64,000 nucleotides of DNA. Source: Candidatus Woykebacteria bacterium. Lineage in GTDB: Bacteria; Patescibacteriota; Microgenomatia; Woykebacterales; RBG-16-39-9b. The first letter of the stretch is position 1, and the number at the start of each line of letters is the position of its first letter. A program made the position numbers and the translations under genes. The notes below the pieces were generated by a model that was not told where the DNA came from, ran no database searches, and saw nothing but the letters and a program-made list of their open reading frames with translations. The stretch covers positions 3,954 through 67,953 of the forward strand of contig JBBDPN010000002.1 in the NCBI GenBank assembly GCA_040876265.1, written 5' to 3'. This document shows positions 1 through 64,000 of the stretch, in pieces.

Positions 1-910
1 CCTTTCAGGCGAATCAACACAAATAGATACTCCCTCCGGTCTCTCTTCCACAGCCGATGTTGAGAAAAGTACTTCAGTTTACGACCCGAAAATAATTGGT
101 GTAGTATCCACCAATCCTTCTGGCGAAGTGCTAGGCGAAGCTGCCAAAGACTTTCTTAACAATCCGAAACCAATTGCGATCATTGGACGGGTGCCGGTGA
201 AAGTTTCTGCTGAGAATGGAGATATTGCTCCAGGAGATCCGCTGACCTCCTCCAGCACGCCTGGAGTAGCCATGAAGGCTACGCAGAGCGGCCCTATTGT
301 AGGTAAGGCGTTGGAATCCTTCGACGGGGCTCAGGACGACATAGGTCGGATAATGGTGTTTGTGAGTGTGGGATGGTTCGTAGCTCCTCTGGATTCTGGA
401 TCTGGTATGGAGGATCTAGGCAGTATGAGCAGCCTGCATATCGAGGGCCTAACATCCAACACCATCAATACTCAACTACTGTTCGTCGGTGATAGGCAGC
501 TATCCATGGGCCCAGCCGGCGAGCTGGTGGTGGACGGCGACGTGAACGTGCTGGGCGACGTCACTATCGAAGGTGATTTAAACATAGATGGAGCTGTGCT
601 TGCTAAGTCATTAAGAACTAAAAGTATAGAGATTGATATACCCGCACCGGATCCAACAACTGGCAAATCCGCCGCAACTATTGGTGACGCTACGATTGTC
701 GCTGGACAGACTGAAATAGTAGTCAAGACCACCGCTGTGAAACCTGATAGCAAGATTTTCGTCACTGCCACCAGTACAACTAGCGGCCAGATCCCCTACG
801 TAGTTGAAAAACTAGCCGGTGAAAGCTTCAAGGTGAGGATCGACTCCCCAATCGGAACAGCTATTAAGTTCGATTGGTGGATAATCCAAGTGGCTAGTAG
901 TGGCAACTGA
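1..910 (+). CDS. 3' part of a large secreted beta-helix-like surface protein (5' end outside window). Paralog of the 11378..14119 gene.
   Basis: The frame is open from nt 2 with no stop until 910. The last ~250 aa align with the C-terminus of the 11183..14119 ORF (YD..IGVVST..GRVPVKVS.ENG.I.PGD.LTSSSTPGV.MKAT). Both end in an AIKF(D/T)W(W/F)I(I/L) motif. Confidence 0.6.
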   Translation, partial: LSGESTQIDTPSGLSSTADVEKSTSVYDPKIIGVVSTNPSGEVLGEAAKDFLNNPKPIAIIGRVPVKVSAENGDIAPGDPLTSSSTPGVAMKATQSGPIVGKALESFDGAQDDIGRIMVFVSVGWFVAPLDSGSGMEDLGSMSSLHIEGLTSNTINTQLLFVGDRQLSMGPAGELVVDGDVNVLGDVTIEGDLNIDGAVLAKSLRTKSIEIDIPAPDPTTGKSAATIGDATIVAGQTEIVVKTTAVKPDSKIFVTATSTTSGQIPYVVEKLAGESFKVRIDSPIGTAIKFDWWIIQVASSGN

Positions 911-1259
911 CGTATCGTCAACTAAAGAGTTTTTCTTTAAAATGAGGTCGTTATGGAAAAAATGCTACAGCACCTTTGTACCTACTTTGGGACTAGCTGA
1001 TTATGGAGATGGTATTGAGGAGGCGGTTAAAAGAGAAATACCAGTTGATGATCCCAGCAAAGAACTGGTAACTGAGCTCCAAGTTTAATTTTCTTGATGT
1101 CCAAGCCCCCAGTAGTTAGACCGAATGAACTCTTGCGTGCTGCCTCCATCTCCGTCCATCCAAAACCAACCCCACCTGGAACTCTTCGTGCAATTCTCAA
1201 ACAAACCGAGATTTCTGCCGAAAAGCTCAAAAAGCTTCTACCGGAGTCGTCAAGCCCAT

Positions 1260-1283
1260 GACAAGGCCTGGCCCTGTCAAGGG
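1260..1283. repeat. REP-like palindromic element (REP1, half copy) GACAAGGCCTGGCCCTGTCAAGGG just 3' of RAYT gene 1
   Basis: Same 24-mer recurs at 1997-2020. Core CCCTGTCAAGGG also at 5581-5592 and 36847-36856. Confidence 0.7.
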
Positions 1284-1291
1284 TTGATAGG

Positions 1292-1981
1292 TCAGTCTTT
1301 TTCGATAAGTAGGTGTCCGAGTATTTCCTCGGGCTCCACGTCGTAGGTTTCTACAAAATCTTTATAATTGGAATATTTATTTAGATTTAAGTTACCAAGT
1401 TTGGCAGGTTCAAAAAGTGACAAGATGGGCTGTGTATTTATCCAACTAGCTTTCCTCTCCCCTATATAAATAGGGTAGCTGGAGTAAGGGTACTCTGCCA
1501 GAAAGCCTTTGGTCAAACTAGGATTTTGGTGTATATAGCGCGATAGATGCAGTAGGTAATTGTCGTTGTCAACGAGCGTGGCCCTATACGGCCCTTGGAA
1601 TAAATGACCGACCCGATTATAGCGCCTATTAAAATACATAGAGTAAGTTGTCGATAACCGCAGTAGTAACTTTTTCATTCCTTCTTTCCCCTTTTGTCGA
1701 ACCATTAAGTGAAAATGATTAGGCATCAGGCAGTAACAGAACAGATCGATTTCTCCGCTTAGTGTGGATATAGGTCTGACACGATTGGGGACAAATCCAG
1801 TGAGATCTGTCAGTGGGTGCTTTTCTGGATTGGCGTTTGGCTCCAGATAAAACTTTAACAGGTGTAGAAACACTCGATAATCTTGATCGTCTAGAAAGAT
1901 CCTTCTCTTTTCTACCCCCCGATTATAAACATGATAATGACCATTTTCTACGTATTGCTTGATCCTATTCTTTGCGGGCAT
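1292..1981 (-). CDS. REP-associated tyrosine transposase (RAYT, IS200/IS605 TnpA-like Y1 HUH transposase)
   Basis: HUH motif LMPNHFHLM, RVGHLFQGPY and catalytic-Tyr block YIHQNP match the RAYT/IS200 TnpA layout. Start taken at the internal Met (MPAKNR) because the upstream 23 codons are encoded by the REP palindrome. Confidence 0.75.
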   Translation of the reverse strand: MPAKNRIKQYVENGHYHVYNRGVEKRRIFLDDQDYRVFLHLLKFYLEPNANPEKHPLTDLTGFVPNRVRPISTLSGEIDLFCYCLMPNHFHLMVRQKGKEGMKKLLLRLSTTYSMYFNRRYNRVGHLFQGPYRATLVDNDNYLLHLSRYIHQNPSLTKGFLAEYPYSSYPIYIGERKASWINTQPILSLFEPAKLGNLNLNKYSNYKDFVETYDVEPEEILGHLLIEKD

Positions 1982-1996
1982 AATCCCATTATCTTT

Positions 1997-2047
1997 GACA
2001 AGGCCTGGCCCTGTCAAGGGCCTTGGATGACAGGGCCAGGCCTTGTC
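1997..2047. repeat. REP1 full copy: 19-bp stem palindrome GACAAGGCCTGGCCCTGTC..GACAGGGCCAGGCCTTGTC
   Basis: Perfect 19-nt inverted repeat read directly. Sits immediately 5' of RAYT gene 1 and forms a direct repeat with 1260-1283. Confidence 0.8.
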
Positions 2048-2116
2048 CATTGGGGGGTTGACAGGGTATATTTTGGAGGGTTAGTGTTTAATTGTAAGGA
2101 TTAATTTGAGCGCATA

Positions 2117-4402
2117 ATGAAGGAAAATATTTCAATACTCTCTTTTAAGACGGTGCAAGTGGGACTTGTAATTCTCGCTTTTTTGATCCCGCTTTTTTTC
2201 CTACCAACCACTAGCGAATTTTACAATTTCAATAAAACCACCTTACTTACCATCGGAGCTTTCTTCCTATTTTTTGTCTGGTCAATAAGGATGGTTGCGG
2301 AACAACGAGTAAAGATGACCCGCACCGCATTAGATATACCTCTACTTATCTTTTTAGGGGTATACATAATTGCAACAGTTTTTTCCGTCGACCCAGTCGT
2401 TTCTTTTTTGGGCTGGCACCCAGTATTTTTTGGCTCGCTCCCTAGTGTAGCCGCACTTGTGATAATTTACTTTTTGGCTACAACTCATCTCGACTCTAGT
2501 TACAGAAAAGTAATTGTTTTAGCGATTTGTACCTCTGCTTCTATATTAGCGGCGCTTCTTATCGCCTATTACTTCGGACACCCGCTGGTAGGTACGGATT
2601 GGGCTCAATTGAGATCTTGGACACCGGCTGGAGATTTAAATAAATTAGTTGCCTTTTTGGGTATAACTATTCCCCTCACATTTTCGCTTTCCTTCTTATT
2701 AAAGGTAGAGGTGGGTAGGTACTTGGCTTTTGCATTGGCAGCTTTGCAGATCATCGCTTTCGCGTTGATTAACAGCTTGTTCGGCTATGTAATCCTGGCG
2801 ATAGCTGCCCTGGTGATTTTGATCTTCCTACCCAGACTATCTCTTTCTGTTGAAGAGAAGGTGATTTTTGGCGCCCTCGGTGCACTACTGGCAGCTATCA
2901 TTTTGATGGTTAATATCCAAGGTCTTGGCGATTCGATACTCAAACCTTTGATAGCCGGCGAAAACACTTCTGTAAATATAACCAAACCGATAAGGCTGCC
3001 TATCACTTCTTCTTGGCAAACCGGCGCCCGGGCGATTTCAGACCGACCGGTGTTTGGCACTGGACCTTCTACTTTTGGTCTGATATTCCCCACCTACAAA
3101 CCACTCTCTCTCAACAGAGTGAACGAAAATAATCTTTGGAATATCCGCTTTGATGAATCCGGCAGCGGTGTACTGGACATTTTGGCCACCACTGGAGTGG
3201 TTGGGGCTTTGGCATTTATCCTAGTCATAGTAGTGCTGGTTCGCAGCGTGATCAAATTTTCGGCTCGGGGTGAGGCAACCCGCGGCAGAACCGAATTTGT
3301 CTTTCTACAGGGAGCAATGGTGGCAGCCCTGGCAAGCCTCATATTTTTTAATCTATCCATACTAAATAGCCTGGCTCTTATTTTTCTGATCGCTATATTC
3401 TTCTCTACTCTCAGGGACTGGGGCTCGAACTTGGCTAGTGAAGTAAGCGTGGAGCTGATAGCGCTACGTAGTGGCGCGATACGCCAAATCGAAGGTGAAA
3501 GTAAATCGCCCAATTCTCTTGCTTGGGTATTCTTTATCCCCGCTTTGATACTATTTGCCGGTATCATCTTTTACTCCTGGAGTAGCTATCTGGCCGAAAT
3601 AAATTACCAAAAGGCAATTTTAAATTCTCAGGCAAACAAGGGCAGCGAGACTAGGGAGGCCCTGGTGGCCGCGATCAACGCCAACCCATACCGAGACACA
3701 TACCACCGCGCCCTTTTGGTTACCGATCTTGCTTTGGCCAGATCTTTGAACCAACAGGGGCAGCTGAATGAAGAGCAACAAACCACCCTTTTGGCGCTGG
3801 TACGCGAAGCAATAGATCAGGGAAGAATAATCACCGGCTACGAAGGCCGCGGCTTGGGACAGTTCCAAGTCAAGAGAGTCCCAGGGACATCGTCGGTAAA
3901 TGTCGCCAACTGGGAAAGTATCGCGACTGTTTACGCCAACATAGGTGGGGAGCTGCGTTCTGACGCCAGTGCCCACGCGATAAATACCTACACTCAAGCT
4001 ATAAACCTAGACCCCACCAACCCCAGGCTCTACGAGGCTCTGGGTAATGTTTACTTCAATGTCGGTGACGTGGATAACGCGATAAAAAATTATGAGATAG
4101 CCGTGGCCGCAAAAGGCGATTATGCCTCTGGCCACTACAATCTTGCCCAAGCGGTAAGGAGAAAGGGTGACAACCCAGCCAGAGTAGTGAATGAACTCCG
4201 AGCCACACTGCAACTGCTACGGGCAAATGAAACCGCCAATGAAGATCAGATCAAACAAGTTGAGGACGAATTAAAAGAAGCGGAGGCAGAACTAGCCAAG
4301 ACTCAACAGAGCCAACAGCAACAACAGCAAAGGCAAGAGCTGCAGTTGCAACAAGAACAATCTACCTCTAGTGCCTTACCTTCCTCCAACCCCGGCCAAT
4401 AG
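2117..4402 (+). CDS. Polytopic membrane protein, O-antigen ligase/Wzy_C-like, with C-terminal TPR repeats and a Gln-rich tail
   Basis: More than 10 predicted TM helices. A GARAISDRPVFGTGPSTFG block is typical of the O-antigen ligase family. The C-terminus has TPR-like repeats (NPRLYEALGNVYFNVGDVDNAIKNYEIA) followed by a QQQQQQRQELQLQQEQ tail. Confidence 0.5.
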   Translation: MKENISILSFKTVQVGLVILAFLIPLFFLPTTSEFYNFNKTTLLTIGAFFLFFVWSIRMVAEQRVKMTRTALDIPLLIFLGVYIIATVFSVDPVVSFLGWHPVFFGSLPSVAALVIIYFLATTHLDSSYRKVIVLAICTSASILAALLIAYYFGHPLVGTDWAQLRSWTPAGDLNKLVAFLGITIPLTFSLSFLLKVEVGRYLAFALAALQIIAFALINSLFGYVILAIAALVILIFLPRLSLSVEEKVIFGALGALLAAIILMVNIQGLGDSILKPLIAGENTSVNITKPIRLPITSSWQTGARAISDRPVFGTGPSTFGLIFPTYKPLSLNRVNENNLWNIRFDESGSGVLDILATTGVVGALAFILVIVVLVRSVIKFSARGEATRGRTEFVFLQGAMVAALASLIFFNLSILNSLALIFLIAIFFSTLRDWGSNLASEVSVELIALRSGAIRQIEGESKSPNSLAWVFFIPALILFAGIIFYSWSSYLAEINYQKAILNSQANKGSETREALVAAINANPYRDTYHRALLVTDLALARSLNQQGQLNEEQQTTLLALVREAIDQGRIITGYEGRGLGQFQVKRVPGTSSVNVANWESIATVYANIGGELRSDASAHAINTYTQAINLDPTNPRLYEALGNVYFNVGDVDNAIKNYEIAVAAKGDYASGHYNLAQAVRRKGDNPARVVNELRATLQLLRANETANEDQIKQVEDELKEAEAELAKTQQSQQQQQQRQELQLQQEQSTSSALPSSNPGQ

Positions 4403-4496
4403 TCAGTTTTCAAAATATATTTGAAGTTAAGTTCATTATTTGCTAAAATCCCCTTGCTCTCTTACATCTTATATCTTAAGTCTTAGATCTAAATAG

Positions 4497-4572
4497 GGGC
4501 CTGTGGCGCAATTGGTAGCGCGCCTCCATGGCATGGAGGAGGTTAGGGGTTCAAGTCCCCTCAGGTCCACCA
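4497..4572 (+). tRNA. tRNA-Ala (anticodon GGC)
   Basis: Cloverleaf read by eye. Acceptor GGGCCTG/CAGGTCC carries the G3:U70 Ala identity pair. Anticodon loop is AUGGCAU. CCA is encoded. Confidence 0.85.
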
Positions 4573-4573
4573 A

Positions 4574-4649
4574 GGGCCGTTAGCTCAGTGATCAGAGCGC
4601 TGCCTTCGCATGGCAGAGGTCGTGGGTTTAAATCCCACACGGTCCACCA
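4574..4649 (+). tRNA. tRNA-Ala (anticodon CGC)
   Basis: Acceptor GGGCCGT/ACGGTCC with G3:U70. Anticodon loop is UUCGCAU. Encoded CCA. One nucleotide after the previous tRNA. Confidence 0.85.
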
Positions 4650-4831
4650 TTCGACGCGCTGCGCTTGCTCTCTTCGAGTCTGAGCCTGAGGTCTCCTCCC
4701 TCAGAGTCGAAGACATGGCAAGCCAGCAAGGAGAATGTCCTGAGCGTAGTCGAAGGACAAATTTCATAAATCTAAGATTTAAATTTTAAGATATCTTAAA
4801 TCTAAAGTCTGAGATCTGACATCTATAATTA

Positions 4832-5554
4832 ATGAAAATAACCAAATACCCACAATCTAATTTCTTAATCGAAGACCAAAAGAAAAGAATTTTAATAGAC
4901 CCAGGTTACCTAACGTTTGAGAACTATCCGGAAGATGATTTTGGAGATCTGGAAGCCGTCCTAATCACTCATCAACACAAGGATCATCTAGACATCGAAC
5001 GGGTTAAGAATCTAGTAGGAAGCGAGATCCCACTATACACTAATAATGACGTTGCTTCTCTATTTGAATCTTCCAATATCGAAATAGCCAAGGTAAAGCA
5101 AGGTGAAGAATTCGAGGTAGCTGGTTTCAAAATTGAGCCAATTAACATTCCTCATTGTAAGCTACTTTACTGCAGGAAAGAAGGAAAAACTTTAGCTGCC
5201 ACCGATATAGTTCCCGGCAAAAAAGTTTGCAAGTCGCATCCGGACTTGGTGCCGGAAGAGATAGCTGGACCACCCAACACTGGTTTTGTGGTGAACAACA
5301 TTTTCTTTCATCCTGGAGATGGGATAGAAATTGATGGGTTAAAAGTTGCCAACGCAGCGATCCCCATTACCGGCCCTACAATCAACTATGATCGAGCTTG
5401 GAAATTCGCGGAATCTCTTGAAGCAAAAAGAGTAATCCCAATGCACTACTCCAACCCTCGCTTCCCTGCCGATCCTAATGAATTTATTAAGCATAAACTA
5501 GCAGGAGTAGAGGTAATAGTATTAAAAGACGGTGCCCCCACCAAAATTTCCTGA
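4832..5554 (+). CDS. MBL-fold metallo-hydrolase
   Basis: Metallo-beta-lactamase zinc motif ITHQHKDHLD (HxHxDH) in the N-terminal third. Confidence 0.65.
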   Translation: MKITKYPQSNFLIEDQKKRILIDPGYLTFENYPEDDFGDLEAVLITHQHKDHLDIERVKNLVGSEIPLYTNNDVASLFESSNIEIAKVKQGEEFEVAGFKIEPINIPHCKLLYCRKEGKTLAATDIVPGKKVCKSHPDLVPEEIAGPPNTGFVVNNIFFHPGDGIEIDGLKVANAAIPITGPTINYDRAWKFAESLEAKRVIPMHYSNPRFPADPNEFIKHKLAGVEVIVLKDGAPTKIS

Positions 5555-5577
5555 CCCACCAACCCAAGAAAGGGACG

Positions 5578-5591
5578 GACCCTGTCAAGGG

Positions 5592-5593
<2 letters not shown>
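5578..5593. terminator. Palindrome GACCCTGTCAAGGGTC between convergent genes; solo REP1-core copy, likely bidirectional terminator hairpin
   Basis: Perfect 6-bp stem with 4-nt loop. Shares the CCCTGTCAAGGG core with the RAYT-flanking REP1. Overlaps the obg stop codon. Confidence 0.5.
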
Positions 5594-6644
<1,051 letters not shown>

Positions 6645-6747
6645 TCATTCAAGTAATTTGGGTACTCTCAAATGCTGCCCGCCCTCCACAGTGTTACGGC
6701 GGACGGGCGACCACTGTCGTGGGCTACAAGTATTATTAAGTGGTAAA

Positions 6748-7461
6748 ATGGAAATAATGTTGAGAACCCTGCCAGCAATTTTAATTATTGGTTTTCTGGC
6801 CCTTATAGCTTACAACTTAGATCTTGCCTCAAAAGCGCTAGCGTTTAGCAGCAGTTCCACCAATTTTAATCTGGAGGCAGAATTTGGGATTTTTGGCGGT
6901 AGTAAATCTTCCGCTAGTTATACTCTAACCGACACTGGCGGAGGCTTTGCAGTTGGTTTTGGCAGCAGTACAAATTACGGTACTGGTAGTGGCTTTCAAT
7001 ACAATTACCAAGTGGCCGAAATACCAGAAATAATTTTCGCTATCTCCACCACCACAGTAAATCTAGGAACATTAAGTACTGCTTCGGTTTCCACCTCTTC
7101 ACACACGATCACTGTCACGGCCAACAGCAGCGGTTACAACGCCACTGTTGTAGAAGATGGCAATCTGCGCAGCGGCGGCAACGACGTAAATGATGTTTCT
7201 GGTGGCACGGTGGATGCTGGCAGTGAGGAATACGGCCTGGCCACTAGTAAATCTGGTCAAAATATCACTCAGGATACCTCTTGCGGCCCAGATCCAGACA
7301 ATGCCAGCGCTATCACTGGTTCACCCCAAACCGTCGCCAGTGCCGCTACCTCGGTGACCGGCGATTCAACAACCCTCTGCTACGCTGCTTCAATTTCCGG
7401 CACCACCCCCACCGGTTCTTACACTCACGTTTTAACTTACATAGCAACAGGTACGTTTTAA
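6748..7461 (+). CDS. Secreted Thr/Ser-rich surface protein with WxL-like C-terminal domain (paralog of 7613..8680)
   Basis: Start taken at ATG 6748 (MEIMLRTLPAILIIGFLALIA signal peptide, AxA site). The last ~100 aa are homologous to the next gene. It ends in SISGTTPTGSYTHVLTYIATGTF, like the distal Y...LTWxL motif of WxL domains. Confidence 0.5.
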   Translation: MEIMLRTLPAILIIGFLALIAYNLDLASKALAFSSSSTNFNLEAEFGIFGGSKSSASYTLTDTGGGFAVGFGSSTNYGTGSGFQYNYQVAEIPEIIFAISTTTVNLGTLSTASVSTSSHTITVTANSSGYNATVVEDGNLRSGGNDVNDVSGGTVDAGSEEYGLATSKSGQNITQDTSCGPDPDNASAITGSPQTVASAATSVTGDSTTLCYAASISGTTPTGSYTHVLTYIATGTF

Positions 7462-7612
7462 CTTTAGTCCACTTGACCCACACAAACATCCCACCCCCTA
7501 AATCACACCCCCGAGGAGTGATGCTAGGCCTGTGAAGATGTCAACTCCCGGTTGTGGATAGTTTTGCGGTGCTTGACAGCTTGTTTTCCGTTATGTCAAA
7601 ATTAAACAGAGA

Positions 7613-8680
7613 ATGCTACTACGTCTAATCATCTTTATTTCCGTCCTGACCTTGGCCATTTCGCCTATCTATTTCCAACAGCAGGTGCAGGCTGCTCCTC
7701 ACACCACAGTATCGGACACACTGAGCCGTTTGCAAACCTCTACAGCGGCCAACCACACCATTCAGTTTGATCTCGCCTCGGCTTGGAACGCCAGTGAAAC
7801 TGTTGTTATAGATTTTGTGGACGGTGACGGCTTTGATACCAGCGGTTTTGCCAATAGTGAGGCTGAGGACTACGACATCACCTGGGAAGGAAGTGAAAAG
7901 ACGATAGTTGCCAACGGAGGCTGTGCTGCTGACTCCATTGAAATTACTACGGTAAACACCTCCACCGACACTTTCACCTTTACTCTTTGCGCTGGTTCAA
8001 CTGCTTCCGCAGCGAATGACACTATCGTTATTGAAATCGGTACCCACGCTTCTGCCGGTGGCGGTGGTAATGATCAGATCACCAACGCCACCAGTACCGG
8101 TAGCAAGACGGTTACTATCACCGGGCCCACATCTGGAGACAGCGCCACCTTTGCTGTCGCTATGATGAGTAGCGATCAGGTAACTGTTTCAGCTACAGTA
8201 GATCCAACCATCACTTCTTCACTCAGTGCTTCGACTTGTAGTTTGGGCACCCTGGGTAGCGGTGCTATTAATTTCTGCTCCTACACCAACACTGTTTCGA
8301 CCAATGCTAGCAGCGGATATGTGTCCACTATTTTAGAGGATGGCAACCTCTGTTCCCCATCGGTGGCTAGTTGTACCAACGATATAGATGATGCCGATGG
8401 TGATGTGGATCAAGGAACCGAAGAATACGGAGTCAGTAGCAACGATACCACCGGTACTCAAGACATTGTGGATAGCACTGGTTGTGACGACTCTGGTACA
8501 GCTGAAAATGCTAGCGCCATTACGGGTACCGCTCAGGTTTATGCTGACAGCGGTGATGGGGATGCTGGTCCGGTATCTAGTGCGGTAACTACGGTGTGTC
8601 ACTCTGCTTCAATAGCTGGAACTACTCCAGCCGGAAGCTATGAACACACCGTAACCCACATCACTACTGGCACTTTCTGA
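7613..8680 (+). CDS. Secreted Thr/Ser-rich surface protein with WxL-like C-terminal domain
   Basis: Has a signal peptide. The C-terminus (SIAGTTPAGSYEHTVTHITTGTF) is homologous to the 6748 protein, with a shared DGNL...EEYG...NASAITG block. Confidence 0.55.
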   Translation: MLLRLIIFISVLTLAISPIYFQQQVQAAPHTTVSDTLSRLQTSTAANHTIQFDLASAWNASETVVIDFVDGDGFDTSGFANSEAEDYDITWEGSEKTIVANGGCAADSIEITTVNTSTDTFTFTLCAGSTASAANDTIVIEIGTHASAGGGGNDQITNATSTGSKTVTITGPTSGDSATFAVAMMSSDQVTVSATVDPTITSSLSASTCSLGTLGSGAINFCSYTNTVSTNASSGYVSTILEDGNLCSPSVASCTNDIDDADGDVDQGTEEYGVSSNDTTGTQDIVDSTGCDDSGTAENASAITGTAQVYADSGDGDAGPVSSAVTTVCHSASIAGTTPAGSYEHTVTHITTGTF

Positions 8681-8760
8681 TAGTTAGATGTAAGATGTTG
8701 GATCTAGGGTGTAAGATTTTTTTATCTTAAATCCTAAATCTTAGATCTTAAATCCAAACT

Positions 8761-9789
8761 ATGACTGCTCAACTGTCCTACAAAAAAATAATTACCATCA
8801 TCGCTGCTACAGCGTTTCTCCTCTCAACCTTTTTTGCAACCGTCGCGGCCCAGGAAGACACAACCGAGAACGGTACCACTGCCGGCATCGGTATCCAAGT
8901 CTCCGCACCGATCTACAACTTTCAAATTGATCCAGGAGATAGCGGTCAAGAAATAATTAAAGTACGCAACGTGGGTGATAAAGCAGAGACCTTTTACCCG
9001 GAGGTTTTTGATTTTCGTGCCTCCGGCGAAACTGGTACACCGGCCTTTATCCTAGACTCCCAAGCCGAGACTTATACCTACTCACTGGCTGCCTGGATAA
9101 CTATTTCCAAGCAGCCCATTACTCTGAAACCCAACGAGTCCACCGCTCTAAACTTTACTATAAACGTACCCAAAAACGCTGAGCCGGGTGGCCGCTACGC
9201 CGGCGTACTTTTTGGCACAGCGCCTCCGACAGCTGGCGCCAACCAAGTAGCCATTTCCAACAAAGTCGGTTCTCTCGTTCTTGTTCGAGTCTCTGGAGAT
9301 GCCAAAGAAGAAGCTAGTGTCGAAGAATTTTCCACTCCCAAGAATTTTTATCGTGAAGGTCCGGTGGATTTTGTAGCTAGAATTAAAAATACCGGCAATG
9401 TCCACGTGATACCCAAAGGAAATATTGATATTAAAGACACCTTTGGTCGCAAGGTCGCCAGCTTACCGGTAAATGAAAAAAATGGCAACGTGCTACCAGA
9501 AAGCATCCGCCGCTTTGACAAAGACAGCAGCAATCTCATCTGGGAACCGGGCGGGTTCACTGTTGGCCGCTACACCGCTACTTTGGCTCTGACATACGGC
9601 GATCCAGCCAAAAATCTGACCGCCCAGGTCACTTTTTGGGTCGTACCTTGGGTACAGCTACTGATAATTGCTCTGGCAGTAATCATCGTAATACTACTGC
9701 TCATCTTCCTGGTAAAACGCTACAACAAATGGGTTGTGGAGCAGGCTGAAAAGAACCAAACCAAAGAAACTCCTCCTGCCGGCACCTAA
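8761..9789 (+). CDS. Cell-surface protein with signal peptide, Ig-like region and C-terminal TM anchor (DUF916/DUF3324-like, CscA-like architecture)
   Basis: N-terminal signal peptide. C-terminal hydrophobic helix LLIIALAVIIVILLLIFLV followed by KRYNKW. This architecture is typical of the TM-anchored member of WxL clusters. Confidence 0.45.
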   Translation: MTAQLSYKKIITIIAATAFLLSTFFATVAAQEDTTENGTTAGIGIQVSAPIYNFQIDPGDSGQEIIKVRNVGDKAETFYPEVFDFRASGETGTPAFILDSQAETYTYSLAAWITISKQPITLKPNESTALNFTINVPKNAEPGGRYAGVLFGTAPPTAGANQVAISNKVGSLVLVRVSGDAKEEASVEEFSTPKNFYREGPVDFVARIKNTGNVHVIPKGNIDIKDTFGRKVASLPVNEKNGNVLPESIRRFDKDSSNLIWEPGGFTVGRYTATLALTYGDPAKNLTAQVTFWVVPWVQLLIIALAVIIVILLLIFLVKRYNKWVVEQAEKNQTKETPPAGT

Positions 9790-9794
9790 AGCCG

Positions 9795-10478
9795 ATGAGC
9801 TATAAAAACTTATTATTGCTGCTGCTAATAGGCCTCCCTATTCTTTTTCCTCCCATCGTCTCAGCTCAAGATGTTGATGTTGGTGCTACGGTGGACAGAG
9901 AACCTCCCACCATCAATATCACCTCCCCTCTGGATGGCTCCACTGTTTCCGAAATTGTAAATGTAACCACGAGTGTGGGCGACGATGCTGGGATTGATAA
10001 AGTAGAGTTTTATGTTGACGGGTTTTTGAAACTGACGGACAGCTCTGCCCCTTACTCTTTTTCTTGGGATAGTGGTACGGTTGGCAACGGCAGCCACATC
10101 ATCCGGGCGCGGGTTTACGATATTGTGGGCAAAACTGCCCAAGATTCCATTACAGTTACTGTTAACAACAGTACAACACCTGCTTCTCCGCCACCTGCGA
10201 TCGAAACTCCGACTGACGATGGCGGAGAAACTCCAGAAGTCCCAGCCACACAACTACGAAGAGTCACGCTGATCCAAGATCCACTTGGTTACCTGGAGCA
10301 AGAAACCGAGAAGGGGCTACTTTTTGGCCTGGACAAAGACGCCCTACTAGGATTTATTGTCGCAATACAACTTGCCATCATCCTACTTCTCCTTTACCTA
10401 CTTAAACACCTCCGTTCTCGACGCAGTAAGGCCAGAGGATCCTCCTCATCAGAGCCAAACTCTTCACTCAACAAATAG
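9795..10478 (+). CDS. Surface protein: signal peptide, bacterial Ig-like domain, Pro-rich linker, C-terminal TM anchor with basic tail
   Basis: Starts 6 nt after the previous stop. Ig-like block INITSPLDGSTVSEIVNVT...VEFYVDG. C-terminus IVAIQLAIILLLLYLL followed by KHLRSRRSKAR. Confidence 0.5.
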   Translation: MSYKNLLLLLLIGLPILFPPIVSAQDVDVGATVDREPPTINITSPLDGSTVSEIVNVTTSVGDDAGIDKVEFYVDGFLKLTDSSAPYSFSWDSGTVGNGSHIIRARVYDIVGKTAQDSITVTVNNSTTPASPPPAIETPTDDGGETPEVPATQLRRVTLIQDPLGYLEQETEKGLLFGLDKDALLGFIVAIQLAIILLLLYLLKHLRSRRSKARGSSSSEPNSSLNK

Positions 10479-10848
10479 TGAAATCGCAACTCAACCTTTT
10501 CTCTTAGCCGCCTTACGAGCAGCACCTCAACTTACCGGCCTTGGAATAGTCAGCGTCAAAAATTGAGGTTTTCGAGCCGACTTAAAAAGGAATTTTTCAC
10601 GTCCGATCCGCCAACTGGCGGAGAGTTTGAAAAATTAGGTGAGAAAACCGATATTTTAGCTGGAGGTTCCCGGCCGGCAGTTTTGGCTCCACCTTTGCTG
10701 TCAAAGGTGGAAAAAGAAATCTTTCCACGAATTTGACAAGCAAGCAGACTACAGGTTAAAATTAAGGGTATAAATAGGTATAATTATACCCTGCTAAGGG
10801 TACAATACGCAGGGTGTAATCCTGCGGATTATACCTTAGGACCTACCC

Positions 10849-11260
10849 ATGGAGCTGCCCAACTCTAGCTTCTCTGTAAGCGAGATCATCTCGCAGTACA
10901 GAGAGTACTTAAAATCTCATAACTACTCTACCCCCACGGTCAAAAACTATTTATCTGACCTGCGTCATCTTTTTGTTTGGCTCTCAGAACATCACGGTGA
11001 ATTTCGCTTCTTTCATATAAACGAAGCAAGTCTGCGCACTTACCGTTCTTACCTAAAAGAAAAATTTCGTGCCAGACCCTCCATCGGCGCGCGACGTCTC
11101 TCTTCCCTGCGCAAATTCCTCACTTGGGCAGCTGGGAAAAACTTCATTACACCACAGCTTTACCAGTCAGTAACGCCGGTACTTGAGGCTCTCGAGCGCG
11201 AGCCAGCTACCCCAATTACTCTGGTCCCAGGCAGCGGCATTGCTGGGCAAGCCAAAAAGG
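10849..11260 (+). pseudogene. Tyrosine recombinase/integrase N-terminal SAM-like (core-binding) domain only; catalytic domain absent
   Basis: The first ~110 aa align with the XerC/XerD N-terminal domain (TVKNYLSDLRHLFVWL ... RRLSSLRKFLTWA). After the C9 tract at 11263 the frame reads low-complexity junk to a stop at 11454. Confidence 0.5.
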
Positions 11261-11377
11261 AACCCCCCCCCTGTCCCGGACAAAATACATCAAAAAATAA
11301 TACACCATATCAAACACACTCGACCAGGCTGGTACCATCGCTACCACCAGCGGGATTGGGCCAGCACTTTGCACACC

Positions 11378-14119
11378 GTGATAATGATCCTCTTTGTGAT
11401 CGCCGTTGGATCTTTGATCCTCTACACCGAAGTGATCAAACCGCAGCTGGATAGTACTCGAGATCAATTTGCCGAAGATCTGGGCGACGTGCTAGCCGCC
11501 GCTTCCCCACCGCGGATACTTTCTTTTCAAGGTAGGCTGACAGACAGCTCTGGAGATCCGGTCACCAGTGCTACCGACGTGGTTTTCAAAATCTATGACG
11601 CGCGAACTGGCGGTACTCTGCTTTGGACATCAAAAACTTGGTCCGTAACTCCGGATTCCAATGGCATTTTCTCGGTTTGTCTTGGCGGCCAAGACACTAC
11701 TGATGACTGTCTGCTCAATGGTGTCGCTGACACCGCTATCCCCTCTACTCTATTTTCCGAAAACGCAGCTTTGTATCTTGGTGTCACCGCCGGAAGCGAC
11801 AGTGAAATGACGCCTCGCCAAAGAATCGCTTCTGTTTCTTACGCCTTAAATTCAGATACTTTGGACGGCTTCCACGGCTCCCAGTCCCCTGGTGCGAACC
11901 AAGTACCGGTGCTTGACGGCAGTGGGAACCTGGCCTTCGCCGGAGCCGCGACCATAAGTACTGGTAGTTCTGGCGCCTTAACCTTGGACTCTGCTTCTGG
12001 AACAGTTGGTCTCGGGTCTGGTGATTTGTTTTTAACAACCGGTCAGACTTCTACTTTTACTTCCAGTACCTCACTTATCACCGCGGACAATGTCTTTGTG
12101 ATTGGTGCCTCAACTGGTACTTTTGTTCAGATGGACGCTCAATCACTTCCCATCCACACGGGTGATATAACAGGTGCGGGCAAATTAATCGGCGTGCGAT
12201 CTTTGTTTGATGATATTGCTGGCAACACCAGCAGAAGGACCCTTGCATCAGTACGTAATTTTGAATCTAGTCTTACCACTATCAGCTATGCCCAGGCGGG
12301 AATCACCATAACTAACTATGCGGGTCTTTGGATAATTGACCCGGAAATGGATGGAGGTGCAAACGACACTATAATCACCAATCCTTACGGTATCTATATT
12401 GAAGATTTCAGCACTAGCGAGGGTGGAACATTTACCAACACGCCCCGCGCAATTTATCAAGCTGGTACAGATGATTACAATATCCTCGCTGGCCAGACCC
12501 GAATCGGTGGCACCAGCGACCCAGCCTCTGGCATCGAGTTGGATGTGACTGGTGACGCAAACGTATCCGGCAGTTATTACCAAGGTGGCACCCAAGGTAT
12601 TACTGCCAATTGCGGTGCCAGCGAATTCCTCCAAGACCCAACTGTCTCCGGCGGTATTGTGACTGCAGGAACCTGTGCCTCAGCTGGAGGTAGTGGCGAG
12701 AGTTTCTTTTCGTTTCTCACCAGCACCAAGACCGGCGCTGGTTATCAGTTTTCGGCGACCGGCCAGGTAAATTCAAACTCGACCGATTTTACGCCAAATA
12801 ACACCGATGGCTCGGTCCAGGCAAATTTTGCCGGCTATGTCTTTGTCACCGCCACCGTCAATTTCGAGTCATATGATGACTCCACCACAGTCACCGCAGT
12901 TGAGGTAAATGGATCCGTGGTAGCTCAAGACAGACTAAGTTACAGCAACGACGAAACAGACATAATTAATTACATCAGCCAGACTGTCACCTGGGCTGGG
13001 GCAGTGGCCGATGGCGATGATATCAGCGTGGATATTCCGACCTTGTCTGGTGCGACCGTCAACAATGATGGAACGGCGGGCGAACAAGCCGGTACACTAG
13101 TAGTCCAGAAGATAAGAACCGGGGCCGATGTAGCCGAGATGTATCCAACGGCTGATCCTACACTTAATGCAGGAGATGTGGTTAGTATAGACCCCTCTCT
13201 TCGCGGCGGAGTAAAAAAATCGGATAAACAATACGATTCACAAGTACTTGGGGTTGTCTCAACTCTTCCCAGTCTAGTGATCGGATCTCCGATTGGGACA
13301 GGTAGTGGGCCTCATCACACGGCAGTTGCTTTGACCGGTCGAGTCCCAGTGAAAGTTTCGGGTGAGAATGGGCCGATTGAGCCCGGAGACTTGCTCACTT
13401 CTTCGTCCACACCAGGTGTGGGAATGAAAGCAACCCGTGCAGGGTACGTAATCGGTCGGGCTCTCACCAGCCTCAGCTGTCCGGGCGTTAACACCTCGGA
13501 GGTGGATAGAACGGTCTCGCCAGATGGTGGCAACCCCTGCCAAGGCACGGTCGTAGTTTTCGTAGGTACCCACTACGCCAACCCCGCTCAACTGGATGAG
13601 TCTGGAGATCTATCCTCAACCTTCGATTGGGATCTGGAAAATGAAGAGAACTTGAAAGCGCTGGCGAAATTGCGAGTGGACAAAGATAACAATATAGTTA
13701 CTTCTATATCAGATGGTAGCAGGTTTATCTGGGAAAACTCTCTCGGTGAGGCAGTCGCTTGGGTAAACAGCGCTGGCGAAGCTTTTTTCCAGAAAGTAAC
13801 CGCCACTGTGGCTGATTTTGGCAAGCTGGTCTTCGGTGAGGCCGTGGTGAAAAAAGAAGCCAAAACGGCCGGGGAAGCCTCCTTCCAGACCAACGAAACC
13901 GAAGTACTGATCAGATCAGACAAAGTGACAGAAGATTCCTTGATAAATCTAACCCCAACTACCAAAACTGGTGGCGTCTCACTCTATGTCAAAGAGAAAA
14001 AGCCTGGTGAAGGCTTCGTAGTAGCTTTAGAGAGGAACTCCGGCGATCTCCCCGACCAAGCTACCGCTTCGGCAACGCAAGCAATCAAATTTACCTGGTT
14101 CATCCTCAACCAAGAATAA
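11378..14119 (+). CDS. Large (~910 aa) membrane-anchored, Gly/Thr/Ser-rich beta-helix-like surface protein with conserved C-terminal domain ending in FTWFIL
   Basis: Long ORF open from 11183. The likely start is GTG 11378 or ATG 11384, just before TM helix MILFVIAVGSLILY. The C-terminal 250 aa are paralogous to the 1..910 gene. Confidence 0.6.
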   Translation: MIMILFVIAVGSLILYTEVIKPQLDSTRDQFAEDLGDVLAAASPPRILSFQGRLTDSSGDPVTSATDVVFKIYDARTGGTLLWTSKTWSVTPDSNGIFSVCLGGQDTTDDCLLNGVADTAIPSTLFSENAALYLGVTAGSDSEMTPRQRIASVSYALNSDTLDGFHGSQSPGANQVPVLDGSGNLAFAGAATISTGSSGALTLDSASGTVGLGSGDLFLTTGQTSTFTSSTSLITADNVFVIGASTGTFVQMDAQSLPIHTGDITGAGKLIGVRSLFDDIAGNTSRRTLASVRNFESSLTTISYAQAGITITNYAGLWIIDPEMDGGANDTIITNPYGIYIEDFSTSEGGTFTNTPRAIYQAGTDDYNILAGQTRIGGTSDPASGIELDVTGDANVSGSYYQGGTQGITANCGASEFLQDPTVSGGIVTAGTCASAGGSGESFFSFLTSTKTGAGYQFSATGQVNSNSTDFTPNNTDGSVQANFAGYVFVTATVNFESYDDSTTVTAVEVNGSVVAQDRLSYSNDETDIINYISQTVTWAGAVADGDDISVDIPTLSGATVNNDGTAGEQAGTLVVQKIRTGADVAEMYPTADPTLNAGDVVSIDPSLRGGVKKSDKQYDSQVLGVVSTLPSLVIGSPIGTGSGPHHTAVALTGRVPVKVSGENGPIEPGDLLTSSSTPGVGMKATRAGYVIGRALTSLSCPGVNTSEVDRTVSPDGGNPCQGTVVVFVGTHYANPAQLDESGDLSSTFDWDLENEENLKALAKLRVDKDNNIVTSISDGSRFIWENSLGEAVAWVNSAGEAFFQKVTATVADFGKLVFGEAVVKKEAKTAGEASFQTNETEVLIRSDKVTEDSLINLTPTTKTGGVSLYVKEKKPGEGFVVALERNSGDLPDQATASATQAIKFTWFILNQE

Positions 14120-14126
14120 CAAACCT

Positions 14127-14146
14127 ACACACCAGGGGTGTCAATA
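14127..14146. repeat. REP2 palindromic element ACACACCAGGGGTGTCAATA, 3' of RAYT gene 2
   Basis: Contains hairpin ACACC-AGG-GGTGT. An identical copy lies at 14818-14837 on the other side of the RAYT gene. Confidence 0.75.
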
Positions 14147-14150
14147 TAGA

Positions 14151-14801
14151 TTAATCAAGGGTTTGATGTTTGGCAAGCTCCAAGGTTCTACCATAATCTG
14201 CTTGGTCCAAGACGAAAGATCTGTATTTATTTTTAGAAGCTCCTGGAAATAAATCCAGGGTCAATTCGGTATTCACTACACCCAAAGAATTTTTTCCTAT
14301 ATACTCCAGATACGACGACCACTCGTAGGTTGACAAATCATTAGTAAGTCCCCCTACAAGTGGGTTCAAATGAATATATCTCGAAACGTGAAGCAGTAGC
14401 TCGTCAGATTCGATTTTCACTGCTTTAAACGGCCCTTGGAACAGGTGCCCGACTCTCTTGTGTTTTGTGTTGAAATATTTTGTATAACTATTTGACAACC
14501 TGCCAATAAAAGTAGATATTCCATTTTCGGTGTTTTGCCGAAGGAGCATGTGAAAATGGTTTGGCATCAAGCAGTAAACGTAGATTTCAACCAGATTTTG
14601 AGCCGGTGTTTCGTGATCTTTTATCATTTTATGGGATTTAAAAGAAAATCTAGTTGGAACATTGGTTTTTAGATAATAAATCAAAGTATTATAAAAACGA
14701 CGATAGTCTCTTCTATCGTAAAAAATATTTCTTTTTTCTACACCCCTATTGAAAACGTGATAAATACCCCCATCTCCCAATGCTTCTTTACGATATGGCA
14801 T
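14151..14801 (-). CDS. REP-associated tyrosine transposase (RAYT) copy 2
   Basis: IYHVFNRG, YCLMPNHFHMLL (HUH), RVGHLFQGPF and YIHLNP blocks. Paralog of 1292..1981 at about 50% identity by eye. Confidence 0.75.
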   Translation of the reverse strand: MPYRKEALGDGGIYHVFNRGVEKRNIFYDRRDYRRFYNTLIYYLKTNVPTRFSFKSHKMIKDHETPAQNLVEIYVYCLMPNHFHMLLRQNTENGISTFIGRLSNSYTKYFNTKHKRVGHLFQGPFKAVKIESDELLLHVSRYIHLNPLVGGLTNDLSTYEWSSYLEYIGKNSLGVVNTELTLDLFPGASKNKYRSFVLDQADYGRTLELAKHQTLD

Positions 14802-14817
14802 ACCTATAATTTAAACT

Positions 14818-14837
14818 CACACACCAGGGGTGTCAAT
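14818..14837. repeat. REP2 palindromic element, 5' of RAYT gene 2
   Basis: CACACACCAGGGGTGTCAATA, a direct repeat of 14127-14146. Confidence 0.75.
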
Positions 14838-14904
14838 ACAACATTTTGATCAGACTCAAAACAAGGATGGTCTCCAAAAAGATAACTCTGGGGAAAACTA
14901 GCCC

Positions 14905-16122
14905 TTAAGGCAAGACTGAAAGAGGATTTACGTTGCGGTTACCACGTCTTACCTCCAAATGTAGGTGTGGTCCAGTACAAAAGCCAGTACAACCCACATT
15001 TCCTATTTGTTGCCCCTTTACAACTGCTTGTCCTGCCTTAGCTTTTATTGAAGATAAATGGGCGTAGAGAGTTGTGTAACCATTAGGGTGTGCAATCACC
15101 AAATCATTGCCAAAACCCAAATTACTCCACCCCGCCTCCACTACTGTTCCAGCCATAGCCGCACTCACCACAGCTCCATAAGGAGCACCAATATCAATTG
15201 CCGGGTGCCACCAAGAAGGTGCTTGGTTAAGTGTACCTTTTACAGGCCAGGCGAAAAGACCACTACCACCAGCGTAGTAAATTGGGTAATTCCTTGGTCC
15301 GCTCGGTGCTGTAGGAAGAGGTGTGGGTGGAGGCATCTTGCCTCCAGGTACTATCAAAGACTCGCCAACTCGCAGCTTCAAGGTGTCGTCAATATAATTA
15401 AATGGGTAGTTGGCAATAGTCTGCGCGTTAGCCTTGTACTTTTTTGCGACCGAGTAAATAGTATCGCTCTTTTTTACTTTGTGTATTACACCAGTAACCG
15501 GAGGGACCGCCAAGGTATCCCCTGGCTTTACGGTGTCAACATCGTCCAAATTGTTTGCCCATTTTATAGAATCAACACTAATACTGTAGGCAGAGGCTAC
15601 TTTTGATAAGGTGTCGCCTTTTTCTACCTTATATTTTACTATTTCGGATCGTGGCCGATCGCTTGGGATGAGAGTCACCGGGGTATTTTCTGCGGAAAGT
15701 ACCTGATCTCGTGAAAAATCTTCCGCCGCTACACCGGCTCTAAACAAACTTCCAACCACCAAAGCCACCGAAGCCAAAACTAGTAACCCAACGTGCGTAC
15801 TAGGACGAAAAAGAAGACCTCGCCTCCACATCAACACACTCACAAGAGCATCTTTTATCTGCTCCAGAAAATAAACAAAGGCGACGGCTCGCCTCTGGGT
15901 AAACATAATGTAGTGTAGGGAAAAAGTAAGATAATCCCAGGAAATTTTTAGGCTTGAGACTGAAACAAGCTTCAGCAGCGTCCAAATGAATTTGGCTACC
16001 CCAAGTGGCCACGAAAACCAATTAGGACGCGTGTAAAAATTATCCTGAACAAAATCTAATTCGTATGGATAAGTTGTAGTTGGGTAAGATAAACTACCTT
16101 CCGGATCTTGTTGATTTGTCAT
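14905..16122 (-). CDS. Membrane-anchored peptidoglycan hydrolase: 2 LysM domains + M23 metallopeptidase
   Basis: Two LysM repeats (GDTLSKVASAYSISVDSIKWAN; SDTIYSVAKKYKANAQTIANY). C-terminal M23 signature HPAIDIGAP...GYTTLYAHLS...GPHLHLEV. Confidence 0.85.
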   Translation of the reverse strand: MTNQQDPEGSLSYPTTTYPYELDFVQDNFYTRPNWFSWPLGVAKFIWTLLKLVSVSSLKISWDYLTFSLHYIMFTQRRAVAFVYFLEQIKDALVSVLMWRRGLLFRPSTHVGLLVLASVALVVGSLFRAGVAAEDFSRDQVLSAENTPVTLIPSDRPRSEIVKYKVEKGDTLSKVASAYSISVDSIKWANNLDDVDTVKPGDTLAVPPVTGVIHKVKKSDTIYSVAKKYKANAQTIANYPFNYIDDTLKLRVGESLIVPGGKMPPPTPLPTAPSGPRNYPIYYAGGSGLFAWPVKGTLNQAPSWWHPAIDIGAPYGAVVSAAMAGTVVEAGWSNLGFGNDLVIAHPNGYTTLYAHLSSIKAKAGQAVVKGQQIGNVGCTGFCTGPHLHLEVRRGNRNVNPLSVLP

Positions 16123-16287
16123 TTGGCATATTCCCGTCCTGAGCGGAAATGCTTACGTTTTGCAACCACTTCCCGCTCTTCTGGGAGCCCTCCTTAACCT
16201 CGTCTAAACGGGGTCAGCCTGCCTGGCAAAGGAGTCTATAAAAACTATAAAAGCTTAAGTGAACCTCCACTTAAGCTCGACCCCAAA

Positions 16288-16321
16288 ATTATATCACCAC
16301 CGTTGCTAGAGTGTCAAAACC
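16288..16321 (-). promoter_or_regulatory. Consensus sigma70-type promoter (TTGACA-18nt-TATAAT) ~160 nt upstream of the LysM/M23 gene
   Basis: Minus-strand sequence TTGACActctagcaacggtggtgaTATAAT read directly. Followed by a ~160-nt leader containing a 9-bp stem hairpin GCTTAAGTG/CACTTAAGC. Confidence 0.5.
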
Positions 16322-16383
16322 AGGGTACCAAAATTTAGTTGATAGTTAAAGGAAAAAGGGTCGTAAAAAACTTACAAGAGGAA

Positions 16384-17646
16384 TTAACCCACTTCTTTGT
16401 GTAAACTATCCAAAAATTCCTCATTAGTGGCTGTTTTGGATAGTCTTTCCATGAAAAGCTCGGTGCGCTCCATCTCGTTTAGAGTCTCTAGCATCCTTCG
16501 TAATCTCCAAATTTTCTGAAGCGATTTGTCCGCAATTAACAGCTCTTCGTTCCTAGTCCCACTCTTGGATACATCAATAGATGGGAATATTCGTCTCTCC
16601 GACAAACCTCTATCAAGATGAAGTTCCATGTTTCCAGTTCCTTTAAACTCTTCGTAAATCAGATCGTCCATGCGACTGCCTGTTTCGACCAATGCAGTCG
16701 CGATAATAGTCAGCGAGCCGCCATTTTCCAGGTTTCTAGCCGCTCCGAAAAACTTTTTCGGTGGGAAGAGGGCGACCGGGTCAAAACCACCCGAAAGGGT
16801 CCGTCCCGACGGAGGCAGAGCCAGATTGTAGGCGCGGCCCAGACGGGTCATAGAATCAAGAATAATAAATACGTCTCTTCCAGTTTCCACCAAACGCTTT
16901 GCGCGCTCCAGGGAAAGTTCGGCAACTCTAGTTTGGTGTTCTGGCGGATCATCAAAGTTTGAAGACATTACTTCACCTTTTATACTTCGGCTAATATCGG
17001 TAACTTCCTCCGGTCGCTCACCTATAAGTACTGCCATCAGATGAGTTTTTGGGGAATTGGTGGCCACACCGTTGGCAATATCTTTCAAAATTGTCGTTTT
17101 TCCCGCTTTTGGAGGGGAAACTATCATACCTCTTTGACCAAATCCGATCGGTGCAAGAACATCTATAACCCGGGTTGATAGAGGTGTTTTGCCGGTTTCG
17201 AGTTTGACTTGTTTGTCTGGATAAACAGGGGTTAGACTTTCAAATCGAGGCCTTCGAGAGGTTTTTTCCACATCTACGCCATTGAGTTTCAATACTTTGA
17301 GCATTCCGTAGTAGCGCTCGGTGTCTTTTGGTGGTCGCACCTCTCCTTCAACCTCGTCACCAGGGCGAATATCAAAACGTCTTATTTGTGACTGGGAAAT
17401 GTAAATATCCCCCGGACCGGGTGTAAGGCCGTTTGCCCTCAGGAAACCATAACCTTCGCTCATGAGTTCGAGCACGCCCTTTTTTACCTCGGAAGAAGTC
17501 GGTTCGGAGTAACTAGGCCGTTCGGATACTTCGGGGGTAACCAAACCAATTTCCCCAGTACCTTTTTCTAAATCTGCGGTTTGGGTTTGCTTAGTATCCT
17601 CGGAAACGGTTTTTGCAGTTTCTTTGTTTGTTTTTACTTTTGGCAT
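16384..17646 (-). CDS. rho: Transcription termination factor Rho
   Basis: RNA-binding OB region (GVLELMSEGYGFLR), Walker A PPKAGKT, the ERPEEV block and LDSMTRLGRAYN. Confidence 0.9.
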   Translation of the reverse strand: MPKVKTNKETAKTVSEDTKQTQTADLEKGTGEIGLVTPEVSERPSYSEPTSSEVKKGVLELMSEGYGFLRANGLTPGPGDIYISQSQIRRFDIRPGDEVEGEVRPPKDTERYYGMLKVLKLNGVDVEKTSRRPRFESLTPVYPDKQVKLETGKTPLSTRVIDVLAPIGFGQRGMIVSPPKAGKTTILKDIANGVATNSPKTHLMAVLIGERPEEVTDISRSIKGEVMSSNFDDPPEHQTRVAELSLERAKRLVETGRDVFIILDSMTRLGRAYNLALPPSGRTLSGGFDPVALFPPKKFFGAARNLENGGSLTIIATALVETGSRMDDLIYEEFKGTGNMELHLDRGLSERRIFPSIDVSKSGTRNEELLIADKSLQKIWRLRRMLETLNEMERTELFMERLSKTATNEEFLDSLHKEVG

Positions 17647-17874
17647 GATGATTAAAAAATGAGTTTAATTTGGGACTTAATAATATTTAATTAGTCTCTT
17701 TCTAATTTGGGAAACATGGATGTTCCGTAGAGAAGTCAAACTTCCGGTAGGAATATCAGCCTAAGTTTTAGCACACAAAATTGTCTTTGTCAATAAGCTC
17801 AAACTTAGTCTAGGACACGCGGGGAAGCAATTTGCCGCCAGCGCAAGACGCTTCGGCGTCTTCTTTTTGAAGCT

Positions 17875-19047
17875 TTAGGCCTTTCTTCGAAACTTCTTTA
17901 GAGCCAAACCAGCTGGCACGCTACCAAAAAGTAGCAGCATAGCTAGTCCCGGACCAGTATCCGGCAGTACGCTCACTGGAACTTCTTTTTCCTCAAGTAC
18001 TTCTGGCTTGATCACTTTAACTTTGAAGGTAACAAATCTTTCAAATTCAAAGCAACCTTTGATAGTTTTTAGGGAAACTCCACTAGAAAACAGTTTGCTT
18101 TGACCGTTTACATCAGCTACCAGCTGCCCTTCGCTTTTATCAGCGTGGACAAAAGTTCTAGTAGTACCAGGGATGTATTCAAGTCTAGCAAAGTATGGAG
18201 TCGTCACTGTCGCAGTATCAGAGATCGTGTCAAAATTGTCTCCCGAAACAAGAGCTTTGTTGACAAATTTTTCTGCTTCTGCAGTAGGAAGAACGTCTTT
18301 CACTACTACGTCTTTGGCTTCGCTACCAACCACGCTGTTGTGCACCCAAATTCTGTATTCCAGTATGTCACCATCACTAGTAGTTACACTATCATTTACG
18401 AAACCGCTGTTGGTGGTGATGTTTCTCACTTCTTTCTTCATCTCCATATTTGGATCTGGCTTTGGAGTCTGAACGCTCTCATTTACAATATCAGCGTAAA
18501 ATACGTACCAATGTTTGTACTGCACATCGCCACCACGGATCTTGTTAATCTTCAGACCTTGTGGTGTGATAAGCGGAGAGAGTCCGTTTACATCTGGAAT
18601 TGCGGTGCCAACGCTATCGTTGTAACCGTAAACCCGGGTGCTACCGATACGATAGATAAGTTTCTTACCAGAAGGCAATTTAATATTTGCATCAGAAAAC
18701 GAAAGTGGTGTGTGGCTAGTCTTTAGTAAAGCCCTATTTTTTACGTTGCCTGTTTGATCAAAAGGAAACTCATCTCTCAAAAGACCATCTGTGTAGGTGG
18801 TATTTGTCGGATTGTAAACGTAAATACGAAATATTACAGGCTTACCAGTATCAGTAATATTAAGATCCTGAGTAAAGGACCCGCTGCCCTCTTGTTTAGC
18901 TTGTTTTATGAAATCAATCTGGTTGGTGGCGTCAGCGTTGCTGAGAAAAGGAACGGTGACAGAGCCGAGCAAAAACGCTAGACCAAAAGTAAATATTGAA
19001 AGTGATTTTAGAACTGTTCTGTTTTTCATTACTGCGTATAATAACAT
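17875..19047 (-). CDS. LPXTG-type cell-wall-anchored surface protein
   Basis: N-terminal signal peptide. C-terminal LPDTG, then a hydrophobic segment, then KKFRRKA: a sortase sorting signal. Confidence 0.6.
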   Translation of the reverse strand: MLLYAVMKNRTVLKSLSIFTFGLAFLLGSVTVPFLSNADATNQIDFIKQAKQEGSGSFTQDLNITDTGKPVIFRIYVYNPTNTTYTDGLLRDEFPFDQTGNVKNRALLKTSHTPLSFSDANIKLPSGKKLIYRIGSTRVYGYNDSVGTAIPDVNGLSPLITPQGLKINKIRGGDVQYKHWYVFYADIVNESVQTPKPDPNMEMKKEVRNITTNSGFVNDSVTTSDGDILEYRIWVHNSVVGSEAKDVVVKDVLPTAEAEKFVNKALVSGDNFDTISDTATVTTPYFARLEYIPGTTRTFVHADKSEGQLVADVNGQSKLFSSGVSLKTIKGCFEFERFVTFKVKVIKPEVLEEKEVPVSVLPDTGPGLAMLLLFGSVPAGLALKKFRRKA

Positions 19048-19199
19048 AGACTATAGGGCTTGTCAATACCCTAATTACTCTATCCCTTTCCGCAAGCTGC
19101 AATATCAATTACAGTCTATGAAAAGGGAGGGAGTACACCAACACGCAGATGCGCGGATGTACTCCCTTATCTCCCTCTCCTTTATTTCTTCCTCTCTAT

Positions 19200-21239
19200 C
19201 TAAGCCGGGCCGCCGTAGCCGTCATCAGGGTCGGTGTCCGGAGGAGCCTGCGGTATCGGTGTCTCCGTCGGCAGGGGGTCCGTACCCGGGATGTCCTCAC
19301 CAGGCGGTACTGACCCTTCGGCGAAGTCCAGCACCTCGTCGTAGCAGATGGTTTCCGATCCGTCCAGTATGTACACCCCCAGATCGTTCTCTTCGTTGAG
19401 AGGTATCATGAACTGGACGGCCTCACCACTACCGATGAAGTCGCCGTTTAGCCACCATTCGATCTGGTGATCGAAGTTGGGTAGCCGGTCCCACTGGATA
19501 GACGCCTGCATCCGGGCGTGGGTCTGCGTGTTGTCGACCCGATGCGGACCGAGGATCGTCACTTCGCACTTTTTCGGCGTCGGTGTTGGAGACGGTTTTG
19601 GTGTCGCCGTTGGGCTGGGCTTGGGAGTCGGCGTCGGCTCTGGACCAGGCGGCTTCACCGTCCGGTTCTTCCAGACCCCGGCGTCCTTGAACTTCTCGCC
19701 ACGTTTGATGGTGAGAGTCTTCTCGCCGCTGGCCGGGTCGATCGGCTGCCACTTATCGCTAGGGGCTATCTCCCGGATCTTCACCGTCACCTGCTCGGCG
19801 TCGGTGTTGGGACCCGTAAAGATGTCCACGTCCTCGAACCGGAATTCGCCGGTTTCAGGATCGGTCTTGACCTTCAGGGTAGGCAGCCCGGGCACGGAAA
19901 GCTCGAAGGTGAAGACCTCGTTGGGAACGCGGTGCTTCTCACCGTGGACCCAGACCTTCTTGCCGACGATAGTTACCGGCGGCGGAGGCGGCGTCACCTT
20001 CCGGTTACCAAACTCCACGGGGGCTACGTCGCCGTCCTTCACCTCCACGGTCTGGGTGGTCGCCGTTGTCGCCTCCCAACCGTCGGGGATGTTGATCTCC
20101 TTCACCGTGTAGGTGCCCGGCGGCAGCGCGTCCGACACGAACAGGCCGTTGACGTCAGTGGTTACGGTCTTATCGAAGTCGGGGCCCTTGATGTGGAAGG
20201 TGAAGGTGACGTCTGCGGAAGGCGGGCCTTCACCCTTCTCCGGCTTACCGTCGCCGTCCTTGTCCTCCCATTTGATGATCTTGAGCCGGCCTTCCTTGGG
20301 GGTGGGGATGGTCAGGTTCACGCAATCGTCAAGCAGCGTGAACTTGTTGTCCTTACCCTTGACGCTGATCACCTTGGCGTCTGTTGGCGAGCCTGAGTAG
20401 TCGACGGTTCGGGCCTCGACGCTGTTGCAATCGTCGGAGCGCAGCAGCACGTTGGTCTTGACGATCTCTGTGAAGTGAGGGATCTCCTCGATGTTGGTGA
20501 TGTCCGAGGCCTGCACATCGATGCCCTGGCAGCGCAGCCCGGAGGCCGCTTGCTCTTTGAGAGCATCGGTTTCCGAGGCGCTGGGTGCCGACGCGGTTGC
20601 CCCGGCAAACCCCTCATCGATCACGTAGGAGGCTTCACTCGCCGGTAAGGGTGCTGGCTGATCAAGCGTAGCCGGGTAGATGTCTACCTGCTGCCGACCT
20701 TCCGCTAGGAGGTTTGGTGTGTCCTGATCCCAGTACCCAAACGCGAAGGTCTGGAGCTCCACCACCTCGGCGTCAGCCACCTCGATTCGGTAGTAACCGG
20801 AGTCGTCGGTGGTCAGCACTTCGAGCTGACTGGAGCCGATTGGCGCGTCGCTACTCCTGGCCCGAACCGCCTGCAGCGCTGAGAGGTCTGTGACCGCCGC
20901 AACGCTGGGCTGGAAGTCCGGGTGGCGGTATCGAAGCACCTGCACGTGGGCGTTCGGTAACGCCTCGCCTGAGTGGCGATCACGCACGTAGCCCTCGAGT
21001 GAGGTAGTGCCGTCCGCAGATGGCCCCAGGTCAGTGACCTGGTAACCTGGCTCCTGGGAGTACTCCTGACTCACCATGGTGCCGTTGCGGAGATGGTCTC
21101 CACCTCCGGACAAGAGGACGAACGCGAGCATCACCGCCGCCCCTACGGCTACTCCTGCCGGGGCGACCGAGTACACGCGCCTCTTCTGGAAAACGATCAC
21201 AGCGAGGAACGCTGCGATCACCAATATGAAAACCCACAT
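19200..21239 (-). CDS. N-terminally TM-anchored protein with Cna-B/prealbumin-like repeats and a Pro/Thr-rich PTPKPSPT linker; GC-rich (about 60%) single-gene island
   Basis: PGTYTVKEINIPDGWE matches the Cna B GxYxLxE..P.GY motif. Low-complexity PEPTPTPKPSPTATPKPSPTPTP linker. GC content rises sharply exactly at the ORF borders. Confidence 0.5.
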   Translation of the reverse strand: MWVFILVIAAFLAVIVFQKRRVYSVAPAGVAVGAAVMLAFVLLSGGGDHLRNGTMVSQEYSQEPGYQVTDLGPSADGTTSLEGYVRDRHSGEALPNAHVQVLRYRHPDFQPSVAAVTDLSALQAVRARSSDAPIGSSQLEVLTTDDSGYYRIEVADAEVVELQTFAFGYWDQDTPNLLAEGRQQVDIYPATLDQPAPLPASEASYVIDEGFAGATASAPSASETDALKEQAASGLRCQGIDVQASDITNIEEIPHFTEIVKTNVLLRSDDCNSVEARTVDYSGSPTDAKVISVKGKDNKFTLLDDCVNLTIPTPKEGRLKIIKWEDKDGDGKPEKGEGPPSADVTFTFHIKGPDFDKTVTTDVNGLFVSDALPPGTYTVKEINIPDGWEATTATTQTVEVKDGDVAPVEFGNRKVTPPPPPVTIVGKKVWVHGEKHRVPNEVFTFELSVPGLPTLKVKTDPETGEFRFEDVDIFTGPNTDAEQVTVKIREIAPSDKWQPIDPASGEKTLTIKRGEKFKDAGVWKNRTVKPPGPEPTPTPKPSPTATPKPSPTPTPKKCEVTILGPHRVDNTQTHARMQASIQWDRLPNFDHQIEWWLNGDFIGSGEAVQFMIPLNEENDLGVYILDGSETICYDEVLDFAEGSVPPGEDIPGTDPLPTETPIPQAPPDTDPDDGYGGPA

Positions 21240-22381
21240 GTGCGGGTCCTCCTTTCTTGAACTATCGACTGCCGATTTTGATTGCCTTAGGATTTATTAA
21301 GGTGCGAAGCAAAAATGAACCTACCTCGGGCTTACGCCCATGGTACCCTCTTTTGCTTACAAAATAAAAACTGCCTGGCAGACAGCCTTTATCTCTACTT
21401 ATTAAAGTTAGCGAATTGTACAATCAATTTGTGGAAATGTCAACTATAGGGTTCTCATACCTTATGCCTTGCTCCGCAAGCCAGGTATTGCGAACCCTGC
21501 GTTCAAGCATAGTCTAACGGCTATTTGCTTGAACTAAGGTTGGTTTATACTATCGGGAATTTTAATGACTCCAGGATGTTTTTTTGTGGTAAAAAAAGAG
21601 AGTTGAGTATAAAAAAAAATAAAAACCGTGAACCTTATTCCTCAGCGCCCAGTATGAGTGTTACCCCAAACCAGACGCCGGGGAACAATTTCCACGGCCC
21701 CGCCAGCTGGCGGATTGAACCTAGTTGAACAACTTATTTATTCAAAAATGGCTTATTTTTGTAAATATCGTTGCTATACTTTGTTATAGTGCTACCCTTA
21801 CAAAATCTTCTTGATCGACTTCAGGGTTGACTTTTCTCTCGCTTAACTGTTTAATAGAAATTAATCAGTACACCTGCTGTCCAGATGTACTTTCAGAAAC
21901 ACTGCCATCGGTGTCAAAGTCCTTCCGACCATGGCGGTGTTTCGTTTTATAAGCCTTTCAGATAATTCCTCCCCTACTCCGCATGACGCTTCGCAGGGGG
22001 TCGTCACAGTCCCCTGCCCAAAGACTGTGACCAAGGACCTACCATTACCCCTTTTGGGGGAACAAGGCAGAAGGCCTTGCTTTATCAAGTACCAGTTTCT
22101 CACAAATTCTTTTTTTTGTCAAGTTTTTTAGTCCCATAGAAAATTTACCCACGAAAAACGTGGGTCCTATAGTGGATTTAGGTTCAGAAATGGCCGCTTG
22201 AAGGCTTGCGGGAAATAAATCTCCCCCGGGTTTACTCCCGTGGTATCTTCTTTTGCTCGCAAAATAAATTTCTCGCGACGGGAAAACACACCTTTCGTGA
22301 ATTATTTATCAGTTAAGAAGGTGGCTTAGGTACTGGAGGTTTAGTTGGTTTGTTTGGGCAGCACGAATATATGCCTAATCA

Positions 22382-23320
22382 CTACGCTTCTTGTCTTTCC
22401 TCAGCTTGACCAAACTGAGTAAATATCATCCGACCGGCGGACGTTTGCAGCACTCGAAGGACTTTTGTAGAAACGCTCTTGCCTAGGTACGCTGCGCCAT
22501 TTTCAACCACAATCATTGTGCCATCGGGTAAATACCCCACGCCCTGGGACTTCTCTTTCCCAACCTGAATTACCTTTACGTCTAGTGGTTCCCCGGGAAG
22601 CAAGGTAGTTTTCAGAGCGTTGACCAATTCGTTGATGTTAAGGATCTTGATGCCAGAAACCGTAGCTACTTTATTTAGATTAAAATCTGTGGTCATCACC
22701 TTCGCCTTCATAGATTTGGCCAGGTTCAACAGCTTTTCATCAATGTTTTTTCCTTTTACATCATCGTTATCATAAATTTGAGTTTTTACCTGCTTAGATT
22801 TTTTTAGATTTTCCAATATATCCAGACCCCTACGTCCTTTTCCTCTCCTCAAAGCATTGGAGGCATCGGCAATATGTTGAAGCTCAGAAAGGATAAATCT
22901 AGGCACGACCAGCGTACCGTGGAGGAAACCACTCTCAGCCATGTCAGCTACCCTACCGTCAATGAGGGCGCTGGTGTCAACTAAAATAGGATTTAGATAA
23001 CCATTTTCTCCTCTTTTCTTCGGTTGCCTCCTGCTAATCCGATTGCGCAGATCTCGCATTCCGTCAAGGTTTGGTAAGTGCAGCTGTGATATGATCTCGT
23101 TGGCCACCCTTTTGGCAAAAATACTACTCCAATAACCGATCCACCGACTAACAATCGGTACAATAAAAATACCTGCCGCGCCAGCTGCCAGAGCAAGTAT
23201 TAGATTTACACTCATCGCAGTTTGACTATTTTCTATTGTTAGAAGATTATTGGTCAAAAAGAAGCCTATTCCTCCAAAGGCAATACCAAGGACAATACGT
23301 GAAATAAATTGAATATTCAT
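22382..23320 (-). CDS. YacL-like membrane protein with PIN and TRAM domains
   Basis: Two N-terminal TM helices, PIN motif ILVDTSALIDGR and a C-terminal TRAM-like beta domain. Lies directly downstream of radA, as in Bacillus radA-yacL. Confidence 0.65.
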   Translation of the reverse strand: MNIQFISRIVLGIAFGGIGFFLTNNLLTIENSQTAMSVNLILALAAGAAGIFIVPIVSRWIGYWSSIFAKRVANEIISQLHLPNLDGMRDLRNRISRRQPKKRGENGYLNPILVDTSALIDGRVADMAESGFLHGTLVVPRFILSELQHIADASNALRRGKGRRGLDILENLKKSKQVKTQIYDNDDVKGKNIDEKLLNLAKSMKAKVMTTDFNLNKVATVSGIKILNINELVNALKTTLLPGEPLDVKVIQVGKEKSQGVGYLPDGTMIVVENGAAYLGKSVSTKVLRVLQTSAGRMIFTQFGQAEERQEA

Positions 23321-23404
23321 TTCTAGTGGGTTCCTTTCTGAAAGCCAAGCGGGATAAATATGGGGATAATTCCTTTTTGAACGAATTAACCGCTTACTCT
23401 CTTA

Positions 23405-24712
23405 TTAACTTTTTAGAACGAGAGCAGCTTTTACTGCTTCTCGCAAGGTTCTTACTTTTTTACCGGTTATAAAATTTTTAAACCCAAGTTTTCTTGCTTC
23501 TCGCAGCCTCTTTTCTTCAAAAGGAGCGTTTCTTATCTCTCCGAGAAGCCCTACCTCACCAATAGCAACAGTAGTATTAGATATTACCCTATCTAGGGCG
23601 CTACTTGCAATAGCCAAGCAAATAGCCAAATCTATTCCTGGTTCTCTTACCTGAAGTCCGCCGGCTAAATTCACAAAGACATCCTGATTACCAAGTGGAA
23701 TTGCCGCTCTTTTACTCAAAGTAGCTACTAGAAGTTGCAAACGGTTTGGATCTATACCCGAGGATCTCCGCACCGGCAGTCCAAAGCTAGTTGGGTTGGT
23801 AAGAGCTTGTACTTCAGTTAAAATGGGTCGGGAGCCTTCCATCACCGGTACCACAATTGATCCGGGTGCTTTCACCCTAGTGGATAAAAATTCTTTGGAC
23901 GGGTTTTTTACCTCGTGCATCCCCCCCTCGTCCATCTCAAAAACACCTATCTCATCGACCGGCCCAAATCTATTTTTTGTGGCTGAAAGAATCCGAAATA
24001 CCCTCCCGGTGTCACCCTGTAAGTAGAGAACTGTATCTACTAGATGCTCGAGAACTTTTGGCCCGGCGATCGAGCCCTCCTTTGTCACGTGCCCAACCAG
24101 AAATACCGCAATGTTTTTGGATTTTGCTAGCCTCTGCAATCTGTAAGCTGTTTCTCTCACCTGGCCAATACTTCCCGCCGCCGTTGATAAATCGTTTGTA
24201 ACGACGGTTTGGATGGAATCAACAACTACAATTTGATAATCGCCCTCGTTTGCAGCCGCAAGTATTTGGTCGATATCTGTTTCGGTAAAGATGAAGAGGT
24301 CGTTGGCTTTTTTTCCGAGCCGGTCAAAACGCAACCTAACTTGCTGGGCGCTTTCTTCGCCTGATATATAAAGACTTTTAAAAAAGGAGGCTATCTGTAG
24401 CAGGAGGGTTGATTTGCCTATACCCGGATCCCCAGCCAAAAGGACCAGACTTCCAGGTACGATACCACCACCAAGCACCCTATCTAGCTCAGCTACTTTA
24501 GTTTCAATACGTTTTAGGGGTTTCTGAGCAGCCTCGGACAATCTTAGGGGTTTCGTAGTAAGTTGGACACTACCACCTCCAGCAACGCCTTTGGACGCAA
24601 CAACTGTTTCAACCAAACTATTCCATGCGTTGCAATTTGGACATTTCCCTAAATACTGGGGGGATTGATAGTCACATTGTTGACAAATATAAGTAGTCGT
24701 CGCTTTGGCCAT
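23405..24712 (-). CDS. radA: DNA repair protein RadA/Sms
   Basis: N-terminal Zn finger CQQCDYQSPQYLGKCPNCNAW. RecA-like Walker A GDPGIGKST. C-terminal Lon-protease-like domain. Confidence 0.9.
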   Translation of the reverse strand: MAKATTTYICQQCDYQSPQYLGKCPNCNAWNSLVETVVASKGVAGGGSVQLTTKPLRLSEAAQKPLKRIETKVAELDRVLGGGIVPGSLVLLAGDPGIGKSTLLLQIASFFKSLYISGEESAQQVRLRFDRLGKKANDLFIFTETDIDQILAAANEGDYQIVVVDSIQTVVTNDLSTAAGSIGQVRETAYRLQRLAKSKNIAVFLVGHVTKEGSIAGPKVLEHLVDTVLYLQGDTGRVFRILSATKNRFGPVDEIGVFEMDEGGMHEVKNPSKEFLSTRVKAPGSIVVPVMEGSRPILTEVQALTNPTSFGLPVRRSSGIDPNRLQLLVATLSKRAAIPLGNQDVFVNLAGGLQVREPGIDLAICLAIASSALDRVISNTTVAIGEVGLLGEIRNAPFEEKRLREARKLGFKNFITGKKVRTLREAVKAALVLKS

Positions 24713-24810
24713 TGCCCAACCATTCTAGTAAACAGTGCTTGATTTGACAAGCTTTAAGCCTAGATTTATAATTCAGCCCGCTCAAAGAGATCGGTTAAAC
24801 GAAAGGAGCA

Positions 24811-25380
24811 TTGGAATTGCCCGAAGAAAGGACCGGCGAAGCGTTCGAGGACGAAGAGCAACTGACAGTCATCGGCCTCCAGCTTCAAGTTGGCGAAAAA
24901 GCACCTCCTTTCCAGCTTACTCTCTCGCACAGCCCCCTCAAAGAAGTAACGCCGGTGTTGTCGTCGTACTTCAGAGGCAGGGTTGTTCTGCTAAGTTTCG
25001 TAAACGCACTCAGTACGTCTGTCTGCCGAGACCAAACACGGTTCTTAGAAGACCATACCCAAGCCCTCCCTTTGCGGGAAAGCGGCGCAATCATTATTAC
25101 CGTGAGCATGGAACCGTCAATTTACCTGGCTGGTTGGAGAGACGGCGCAGCTCTTTCGTTGCAACAACTACTTTCTGCAGAGCACAACCCAAAGCTCCTA
25201 GAAGCTTACGGTGTTAGCATCAAGGAGTGGCCAAACATGCCGCAGCGCGCTGTCTTTGTAATCGGCGGTGATGGTAACCTTGTCTTAGTTCGATACATCG
25301 CTGATCAAGGAAGCCAAGAAGAGGCTGACTCCGCAGTAATGGACGCTGTCGAGGCGGTCAACAAGCTGCTAAAAGCGTGA
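24811..25380 (+). CDS. tpx: Thiol peroxidase (Tpx-type peroxiredoxin)
   Basis: Redoxin fold with LSTSVC motif, matching the Tpx peroxidatic-Cys block SLDTPVC. GC is elevated relative to the neighbours. Confidence 0.6.
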   Translation: MELPEERTGEAFEDEEQLTVIGLQLQVGEKAPPFQLTLSHSPLKEVTPVLSSYFRGRVVLLSFVNALSTSVCRDQTRFLEDHTQALPLRESGAIIITVSMEPSIYLAGWRDGAALSLQQLLSAEHNPKLLEAYGVSIKEWPNMPQRAVFVIGGDGNLVLVRYIADQGSQEEADSAVMDAVEAVNKLLKA

Positions 25381-25440
25381 CTCTAGGAGAAATTGCGGCG
25401 CTTGTGTTTATGCTCTGCATCTGCACCAGCGCCGTACGTC

Positions 25441-27876
25441 TTACTTGACAGTAATTTGGCCTTTTTCTATGGTTACTTGTACACTGTCGCCTTTTTTGGG
25501 ACGAGTGGAGAGAATAGACTCCGATAGCGGGTCTTCAATGGTTTCTGTTATAACCCTTTGCAACTCCCTTGCACCAAACTCTTCTGAGAAACCTTTTTCG
25601 ACGAGGAAATCATAAACCTTCTTATCTACCACAAGCTTCATACCGTGTTCTTCTTTTAATCTCTTGGCAGCTTCTTTCACTAGTATCTTGGCTATCTGTT
25701 TTACGTTTTTGGTAGAAAGTGGTCGGAAAACTACAACCGAATCTAGACGATTGAGAAATTCGATCTTAAACACACGTCGGAGCTCCTCGTTTAACTTTTG
25801 GGAAATATCACGGAAACGCTCTTTCTCAGCTGCTTTTGCTGAAGAACTCGTAAACCCAACATTTCCCTCCTTCCTTATCAGGTGACTACCAACATTACTG
25901 GTCATGATAATAAGGGTATTACGGAAATTTACGTTCCTACCTTTACCATCTACCAAGTGCCCGTCGTCTAGTACTTGGAGCAAAATATTGAAAACCTCAG
26001 GGTGGGCTTTTTCTATTTCATCAAACAAAACCACGCTGTATGGTTTCCGCCGCAGTTTCTCAGTAAGCTCTCCACCTTCTTCATACCCAACGTAGCCGGG
26101 TGGAGCACCGATGAGTCGAGCTACTGTGTGGTGTTCGGAAAATTCGCTCATGTCCAGCCGGATAAAATTCTCTGGGGTGTTAAACAAAATTTCTGCTAGC
26201 CTCTGAGCGACCAGTGTCTTTCCCACCCCGCTGGTACCTAGAAAAATAAAACTGCCCGCCGGTCTGGTTGGACTACGTAGTCCAACTCTGTTTCTTCGCA
26301 GCACCCCAGCTACTTGTCTGAGCACATGATTTTGGCCAACAACCCTTGTAGCCAATTGTTTCTCAAGATCCAGAAGCCTCTGGGCTTCAGTTGTGGTGAG
26401 TTCTTCAATGGGAATTCCAGTAATTGTTGACACCACTTCGGTTATGTCTTTTTCCTCAACTACTTTTGAATAAATTTTAGAGCTGCGGTTAAGAATTTTC
26501 TGAAGTCGGTCGCTGTAGTTTTTTTCCTTTTCGCGGACATTGTCGGCTTCAAACCAAATCTCATTTTTGACAAGCTGGTCCTTTTCTGTCTTTAATTTTT
26601 CCAACTTATCGCTTATCTTGGCGGCGGTCTTACTCAAATCACCGGAGGTTACCGTTTTTTTACTCGAGGCCTCATCCAAAATATCTATCGCCGAGTCTGG
26701 CAAGTGGCGATCCACAAGATAGCGCTGAGCCAGTTTCACGGCCGCTTCAATAGCGTTTCTCCTTATCCTTACCCCGTGGTAGGACTCATATTTGTGTTTC
26801 AGACCTTCAAGTATGGAAACTGTAGTTTTGGCATCTGGTTCTTCCACATATATTGGCTGAAATCGCCTCTCAAGAGCGGCGTCCTCTTCGATATATTCAG
26901 CGTACTCTTCAGCTGTAGTAGCCCCGATACAACGCAGCTCGCCGCGAGCCAGCGTCGGTTTAAGAATATTAGCTGCATCCAGGGCTCCACCGGCTCCACC
27001 AGCTCCAACTATTGTTTGGATTTCGTCTATGAAAAGGATGACGTTGCCGCCTTCCTTAATTTCATCAATGATACCCAATAGTCGCTCTTCAAAGTCGCCT
27101 CTAAACCTAGTCCCGGCCACCAAAGCATTAATATCCAAACTAATCAAACGGGTGTCAAAAAACTTTTGAGGCACCTCTTTTTGGACGATTCTTTGAGCCA
27201 GGCCTTCGACTATTGCTGTTTTGCCAACGCCGGCGTTCCCCAGAAGTACCGGGTTGTTTTTTATCCGCCGAGAAAGCACTTGAAGTACGCGGGTGATTTC
27301 CGGCTCTCTCATCAAAACTGGGTCCAGCTCCTTCTTTCTGGCTGAATTCGTCAAATCTCTACCGTAAGTATTTAGGAGAGGGGTGGTAGGCTCTTTCACG
27401 ATCGTTGGTTGGGGTTGAATAGGAGTATAATTTTCTACTCTACCTTTGAGGCTATCGTAAGTAATGCCCCAGCTTCTTAGTATGTGGCAGGCTAAGCCAG
27501 AGGGAGTTTTGGCAAGACCACAAAGCAAATGTTCTGTACCTACGTAAGCACTGCCCCAGAGATAAGCTTGGAGCGCAGCAGTGGCAATAGCCTCTTGAGC
27601 ACTTTCTGTAAAACCTTCGTCTTTCCCATCGCTCCTTCTCTTTTCAGCAGATTCTTGCGAATCGGTCGAGGAAAGGACTGACTCCTTTATTTTTTCACCA
27701 TCTACTTGAAATGAGGCTAATACTTTGTAAGCAACAGAAGATCCATCCGCCAAAATACCCAGCAGTATGTGCTCGGTATCGACCAGCTCGGTTCCCAACG
27801 ATTTAGCTTCCTTGGCTGCTTTGCCCAGGACCTTTTTTGCTCTTTCAGTGAATTTTTCAGTGACCTTTTTTGACAT
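25441..27876 (-). CDS. clpC: ATP-dependent Clp protease ATP-binding subunit ClpC (class III AAA+)
   Basis: Clp N-domain repeats. Two AAA modules with GNAGVGKT and GTSGVGKT Walker A. Short middle domain. Length 811 aa. Confidence 0.85.
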   Translation of the reverse strand: MSKKVTEKFTERAKKVLGKAAKEAKSLGTELVDTEHILLGILADGSSVAYKVLASFQVDGEKIKESVLSSTDSQESAEKRRSDGKDEGFTESAQEAIATAALQAYLWGSAYVGTEHLLCGLAKTPSGLACHILRSWGITYDSLKGRVENYTPIQPQPTIVKEPTTPLLNTYGRDLTNSARKKELDPVLMREPEITRVLQVLSRRIKNNPVLLGNAGVGKTAIVEGLAQRIVQKEVPQKFFDTRLISLDINALVAGTRFRGDFEERLLGIIDEIKEGGNVILFIDEIQTIVGAGGAGGALDAANILKPTLARGELRCIGATTAEEYAEYIEEDAALERRFQPIYVEEPDAKTTVSILEGLKHKYESYHGVRIRRNAIEAAVKLAQRYLVDRHLPDSAIDILDEASSKKTVTSGDLSKTAAKISDKLEKLKTEKDQLVKNEIWFEADNVREKEKNYSDRLQKILNRSSKIYSKVVEEKDITEVVSTITGIPIEELTTTEAQRLLDLEKQLATRVVGQNHVLRQVAGVLRRNRVGLRSPTRPAGSFIFLGTSGVGKTLVAQRLAEILFNTPENFIRLDMSEFSEHHTVARLIGAPPGYVGYEEGGELTEKLRRKPYSVVLFDEIEKAHPEVFNILLQVLDDGHLVDGKGRNVNFRNTLIIMTSNVGSHLIRKEGNVGFTSSSAKAAEKERFRDISQKLNEELRRVFKIEFLNRLDSVVVFRPLSTKNVKQIAKILVKEAAKRLKEEHGMKLVVDKKVYDFLVEKGFSEEFGARELQRVITETIEDPLSESILSTRPKKGDSVQVTIEKGQITVK

Positions 27877-29026
27877 CCTTGGTGCGTTTATCTTTATTTA
27901 CGGCTTTGGCTTTCGCTGGCTTGGACTTTGTATTATCCGGCTCTTTTTCCTCTTGCGCAAGTCTCAAGGCAACCCTTTTTTGGTCGCTGTTAAAAAGATC
28001 TACTTGTATCTTTACTTTATCACCGCCTTTAAATTCTACTCTGTAAGGGATTTTCGAGCTATGGATTAACCCTTCGATGCCTTCTTCCAGTTCAACAAAC
28101 ACACCGTAGCTACTTGTTCTAGAAACCGGGCGCTCAAATATTTCACCAACTTTGTATTTCTTTTCTGCCTCTTTCCAAGGATCTTTCTCCAGCTGCTTTA
28201 TGGACAGGTTGATCCTACCACTACCTGCATCAATGGAAATAAGCTTTGCTTGGAGCTTTTGTCCCAATTTAAAATTTTCGGCCAGCCCTGTAACTTTCTT
28301 CCAGGAAATTTCACTTATGTGGACAAGACCGTCCGGCCCGGAGGGTGTTGAAACGAGCAACCCAAAAGGCAAGATCTTCGCCACTACTACGTCTAAAACA
28401 TCACCCACCTTAAAGGGAAGTTCCATTTTGGGAAAGATCTCAGCGGTTGTATCTTTTTCGGAAAAAACTAGTTTGTTCTGACGAGCGTTTATCTGCAACA
28501 CTTTCACTGTGATAGGCTTACCTACAGCTTGTTTCGGCTCGGTAACTAAATGCGAAGACGGCACAAAACCTCTAGTGCCTTTGTAATCAACGATTAAGCC
28601 ACCCCTATTGTTGGTTACTCCTTTTACATCTACAGTTTCTCCTTTGTCATAAAGCTGTTGCAGGTTCTCCCAAGCCTTTTCCTTGATTGCTTTTTTTACG
28701 GTAAGAATTACAGTGCCGCTATCACCTTCTGATTGCGCTACTATAGTTTTTACTTTTTTACCAACCTCCGGCTTTTCTCCCACCTCTTCAAGCTCCCTGC
28801 GGGGGATAATACCTTCAGCTTTTACGCCAATATCTATAAGCACTGACTCTGGGAGTATGGAAACAACTGTGCCTTCTACAGTCTCGCCTCTGGAAAGAAT
28901 TCTGGGTTCAAATCCTTTACCAACAAGAAGCTGGGCCATTTTCGACCCCGATGTATCGGGGGAAAAAACACGTCCTCGTATTTTTGATTGTGGGTTGGTT
29001 TCTTCATTAACATTTTTCTTGGTCAT
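27857..29026 (-). CDS. rpsA: 30S ribosomal protein S1 (four S1 domains)
   Basis: Four S1/OB repeats (GETVEGTV.., GETVDVKGV.., VGDVLDVVV.., VGEIFERPV..). Start placed at MTKKNV because the longer ORF start overlaps the upstream tandem repeat, so the start is uncertain. Confidence 0.75.
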   Translation of the reverse strand: MTKKNVNEETNPQSKIRGRVFSPDTSGSKMAQLLVGKGFEPRILSRGETVEGTVVSILPESVLIDIGVKAEGIIPRRELEEVGEKPEVGKKVKTIVAQSEGDSGTVILTVKKAIKEKAWENLQQLYDKGETVDVKGVTNNRGGLIVDYKGTRGFVPSSHLVTEPKQAVGKPITVKVLQINARQNKLVFSEKDTTAEIFPKMELPFKVGDVLDVVVAKILPFGLLVSTPSGPDGLVHISEISWKKVTGLAENFKLGQKLQAKLISIDAGSGRINLSIKQLEKDPWKEAEKKYKVGEIFERPVSRTSSYGVFVELEEGIEGLIHSSKIPYRVEFKGGDKVKIQVDLFNSDQKRVALRLAQEEKEPDNTKSKPAKAKAVNKDKRTKDVKKGH

Positions 29027-29079
29027 GTATTGTTTAAGTAAACCTACCTTTCCATAAGAATAAGAAGTAGAAACATTAT

Positions 29080-29165
29080 ATCTCACCAGAGAAACAATCG
29101 CGAGATGTAATCTTGCGATTATATCTCGCCAGAGAAAAAAGCGCGAGATGTAATCTTGCGATTAT
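29080..29165. repeat. Two perfect-length tandem 43-nt repeats (ATCTCRCCAGAGAAAMAAKCGCGAGATGTAATCTTGCGATTAT) in the rpsA leader, downstream of 5S
   Basis: Units at 29080-29122 and 29123-29165 differ at 4 positions. Each unit contains an imperfect hairpin (AATCGCGAG...CTTGCGATT). Confidence 0.7.
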
Positions 29166-29422
29166 AACCAGGCGAGCAATAGATTTCAAATGAACAACCC
29201 AGCGTTGCTGTTGGGCTAATCATAAAAATGAGACGTGACCTTAGCCCACGACCTGGCTGACTTCAGGCAGGAGTGGTCGCAGACCATGTTACATATAAAT
29301 AGGCCGTGAATCTTAAATAGTGGAATGCTATCTGACAACGATCAAGATAGCAATGCAACTATCGCAGGTCATGGCCAACAAATGAAAAGCCCCGATTTTA
29401 ATCGGGGCTTAACATATTAATA

Positions 29423-29532
29423 CGGCCATGACCTACTTTCCCAGGCCCTGCGGACCAAGTATCATCGGCGCTGCCAGTTTTTACGACCGAGTTCGGGATG
29501 GGATCGGGTAGAGCCCTGGCGCTCCAACGGCC
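29423..29532 (-). rRNA. rrf: 5S rRNA
   Basis: The minus strand reads ...CCCGAACUCGGUCGUAAAAACUGGCAGCGCCGAUGAUACUUGG...GGGAAAGUAGGUCAUGGCCG, matching 5S conserved blocks. Ends are approximate. Confidence 0.7.
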
Positions 29533-29777
29533 TTGAGTTAGTCGTCAGTTGTAAGTTGTAAGCAACTTAACAACTAACCCAAAACCGTTTTTCTTACAAC
29601 TTAGAAATTAAATCTTATAACTAAGTCCTGCACCCTGAAAACTGGATAGAAGTATTTTGGATCTGATGTGATCTTAGAGAACGGAGCACTATTGAAACAA
29701 AGATTTCAATAGTAGCGTAGTTCTCGCAGATCGCAACTGATCCTAAGGATCTTTTACGATCTGTTAGTACGGCTTAG

Positions 29778-32660
<2,883 letters not shown>

Positions 32661-32856
32661 CAGATAACAGTTACCAAGACGTTAACTGCTATCTGACCTT
32701 CTATCCAGTTTTTAAGGTACCATCTTAGATCAAAGATATAAGATGTTAGATGTAAGATATCTTAAAGTCTGACATCTTAAATCTGACATCCATACCTTGG
32801 CTTGCCATGAGCAAGACTTCGACGTTGAGCTCAGTCGAACCGCGCAGAGCGTCGAA

Positions 32857-32933
32857 TGGTGGACCTGGCCGGATTCGAACCGGCGACCTCTGCCTTGCAA
32901 AGGCAGCGCTCTAACCAACTGAGCCACAGGCCC
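32857..32933 (-). tRNA. tRNA-Ala (anticodon UGC) in the 16S-23S spacer
   Basis: Reverse complement GGGCCTGTGGCTCAGTTGGTTAGAGCGCTGCCTTTGCAAGGCAGAGGTCGCCGGTTCGAATCCGGCCAGGTCCACCA. G3:U70 present. Anticodon loop is UUUGCAA. Confidence 0.85.
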
Positions 32934-33241
32934 GCGCAAGCACAAGGCGCTATTCTAGCAATATTAAATTTTGGTGTCTAGAGGGAACTTTAGGTTGGAG
33001 GTGAATTACCTACGCTTCTACGAAGTGAGTAAGAAACAAATATAAGTTTTGCGTAAATCACTTGCCTAAAATCCCTCCTGTGAATGATCCTTCGACGCTG
33101 CTCAGGATCACCCCGAGCTTGCCGAAGGGTGAGAATAATTCACTCATCAACCGCAATATAGCACCAATTTGGGCTTCCGTCAAGGTAGAGACAGACCAGT
33201 TAGCACTCTTGAAAAGTGCTTTGCTAATTTTTAGCCCACGC

Positions 33242-33300
33242 TAGTGGTCGCAGCACGCAAGAGTATCTAAATAATGAGTTTCTAACGAAATTATTTAGTT
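33242..33300 (-). promoter_or_regulatory. Hairpin (CTAAATAAT..ATTATTTAG) followed by box TAYTCTTGCG..GCGACCACTA, spacer copy; boxB/boxA-like antitermination candidate
   Basis: The same two-part element recurs at 37357-37435 upstream of 16S. It lies upstream of tRNA-Ala/23S in the sense orientation. Confidence 0.4.
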
Positions 33301-33380
33301 ACGGAGCGGGTTTAGCAACAGCGCAGCACGCGGAGTAGCTGGCTTTGAGCGCTAGCGAAACGGCATAAGCTACGAGCGGG

Positions 33381-33734
33381 CTATCTGTGGCTTTCGTTGA
33401 GGATCTTCCAGTTCCAGTTTCTTTTTTTGTTGGAGCCGATTTTCTTGATGATGGCTTTTTCGAGGTCAATTTTCAATGATCCAGAAAGATGTAGTAATCG
33501 TTGGAGTACGTCGCCAAGCTCTTCTTCAAAACCACCTTTGCCTTTAATTTTTTTGTGGCGATAAGCCTCATAAGCTTCGGAGATTTCGCTGTGAAGCAAG
33601 GCTATCTTTTCCGGCACGCTTATATCTTTCCGACTTGTGCCAAAACCTTTTTCCCGGGCTTGTTCCATAACGAGTTCCGTTAATTGTTTCAGGGTAAGAT
33701 TTTTCACGAAGGTATTATATACCCGTAAATCCAA
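33381..33734 (-). CDS. MazG-like nucleoside triphosphate pyrophosphohydrolase domain protein, encoded inside the rRNA spacer
   Basis: KIALLHSEISEAYEAYR ... EELGDVLQRLLHL matches the MazG/NTP-PPase helix pair with the EExxE/ExxD metal ligands. Same strand as the rRNAs. Confidence 0.55.
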   Translation of the reverse strand: MDLRVYNTFVKNLTLKQLTELVMEQAREKGFGTSRKDISVPEKIALLHSEISEAYEAYRHKKIKGKGGFEEELGDVLQRLLHLSGSLKIDLEKAIIKKIGSNKKRNWNWKILNESHR

Positions 33735-34009
33735 TCGCGAACTTGGTCTGGATCATAAAAACTTCCATTAAGAATAAAATAATGTGTCTTGGGAAATTCA
33801 AGAATAGTGTCATTAATTAATTCAAGCTCGTTTTCTATCGAACCAAAAAAAGATTCGCAGGGTCTTACCCTGTGAGTAAAATGATACCGCCCAAGAGAGT
33901 GTATTTTGATAGTCATATGATTCTCCATGTGAGAAATTTTGGTACCCATAACTATATTATACAAATCTTATCTGACCCATTGAGTTCATCAAAAAAAAAG
34001 GGGGGGGGA

Positions 34010-34384
34010 TTAAAACAAGGTTTCGGGTTTGACCCTGTGTTTAATCAAGCATTCATTGTAAAAAGCGTTTATTTCATCTGGTGTTTTCAACCCACCTTTT
34101 AACTGGATGTAGCTATAATAATCTGTAATGCCACCAACGTTAGGTATCAATTCCGGCTCGTAAATAGCTGCATTCAAGGGTCTGTTGTCAGCAATTTTCG
34201 CTTTTTTTCTAAATTCGCTTATACAGATTTGCCTTACCTCCACTGGTCTCCATTCAAACCAATAGAAACTACCAATCAAAAATAATGTTATTGAGGCTAA
34301 AGATACTGATAAAAAGATGGTCTTAGATTTGTTCATAAATATTTTTGAAAATATGGTGGGCGCGGATGGGATAAACCGCTCCAT
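34010..34384 (-). CDS. Small membrane-anchored hypothetical protein inside the rRNA spacer
   Basis: 124-aa ORF with one N-terminal TM helix (TIFLSVSLASITLFLIGSFYWF). On the same strand as the rRNAs. No recognisable family. Confidence 0.3.
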   Translation of the reverse strand: MERFIPSAPTIFSKIFMNKSKTIFLSVSLASITLFLIGSFYWFEWRPVEVRQICISEFRKKAKIADNRPLNAAIYEPELIPNVGGITDYYSYIQLKGGLKTPDEINAFYNECLIKHRVKPETLF

Positions 34385-34501
34385 AATTCGAAACTTTCAG
34401 TTTCTTAAGTATTCCCGCGTTTTGCGACCACGCTAAGCGTGGGCTACGAACCTGGGACCCCTACATTAGACGCAACTAAAGCTGCTATCTTTTGCGATTC
34501 A

Positions 34502-34577
34502 TGGTGCGCGCGCATGGATTCGAACCATGGACCCCTACATTATCAGTGTAGTGCTCTAACCACTGAGCTACGCGCGC
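34502..34577 (-). tRNA. tRNA-Ile (anticodon GAU) in the 16S-23S spacer
   Basis: Reverse complement GCGCGCGTAGCTCAGTGGTTAGAGCACTACACTGATAATGTAGGGGTCCATGGTTCGAATCCATGCGCGCGCACCA. Anticodon loop is CUGAUAA. Confidence 0.85.
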
Positions 34578-34827
34578 AAAAGTGCACCGCTTCGCGTTTC
34601 GCTTTTTCTTACGCAAAAGTCATAGTTGTGCTCTAACCACTGAGCTATCCGCCCAGATTTTCAAAATACAGATCAACGCTCGTACCACTGACCTGCCTGC
34701 CGGCAGGCAGGGCTACGCGCCCAAATCGAGTTCAAATTCTAGCATAAACGCAAAAACCCCGCAACGTACGGGGTTTTCCAATTAATGTAATCCTTCGATC
34801 ATCTCAGGATTTTGCTTCGCTCAACAA

Positions 34828-34852
34828 CTCAACATGTAGCAAGAACGAACGT
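34828..34852 (-). promoter_or_regulatory. 3' half of the 16S processing stem (pairs with 36640-36662)
   Basis: CAACATGTAGCAAGAAC here is the exact reverse complement of GTTCTTGCTACATGTTG at 36644-36660. This is the classic long-range stem bracketing 16S for RNase III. Confidence 0.6.
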
Positions 34853-34996
34853 CCTTCCACCAAAGTGGTGGGTGACTTAGTCTTGCCGTGAGAGCAAGAC
34901 CATAGAGCCATAAATATCGTAGCTCTGATTGCTCCTTTTGTCTCCCATACTTGGCAACCCTCCGATTTAATCGGAGTTTACCTAAATATAAAAAGA

Positions 34997-36490
<1,494 letters not shown>

Positions 36491-36864
36491 AAGATCGCTC
36501 CGTACTTCCCCACTCTTTGTAAAGGGCGGGTTCGGTACTCTCGCGTTCTGCGCTCTGCAAAGCAGAGCTTAGAAAAGTTGATCAGTTGTTCAGAATTGAC
36601 GTTCTTTTCCTACTTACATTGTCCTTGCGGCAACTGTAAGAAGGGTTCTTGCTACATGTTGAATTGTCCTCCGATTTGATCGGAGAGCAATTTGTTAAAT
36701 TGTCAAAGTGCTTGATTGGTATGTTCTCCAACGAAAAAGAGCTGGCACAAACCGAGCTCTTGCAAAGGGTCCAAATGTGCACTCAAAAATAAGTTTACAT
36801 ACCAATTCTCATTTCCGAACTCATTTTAGTTTAAAAATTATACTCTGTCAAGGGACAGCGGGTA

Positions 36865-37281
36865 TTATTTCGCCAGGTATTTCTTCTTTATCATCTTGGC
36901 CTCGTATTCGATCGATTGCTGGGGAATATTTCGCCGATATTGGTCCAAAAAGAAAGCTACCCAACCGGCGGAAATAAGGACAAAAACCAGCTCAAACGCC
37001 CGCACTCCCAAAAAATCAATTCCCTGCCACCTAAATAAACTAAATATTGCTCCCAGGCTGCCAAGAATCAGTAGCCCAACCGCTAAAGGGCGGAAGATTT
37101 TGTTTTTTGGTGGGTAGTGGCCAACCACAATTCGGTTGTAAACGAGGAACGCTATACCAAGCACGACTATTACAAAGAAGATACCCAGAAGCAATATAAG
37201 TTCGGAGATGGAACCCACACCGGGATTACGTAACCAAAATGCAAATTGTAAAAATGGTATATCTTTGATAGTGTTTAACAT
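36865..37281 (-). CDS. Small polytopic membrane protein (3-4 TM) in the rRNA operon leader
   Basis: 138-aa ORF, strongly hydrophobic throughout. Lies between the upstream hairpin/box element (37357-37435) and 16S. Confidence 0.4.
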   Translation of the reverse strand: MLNTIKDIPFLQFAFWLRNPGVGSISELILLLGIFFVIVVLGIAFLVYNRIVVGHYPPKNKIFRPLAVGLLILGSLGAIFSLFRWQGIDFLGVRAFELVFVLISAGWVAFFLDQYRRNIPQQSIEYEAKMIKKKYLAK

Positions 37282-37356
37282 ATATTGTAGTGGTTAGGTT
37301 ATATATAACCTAAATATATCTTTCTAATGTATTAGATAACTTTCCTTAGCCATTGT

Positions 37357-37435
37357 TAGTGGTCGCGGAGCGCAAGAATACCTAAATCATCGAATTCAAC
37401 CCCGATAAAATCGGGGCCAACGAGATTATTTAGGT
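37357..37435 (-). promoter_or_regulatory. Hairpin + box element, leader copy (hairpin loop carries CCCCGATAAAATCGGGG)
   Basis: TAGTGGTCGCGGAGCGCAAGAATACCTAAATCAT...GAGATTATTTAGGTA matches the copy at 33242-33300. Confidence 0.4.
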
Positions 37436-38613
37436 ATGACGCGATCTATAGTCGCTCCACCAATAACTCTATCACCTTGGTAAAAAACTGCCGCTTGTCC
37501 CGGGGTGATCGCCCTTTCGGTCTGTTCTAACGCCACTTCTACTTCACCACTAGCCCCTTTGTGCAACTGCGCTGGAACATTTTGGGCACGGTAGCGCATC
37601 TTTACCTCTACTTTAACTGGATATTTAGGCTCCTGTCCTTGTACCCAACTAAGATCGGTTGCAGCGAATTTATCCTTGAAAAGCGCTAGGTGTCCAAAAG
37701 GCGCTACGATCAATTTATTAGTCTTTGTATCCTTACCTGCCACGTAAAAAGGTACGGAGGCAGATACACCTAGACCCTCACGCTGACCAATAGTGTAGAA
37801 GGCTAGCCCTATGTGTTTGCCTAGCACTTCTCCCTCGATACTGACAATATCACCGTGCTTTTTATTTATTTGTTGCAGTAAAAATTCTCTTATCCGTGCG
37901 GGGCCGACAAAACAAATCCCAGTACTGTCGGGTTTGCTAGCCGTGGGGAGATTAAACTTTTTGGCCAGTTGCCTGACCTTCTTCTTTGTAAGATCCCCCA
38001 GCGGAAAAATCGTTTGGGAAAGTTGTGCCTGGCCCAATAGGTAAAGGAAATAGGATTGATCCTTTGCACGATCAAATCCTGCGAGCAGTTGGTACTGCTC
38101 TAAGGATTGATCCTTGTCTTTATCGATTCCAGTCGCCAGTGACCCGTTGCCAGAATTCTGATCCCTAGTCTCTGGTGTCTGGTATCTGACGCGTGCATAG
38201 TGTCCAGTCGCTATGTAGTCAAACCCCAGCTCCAAGGCTTTTTCTAGAAACAGGCCAAATTTAATTTCCTTGTTACACATTACGTCCGGATTGGGGGTAC
38301 GACCAGCTTCGTATTCCTTATAAAAATAGTCTATAACCGTGTCGCGGTACTTCCTTTCAAAATCAAAGACGTGAAATGGGATTTCTAGCGTTGCTGCTAC
38401 TTTAGCAGCGTCTGCTTGATCCACTTCGGCGCTGCAATATGGTCCTTCGCTCCAGCAGCGCATGTACGCTCCCTCCACAGCGTAACCAGCCTTTTTCAGC
38501 AATGCAGCCGCCACAGAGCTATCCACCCCACCGCTCAAAGCTACAAGGACACGCTTCTTACTTGTGTCTTTGTGTTTATATGAAGTTCTGATTTGCCCAT
38601 TCAGTCTTGTCAT
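37426..38613 (-). CDS. mnmA: tRNA-specific 2-thiouridylase MnmA
   Basis: PP-loop VLVALSGGVDSSVAA. Conserved catalytic Cys region. Length 395 aa. Confidence 0.9.
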   Translation of the reverse strand: MTRLNGQIRTSYKHKDTSKKRVLVALSGGVDSSVAAALLKKAGYAVEGAYMRCWSEGPYCSAEVDQADAAKVAATLEIPFHVFDFERKYRDTVIDYFYKEYEAGRTPNPDVMCNKEIKFGLFLEKALELGFDYIATGHYARVRYQTPETRDQNSGNGSLATGIDKDKDQSLEQYQLLAGFDRAKDQSYFLYLLGQAQLSQTIFPLGDLTKKKVRQLAKKFNLPTASKPDSTGICFVGPARIREFLLQQINKKHGDIVSIEGEVLGKHIGLAFYTIGQREGLGVSASVPFYVAGKDTKTNKLIVAPFGHLALFKDKFAATDLSWVQGQEPKYPVKVEVKMRYRAQNVPAQLHKGASGEVEVALEQTERAITPGQAAVFYQGDRVIGGATIDRVIPK

Positions 38614-38710
38614 AAGTGACTAGTTTCTAGAGACTAGAGACCAGAAACTGATCAAGTTTAACAAAAATTAGGCCTAGAATCTAGTTGCCAGAGACTAGAG
38701 ACCAGATACT

Positions 38711-39091
38711 ATGCTAAAATATTTGACCATGAAAGAGAATAAGGGCTACAGAAATTTAAAAGCTTGGCAAAGAGCAAGTGAACTCGCGCACAAAATTTAC
38801 GATGTCACGGATAAATTCCCGCGATCAGAACTTTTTGCTCTAACCTCGCAAATGAGGCGGGCATCAGTATCAGTTCCTGCGAATATTGCAGAAGGTTACA
38901 GTAGGAAAAGTATCAAAGAAAAAAGACATTTTTATACTATTTCACTTTCTTCCTTAACAGAACTTGAATTCTACATTGATTTTACCTTCGAGAGGAAATA
39001 TTACAACCAATCCACTTACGCTAGCCTTACGGATTTGCAAACCGAAACCGCTAAGATATTAACCGGTCTGATAAATTCTTTCAGACGCTAA
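38711..39091 (+). CDS. Four-helix-bundle protein of the 23S rRNA intervening-sequence / DGR Avd family
   Basis: RASVSVPANIAEGYSRKS...FYTISLSSLTELEFYI matches the family core (S.P.NIAEG..R....F..ia.GSl.El..). Length 126 aa. Flanked by short direct and inverted AGAGACCAG repeats. Confidence 0.75.
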   Translation: MLKYLTMKENKGYRNLKAWQRASELAHKIYDVTDKFPRSELFALTSQMRRASVSVPANIAEGYSRKSIKEKRHFYTISLSSLTELEFYIDFTFERKYYNQSTYASLTDLQTETAKILTGLINSFRR

Positions 39092-39135
39092 TTGCTGGTC
39101 CCTGGAAGCTGGTCTCTAATTGCTAGCCCTTCGGG

Positions 39136-41439
39136 CTACGGCGCAACTTCACGGTAGATCACGTTTGTATCACCGGCAATATCCTGGAAAAGCCACAAGT
39201 ATTTGGGTTCGTAATTAACGACCTCAGCAGCCTGGTTAAGATTATCAGAGTCTAGATCTCTTTCAAATTTTAATGTCCCACCGCCAAACCCACCTACCAC
39301 CGCACCGTTTATCACCAACTGCTCCTCATTCCCGCCAGTACCATTAGAATCAAAATCGCCGTCAAAGATAAAGAAACCGTCCACCTCATCTACATCCGCG
39401 TCAATAATCAAATTGCCATTCACAATAAATATTATCCCCGTACCCGCTGCAATTTCCATGTTTTCCCGTATATTCATATCTCCTTTTACAAATACTACTG
39501 CTGGCAAACCATCATACCCCACCGTATTCCAAGAGGCGGCATTTATTGTCAAACTACCGCCTGAGAATTCGACAATCCTGCAATTAGCCGTGACTTTAGG
39601 TTTGATGTCTGTAGGTGCCACACCGCTAAATGATCCGCAGACATCGTATTTTGCTCTGAGGACGTCATAGATAGAGCCGCTGACTGGTTCCAAACCGCCG
39701 TAATCGTTTATCTTCCACTTTGCCACAAAGTTACCGTCAATTAGTGTGCTATCTTGTTGAATGACCAAATACTCTGCGTTAAACTCTCCTGCTCCAGCCG
39801 ATGGACTATCAAGATTTCTGGCGATCGGCCCTATTGGCCCGATAGAACCTACGTCTCCCTCCGTAGTCTTCAGCCACGGCTTCGCCGGGTTTTCTATAAC
39901 AATACTACCTTCTGGAATAGGAACGTTAGACTGGCCAAACATTAAGATAGCGCATGGTGTTAACTCAATGTTTGGCGTTATTACTCCATCACCATTCGAA
40001 TCACAATCTACATCCAGATCCCAGGTAGAAGCTATTCGAGCGTCATCAACCGGAAAGGTGTTTCCACTTTCCGTGATACATTTGCCAAAAGTTTCGTTTG
40101 TGCCGGTCGCCTCACAAAATACAGTTTTACTTGCTTGGTGGATTTGGGCTTTAAATGAGATACAAACGTTAATATCTGAACCAATTTCACTTACAGTAAT
40201 CAGAAATCCTTTATTACCGACCAAGGATTTTTTTGTATTCGGCCACGGACTTTTAGACGGGTCCAAACAGTTATAAACTTGAATATCAGCTGCAGAAGTA
40301 GCGACTATCTTTTCGAAAACATTGGGATTTACCGTATCTAATACCTGATATGAAGCAGTAGACTTTATTTCATTTGCTATCTCTTGGTAAATTTGGTTCA
40401 GCTTTGTCGGATCATCCCCAAAGTAATAGTGGTCTGGGTTATCAAGATCATTTATTGACGAGCTATTGCTGGTGTTCCAAACCATTATACAATTATCGGC
40501 TGGGTCGGGCCTTTGCTGGTCTGTTCTACAAGCAATATCCTTCAGGATCATCTCGCCGCTTGTTTGGCTGCCAGGGATATTAGGAATATCCGGACAACCA
40601 ACACAATCACTATTTATATTTTTTGTGTCATTGATTTCGTTACTTATACCAACCGTAAATATCACAATCCCATTGTCTATCGCTGTTTGTAGGATATTGT
40701 TTTGGTACGGACTGGGAGGTTCGTTTTGTACCCCATCGGAAGCTAGTACAATGTATTTATTTACGTTATCGCGAGAAGTGCTTGGAGTTGGGCTGCTGGG
40801 GGGAGGCAAAGGTGGTGGGTTTACTAAGTTTAACAATTCTTTATTAGCCAGGTCTAAACCTGAACCTATAGGTGTGTTGGTTTCAGTAACCATAGAATCA
40901 ATGGTGTTTTTTATAGCTGTCTTATTTGCTACCGTCATATTAGTTATAGGAAAGTTAAGTCTTGCACAAACACTGGCAACAAAACAGTTACCCCCAATGG
41001 TGCCTTTTAATTCTGAAAATGTAACCAGCCCGGTGTAATCTCCAGGATCAGTTAGCCCTCCATCCTCTTTCGTGTTGTCCACAAAAAGTTTCAATGCATT
41101 TTTTGCTGCAACCAGCCTAGTAGCACCAGCTGGAGGAGGGAAGGGGCTATTCATACTACCAGATTGGTCCATCACCAACATCGTATCTGCCGGGTCTCTT
41201 AACTCCTCGTTACAGCCAGGCAGTTTGATAGTTATTTCCACTATATCTCCGGGCTCTATGTCTTGCCCTATCGGTATAGATCCGACATCTTTCGTGAGCG
41301 TTGGTGAGCAACCGCCACTACCGCCTTGGGCAGACGTCCCGGTACTGTTTGTTAGGAAAAAAATTACAAGAGAGGCAAAAATAAATAATATCGTTAGCAG
41401 AAAAATTCTTAGTGTCAGCAATTTCTTTAAATTACCCAT
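39136..41439 (-). CDS. Large secreted protein with N-terminal signal peptide, von Willebrand factor A domain and C-terminal beta-helix-like region
   Basis: Signal/TM MGNLKKLLTLRIFLLTILFIFASLVIF. vWA MIDAS motif LVMDQSGSM. Thr/Gly/Asn-rich repeats downstream. Confidence 0.5.
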   Translation of the reverse strand: MGNLKKLLTLRIFLLTILFIFASLVIFFLTNSTGTSAQGGSGGCSPTLTKDVGSIPIGQDIEPGDIVEITIKLPGCNEELRDPADTMLVMDQSGSMNSPFPPPAGATRLVAAKNALKLFVDNTKEDGGLTDPGDYTGLVTFSELKGTIGGNCFVASVCARLNFPITNMTVANKTAIKNTIDSMVTETNTPIGSGLDLANKELLNLVNPPPLPPPSSPTPSTSRDNVNKYIVLASDGVQNEPPSPYQNNILQTAIDNGIVIFTVGISNEINDTKNINSDCVGCPDIPNIPGSQTSGEMILKDIACRTDQQRPDPADNCIMVWNTSNSSSINDLDNPDHYYFGDDPTKLNQIYQEIANEIKSTASYQVLDTVNPNVFEKIVATSAADIQVYNCLDPSKSPWPNTKKSLVGNKGFLITVSEIGSDINVCISFKAQIHQASKTVFCEATGTNETFGKCITESGNTFPVDDARIASTWDLDVDCDSNGDGVITPNIELTPCAILMFGQSNVPIPEGSIVIENPAKPWLKTTEGDVGSIGPIGPIARNLDSPSAGAGEFNAEYLVIQQDSTLIDGNFVAKWKINDYGGLEPVSGSIYDVLRAKYDVCGSFSGVAPTDIKPKVTANCRIVEFSGGSLTINAASWNTVGYDGLPAVVFVKGDMNIRENMEIAAGTGIIFIVNGNLIIDADVDEVDGFFIFDGDFDSNGTGGNEEQLVINGAVVGGFGGGTLKFERDLDSDNLNQAAEVVNYEPKYLWLFQDIAGDTNVIYREVAP

Positions 41440-41442
41440 AAA

Positions 41443-42189
41443 CTAATCCCACTCTCCTTCTTCAGTGGTCAAGCCAGAGTTCTTTAAGCCTTCAAAGCCG
41501 TCTTTTACCACGTAGATCTTGCCTTGATTTTTGTAATTCACTCTACCAGATTGCCCATTCTGCCAAATATCATCTGCAGCTCCTTTTGCTAAATCGTACC
41601 CATGCTGGCCTGAATAAACTACCACCACCACGTCCTCAATCGGATAAAATTCATCCTCTGCTCTGTTTGCCGGTAGACTCCCGGAACCTCTAAGGTGTTC
41701 CTTGGCGTAATCGTCACGGCTGCGGACATCCAGCAAATATATTTTTGCCGTTGGCCATACTGCCAAACCACCTTCCTGGAGTTCCTTGATTTTTGCGCCT
41801 TGCTCCAGCCTCAGCTGCCAAGCGCTTACCACTCGTACTGGCCGAAAGAAAAAATCATAAGCGAAATACCCCACCACGAGAGCTGCTATGATCACTACTA
41901 TCCCAACAGCCAATGCTTTTGGTGATTTTATCTTGAATGATTTGAGGCTCAGGTTAAATGTAAATGTTGGAAGTGCAGGTTTCTTCTGATTAGAAGCGGC
42001 GGGCTTGGCCTCGGTTGTTTTTTCTGATTTTTCCTCCGGAGCCTTTATCGTCGGCAGCCCAAGTGATTTAAAGTACTTGAGAAGGGCTGGGAGGGTAAAG
42101 GCAAGTGCGATGACCACCGCCAGAGCAGCTACGATAATTAATACTGTCGGATCATTTTGTAAATTCTCTAAAAAGCTTTCCACTTGCAC
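41443..42189 (-). CDS. Membrane protein with C-terminal rhodanese-like domain
   Basis: N-terminal TM helix plus a Lys/Pro-rich linker. C-terminal ~100 aa rhodanese fold (YLLDVRSRDDYAKEHLRGSGSLP). A 4-nt gap separates it from the vWA gene. Confidence 0.45.
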   Translation of the reverse strand: MQVESFLENLQNDPTVLIIVAALAVVIALAFTLPALLKYFKSLGLPTIKAPEEKSEKTTEAKPAASNQKKPALPTFTFNLSLKSFKIKSPKALAVGIVVIIAALVVGYFAYDFFFRPVRVVSAWQLRLEQGAKIKELQEGGLAVWPTAKIYLLDVRSRDDYAKEHLRGSGSLPANRAEDEFYPIEDVVVVVYSGQHGYDLAKGAADDIWQNGQSGRVNYKNQGKIYVVKDGFEGLKNSGLTTEEGEWD

Positions 42190-42434
42190 TCTTTCGTTGC
42201 AAACCTAAAGAGCGCTCCCCGAAGCCTCGTGCGAAGGGGAGGCAGGCAACCAGCGGCAATAAATACTAATAACCGCTTTAAGTTCAATTATATTCGTGGC
42301 CACTCATCTGTGTCAACTCGTTCAGATAAAATCCGAATGTCAAAGCACAGCATCGTGCTAATTTGAAATTTTCAATTTACAATTTTCAGTGAATTTTCAA
42401 TGTTTTAAAATTTAAATTTGAATGAAAATTAAGA

Positions 42435-42474
42435 AATAAAAATTGAAATTTCTAGCCATCTTGATGGCTAGAAT
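42435..42474 (-). terminator. Rho-independent terminator (11-bp stem TTCTAGCCATC/GATGGCTAGAA followed by a U-run on the minus strand)
   Basis: Hairpin read directly. Overlaps the stop of the 42468..43052 gene. Followed on the minus strand by AUUUCAAUUUUUAUUU. Confidence 0.6.
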
Positions 42475-43052
42475 GTGGCTAATCCGAAGAAACTAAAGAT
42501 GAAATAGATAATGGTGATGGTCAAGAAAGTGCCGATGGTAATTTCGGTAATATCGTGCGCCTTTAGGTAAAACCGTGACCAAGCCACCAGAGGTAAAAGT
42601 AGGACCAAATAAAAGAGCTCCACCGATACAGCTAGTATCGCAGTGATCACCATTACCGTAACAAGCTCCATGTGAACTGAAATTTTGAAAGTAGAAGCTA
42701 AAAGTAAGTTAACCACGCCCAAAGCGAGAAATACCAACCCTAGAGCTACTATCAACCGCGGTGCCTCGAAGTAAAAAGCCGCTAGAGAAGCTACCGATGC
42801 CAGTAAAACCCAAGCGATATACGCGTTTCTTCTCTCTGCTCCCTTTGGTGACCAAAGTGAGGAAACCTTTCCTTTTTTATATTGGTAGTAAAGTACTGCG
42901 GCCGGCAGTGCCGCCACGAAAAAGGTAACTATCGCCAAAAGTACTTTTGCTGAAACTGAAATTTGCTGAACGGAAATGGCCAAGATAGCGGTAACAAAAG
43001 CAGTAAAAACCGGATTGAATATCTTTGTTACCGCAGCGGCAAAGAGGTGCAT
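42468..43052 (-). CDS. Polytopic membrane protein (about 6 TM), unknown function
   Basis: 194 aa, hydrophobic throughout. Preceded by repeat copy A. Confidence 0.45.
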   Translation of the reverse strand: MHLFAAAVTKIFNPVFTAFVTAILAISVQQISVSAKVLLAIVTFFVAALPAAVLYYQYKKGKVSSLWSPKGAERRNAYIAWVLLASVASLAAFYFEAPRLIVALGLVFLALGVVNLLLASTFKISVHMELVTVMVITAILAVSVELFYLVLLLPLVAWSRFYLKAHDITEITIGTFLTITIIYFIFSFFGLATF

Positions 43053-43072
43053 GACCCAATTTTATCATATCC

Positions 43073-43252
43073 GCCTTACGAGCACAGCCGTCTTGGACTG
43101 GCAAAAATGCGAAGAGGAAACGGAAACTGAACCTGAGCTTGTCGAAGGTGAATTTCCGAGGAAGTCCCGAGTATGTTTGCCTCAGTTCAAAGGCTAGCGC
43201 AGTCGGCGGCCGCTTTGGTGCCACCTTTGCGGCCAAAGGTGGCAAAGAAAAT
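43073..43252. repeat. ~180-nt repeat element, copy A (conserved 55-nt block + variable middle + CCACCTTTGCGGCCAAAGGTGG hairpin)
   Basis: Near-identical 55-mer GAGGAAACGGAAACTGAACCTGAGCTTGTCGAAGGTGAATTTCCGAGGAAGTCCC and terminal hairpin are shared with 46093-46270. Confidence 0.7.
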
Positions 43253-43262
43253 TACTCTTAGA

Positions 43263-43541
43263 TTAATATCTGACTTCAAAGCCGCGAAACTCGCTGGTTG
43301 CTTTTTCCCAGCTGGTTTCGACCCTTTCTACTTTTGCAAAAGATGGTCCTTGTTTCACCCACTGGACCAACTGCGCGAGTTTCTCTTTTTCTCCCTCGGC
43401 CACTATTTGCACGCTACCATCGGAAGCATTCATCACCCAGCCGCGCAGGTCTAGATCTTGGGCTGTTTCAACCGTCCGAAAACGAAAACCCACCCCATGC
43501 ACGTCTCCTATTACTTTGATCGAGATTCGCATTTGATCCAT
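43263..43541 (-). CDS. acyP: Acylphosphatase
   Basis: VIGDVHGVGFRF (VxGxVQGVxFR motif). Length 92 aa. Confidence 0.8.
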   Translation of the reverse strand: MDQMRISIKVIGDVHGVGFRFRTVETAQDLDLRGWVMNASDGSVQIVAEGEKEKLAQLVQWVKQGPSFAKVERVETSWEKATSEFRGFEVRY

Positions 43542-44170
43542 TTTGTGTAGATTATAGCAGTGGAAGGGTAGATAACATTAGAAAAACAGAAGGGTCCCGG
43601 CACGCTGGCTGCGTGTTGGTCCGAGACCCTGACGTTTTAACCAAATTGGTTTTTATTTTTTCGGTGCCAAAGGGTCCTTACGGACTCGCTCTGGCGTAGA
43701 CCATGTACATCCCTCCTCTCAGGGCTCAGCAGCCTTTCGCTTCGACCTCTCCTACCTAGATGGTTACTAGACTCGGAGCGCTGCTGGCAAGTGATTGGCC
43801 CTTCCGTGACCTGTGGTCAGGGAAGGTGGCGGATCCCGATCGCTCAGAACCGGCTGGTTGACTTGTCGTGACACCGGTTAGACGGGCTTCGGGATCTGGC
43901 GTCGGCGCCGTCGATCAGGTGTCGATGTTGCCGGCGCGGGAGATGTCCGGGCCCACGTCGTCGTTGAGGCCGGCGTCGAAGCCCTTGAGCTTTATGCAAG
44001 TCTCGCCGCAGCTGGCGATCGGCGGGCTGTTCGAGTAGAGCATTTCTGCACCTACCTTTCTTCCTTGGCTGAAACAGCATGTGAGCAAAAGATTTTGCCC
44101 AGACCACTTCAGCAAAAAATCCGATGGGAGTATTTTAGCAAACTAGCAAGGCCCAGTCAATCCCATAATA

Positions 44171-44551
44171 CTAGAGGTTGATGGTGTGAGTGAGTTCTGT
44201 CACGAGCGGTAAGTACCATTTATTGCCTTTTATAGCCTTATACGCACCGTAAACAAGAACTGCGTAGATGACCACCGCTAAAAACATTTTTAGATAACCT
44301 GGCAGAAGAAGTAAAAGTACTATGGCGATCAGTAAAATTACCAAAGCCTGGCGGGCGTGAAAAGAGACAAATTCACTGTTGTTTTTTCGCAGTACCAAAA
44401 CAGCTGCGGAAATAAAGGGGACGTATGAGGCACACGCCACCCACGTTTCCTCCCCAGAGTAAGTTCGGACTAGAGTTTCGCTCTGGCCATGGGCGGCAAA
44501 CTGGTTCTTCAAATAATTCCTTACACTGTTGAAAGAATCTTCAAATAGCAT
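44171..44551 (-). CDS. Small membrane protein, DUF4870-like (FHARQ motif), paralog of 46273..46650
   Basis: FVSFHARQALVILL plus two TM helices. The paralog has FAQFHAKQGVVLFA. Confidence 0.45.
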   Translation of the reverse strand: MLFEDSFNSVRNYLKNQFAAHGQSETLVRTYSGEETWVACASYVPFISAAVLVLRKNNSEFVSFHARQALVILLIAIVLLLLLPGYLKMFLAVVIYAVLVYGAYKAIKGNKWYLPLVTELTHTINL

Positions 44552-44584
44552 AATTCCTCTTCTTATATTAGAATTATATTCTTT

Positions 44585-46057
44585 TTAATCGAAAAACCCA
44601 ACTTGACCTTCGGCTTGTTTGACGATCTGTTTTGGTTTTTCACTGCTAGGGATACCAGCTTCCGAAGGCCAAATTTTTACTACGCCAAACACTCCATCGT
44701 ACCCTGGCTCTATCACAATATCACCCTCCCTCACCTTCCTCACTCCCTCGACTATTCTGTGGACAGAAGCCTGTTTTTCCAAATCAGAGAGAGGCGCTTT
44801 CATCAAGATATTCATCTCAGAATCAAAATAGTTTACTAACTTCTTGTATTCCTCAATGACTTTTGGCGAAGTCACCGGCGAGCCAACAGCCTCGGATATT
44901 ATTTCTATCAAAGGCACGAGGTTTTTATATTTTGGCCGGTTTCCTGGAGTAAAACCCTCTGGTCTATTTTTATCCGCCAGCTGCTCAACCCGGTGCATTA
45001 CGCCGATGGTTAACCGCCGTCTGCATTTTGGACAAATCATTCCTGCCTTAGCAGTCTCGGACGGCGAGTGACGAACGTTGCAGTTTCTGTGCCCAGTGAA
45101 ATGATATTTACCTTCTTCCGGAAAAAATTCAAGAGTAAATGCTACTTTTGACTCCCTGCTCTTTTGCGAGTGGGCTTGATCCAATTTGTAGATCGCTTCG
45201 CGCTCTGCGACCACTTCGTGGGCTAAGGTCTCCACAGGAAGTCCGCGTTTACCACGCTCGGATAAAGCATTTTGCGATTCATCGCGGAACCTTTTTGGAG
45301 ACGAATTAGATTGTTGATCGCCGAGCACAGCCGACTGACTTTTCAACGCTGCCAGCAACCCATCGTAGCTAAAATCGCTGTCAAAAACGGTCAGCTCTCG
45401 GCTCATCTTTGGTGCGCTGTGAGCATCGGAAAAGGAAACTATTGATCGGCCATCAAGCTCTGGTATTCGCCAATTCATCGCCGGATCGCTAGACAATCCC
45501 GTTTCAATAGCGTAAATATATTTGGCTAGGTCTCCAAAAGCTTCATCAATGCTGTCAAAACCAGAGTTAGAACCGTACAAACTAAACCACGGCGTCCAAG
45601 CGTGGGCCGGGATAAAAATAGTCTTTTCGTTTACTTGCAATGCCATTTCGAGAAGTTGCTTTGCACTTAACCCAACGATTGGCCGCCCATCTGCTTTTAA
45701 GTTTCCAATTTTGCCAAGAGCTTCATTAAATTTTTCTACGCCACTTTTTTCCGAAAAATAAAGCAAACAGTGGATCCGCCTTACCTTTCCCCCTTGGGAA
45801 TAGATGCAGGAAATCTCAGTACCCAAAACGTAATGAGCGCCGCCGTATTCATAAAAACCGGAAGATTCGGATTCTTTTAATTTCTTCTTGGTTTCTTCCC
45901 ACCAAACCGGATGAGTAAAATCTGCACTGGAAAGAAGGCTAATGCCTTTGTATTTGGCCCATTCTGAAAGTGTATCGAAGTTTAAATTGCGGCTGGTGGC
46001 ACGAGCGTAAGCGGAATGAAGGTGTAAGTCGGCGACGAATTTAGCCATCATCGCCAT
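44585..46057 (-). CDS. Endonuclease Q-like (PHP-type metal site + C-terminal zinc finger) nuclease
   Basis: N-terminus ADLHLHSAYARA...GISLLSSADFTHPVWW matches EndoQ DLHIHS...GTGD..HP.W. C-terminal CPKCRRRL Zn finger. Confidence 0.5.
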   Translation of the reverse strand: MAMMAKFVADLHLHSAYARATSRNLNFDTLSEWAKYKGISLLSSADFTHPVWWEETKKKLKESESSGFYEYGGAHYVLGTEISCIYSQGGKVRRIHCLLYFSEKSGVEKFNEALGKIGNLKADGRPIVGLSAKQLLEMALQVNEKTIFIPAHAWTPWFSLYGSNSGFDSIDEAFGDLAKYIYAIETGLSSDPAMNWRIPELDGRSIVSFSDAHSAPKMSRELTVFDSDFSYDGLLAALKSQSAVLGDQQSNSSPKRFRDESQNALSERGKRGLPVETLAHEVVAEREAIYKLDQAHSQKSRESKVAFTLEFFPEEGKYHFTGHRNCNVRHSPSETAKAGMICPKCRRRLTIGVMHRVEQLADKNRPEGFTPGNRPKYKNLVPLIEIISEAVGSPVTSPKVIEEYKKLVNYFDSEMNILMKAPLSDLEKQASVHRIVEGVRKVREGDIVIEPGYDGVFGVVKIWPSEAGIPSSEKPKQIVKQAEGQVGFFD

Positions 46058-46092
46058 ATTCTAGCATAAAGTCCGTGGTGGATAAATTCAAA

Positions 46093-46270
46093 TCGCTGTG
46101 CGAGCACGGCGTTTTTGAACTTGCTGAAAAGCAGAGAGGAAACTGGAACTGAACCTGAGCTTGTCGAAGGTGAATTCCAGAGGAAGTCCCAAAGCTTTTC
46201 AGCTTAGTCCAACAGTCAGCACAGCCCAGCGACAGTTTTGGTTCCACCTTTGCTGCCAAAGGTGGAAACA
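46093..46270. repeat. ~180-nt repeat element, copy B
   Basis: GAGGAAACTGGAACTGAACCTGAGCTTGTCGAAGGTGAATTCCAGAGGAAGTCCC ... TTTTGGTTCCACCTTTGCTGCCAAAGGTGGAAA. Immediately 5' (minus sense) of the EndoQ-like gene. Confidence 0.7.
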
Positions 46271-46272
46271 AC

Positions 46273-46650
46273 TTAGAGATTGATTTTACTCGCAATATCT
46301 CCAATTACAGGAAGGTTGTACCTTTCACCTCCGTGAGCTTTAATGAAACCCATTATAGAGGCGACCAAGAAAACCAGACTAACCAACCACCAAACAAAGA
46401 ACAGGAAACCAAGTATCATGAACAGCGCGTACAAAATTATTTCGCCAGCAAATAGGACCACGCCTTGCTTGGCGTGAAACTGAGCAAATTCGCTGTCTTT
46501 CTTCGCGAAAAGGACAACTACTGAAATAACTCCGATGTAACTAAGTGCTGCTATCATGTTGTCATCACCGCCGCTTTTTGCAGCTGGTGTTGGTTGTTGT
46601 GAGGCTGGTTGTTGTGGAGACTGAGTAGTTTCTTCTTGCAGAAAAATCAC
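46273..46650 (-). CDS. Small membrane protein, DUF4870-like, paralog of 44171..44551
   Basis: FHAKQ motif plus two TM helices. Gln/Pro-rich N-terminus. Confidence 0.45.
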   Translation of the reverse strand: MIFLQEETTQSPQQPASQQPTPAAKSGGDDNMIAALSYIGVISVVVLFAKKDSEFAQFHAKQGVVLFAGEIILYALFMILGFLFFVWWLVSLVFLVASIMGFIKAHGGERYNLPVIGDIASKINL

Positions 46651-46793
46651 CTCCTTTTTAGGACTAATTTAATTAAATCACACGCTCGCTCACCTGTCAA
46701 AATTCATCTTGACTTATTTCTATAGGGTGCTATTATTGAGGCCAAAATCTGCACTTGAACAAGTGAATAAACCTAGCAGAAGGAGATGAAATC

Positions 46794-48071
46794 ATGCCGA
46801 TGTCAAATGACTTCAAAGAACGTCTGAACCAAATCCTTCCACAGATCGTAAAGCACTACGGAACTCCTTTCCACGTCTATGATGAGGTTGGGATAACCGA
46901 AAATGCTCAAGATCTATACAGCCAGTTCAGCGAAGGAAGCGGCTTCCGCAACTACTTTGCGGTCAAGGCCCTACCAAATCCAAGGATTATCAGTTTACTG
47001 TTGTCCTTGGAAATGGGGTTCGATTGCAGCTCCATACCAGAGCTCGTGATAGCTCGGTCCGTAGGTGCAAAACCTGACCAGATCATATTCACTTCGAACA
47101 ATACTGATGCCCCAGAGTACGAAGCGGCTCTGGCCGATGGCGGTTGCATACTCAATCTAGACGATCTCACGTTCGTCGAAAAGGTACCTGAACCCTTCCC
47201 AGAGCAAATCTGTTTTCGGTTCAACCCAGGAAAAAAGCGTTCCGGAAGTCGGTTTATCGGCGACCCCTCCGACGCCAAGTATGGGCTTCGTGAAGATCAA
47301 CTTATCACGGCGTACAGATTGGCGCGAGACCGAGGTGCCAAACGATTCGGTCTCCACACCATGATAATCAGCAACGAACTCGACTACAAGTTCATGCTCA
47401 CAACCGTGCATATGCTCCTCGAAATCATTGAGGACTTGGAACGGAAGACTGGCATAATTTTTGAGTTCATCAACATTGGGGGTGGCATAGGAATCCCATA
47501 CAAACCAGATGACCATGGTTTTCATATCACCTCCCTTGGTCATTACACTCAGTTGATTTTGAAGGAGTTTCTGACAAAGAACGGATACGCCCCAACGCTC
47601 TACTCCGAATGTGGACGTTACGTCACTGGCCCTCATGGAGTCCTCGTCACTACTTGCATCAACCGAATGATCAAGCACAAGGAATACGTAGGGGTGGATG
47701 CAAGTATGTCAGCTCTCATGAGACCTGGAATGTATGGCGCCTACCACCATATCAACATCGTTGACCCGAACGGTCAGGAAAAAGACGGGGTTACCGAAGT
47801 CGTAGACGTCGTTGGCTCTCTGTGTGAGAACAACGACAAGTTTGCTGTTGATCGAGAACTTCCAAAAGTCGTGGGAGGTGACTTTGTCATCATCCACGAC
47901 ACTGGTGCTCATGGACACGCGATGGGGTTCAACTACAACGGTCGCCTGCGACCAAAGGAGCTGTTGCTCCGCTCCGACGGAAAAGTGGAGCTTATCCGCC
48001 GAGCCGAAACTCACGAGGACTATACCGCAACCCTGCGGTTTGAACCGGACGTTTTGGACCTAACAGCATAA
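46794..48071 (+). CDS. lysA: Diaminopimelate decarboxylase (PLP-dependent Orn/DAP/Arg decarboxylase fold)
   Basis: YAVKALPNP (PLP-Lys block), a glycine-rich loop GGGIGIPY, and C-terminal CENNDK / EYGA-type blocks. Length 425 aa. GC about 55%. Confidence 0.7.
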   Translation: MPMSNDFKERLNQILPQIVKHYGTPFHVYDEVGITENAQDLYSQFSEGSGFRNYFAVKALPNPRIISLLLSLEMGFDCSSIPELVIARSVGAKPDQIIFTSNNTDAPEYEAALADGGCILNLDDLTFVEKVPEPFPEQICFRFNPGKKRSGSRFIGDPSDAKYGLREDQLITAYRLARDRGAKRFGLHTMIISNELDYKFMLTTVHMLLEIIEDLERKTGIIFEFINIGGGIGIPYKPDDHGFHITSLGHYTQLILKEFLTKNGYAPTLYSECGRYVTGPHGVLVTTCINRMIKHKEYVGVDASMSALMRPGMYGAYHHINIVDPNGQEKDGVTEVVDVVGSLCENNDKFAVDRELPKVVGGDFVIIHDTGAHGHAMGFNYNGRLRPKELLLRSDGKVELIRRAETHEDYTATLRFEPDVLDLTA

Positions 48072-48083
48072 GGAGGTGCTGAA

Positions 48084-49271
48084 ATGGAAATCCAGGTAGC
48101 CCAACGGGTCAAAAATCTTCCCGAGAGTTACGTCTTCGGGAAGATTGCTAAGGCGAAAGCGGCGGCCAGAGAAGCCGGCAGAAGGGTCTACGATTTCGGC
48201 ATCGGTGATCCGGACTGGGGTGCTCCAATAGAGATGGTCGAGGACATCATAACGGCTCTCCGCGACCCAACCACCCACGATTATCCGGATACCGAAGGGC
48301 TCCGAGTCTACCGAGAGGCTTGGGCAGGTCTCTACAGACAGGTTTGGGGTGTCCTTCTGGATCCGGAGACTGAGGTACACGCCTTAATCGGCGGTAAAGA
48401 AGGTATCGGCCACGTGCCCCTAGCCTTCGTAAACCCCGGCGACATCGTGATTTGCCCCGACCCTGCCTACCCTGTCTACGATGAGGGCACCATCATCGCC
48501 GGCGGCGAACCCTACTACCTACCCCTGCTCGAGGAGAACGGATTTCTTCCGGACTTCGAGTCAGTTCCGCAAGATATCGCTGCGCGGGCGAAGATATTCT
48601 GGATCAACTCTCCCAACAACCCCACTGGGTCTAAAGCCAACCTGAAATACTTCACTCGCCTAGCCAAGTGGGGAAAGCAGACTGAGACGATGGTTTTTTC
48701 AGACGCCACCTACTCCCACATAGGTTCGGAGCGGCCATCGCCCAGCTTCCTCCAGGCTCCTGGGTCTATGGAGGTAGGTGTGGAGTTTCACTCCATTTCC
48801 AAGACTTTCAGCTTCACTGGCGCCAGGTGTGCTGCGGTAGTGGGCAACAGCGACATCATCAAGGGACTCCACCGGATCAAGGCCAGCCTGGACTCCGGCG
48901 TCCCAGACTTCATCCAAGAGGCTGTGGCAACACACCTCCTGAGCTGCGAGGAGTACACCGACCGCATAAACAACGAGTATTCTCGGCTCCGCGTGGCACT
49001 ACAGCAAGAACTCGCGAACTTGGGCTTCGCTCCCTACAAGTCTGAGGCCACCTTCTACGTCTGGGCGAAGAACCCTACCGGCTTCGAGGATTCTGAGGCG
49101 TTTGCCTACGACCTCATTGAGAAAACCGGTGTGGTCTGCGTCCCCGGCAAAGGCCTTGGACGCCAGAATGGAGAAGGTTACACCCGCTGGTCGGTGGCTC
49201 GCGCCACAATGGGTGACATTAGAAACGCGACAGTGCTAGTCGGCAACTACCTCACCACGAAGAAAGCATAG
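48084..49271 (+). CDS. Class I/II aminotransferase, LL-diaminopimelate aminotransferase (DapL)-like
   Basis: FGIGDPD near the N-terminus. Aminotransferase-I Lys block SISKTFSFTGARCA. FWINSPNNPTG. Adjacent to lysA. The DapL assignment is an inference from family and context. Confidence 0.55.
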   Translation: MEIQVAQRVKNLPESYVFGKIAKAKAAAREAGRRVYDFGIGDPDWGAPIEMVEDIITALRDPTTHDYPDTEGLRVYREAWAGLYRQVWGVLLDPETEVHALIGGKEGIGHVPLAFVNPGDIVICPDPAYPVYDEGTIIAGGEPYYLPLLEENGFLPDFESVPQDIAARAKIFWINSPNNPTGSKANLKYFTRLAKWGKQTETMVFSDATYSHIGSERPSPSFLQAPGSMEVGVEFHSISKTFSFTGARCAAVVGNSDIIKGLHRIKASLDSGVPDFIQEAVATHLLSCEEYTDRINNEYSRLRVALQQELANLGFAPYKSEATFYVWAKNPTGFEDSEAFAYDLIEKTGVVCVPGKGLGRQNGEGYTRWSVARATMGDIRNATVLVGNYLTTKKA

Positions 49272-49349
49272 GAAGATCCGGAAGGACGAGGAGATCTATG
49301 GCCCGCTTGAACCAAGCATCAGCTTGGTGATGGCGGGCCTCATCTTTTC

Positions 49350-51107
49350 TTATCGAACCTTAACTTTACGTTGCTGATTAAACATCTTGATCAACTCAAT
49401 AACTGTAGTCGCATCTTCCGCACGTTTATCGGCGCCGCGGAAGGAAACCAGACGAGGAAAACGTAGTGCGTACCCTGGCTCATCGCCTACTTTACCAGCG
49501 GTGTGAACAGGGCTGCGAGTGATCTCATCAGCAAAAATTTCTAGTACTTCCTTTGGTTCCACCCAATAGCTGGGGTTTATCAAAGAATTAACTCGCGCTG
49601 GCTTGTGATCCACTTTTATTTTTTGGGCGAGATCATTAACTTTTCGAAACTCTTCATCAGTAAGCCCTGTACCAATACGACTAACCGTCACGAAACTATC
49701 ACTTTCTGTATCATATATACCCACAAGGAGCCCACCGACTCCAAACTGCGTCCTTTTTCCAGTACCCGTGTATATGCCCAACAAAACGGCGTCGATAGTG
49801 TCAGAGAGCTCTCCGGCTGCTACACGCTTGAATTTCACCCAGTGAAAGCCTCTATTGCCGGCTTTGTACGGTGCATCCAGCTTTTTCACCATTACACCCT
49901 CCAGGCCAGCCGCAATTTGTTCTTCAAACATCTTTTTCAGCTCCTGCGCCGAATGCAAAATCTCCTCTCGGGCTACGAGGATTTGGCCTTGCGAGGAAAC
50001 AACCCGGGAAAGTTTTTGCCTCCTCTCCTTGTACGGTTGGCCTGTGATATCCTTACCGTTTAAGTAAAGCAAATCAAAAGTAAAAAGTTTCAGAGGCAAT
50101 TTGGTGGCAAACTCCTCTACCCCATATTTCCTGCGTCTTTTTGTGGTTTCTTGAAAAGGAAGGAACTCATCCGTAAGAGGGTTGTACGCAATCGCCTCCC
50201 CTTCAAAAATAGCAGAATCCGCCCGCACTTCTTTCTTCACTGCTTCGATGAGATCCGGAAACATGTGGCTCATGTCCTCCAAGTTCCTCGAAAAGATTTT
50301 AACCTCGTTTTTTATTTTGTGGACTTGATTGCGAAACCCGTCGTATTTTGGTTCAGCGGCAAAGCGGTCTCCCATCCTTTTGACCATCGCTTCTGCGCTA
50401 GGGAGCCTTTCTGCCAGAGCGGGACGGACCGGCTTCCCAACTTGCAACTGAATTTTTTCAACTGCGGTTAAACCTTTTTGCCAGTAAGTTTTCGCAACGA
50501 ATCCCAGATCACTTGTTTTATTATAAGCTTCTTCCAGCGCTTTTCTATGGGACTTATCACCCGTTTTGGCCACGGAAAGGGCGTCTAAGACGGTCGGATC
50601 GCCAATTCCAAGCCGAAGCTTGGACAGGGTAATCTTCACCAGATGTTTGGCGCTCTTGGCGTCCAATTTTTTTAATAAAAGTGCCAGTATATTTATTTTC
50701 GTCTCAACGCTCCCCTCACCTGCCGTTGTAGCAATATCATGCAAACCAGCGTGGACATCATTAATTGTGAGGCTAGAATCTTTTTTGCTACCGTTAAGTT
50801 CTTCGGCGGCAAGACCCATATCGCCTTTTTGGGATAGAAGTTTCTGTACTTTCTCTCTGGGAACATCGTAGGCCTGGGCAAGCGCTTGATCTACCAATTT
50901 ATCGGCCATTCCTATTTCGGTGGGATCAAAAAACGGAACCACTCGGCCTTGGAGAAGATAACAAACCTTGTCTATCTCGCCAGCGGAGATATTTTTGAAA
51001 AGATCAGCGAGGATATTGGTCAGCTCAATCCGGCTAGAGGTAGCCTCAAGCTTCTCTAAATACTGTGCGAACTCAGAGAATTTCATGGTGAAGGGATTAT
51101 ACCGCAA
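49350..51107 (-). CDS. ATP-dependent DNA ligase
   Basis: Adenylation motif I EPKYDGFR (KxDGxR). An OB domain follows. Length 585 aa. Confidence 0.8.
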   Translation of the reverse strand: MRYNPFTMKFSEFAQYLEKLEATSSRIELTNILADLFKNISAGEIDKVCYLLQGRVVPFFDPTEIGMADKLVDQALAQAYDVPREKVQKLLSQKGDMGLAAEELNGSKKDSSLTINDVHAGLHDIATTAGEGSVETKINILALLLKKLDAKSAKHLVKITLSKLRLGIGDPTVLDALSVAKTGDKSHRKALEEAYNKTSDLGFVAKTYWQKGLTAVEKIQLQVGKPVRPALAERLPSAEAMVKRMGDRFAAEPKYDGFRNQVHKIKNEVKIFSRNLEDMSHMFPDLIEAVKKEVRADSAIFEGEAIAYNPLTDEFLPFQETTKRRRKYGVEEFATKLPLKLFTFDLLYLNGKDITGQPYKERRQKLSRVVSSQGQILVAREEILHSAQELKKMFEEQIAAGLEGVMVKKLDAPYKAGNRGFHWVKFKRVAAGELSDTIDAVLLGIYTGTGKRTQFGVGGLLVGIYDTESDSFVTVSRIGTGLTDEEFRKVNDLAQKIKVDHKPARVNSLINPSYWVEPKEVLEIFADEITRSPVHTAGKVGDEPGYALRFPRLVSFRGADKRAEDATTVIELIKMFNQQRKVKVR

Positions 51108-51184
51108 AAAAGTGGTTGTAAAAAGGAGAAGCGCTGATGTTCCCGCGAAACATCAGCGCCATGGACATCCCTCGACCCGTTCCT

Positions 51185-52351
51185 TTAGTTGATCGCCCGT
51201 ACCATAGTCACTCCATCTATACGTCGGAGTGCCCGTAGTACGAATTGATCGACCGGCTCATCCAGGTCAAGGATGTTGTATGCTACATTTCCACGGTGTC
51301 TGTTCTCCATGTTATCGATATTGACACCCGCCCGACCCACGGTTGTTGTGATCTGGGCAATCATCTCGGGCACGTTAACGTTGGCCACCACCAACCGAAA
51401 CTCTGTGGATCGCGGCAGAGAAATTTCCGGGAAGTTGACGCTGTTGTGGATATTCCCATCTTCCAAGAAATCGCGAACCTGCTGCGCGATCATTCGGGCG
51501 CAGTTTTCTTCGGATTCCTGTGTCAACGCTCCTACATGGGGTAGAGAGCTTACCCGTGGGTGGCCTTTGACTTTACTCGTCGGAAAGTCCGTTACGTAAG
51601 CCCGAACTTTTCCTGAGTCTAAAGCTGAGATTAGAGCAGCTTCATCCACGATTCCTTCTCTGGAGAAATTGAGGACTATCACCCCATCCCTCATCTTCTC
51701 AAGCCGAGACGTATCGATCATGTTCTGAGTAGTGGCAGAGAGCGGAACATGAAAAGTGATGAAGTCAGCTCGACTCAAAACCTCGTCTAGAGAATGGGCC
51801 GGTTGGACTTGGGGCGAAAGTTTCCAAGCACCCTCAACCGTAATATCTGGGTCGAAGCCAAGAACACGCATACCCAAAAATAGGGCCCCGTTGGCAACCT
51901 CTCCCCCCACAGCTCCTAAACCAACAACGCCTAATGTCTTTCCGGCAATTTCGATGCCACGGAATTGACCTTTTCCTACCTCCAGCACTTTCTTTATATC
52001 CTCATCAGTACCTTGAAGGTTCCGAACGAACTCAAAGGCTGGAGCAATATTACGAGCTGCCGCTGTGAGGCAGGACAGGACGACCTCTTTCACGGCGTTG
52101 GCATTGGCGCCTGGAGTGTTGAAAACCACGACGCCGCTCCTTGAAAGCTCCTCGACCGGAATGTTGTCTACCCCGACACCAGCTCTTCCCACCGCTTTCA
52201 ACGAGATTGGAAATTTCTGTCCATGAAGAATAGCGGAACGAACCAGTATTGCGTCTGAATTTTCCATCTTGGAAACCATCAAGTACAGCTCTGATGGGAA
52301 CTGGCCAAGACCAGCAGATGAGATAGCATCCAACACCTGAACCCTAAACAA
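51185..52351 (-). CDS. serA: D-3-phosphoglycerate dehydrogenase-like 2-hydroxyacid dehydrogenase with C-terminal ACT domain
   Basis: NAD-binding GVVGLGAVGGEVA. Catalytic R/H region. C-terminal ACT-like ~70 aa. Confidence 0.65.
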   Translation of the reverse strand: MFRVQVLDAISSAGLGQFPSELYLMVSKMENSDAILVRSAILHGQKFPISLKAVGRAGVGVDNIPVEELSRSGVVVFNTPGANANAVKEVVLSCLTAAARNIAPAFEFVRNLQGTDEDIKKVLEVGKGQFRGIEIAGKTLGVVGLGAVGGEVANGALFLGMRVLGFDPDITVEGAWKLSPQVQPAHSLDEVLSRADFITFHVPLSATTQNMIDTSRLEKMRDGVIVLNFSREGIVDEAALISALDSGKVRAYVTDFPTSKVKGHPRVSSLPHVGALTQESEENCARMIAQQVRDFLEDGNIHNSVNFPEISLPRSTEFRLVVANVNVPEMIAQITTTVGRAGVNIDNMENRHRGNVAYNILDLDEPVDQFVLRALRRIDGVTMVRAIN

Positions 52352-52447
52352 TTCTTGCTCCCTCCAGTCTACTCGGACCTAAACCTCTTCTGTTCCAGGT
52401 TTATTTGATAAATAAATTATACCGAAGGGGAAAGATTTTTCAACTAG

Positions 52448-53410
52448 TTAGATAGATTTCCAGATATCTTCTAGGGCGGCTTTGGGAGGCTTGTTTTGAA
52501 AGATAGTTTCGTAGACGTTTTGGAAAAGTGGCACATCAATTTTGAATCTTTTAGCTAGGGCGTAGGCAGATTCGGCTGTCCCCACACCTTCAATGGCTGT
52601 TTTCGTAGCCAGAGCTTCTTTCACATCTGTACCGCTGCCAAGTTTGTAGCCAAAAGTGAAATTACGTGATTGATCACTTGTTGCGGTCAGGAAAAGATCG
52701 CCCAGACCGGCAACAGTATAAAAAGTTTCAGCTTTTGCACCCATTTTATTACCCAACTTTGCAATTTCTCTCAACCCTTCAGTAAAAACGGCAGCAGTGA
52801 AATCACGCCCTAACTGCGCTCCAGCAGCCATTCCGGCCAAAATTGCCAAGACATTTTTCAGTGCTCCTCCTAGTTCCAGACCAACTACATCGCCGGTAAC
52901 CTCTACTTTGAAATTCTCTGTCTCAATAATTTTTTTGATTTTTTCTGCCGCTTCCTTGTCACTACTGGCCACCAGTATCTTGGTATCCAACCCCTTGCCC
53001 ACTTCTTTGGCGAAAGATGGGCCGGAAATTGCTGACACTTTGTAATCTCCAGTTACCACTTCCTCCACTATTTCATTGGCTAATTTGTGTGTGTCTTTCT
53101 CAATACCTTTTGAAGCACAGACGAAGATTTTGCCGCTAATTTTTTTGGGGAGAAGACTACGGAGTGAGAAAAATGGAGGCGCCAGGAAAACTATATCAGA
53201 ATAGTCGTACGCCTCTTGGAGGTTGTTGGTGGCGACTATTTCGGGCGGAAGCTCGATATCTGGCAAGTATGATAGGTTTTGATGCAGTTTATTTATCTCC
53301 TCCACTACCTTCTTTTCGTACGCCCAAATCTTCACGTGGTTCCCAGCTCTATTTAGTTGTACTGCCAGGGCTGTCCCAAAAGCCCCAGCTCCAATCACCG
53401 CTACTTTCAT
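52448..53410 (-). CDS. gpsA: NAD(P)H-dependent glycerol-3-phosphate dehydrogenase
   Basis: MKVAVIGAGAFGTALA Rossmann N-terminus. Length 320 aa. Overall GpsA blocks present. Confidence 0.85.
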   Translation of the reverse strand: MKVAVIGAGAFGTALAVQLNRAGNHVKIWAYEKKVVEEINKLHQNLSYLPDIELPPEIVATNNLQEAYDYSDIVFLAPPFFSLRSLLPKKISGKIFVCASKGIEKDTHKLANEIVEEVVTGDYKVSAISGPSFAKEVGKGLDTKILVASSDKEAAEKIKKIIETENFKVEVTGDVVGLELGGALKNVLAILAGMAAGAQLGRDFTAAVFTEGLREIAKLGNKMGAKAETFYTVAGLGDLFLTATSDQSRNFTFGYKLGSGTDVKEALATKTAIEGVGTAESAYALAKRFKIDVPLFQNVYETIFQNKPPKAALEDIWKSI

Positions 53411-54459
53411 TGTTTCAACAAATACACTGCTGACTTGGTGCTACCCCGCTTCCTGACCAACCCCTTGCGCATAAGGTATCTCAAATCACGCAAGATAGTA
53501 TCATCGCTTACCATTGGCAGTAAATAACTCCATTCTTTATTAGAAACCTGCCCGTATTCCTGCATATATTCTACCAACTGCAACTGCCGCTCGTTCAGCG
53601 GTATCTGGCCTAGTCTCCCTTTCATTTTTATATCGACAGAAAGTTTTTGCACCTTTTCCTTCACTCTTTGCAGTTCTATTGCCAAGCCAGCCGTAAAATA
53701 TTCTATCCAGGCTGTTAAATCTCTTTCCGGAATACTTTTTGATTGATTGCTGGTTTTTTGCAAAACCAAGTAGTAGCTTCTGCTGTCTCGGTCAAAATAT
53801 TCCTCGATTGAAAAAAGCTTTTTGATATCATAGTCATCTTTAAAAAGGACAAGAGTAGACAAGATCCGGGCGGTCCTACCGTTACCATCCACAAAGGGGT
53901 GGATGGCCGTAATAACGTAGTGGGTGATGGCGGCTTTTATCACCGGATGGATCTCACCGGGTTCTACTCGATCCACCCAAAACAAAAAATCGCGGACCAG
54001 AGGTGAGATCTGTTTTGGTGGTGGTGGCGTGTATGAGGTCTCGCCTGTTTTCGAGTTTGTCACCCGGACTTGAACAGAACGGTACCTACCAGAGCTTTCT
54101 GTTTTCAAAATTTTCCTAGTGGTGACCTGGTGAATTTCTAAAAGGATTTTCTCGGTTATTGCTTCGTCTTTGTGGCTATCAATGTATTTTAAAACTTCGC
54201 GATAGTTCAAAACTTCCTGTACGTCCCGATCCCGAGCGGAAACACTCTGCCCTGCCAATACTTTTTCCACTTCTTTTTGCTCCAGAGCGTTACCCTCAAT
54301 GTGAGTACCGTGGTGGACAGTGCGGATAACTGCTTCATTGCGAAATTTTGCTTCATAGGCCGGTATTAGGGGTGAATTTTCTATAGTTGCTTTTGCCGCT
54401 TCAATCTTTCCGATATTAGTCAATATCTTGTTGGTTATTTTGTACGCAGGAGTAAACAC
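53407..54459 (-). CDS. Fic family protein (AMPylator-type) with C-terminal wHTH
   Basis: Canonical Fic motif HPFVDGNGRTAR. Stop overlaps the gpsA start (ATGA). Confidence 0.8.
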   Translation of the reverse strand: MFTPAYKITNKILTNIGKIEAAKATIENSPLIPAYEAKFRNEAVIRTVHHGTHIEGNALEQKEVEKVLAGQSVSARDRDVQEVLNYREVLKYIDSHKDEAITEKILLEIHQVTTRKILKTESSGRYRSVQVRVTNSKTGETSYTPPPPKQISPLVRDFLFWVDRVEPGEIHPVIKAAITHYVITAIHPFVDGNGRTARILSTLVLFKDDYDIKKLFSIEEYFDRDSRSYYLVLQKTSNQSKSIPERDLTAWIEYFTAGLAIELQRVKEKVQKLSVDIKMKGRLGQIPLNERQLQLVEYMQEYGQVSNKEWSYLLPMVSDDTILRDLRYLMRKGLVRKRGSTKSAVYLLKQ

Positions 54460-54762
54460 AACTTACAACTTAACATTTATTACGTACAACTTCAATACCC
54501 GCACATTTACCGCAGATTGTCAATGGATCTGCAAAGAAAGTGGCCACTCCCAGAGCGCGGATCCGGCGAACCGCCCGACTTGCTCCAAGAGTGGCCTACA
54601 ATCGATCGTCAGGTACTAATGTCAGGGTTGGTTAAGACCCGGAAATGCCCGCGCTACCACCTATCGCGCCACCACAGCTCAGGTATAGAACCGTAAGCAG
54701 CGCGATGATCAGTAGCGCAATGCCAATGATGCGGTCGAGTCTGGTGAGTTTCATTTCACACC

Positions 54763-55344
54763 TCACCAGTAGCCCCAGGCCCGACAGTAGCCACTTCCGT
54801 AACCGTCCACCCCGATGGTTGGCTTGTACTGTTCCACAGTGAACCAAGCCACCTTCAAAGTGAACGTGCCGGAAGCCCAGCTGCGTTTTGACCAGAGACT
54901 CTTGAGCCAGTAGCTTCCGTTGGTAAAGTCGCTACCGCTCCAACCCCACTTCGTGGAACTGGTAACGACAGGTGCGTACCAGCTCACGATCCTACTCCCG
55001 TTGTAGGTGAAGGTCTGGCGGAGTTTGTAGGAAATGACCTTCTGCCCGTAGATGTTCTTCAGATAGAACTCCACGGTGCACGTCTTGGAGTAGGTGCTAG
55101 CCGACGTCGCAGCGGTTGCGGTTACTGCCTCGGGTAACTGACTCTCCGCAGCGGCAACCTCGCTGGCGACTATCTCTGCCTGGCCGATGAGCCTACCGTT
55201 CCTTGCGAAAACCGGCTCGCTCTTCAGCAGCCGAGACGAGGAAGCAATCGGCGTTGCTGGCTCCTGCTCATCTGCAAAGGCTGGCTGAAGGCCGGCCAAA
55301 GCTAGAGCTGCCAGTGTGATGACGATCCCTAGGGTACGTTTCAT
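54763..55344 (-). CDS. Secreted hypothetical protein (signal peptide), GC-rich
   Basis: MKRTLGIVITLAALALAGLQPAFA signal peptide. Strong SD AAGGAGG 6 nt upstream. No family recognised. Confidence 0.45.
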   Translation of the reverse strand: MKRTLGIVITLAALALAGLQPAFADEQEPATPIASSSRLLKSEPVFARNGRLIGQAEIVASEVAAAESQLPEAVTATAATSASTYSKTCTVEFYLKNIYGQKVISYKLRQTFTYNGSRIVSWYAPVVTSSTKWGWSGSDFTNGSYWLKSLWSKRSWASGTFTLKVAWFTVEQYKPTIGVDGYGSGYCRAWGYW

Positions 55345-55535
55345 TTGGTTCCTCCTTAACCTTTAAGGTTGGAAGTCCCAAAACCGTACCCTTTGGACTC
55401 TCGCTATTTAATTGTAAAAACCTCCTCTTCCTCCTGACGACCGAAGTCGTCCCTCTTCCTCCCAAATGGAGGCTCATTTTCGCATATTTCTATCTTTTTG
55501 TCAATTACTCTGGGATAAATAATTTACTCATGAAA

Positions 55536-55575
55536 AAAGCCGATCGATTTGCACCAATCGGCTCTTCTCTCTCGT
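55536..55575 (-). terminator. Rho-independent terminator after the 55586..57073 gene
   Basis: Minus strand reads AGCCGATTGGTGCAAATCGATCGGCTTTTTTTCA: stem AGCCGAT/ATCGGCT followed by U7. Confidence 0.6.
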
Positions 55576-55585
55576 TTTCTTCCGG

Positions 55586-57073
55586 TCACTGCACAGTTGG
55601 GTTTTGCTCTGTGAACAGTCCGTCTGGGTTTAGTCGGTATAGCCAAGCAATTAGGCTGTAACCAAGCTCCTCCCAGTATTGGAAGCCGCCGGCATTGAGG
55701 CACTGCTCTTCGGTTAGATCCCACACTGGTAGGAGGTTACCGTCGATGCAGAAACCTTGACGGGTAGTCCAGACGTCGCCAGAACCTACGAAACCCTCGG
55801 GCGCTGGTGCTCCAGTCCACATCGGGCCGAAGTAGAGGGCACCAGACAGCAGACCATTGGAATCGTACAAGAGACCCTCCGGCTGGTTGGGATCGAACGT
55901 GTCATCCGTCCAGAGGCTCTCGTTCAGGAAGATGGCCCCGTAGCCTGAGATCGGCTGAGTAATCTGTTGATACCCGGCTGATTCAGCTGTGTCCAGCGTT
56001 CGGTACTGTTCAGTCGCTTCAATAGCATCTACGGCTTGGGTTTCAACCTTGGTGGTGCAGGTGGTCAGGATGACACCCCCACCAAAAGCCGCTGTGACGT
56101 CCCCGATGTTCAACGAGAGGTTGGCATCCATGTCCGAGCGCGCCTGGTACAAGGGGTTCTGGTGGCTGATCAGCAGCTTGCCGTGACCAAAGAGCTGCAC
56201 GACGTCCCCTATACTGGCGCTCCCGTTCTTGTCCGGATCTGGCGGCCAGGCATCGTGAGAACTGTTGTCGCGACAGTTGTCCAGTGGATCCGTGCCCATG
56301 TAGTTCTCGGCTGTGTCTGGGCGACCGTCGCCATCGTCATCGTTGTCGCAGGCGTTGCCGGCGCCGTCGATGTCGCGGTCCTGCTGTAGTGGGTTGGGGT
56401 TCGTCATGCAGTTATCCACCGCGTCTTCAATCCCATCACCGTCATAGTCCGGACCTATCGAAGCTGCATTAAACCCTCCGTTTACAGGGCAGCTGCGATC
56501 GTAATTAAGGCAGACTCCGTAAATATCCCCTCCAGGCCAGCTAGCGCAGGGTGGGTTCGACACGTAGTCGTTGATCCTACCCATCACGGTGGAAGCACCG
56601 TAGTAGGGATCGACGTAGCAGTTGTCGGTGATGTGCTTCTTCAGGCCAAGGACCTGACCAAGCCCCTTCAGAGCAGCCGCCATTTTCCAGCCGGACCAGT
56701 ACGTGTCCAGGTTGTTCCAAGATTGATCGAACCTCACGAACGCTCGGTTGATATAGCCATCGGACGGACTAATGTTGAGCTGAGTGCAGGCATAGTGAGG
56801 AGCTGGACAGATGCCCCAAGTCATGCTGACTGTACCACACCCTCCGATTACTTTCCCGAAAGGTTGGTACCCTATGACTGCCTCATAGACGGCGTTCCAA
56901 GTACCGACTGCGCTGTCCCATTCCGAGGGCTGGGGATTACCACCACAGGAGGTGTCGTATGAGACGACCGAGTCTATCCCAGGCTGTAGCTGTATAAGCT
57001 CGTCGCCGCTCGGGTCACAAGCCACCAGAAACAACGCGGCGGCAGCAATGAAGACCAAAATGACCGTCTTCAT
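55586..57073 (-). CDS. Secreted lipoprotein-like protein with thrombospondin type-3-like Ca-binding Asp-rich repeats
   Basis: Signal/lipobox MKTVILVFIAAAALFLVAC. DGDGIEDAVDNC...DIDGAGNACDNDDDGDGRPD repeats. GC-rich. Confidence 0.5.
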   Translation of the reverse strand: MKTVILVFIAAAALFLVACDPSGDELIQLQPGIDSVVSYDTSCGGNPQPSEWDSAVGTWNAVYEAVIGYQPFGKVIGGCGTVSMTWGICPAPHYACTQLNISPSDGYINRAFVRFDQSWNNLDTYWSGWKMAAALKGLGQVLGLKKHITDNCYVDPYYGASTVMGRINDYVSNPPCASWPGGDIYGVCLNYDRSCPVNGGFNAASIGPDYDGDGIEDAVDNCMTNPNPLQQDRDIDGAGNACDNDDDGDGRPDTAENYMGTDPLDNCRDNSSHDAWPPDPDKNGSASIGDVVQLFGHGKLLISHQNPLYQARSDMDANLSLNIGDVTAAFGGGVILTTCTTKVETQAVDAIEATEQYRTLDTAESAGYQQITQPISGYGAIFLNESLWTDDTFDPNQPEGLLYDSNGLLSGALYFGPMWTGAPAPEGFVGSGDVWTTRQGFCIDGNLLPVWDLTEEQCLNAGGFQYWEELGYSLIAWLYRLNPDGLFTEQNPTVQ

Positions 57074-57801
57074 TGCTCACCCCTCACCGTCAGGCTCTCG
57101 AGGAATGTCTGGAAGGCTGCTCCATCATCGGGATGGACCTCTCCAGGTCGTCCGCCGTCCTTTTGTCCTTGCTCTACAGTGTAGCTACCATCTTCGGATG
57201 CTCTTACCTCCATCCAGGAACGGCAGTTCTCCACCCTTAAGAAGCCCAGGGTGGCATCAGTGATGGTATTGATACCAGTCCCGGGATCAGGCACCCGATA
57301 CTTGAAGTAGCCACCCTCTTGGCCCCACCACATTTCAGGTTGCTGCCCGAAGTCGTTGTACGGCCAGGGCGCTTTGGCGGGGTCGAGCGGCTCCTGCCTC
57401 TTCGTAGCCAGTATCTCAGCAATCTGTGCGTTGGCTGCAGCGGCGGCAACCTCCCGCTGATCCTGCACCAGATTACCCTGACCGTCCAGAACTACTCGCG
57501 ACTTTAGCTTTTCTGACCCCTCCGCACCTTGGACGGTTTTTTCGATATCAATTTCCATTTGCGGTGTTGGACCCGACGGGTGGAGGAAGAATAGACCTAC
57601 TCTGCTATACCCGCCACTTTCTGTCTGGGTGGGCGAAGCTTCGAGTACGGTGTCGCAGATCCGGTACTCGATTAGGTCTGCCTCCACCGGCTGGGTATGT
57701 ACGTGTGTGCTGCTGTCCCAAGGCTGCCACACGAACAACACCGCCAAGACGGCTATTAGGGCTGCGACGACTATAACGGCCCTAAGAATTCTCGCTCCCA
57801 T
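57070..57801 (-). CDS. N-terminally TM-anchored hypothetical protein, translationally coupled to 55586..57073
   Basis: ATGA overlap with the downstream gene. N-terminal TM AVIVVAALIAVLAVLFV. GC-rich. Confidence 0.4.
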   Translation of the reverse strand: MGARILRAVIVVAALIAVLAVLFVWQPWDSSTHVHTQPVEADLIEYRICDTVLEASPTQTESGGYSRVGLFFLHPSGPTPQMEIDIEKTVQGAEGSEKLKSRVVLDGQGNLVQDQREVAAAAANAQIAEILATKRQEPLDPAKAPWPYNDFGQQPEMWWGQEGGYFKYRVPDPGTGINTITDATLGFLRVENCRSWMEVRASEDGSYTVEQGQKDGGRPGEVHPDDGAAFQTFLESLTVRGEQ

Positions 57802-58020
57802 GCTGTTCCTCCTTTTCCTCCTTAGGAAATATCCGCTTGTTAATTTGCCAATCCTCTATAGCACTTTTGGCCTATAAAGTCAAGCAAGCAGCGACGAACA
57901 AACGTTGTTTTTTAATTTACCCAAATCCTGTAGTATCTTCGGATTTAATTGTCTAGGCGAGCTGTTTAAATATGATATGAATAGAGGCCGAGAGTTATTT
58001 ACTCGCGGCCTCTACCTGGG

Positions 58021-58569
58021 TCAGGGTTGGGTGATACTTCCTTCAGCTGTTATGGAACAGACCTGGCTACCTTGGTGCCAGATGAATCCTCTACCCACGT
58101 ACTGCTCTAGTCTCGAGCCAAAAACGCGCAAGGGATCAACATCGTAGGTCAGCAACCAGTCTGGCCAGTCTCTGTGCCAATACCTGGCTTCGAAATCGAA
58201 TAAGAGGTCTGGTCTTGATGCAGTAGCCAAATCAACAAACTCACGGACCTTTTCCGCGGTTTGTCTCAAGATACGCCTGGGCATCCGTAGGCTCACTACT
58301 CCCGACCAAAGAACCTCATCGTGTCGAGTCAAGAATTCATGGATCTTCTGCGACCTCCAAGTCCCACTATCTACTAGCCGCAAGGCGGTGTAGCGGAATG
58401 GGGCACTTGGGTGTTGCAGAAGCCTAAATGGTAGGAACGATCCATTACCGACAAGTAGTTCACCCCTTTGGGGCCAGGTTTTCTGTCTCCCCTCAACGAT
58501 CTTCTCTCTTACCACGTGAAGCAGCGGACTCTTCACTTCATCTCCTCCTAACTTCTTAGATTTCTCCAC
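58021..58569 (-). CDS. Hypothetical protein (182 aa), downstream partner of the wHTH ORF
   Basis: Overlaps the upstream ORF by 22 nt. No recognisable motif. Confidence 0.35.
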   Translation of the reverse strand: MEKSKKLGGDEVKSPLLHVVREKIVEGRQKTWPQRGELLVGNGSFLPFRLLQHPSAPFRYTALRLVDSGTWRSQKIHEFLTRHDEVLWSGVVSLRMPRRILRQTAEKVREFVDLATASRPDLLFDFEARYWHRDWPDWLLTYDVDPLRVFGSRLEQYVGRGFIWHQGSQVCSITAEGSITQP

Positions 58570-58805
58570 TCGTCGATTCTTTCGAACAAACCGTTTGCTT
58601 TCCCTTGACTTAGTATCGAACTTACCCGTGTCCTCACAAGTTGAACGGTTGAGTGAGCCAACCTAGGGTCCTTTGGTCGCAGCAAGTCAAAGTACTTCAG
58701 ACAAATGTAGTTGGCTATCTGGCGTTGCGATGCACCTCCGCCCAATGCCTTGATTGCTTCCGAAACGTGAATGTGCTCGATGGGTACGCTAGCTCTTCTA
58801 GCCAT
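58548..58805 (-). CDS. Small winged-helix (HARE-HTH-like) DNA-binding protein
   Basis: EAIKALGGGASQRQIANYICLKYF...STVQLVRTRVSSIL resembles an N-terminal wHTH. Confidence 0.35.
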   Translation of the reverse strand: MARRASVPIEHIHVSEAIKALGGGASQRQIANYICLKYFDLLRPKDPRLAHSTVQLVRTRVSSILSQGKANGLFERIDEWRNLRS

Positions 58806-58968
58806 CTAACCTCCCTCCTAAAACTTGCAAAAATTTTACCACCCTAGTCAAATTAGCAGAAGGGGGTTGAAAGTGCTAACTAGTTATGTTATAAGTTCTA
58901 TTGGAGTTTTAAGTTCTAAGTTATAAGATTTTCTACACTACTTAGATATTATAATTTACATCTAAACT

Positions 58969-61128
58969 ATGGATGGAATTCCTGAACAAACAATTGGTCC
59001 ACAAGTAGCCAAAAACCCCTTGGAGGCCTACGGCCGTGATCTTACTTCCCTAGCTAAGAACGGAAAATTGGATCCGGTTATTGGTCGTGATGGTGAGATC
59101 CGTCGGGTGATGCAAATCCTTTCCAGAAGGACGAAAAATAATCCCGTTTTGGTAGGTGAAGCTGGCGTGGGTAAAACCGCCATCGTGGAAGGTCTTGCCC
59201 AAAGAATGGTGGCCGGTGACGTGCCAGACACTTTGAAAAACAAAGAACTGGTGCAACTGGATATGGCGGCTATTGTCGCCGGAGCCGCGTTCCGCGGTGA
59301 ATTTGAAGAAAGGCTAAAGGCGGTTCTCAAAGCTGTAACTGAAGGCGACGGTAAATATATTTTATTTATCGACGAGCTGCACACCGTGGTTGGTACCGGC
59401 AAAGCTGAAGGTGCCGTAGATGCCGCCAATATCCTCAAGCCTTCTCTTGCTCGCGGCGAACTACATATGATCGGCGCTACGACAAATAAAGAGTACCGCG
59501 AGTACATAGAGCGCGACCCGGCCTTTGAACGCAGATTCCAACCGGTTTACGTGGAGCAGCCTAGTGTCGAAGACACTGTCGCTATATTGCGTGGTTTAAA
59601 GGAGCGCTACGAGGTCCACCACGGAGTAAGGATCACCGACGCAGCGATCATTGCCGCGGCAGGGCTTTCCGCTCGTTATATTTCTGGTCGTTTTCTGCCA
59701 GACAAAGCAGTTGACCTCATCGACGAAGCCACATCTTCTCTAAAAATGGAAGTAGAATCTATGCCGGTAGAACTCGACAGCCTTAAGAGAAACGTTTTGC
59801 AACTAGAAATTGAGCAACAAGCCTTAAAAAAGGAAAAGGACTCATCCAGTCGGGAACGTCTACAAAATCTCGAGAAAGAGTTAAAGAGCAAAAAGCAAAA
59901 ATTTGATGATCTTGAGGCACAATGGAAAAAAGAAAAAGACGCTATCGGTAAGCTACAATCTATCAGTTCTGAACTCGAAAAAAACAAAATCGCTCTTGAA
60001 ACAGCTGAAAGAGACGCAGATTTAAACCGGGCAGCGGAGATCAAATTTGGTAAAATTCCACAGCTTAAAGAAAAAATTAAAGAGGCAAATAAAGCTCTTC
60101 AGCAAGTAACAGATGGCAGTCCTGCCCTACTGCGAGAAGAAGTAACGGCGGAAGATATTGCCAAAGTTGTCTCCCTTTGGACAGGTATTCCTGTTGCCCG
60201 GCTACTAGAAGGAGAAGCAGCAAAACTCTCCAAAATGGAAGAGGAACTTCACGCTCGTATGGTGGATCAAGACGAGGCGATCAAATCGGTTGCCAACGCT
60301 ATCCGCCGCCACCGGGCTGGAGTAAGTGAAGAAAGCAAACCAATCGGTAGTTTTATTTTCTTTGGACCAACTGGTGTCGGTAAAACAGAATTGGCCAGAT
60401 CTTTAGCTGATTTTCTATTTAATGACGAGCACGCTATGGTGCGCATCGATATGAGTGAGTATATGGAACAGCACACTGTGGCCAGACTCATCGGTGCGCC
60501 GCCAGGATACATTGGTTTTGAGGAAGGTGGGCAGCTGACAGAAGCGGTGCGGAGAAAACCCTACAGCGTGATACTTTTTGATGAACTAGAAAAAGCCCAT
60601 CGAGACGTTTTCAATCTCCTACTTCAAGTGCTAGAACCTGGAAGATTGACTGATGGACGTGGTAGAACCGTAGATTTTCGAAACAGTGTAATTATTATGA
60701 CCAGTAATTTAGGAAGCGAGATAATTCAAAAATATGAAGGGAAAACCCCGGGGGTAATGAAAGAAGAGCTTATAGGGCTGGTGAGGAAATCTTTTCGACC
60801 AGAATTCCTCAACCGAGTGGATGAAATTGTCGTGTTTAATCCTCTTGGCGAGAAGGAAATAAGACAAATTACTGGTTTACAATTAAACAAAGTTATAAGC
60901 CGTTTCAAGGAAAAAGGGATCACTCTCAAAATTTCTGACGAGGTGGCATTAAAAATAGCCAAAGAAGGCTTTGATCCTGTTTGGGGTGCCCGCCCATTAA
61001 AGCGAGTCGTACAAAACCAGCTTCTGGACGAACTTTCAATGCAGATTGTGGAAGGTGGAATCAAGGGCGGCGATACGGTGACCGTCGCCCTTGATAATGG
61101 CAGGATCGTGTTTAGCAGATCCGGCTAA
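58969..61128 (+). CDS. clpB: ClpB-type disaggregase lacking the N-terminal domain
   Basis: Two AAA modules ([16 protein letters not shown]) separated by a long coiled-coil M-domain ([20 protein letters not shown]...). Starts directly at the NBD1 linker. Length 719 aa. Confidence 0.85.
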
Positions 61129-61227
61129 TCTGCTTGTATTGGGCCTCTGCCTCCTTCAGCTTTCTCCTTTAGCTAAACATCTCCCCGATTTCTACTAGCT
61201 GGCTTGCGTAGGGTCCTTCTTTGAGCT

Positions 61228-61380
61228 GCTCCTTAACGAGTCTTTCAAACGCCACGGACAGCGTGCAATCCCACATCACGGGTTTTTTCTACGTGGTCCG
61301 TGTTGGGCCGGGGTCGGGTAAGCCAAAAGAAGAGACAAACGCCAACCACAATGCCGACGAGTAACCACCAGTTTGGCTTC
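61228..61380 (-). CDS. Candidate small hydrophobic peptide (~50 aa), paralog of 61882..62039
   Basis: Translated by hand: MKPNWWLLVGIVVGVCLFFWLTRPRP.. with SD AAAGGAG 8 nt upstream. Not in the ORF track because of its size. Confidence 0.3.
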
Positions 61381-61403
61381 ATCACCCGCTCCTTTCTAGA
61401 TAG

Positions 61404-61604
61404 TCATCTCTTTAATCTACGCAACCGGCTGGCATACGGCTCTTCTTGTAGCTGATCCGTGACAATAATCTCAAATGCCTCAGACAGCGTACGATCCCAC
61501 ATTACGGCGATGTAATGCAGCTGCGCCACCAGCGTCCTAGGCAAGGAGACCGTCATCCTGGCTCTGTCTTCTTTACCCTTCACGCCGCCGCTCGGAGAAT
61601 CCAA
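61404..61604 (-). CDS. Ribbon-helix-helix (CopG/antitoxin-like) DNA-binding protein
   Basis: MTVSLPRTLVAQLHYIAVMWDRTLSEAFEIIV fits an RHH beta-strand plus two helices. A truncated second copy lies at about 61133-61243. Confidence 0.45.
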   Translation of the reverse strand: MDSPSGGVKGKEDRARMTVSLPRTLVAQLHYIAVMWDRTLSEAFEIIVTDQLQEEPYASRLRRLKR

Positions 61605-61933
61605 ACAGGTTCTTCGCCCTTCTTGTAGGCCTTCTTGATCACCACCTTGTGAACAGGCTGGCCGCGACGACGAAGTCTGTAGATAAGCCGGTGGTAATCC
61701 TTACCCCAACCAACTACTTTATTTTCGTAAACCGCTACGAAGCAGTTTGGATACCTACCCTGGAGATCTTCGTAATGGGCGGAAAAGTACCCCAGATCAG
61801 CTTGGAGTTGCCTCATCTGCTCAACGAGATCTTGTGGAGTCAGACCAACTCTTTGAAAGTAGGCCTCTAAATCCGCAGCCTTCATCGTCCACTCCTTTCT
61901 CGATTTTCTCCTAAATATTTCGAACTCTGCCAC
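61580..61933 (-). CDS. Hypothetical protein (117 aa) overlapping the RHH gene start
   Basis: ORF with a 25-nt overlap onto the RHH gene. No family recognised. Confidence 0.35.
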   Translation of the reverse strand: MAEFEIFRRKSRKEWTMKAADLEAYFQRVGLTPQDLVEQMRQLQADLGYFSAHYEDLQGRYPNCFVAVYENKVVGWGKDYHRLIYRLRRRGQPVHKVVIKKAYKKGEEPVWILRAAA

Positions 61934-62039
61934 GGCCGTGCGATCCAGAAGAAGAGATAAACACCAACTATAATGCCAATCAACAGGACGTGATTTGTCT
62001 TCCGTTCATCTCCTTCGACAGCCGTACCTTTAGTTGGCA
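61882..62039 (-). CDS. Candidate small hydrophobic peptide (~52 aa)
   Basis: Hand translation MPTKGTAVEGDERKTNHVLLIGIIVGVYLFFWIARPWQ... Its hydrophobic core is shared with the 61228..61380 peptide. Overlaps both neighbouring genes. Confidence 0.25.
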
Positions 62040-62392
62040 TGAACTAGAACTCCCTCGGGATGATAGATATCACCTCTAGAGAGCGGGGGTCCGGAGAAAG
62101 GATCCTCGCCCTCCTCGACTTGATCTTCTGGTACAAATTCGAACCCAAACTCACCCGAACCCTCTACCAGTACTAGATGTTTGCTTGGCCTTGGGCTCCA
62201 GAACGCTGCCCATAAGTCCAGGTAGAAGCGGATTCTCTCGTGCCTCAGCCGCGCGTCCTCCTGGATGAGCAATATCGGCAGCCCGATCGCTATATCAAAA
62301 AGGGTCGGCATGATTATCACCACCTTTTGCATCGACCGACCAAACTCTCCTCCGTTTGATTCAAAAGTAGCACTATGGGGTGAGGTTGTCAA
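62030..62392 (-). CDS. Hypothetical protein
   Basis: 120-aa ORF in the GC-rich small-gene cluster. Confidence 0.3.
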   Translation of the reverse strand: MTTSPHSATFESNGGEFGRSMQKVVIIMPTLFDIAIGLPILLIQEDARLRHERIRFYLDLWAAFWSPRPSKHLVLVEGSGEFGFEFVPEDQVEEGEDPFSGPPLSRGDIYHPEGVLVHAN

Positions 62393-62960
62393 TTAGATTC
62401 CTTGAAAAAGAAGATGCCGGCTCACTGGTGGTGAAACCGGCACTCGTGATCTCTTGGGGACGTTGGGTCAGATCTCTACGTCTGGGCCCACTTCCTCCGA
62501 ATCGAAGGCGAGAAAGACGAAGGTAGCAATCGGAAGAGCGGCCGCCAGCATAATGGCTGCCTTCTCGATCCGACTAAGTCTCTCCTGCTTTTTCTCCATC
62601 TTGATCTCCTCCTTAGACTTCCAAGGTAAGCGGCAGAAACATGTGCTGCTGTGGGTCGACGTGTGTGTCGGTTAGTTCGTCCAGCTTCCTCCCTAGGAAT
62701 CGCCGGCGAGTGTTAAATACCCTTGGTGCTTGTGCCAAAAGGTGGCGAGGATCGGGACTGAGCATCTGCCCAAGGCCTGGAGCTTGCGCTCTTAATCTAA
62801 TGGCTTGGCGATGCCCGTTCTCCCGTATGCCCTCCAAACGCTCCACCTTGACACGAAGCTGTTTCGTCAATGTGCGCCTCCTTCTTCCGACTTTTTTGAA
62901 ATTATATACCTACCAAGCAACCATTTCAACATGAAAAACCGCCCCTGTTCCGGAATCAGA

Positions 62961-63275
62961 TCAGCGGCGGTGATACCTCTTTACCCACTCTTCTTTCCTG
63001 TGTCTCTCAATGGCTTTAGCGGTATCCTTTGGATCCTCTGGTCCAATTGGATCACGGCTGATACCCTCGTTACTAGGTCGTACTTCCTGCTGTAGTGGGC
63101 CATCGTTGAACTGCTCGACCAGCTCGCCTTCCAATCCGACGTTCCGGTTACAAAGCGCTAGGATAGCCTTCCCTATGTATGCGCTCATCAACGCCGGGAC
63201 TACCACCAGCAGAACTATTATTATCACGCGTGCATAAAAGGCTGAATCAGAGTCTCCAAACAGCCAGTCGATCAT
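62961..63275 (-). CDS. Small membrane protein (1 TM) with basic C-terminus
   Basis: ARVIIIVLLVVVPALMSAYIG TM helix. Overlaps the next gene by 4 nt. Confidence 0.35.
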   Translation of the reverse strand: MIDWLFGDSDSAFYARVIIIVLLVVVPALMSAYIGKAILALCNRNVGLEGELVEQFNDGPLQQEVRPSNEGISRDPIGPEDPKDTAKAIERHRKEEWVKRYHRR

Positions 63276-63475
63276 GCCTCTTCATCCTCCGGTTGCTTAT
63301 CCGCGTACGGGATCTTACTCGCTGCCTCGTCCGTACCAACTTTTATCCAAGACCAAAGTATGGACACGATTGCAACAGCGGTGATTATAGACAGCAAGGC
63401 GACTACTACCCAACCCCAAATTGCATCTGGATCGGACGCGGAGGCTAGGAACACTTGATCAACCATTATGTTCAT
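63272..63475 (-). CDS. Small membrane protein (1 TM)
   Basis: WGWVVVALLSIITAVAIVSILWSWI TM helix. Acidic C-terminus. Confidence 0.35.
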   Translation of the reverse strand: MNIMVDQVFLASASDPDAIWGWVVVALLSIITAVAIVSILWSWIKVGTDEAASKIPYADKQPEDEEA

Positions 63476-63490
63476 TACTCAACCCTCCGA

Positions 63491-63763
63491 TCACTGCTCT
63501 TCTGGGTCCTTGAAAGATTCCCTGATCAAATCGGCGATCCCAAGCTCCTCAATGTGTTGCCCCAAAATATCAAGGAGCCTGCTTTCATCTACTGTGGCGT
63601 ATCCAAGTGACTTTTGCAGCAAGGTTTGTCCGATTTCGCGAATTTCTTCCGATGTGAATTCGCTAATTAGGATCTCGAGCTGCTTAGGCTCATCGTCGGT
63701 TCGAAGTAGACGCCAAAGCCTTTCAGCATAGTCTGGGTGCCCGAGTATAGTTGCCTCAATCAT
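63491..63763 (-). CDS. Small acidic hypothetical protein
   Basis: 90-aa ORF. First gene of the compact minus-strand cluster. Confidence 0.35.
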   Translation of the reverse strand: MIEATILGHPDYAERLWRLLRTDDEPKQLEILISEFTSEEIREIGQTLLQKSLGYATVDESRLLDILGQHIEELGIADLIRESFKDPEEQ

Positions 63764-63838
63764 TTCTCCTCAATCCTCCTTCCCAAAAGTGGAAAGATAT
63801 TACATTACAATTGGGCAAATTACAAGATGATACAGAAG

Positions 63839-64000
63839 TTATTTAGAGGCGGCTTCGACGAGGTTCATCATGAGTCCGGCCACTATCATCGGGCCTACCC
63901 CACCGGGAACAGGACTGATAGCAGCGGCTACATTTTTAACATTTTCGTAGTCAACATCACCAACTAATTTTTTTGTATTTGGCACTCTATTTGTACCGAC
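63839..64000 (-). CDS. folD: Methylenetetrahydrofolate dehydrogenase/cyclohydrolase FolD, 3' end only (5' end outside window)
   Basis: Reverse-strand translation ...[53 protein letters not shown] matches the FolD C-terminal [10 protein letters not shown] block. Confidence 0.7.

Follow-up and report, generated by a model that had tools for sequence, protein, structure and literature searches.

A cluster of small genes around a DUF5678-like gene between folD and clpB in Candidatus Woykebacteria

Small genes and predicted transcription units in the folD–clpB gap

In a genome of Candidatus Woykebacteria (CPR), the gap between folD and clpB is filled by 11 small minus-strand ORFs, A to K (Table 1; positions are those of the window, the whole stretch of 64,000 nucleotides that was analysed). 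The initial annotation had described such a cluster of eight or more ORFs, which is confirmed here with support from codon usage and paralogy. The coordinates given there were mostly right, with J, K and E off by 8–36 nt, and its "117-aa partner", H, is 101 residues long when read from the ATG. The cluster had also been called GC-richer, which is true only to a slight degree: GC content is 0.509 in the cluster, 0.476 in the window and 0.463 in clpB. A codon-usage log-likelihood favoured the annotated frame in 10 of the 11 ORFs; J was ambiguous, and its frame was not the best-scoring one. Hydropathy places transmembrane (TM) segments in B, C, E, G and J and in the N-terminus of F. All proteins of the cluster are singletons among 15 billion proteins.

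Table 1. Genes and regulatory features of the folD–clpB region, in window coordinates
Feature	Position	Strand	Description
clpB	58969-61128	+	One flank of the small-gene cluster
K	61169-61279	-	Truncated I copy that keeps just the helix region (probable remnant)
J	61245-61382	-	45-aa TM peptide, paralog of G by alignment
I	61404-61583	-	RHH-like; 59 aa (GTG start) or 50 aa (ATG start)
H	61580-61885	-	101 aa from ATG (117 aa mechanically); predicted divergent DUF5678 protein
G	61882-62040	-	52-aa single-TM peptide (LLIGIIVGVYLFFWIARP)
F	62030-62332	-	100 aa; mechanical ORF extends to 62392; PGAP WD187_03225
P3	62364-62392	-	Promoter-like TTGACA-17-TACTTT upstream of F
T2	62404-62442	-	Predicted intrinsic terminator after E; hairpin 62442-62415 + U-run
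E	62468-62599	-	43-aa TM peptide (hydropathy)
D	62613-62870	-	85-aa basic protein, TTG start; orphan family
P2	62901-62929	-	Predicted sigma-70-type promoter upstream of D, TTGAAA-17-TATAAT
T1	62933-62971	-	Predicted intrinsic terminator after C; hairpin 62971-62938 + U-run
C	62961-63275	-	104 aa, single TM (hydropathy)
B	63272-63475	-	67 aa, single TM (hydropathy)
A	63491-63763	-	90-aa acidic soluble protein; first gene past folD; PGAP WD187_03245
folD 3' end	63839-63985	-	Other flank of the small-gene cluster

The cluster is divided into three predicted transcription units, A-B-C, D-E and F-G-H-I-J-K, by two putative intrinsic terminators and the promoters that follow them. The hairpin of T1 has a dG of -21.7 kcal/mol (z -3.7), and its DNA is conserved in the related loci L002 and L004, in which P2 (11/12 matches) is also almost invariant. 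Across four loci, the 10 pairs of T2 include two with compensatory changes, and both hexamers of P3 are unchanged. The conservation of these terminators and sigma-70-type promoters exceeds that of the genes they serve.

Gene A has a strong Shine-Dalgarno (SD) sequence (GGAAGGAGG) and is an orphan, and the relatives have a positional analog of ~100 aa. B is weakly orthologous to the 55-aa TM gene of L004 and L005 (27% identity, E 2.5e-8). The start of C overlaps the stop of B in an ATGA, and its positional analog in the relatives is an 80-aa TM gene. In the second unit, D has a conserved C-terminus (HVDPQxHMFLPLTLEV) and is 42-43% identical to its counterparts in L004 and L007. The position of E is taken in the relatives by W, an 88-aa, possibly winged-helix protein; the W gene and a 47-nt inverted-repeat insert that follows P2 in the relatives are both missing from the present genome, which hints that one regulator was exchanged for another. 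F, hydrophobic at its N-terminus and acidic in its C-terminal half, is 49% identical to its L004 counterpart and is conserved as the upstream neighbour of H. PDB sequence searches with D, F and W gave no significant match.

Paralogous ORFs and a ribbon-helix-helix-like protein in the tail

The genes of the third unit are tightly packed. The end of F and the start of G share 11 nt, the stop of G and the start of H share an ATGA, and the GTG start of I and the stop of H share a GTGA. J has its own SD (AAAGGAG) 21 nt past the stop of I. No SD precedes K, which is read in a different frame from J where the two overlap at the end of J; K is probably a remnant.

The alignment of G and J scored 88 (shuffle mean 21) and that of I and K scored 93 (shuffle mean 19), and none of 2000 shuffles reached either score. 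I and K also form an 81-nt DNA repeat of 74% identity. Judged by these alignments, G/J and I/K are true paralog pairs, and the tandem-duplicated, partly decayed module of the initial annotation stands. Both pairs bear a signature of purifying selection, with pS 0.78 and pN 0.145 for I-K (Fisher p 1e-6) and pS 0.71 and pN 0.225 for the G-J core (p 7e-4), i.e. the synonymous sites are near saturation and the amino acids are kept.

The homology between G and J runs from the SD to just short of the SD of H. That of K starts exactly at GT(A/G)ATGTGGGAT and extends ~25 nt beyond the stop into the next AAAGGAG. These boundaries fit a tandem duplication of G-H-I, after which the repeated H was lost, together with the 5' half of the second copy of the RHH-like gene. 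A 25-nt similarity between the starts of H and J was set aside as evidence of homology, as it most simply reflects shared SD-plus-start signals. A programmed frameshift from J into K was also dropped: K lies in the +1 frame with no canonical slippery site, and an in-frame TAG stands three codons before the GTG of K (four before the ATG).

I had been described as a ribbon-helix-helix (RHH) protein, and it is probably a small RHH-type regulator, as suggested by matches that all remain below threshold. Searches of PHROG returned two Arc-like repressor families (E 0.0028 and 0.027), and those of the PDB an in-register alignment with the RHH of EndoAI (E 0.66). No Pfam or NCBIfam match was found for I, and a combined profile of I and K found nothing among PDB sequences. 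In the single-sequence AF2 model of the I monomer, an extended N-terminus precedes one long helix (residues 7-35), and another helix spans residues 41-49; with one long helix instead of a helix-turn-helix, the RHH fold was not recovered from the single sequence, and Foldseek gave no match of this model in the PDB. No operator for I was identified.

Conservation of the cluster and the DUF5678-like protein H

Within the cluster, H (WD187_03220 of a Candidatus Woykebacteria MAG, 100% identity) is the gene with the strongest conservation. It scores 21.3-21.8 bits against the Pfam DUF5678 HMM (PF18929), slightly below the cut-off of 23.2 (E 1.6e-4 to 2.3e-4). Its ortholog P0004 has a precomputed PF18929 match, a profile search with H collected 465 representatives at E<=1e-3, and PF18929 was detected in 69 of the 75 relatives scanned (best E 3.2e-13). 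The top BFVD matches of the AF2 model of H (pLDDT 87) are DUF5678 proteins (E 3.7e-4). Profile and model comparison thus identify H as a divergent DUF5678 protein. We know of no function for this family, and a literature search on DUF5678 and on retropepsin-like antitoxin systems gave nothing relevant. A GTDB genome scan with a close H alignment found no relative.

The order folD, small genes, F, H, a variable gene and clpB recurs in L002, L004, L005 and L007. In L009, a relative of 36% identity, folD and clpB are separated by the H-like gene alone. As a yardstick, ClpB shares 82% identity with that of L002, H 64-67% with its counterparts, and B, D and F 27-49%; conservation of the cluster is stated here for a handful of related loci from about five lineages. 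H is not indispensable, because only a remnant of it is left in the relative L038. P0005 was considered as a fusion of H with a TM peptide and rejected: it is a deleted H remnant reading through into the peptide, and therefore gives no evidence for a physical link between the two.

The slot after H varies: in the present genome it holds the RHH-like gene and a peptide, in L002 a 56-aa protein, and in L006 and L007 TM peptides. G (which the relatives lack), I, J and K occur in the present genome only, in or beside this variable slot, and are strain-specific accessory genes.

Taken together, we lean, by a modest margin over even chances, towards a chromosomal cluster of three units that is specific to Woykebacteria and vertically inherited, with H as a core, a duplicated tail, and G, H and I acting together. 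The third unit would have been built around H, whose upstream partner F is retained in the closer relatives; in the present genome, G would have been wedged between F and H, and I attached to the end of H through the GTGA overlap. The G-H-I segment would then have been duplicated in tandem, probably via recombination between SD-like AAGGAG repeats, and the second copy would have lost its H and the 5' half of its I, leaving J as a working paralog of the peptide and K as a remnant without its 5' part. Through translational coupling, G, H and I could be made in fixed proportion and act together, and the products of the cluster may form a complex. I would most likely act as an autoregulator that binds DNA; G and J would be small effectors or anchors in the membrane, and H a conserved soluble component. 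Our best guess is a co-translated set of small membrane-peptide/DUF5678 proteins with a small DNA-binding regulator.

Alternative readings and comparison with known systems

The initial annotation had raised the possibility of a toxin-antitoxin (TA) or lysis-type module. An addiction or stress module, in which toxic G and J are checked by the RHH-like I (type II-like) and/or by H, is unlikely. In its favour, the order of an RHH-like I followed by a small hydrophobic J with its own SD fits a type II layout. The variable slot after H would also agree with a TA locus, as would duplication followed by decay, which is typical of TA loci. H itself ends in ...ILRAAA, and a C-terminal AA was found in 21 of 150 H-profile hits, mostly among the top ranks; such an Ala-Ala end would make H a short-lived, ssrA-like protease substrate, an idea that draws on general knowledge of ClpX recognition. 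Moreover, a typical DUF5678 gene precedes one for a retropepsin-like protease and takes the "antitoxin position". Against these points, the ten ORFs scanned (A-J) had no match to toxin or defence families in Pfam, NCBIfam, PHROGs or PADLOC, and I ends ~13 residues beyond its RHH-like core and has no toxin-neutralising arm. Membrane-peptide toxins are usually controlled by antisense RNA, but no convincing antisense promoter was seen: a single promoter-like site was seen on the plus strand (63361-63388), far away from G and J, and an Rfam search gave no match. The translational locking of G between its neighbours F and H does not match a TA layout either, and the phage, plasmid and IMG/VR searches gave no evidence of horizontal spread.

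A related proposal, that the AA-ended DUF5678 subfamily of H is a built-in protease-labile regulator, which here restrains the co-translated G and J, with I setting transcription, is in our judgement improbable. If it were true, it would be a new CPR-specific, TA-like circuit derived from a widespread, uncharacterised gene pair of DUF5678 and a retropepsin-like protease.

A holin-like or lysis cassette, in which the small TM peptides would open the membrane to a cell-wall hydrolase, is very unlikely. The case for it comes from the relative L007, where the genes past H encode a 52-aa TM peptide, a basic protein of 62 aa and an NlpC/P60 peptidase (Pfam E 1.4e-11) in which no obvious N-terminal signal sequence was seen by eye. 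This peptidase is confined to L007, however, no peptidoglycan-hydrolase domain was found in or near the cluster of the window, G and J have no detectable kinship to the L007 peptide, and no phage context was found.

The initial annotation called the organisation prophage- or plasmid-remnant-like. An origin from either, or from another kind of integrated mobile element, is scarcely credible. Tiny overlapping genes, an RHH-like gene, small TM proteins, a GC content slightly above that of the window and the strain-specific G, I, J and K would all suit such an origin. Comparison of the loci nevertheless argues firmly against it, since a syntenic cluster with a conserved backbone occupies the same chromosomal site in several other Woykebacteria, its terminators and promoters being conserved as well. 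The att sites or flanking tRNA proposed as a check were not there: no tRNA and no att-like repeats flank the cluster, and no integrase is among the called genes. Neither the phage and plasmid records nor IMG/VR had a match to I, and IMG/VR had none to H.

Equally hard to credit is the reading of G, J, K and perhaps I as chance ORFs in a duplicated noncoding tail, the spurious calls of which the initial annotation had warned: PGAP leaves D, G, I, J and K unannotated, a second gene caller omits G and K, codon usage does not rank the frame of J first, and K lacks an SD and a beta-strand, but both paralog pairs keep their amino acids despite near-saturated synonymous sites, an SD motif or a coupled overlap is present at each of G, I and J, and codon usage backs the frames of G, I and K. 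From the paralog comparison and the conserved terminators and promoters, D, G, I and J are very likely real genes missed by standard annotation.

The apparent "island" would thus be an inherited, tightly organised operon set. CPR genomes hold many small unannotated genes, and the value of the present case lies mainly in better annotation and a few testable leads.

Among known systems, G and J resemble the type I/V toxins Hok, TisB and GhoT, and the regulator MgrB, in their size (45-52 aa), single TM helix and positive flank. Unlike these, they lie inside a multi-gene operon with translational coupling and no antisense RNA signature was found; sequence kinship is absent, with chance-level matches only, within the TM segment. 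I has the size of the RHH domain of the Arc/CopG/MetJ repressors and of EndoAI (MazE of B. subtilis), and its sequence follows their pattern of an MTVSLPRTL strand, a helix, an R-T-x-S-E N-cap and a helix. In contrast to RHH antitoxins, it lacks a C-terminal neutralising extension and a recognisable toxin partner.

H shares with DUF5678 proteins the core motif YP..W/F-VAVY..KVVG..D...L...L...G.P and a predicted beta-beta-alpha-beta fold. It differs from them in being basic, with a three-helix N-terminal extension, and in its subfamily-specific C-terminus, ...IL-x-x-AA. In Chloroflexota, the DUF5678 gene is followed by one for a retropepsin-like aspartic protease in 16 of 28 loci, plus one with DTGS, whereas H has no such protease gene. 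To our reading, this comparison gives a first genomic-context picture for DUF5678, in which the Chloroflexota genes are usually paired with a retropepsin-like protease and the Woykebacteria have an AA-ended, protease-less version anchored beside clpB.

Small genes and transcription units between folD and clpB

Eleven small ORFs, A to K from the folD side, occupy the terminal 2.9 kb of the window, between clpB and the 3′ end of folD, as seen from a mechanical ORF listing and a reading of the minus strand. That they form a minus-strand cluster of small genes, as proposed in the initial annotation, was supported by a codon-usage likelihood, for which 24 long window genes served as the training set and which favoured the annotated frame in ten ORFs and was ambiguous for J. 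The majority have a strong Shine-Dalgarno (SD) motif or overlap a neighbouring ORF. From hydropathy, B, C, E, G and J are each predicted to have a single transmembrane (TM) helix, and F a hydrophobic N-terminus. The cluster is GC-richer, as had been claimed, but only slightly so (0.509 versus 0.476 in the window). PGAP calls six of the eleven ORFs (A, B, C, E, F and H) and leaves out D, G, I, J and K. Each protein is a singleton among ∼15 billion proteins; H is a 100% match to a hypothetical protein in a Candidatus Woykebacteria MAG.

The genes are organised in three transcription units, and this operon structure holds. Apart from H, the intergenic DNA is the most conserved part of the locus: the terminator after C, the promoter P2 in front of D and the SD of D are almost invariant in the relatives L002 and L004. 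F starts at the ATG at 62332; a 120-aa version from the mechanical listing was rejected, its TTG start being the −35 box. Between P2 and the SD of D, the relatives carry an insert of 47 nt that includes the inverted repeat ATCTCGC...GCGAGAT along with a second TATAAT; after D, they carry an 88-aa gene, W, where the window has E. The window has neither. W is possibly a winged-helix protein, the hint that it binds DNA being weak, and the insert and W may represent an operator-regulator pair that the window has lost or exchanged.

Features of the cluster and of related loci (window coordinates unless a locus is named)
Feature	Position	Strand	Details
clpB	58969-61128	plus	one flank of the cluster
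folD 3′ end	63839-63985	minus	other flank of the cluster
B/C			ATGA overlap
Terminator after C	62971-62938	minus	hairpin and U-run; dG -21.7 kcal/mol, z -3.7
Promoter P2, after C	62929-62901	minus	near-consensus TTGAAA-17-TATAAT
Terminator after E	62442-62404	minus	2 compensatory pair changes across 4 loci
Promoter-like, after E	62392-62364	minus	TTGACA-17-TACTTT; invariant in 4 loci
F/G			11-nt overlap, F end with G start
G/H			ATGA overlap, G stop with H start
H/I			GTGA overlap, H stop with I start
I/J			21-nt spacing; J with AAAGGAG
47-nt insert	L002 ~800-850; L004 ~4455-4505		aligns to window 62900
Slot after H	L002		56-aa soluble protein
Slot after H	L006, L007		TM peptides, 52-54 aa
After H	L007 1390-2542		52-aa TM peptide, 62-aa basic protein, NlpC/P60 peptidase (Pfam E 1.4e-11)

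The flanking ClpB is only 719 aa long (722 aa in L002). Starting immediately ahead of the first AAA module, it lacks the usual N-terminal domain of ∼140 residues when compared with E. coli ClpB; an ORF for a separate N-domain is not apparent upstream of clpB. Elsewhere in the window, at 4497-4649, two tRNA-Ala genes with anticodons GGC and CGC follow each other head to tail with only 1 nt between them, and a complete minus-strand rRNA operon (16S, tRNA-Ile, tRNA-Ala, 23S, 5S) occupies 29420-36492. Large insertions are often seen in CPR rRNA genes; the normal lengths of 16S and 23S indicate that there are none here.

An inherited core and a duplicated tail

Related loci, retrieved by exact-protein look-ups and one metagenome scan, show that the core of the cluster is vertically inherited. 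L004/L005, L002/L008 and L007 have the common order folD, small genes, F, H, a variable gene and convergent clpB, together with upstream glycosyltransferase and Fpg genes and a Fic gene past clpB. Orthologs are detectable for B, D, F and H, while A and C have only positional analogs. Calibrated against 82% identity of ClpB between window and L002, H is 64–67% identical to its relatives and B, D and F 27–49%. In a more distant relative, P0006 (36% identity to H, likewise ending LILRAAA) is the sole gene between folD and clpB, so that H is the long-standing occupant of this site. The slot that follows H varies between loci. On one metagenome contig (L038, 540-840), the H ortholog is cut down to its last ∼27 codons and, its stop codon changed to Ser, is fused in frame with a downstream 52-aa TM peptide, indicating that loss of H is possible in nature.

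The tail is strain-specific and duplicated, with no counterpart of G, I, J or K in any relative. The tandem duplication initially noticed was confirmed as paralogy of G with J and of I with K: none of 2000 shuffles equalled the similarity of either pair. G and J have the common core LL-x-GI-x-VGV-x-LFFW-xx-RP, and K matches the helix region of I. I and K also form an 81-nt DNA repeat of 74% identity; the window holds no additional copies. In both pairs the amino acids are retained while synonymous sites are near saturation (I-K, pN 0.145 versus pS 0.78, Fisher p 1e-6; G-J core, 0.225 versus 0.71, p 7e-4), so both copies have encoded proteins during most of the period after their divergence. 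We consider this pattern the best evidence that these unannotated ORFs are genes.

In DNA alignments, G/J homology runs from the SD to just before the SD of H, and that of K begins exactly at GT(A/G)ATGTGGGAT, codon 18 of the 50-aa form of I, and extends ∼25 nt beyond the stop into another AAAGGAG. Most simply, G-H-I would have been duplicated in tandem between SD-like repeats, after which H′ and the 5′ part of I′ would have been deleted. Since K has neither the N-terminal strand nor an SD, it is probably a remnant.

Possible functions of the cluster

I is probably a ribbon-helix-helix (RHH) protein, as first proposed. It has the residue pattern of the domain, two PHROG families annotated as 'Arc-like repressor' rank first among its matches (E 0.0028 and 0.027), and it aligns in register with the EndoAI RHH (E 0.66); Pfam, NCBIfam, a single-sequence AF2 model and Foldseek gave no confirmation. 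For A to G and J, Pfam, PHROGs, NCBIfam and PADLOC gave no family, and D and F have no match among PDB sequences. G, H and I may be co-translated and act as a set; I would be the DNA-binding regulator, and G and J small membrane components.

That the cluster hides a toxin-antitoxin-like system, as initially suggested, now appears unlikely: it has no toxin domain, I has no neutralising arm, and neither an antisense signal nor mobility was found. A lysis cassette is considerably less likely still. In L007, the TM peptide and NlpC/P60 peptidase after H resemble a holin-endolysin pair; by eye, the peptidase has no obvious signal peptide. The suggested prophage or plasmid remnant is highly improbable, as relatives have the cluster at the same site and searches of phage records, plasmid records and IMG/VR for I, and of IMG/VR for H, gave no match; no tRNA, att-like repeat or integrase was found at the flanks. 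Spurious ORFs, the absence of five from PGAP notwithstanding, are just as improbable given the selection pattern, and we regard the ORFs as real genes. In sum, this is a small-protein locus specific to its lineage, in which a divergent DUF5678 gene is combined with a tandem duplication that has decayed; it is of use for annotation and yields a few testable leads.

H and the DUF5678 family

Sequence and model comparison place H in DUF5678 as a divergent member. The Pfam score of H falls slightly below the cut-off; a profile of H and its orthologs retrieved 465 representatives (E<=1e-3) among 1.84 billion, and DUF5678 is present in 69 of the 75 relatives scanned. In the AF2 model (pLDDT 87), three helices at the N-terminus precede beta-beta-alpha-beta, and the model's top matches are DUF5678 proteins in BFVD (E 3.7e-4). 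Some profile relatives (P0013, P0018, P0020) have 2–3 tandem DUF5678 repeats per protein; P0018 (1045 aa) has eight matched stretches, yet resembles a repetitive low-complexity translation.

The subfamily closest to H ends in IL-x-x-AA, found in 21 of 150 profile hits, mostly at top ranks. A C-terminal Ala-Ala is the key determinant for ClpX recognition of the ssrA type; H might conceivably be a built-in protease substrate.

We would also note a two-gene unit of a typical DUF5678 gene and a downstream retropepsin-like aspartic protease in Chloroflexota/Dehalococcoidia (L011-L035; e.g. L017 3992-4680, L011 3983-4671), absent from NCBIfam and PADLOC and for which we found no literature. Its protease has the motifs LVDTGAD ... 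GVGG ... PSLLGRDIL and matches Asp_protease_2, gag-asp_proteas and RVP in Pfam; a DTGS variant occurs at one further locus. The window encodes no retropepsin-like protease. Among the GTDB genomes, which are mostly Chloroflexota, a protease of this type, of ∼150 aa, follows the typical DUF5678 gene at 16 of 28 loci, frequently with a 4-nt overlap between the two genes.
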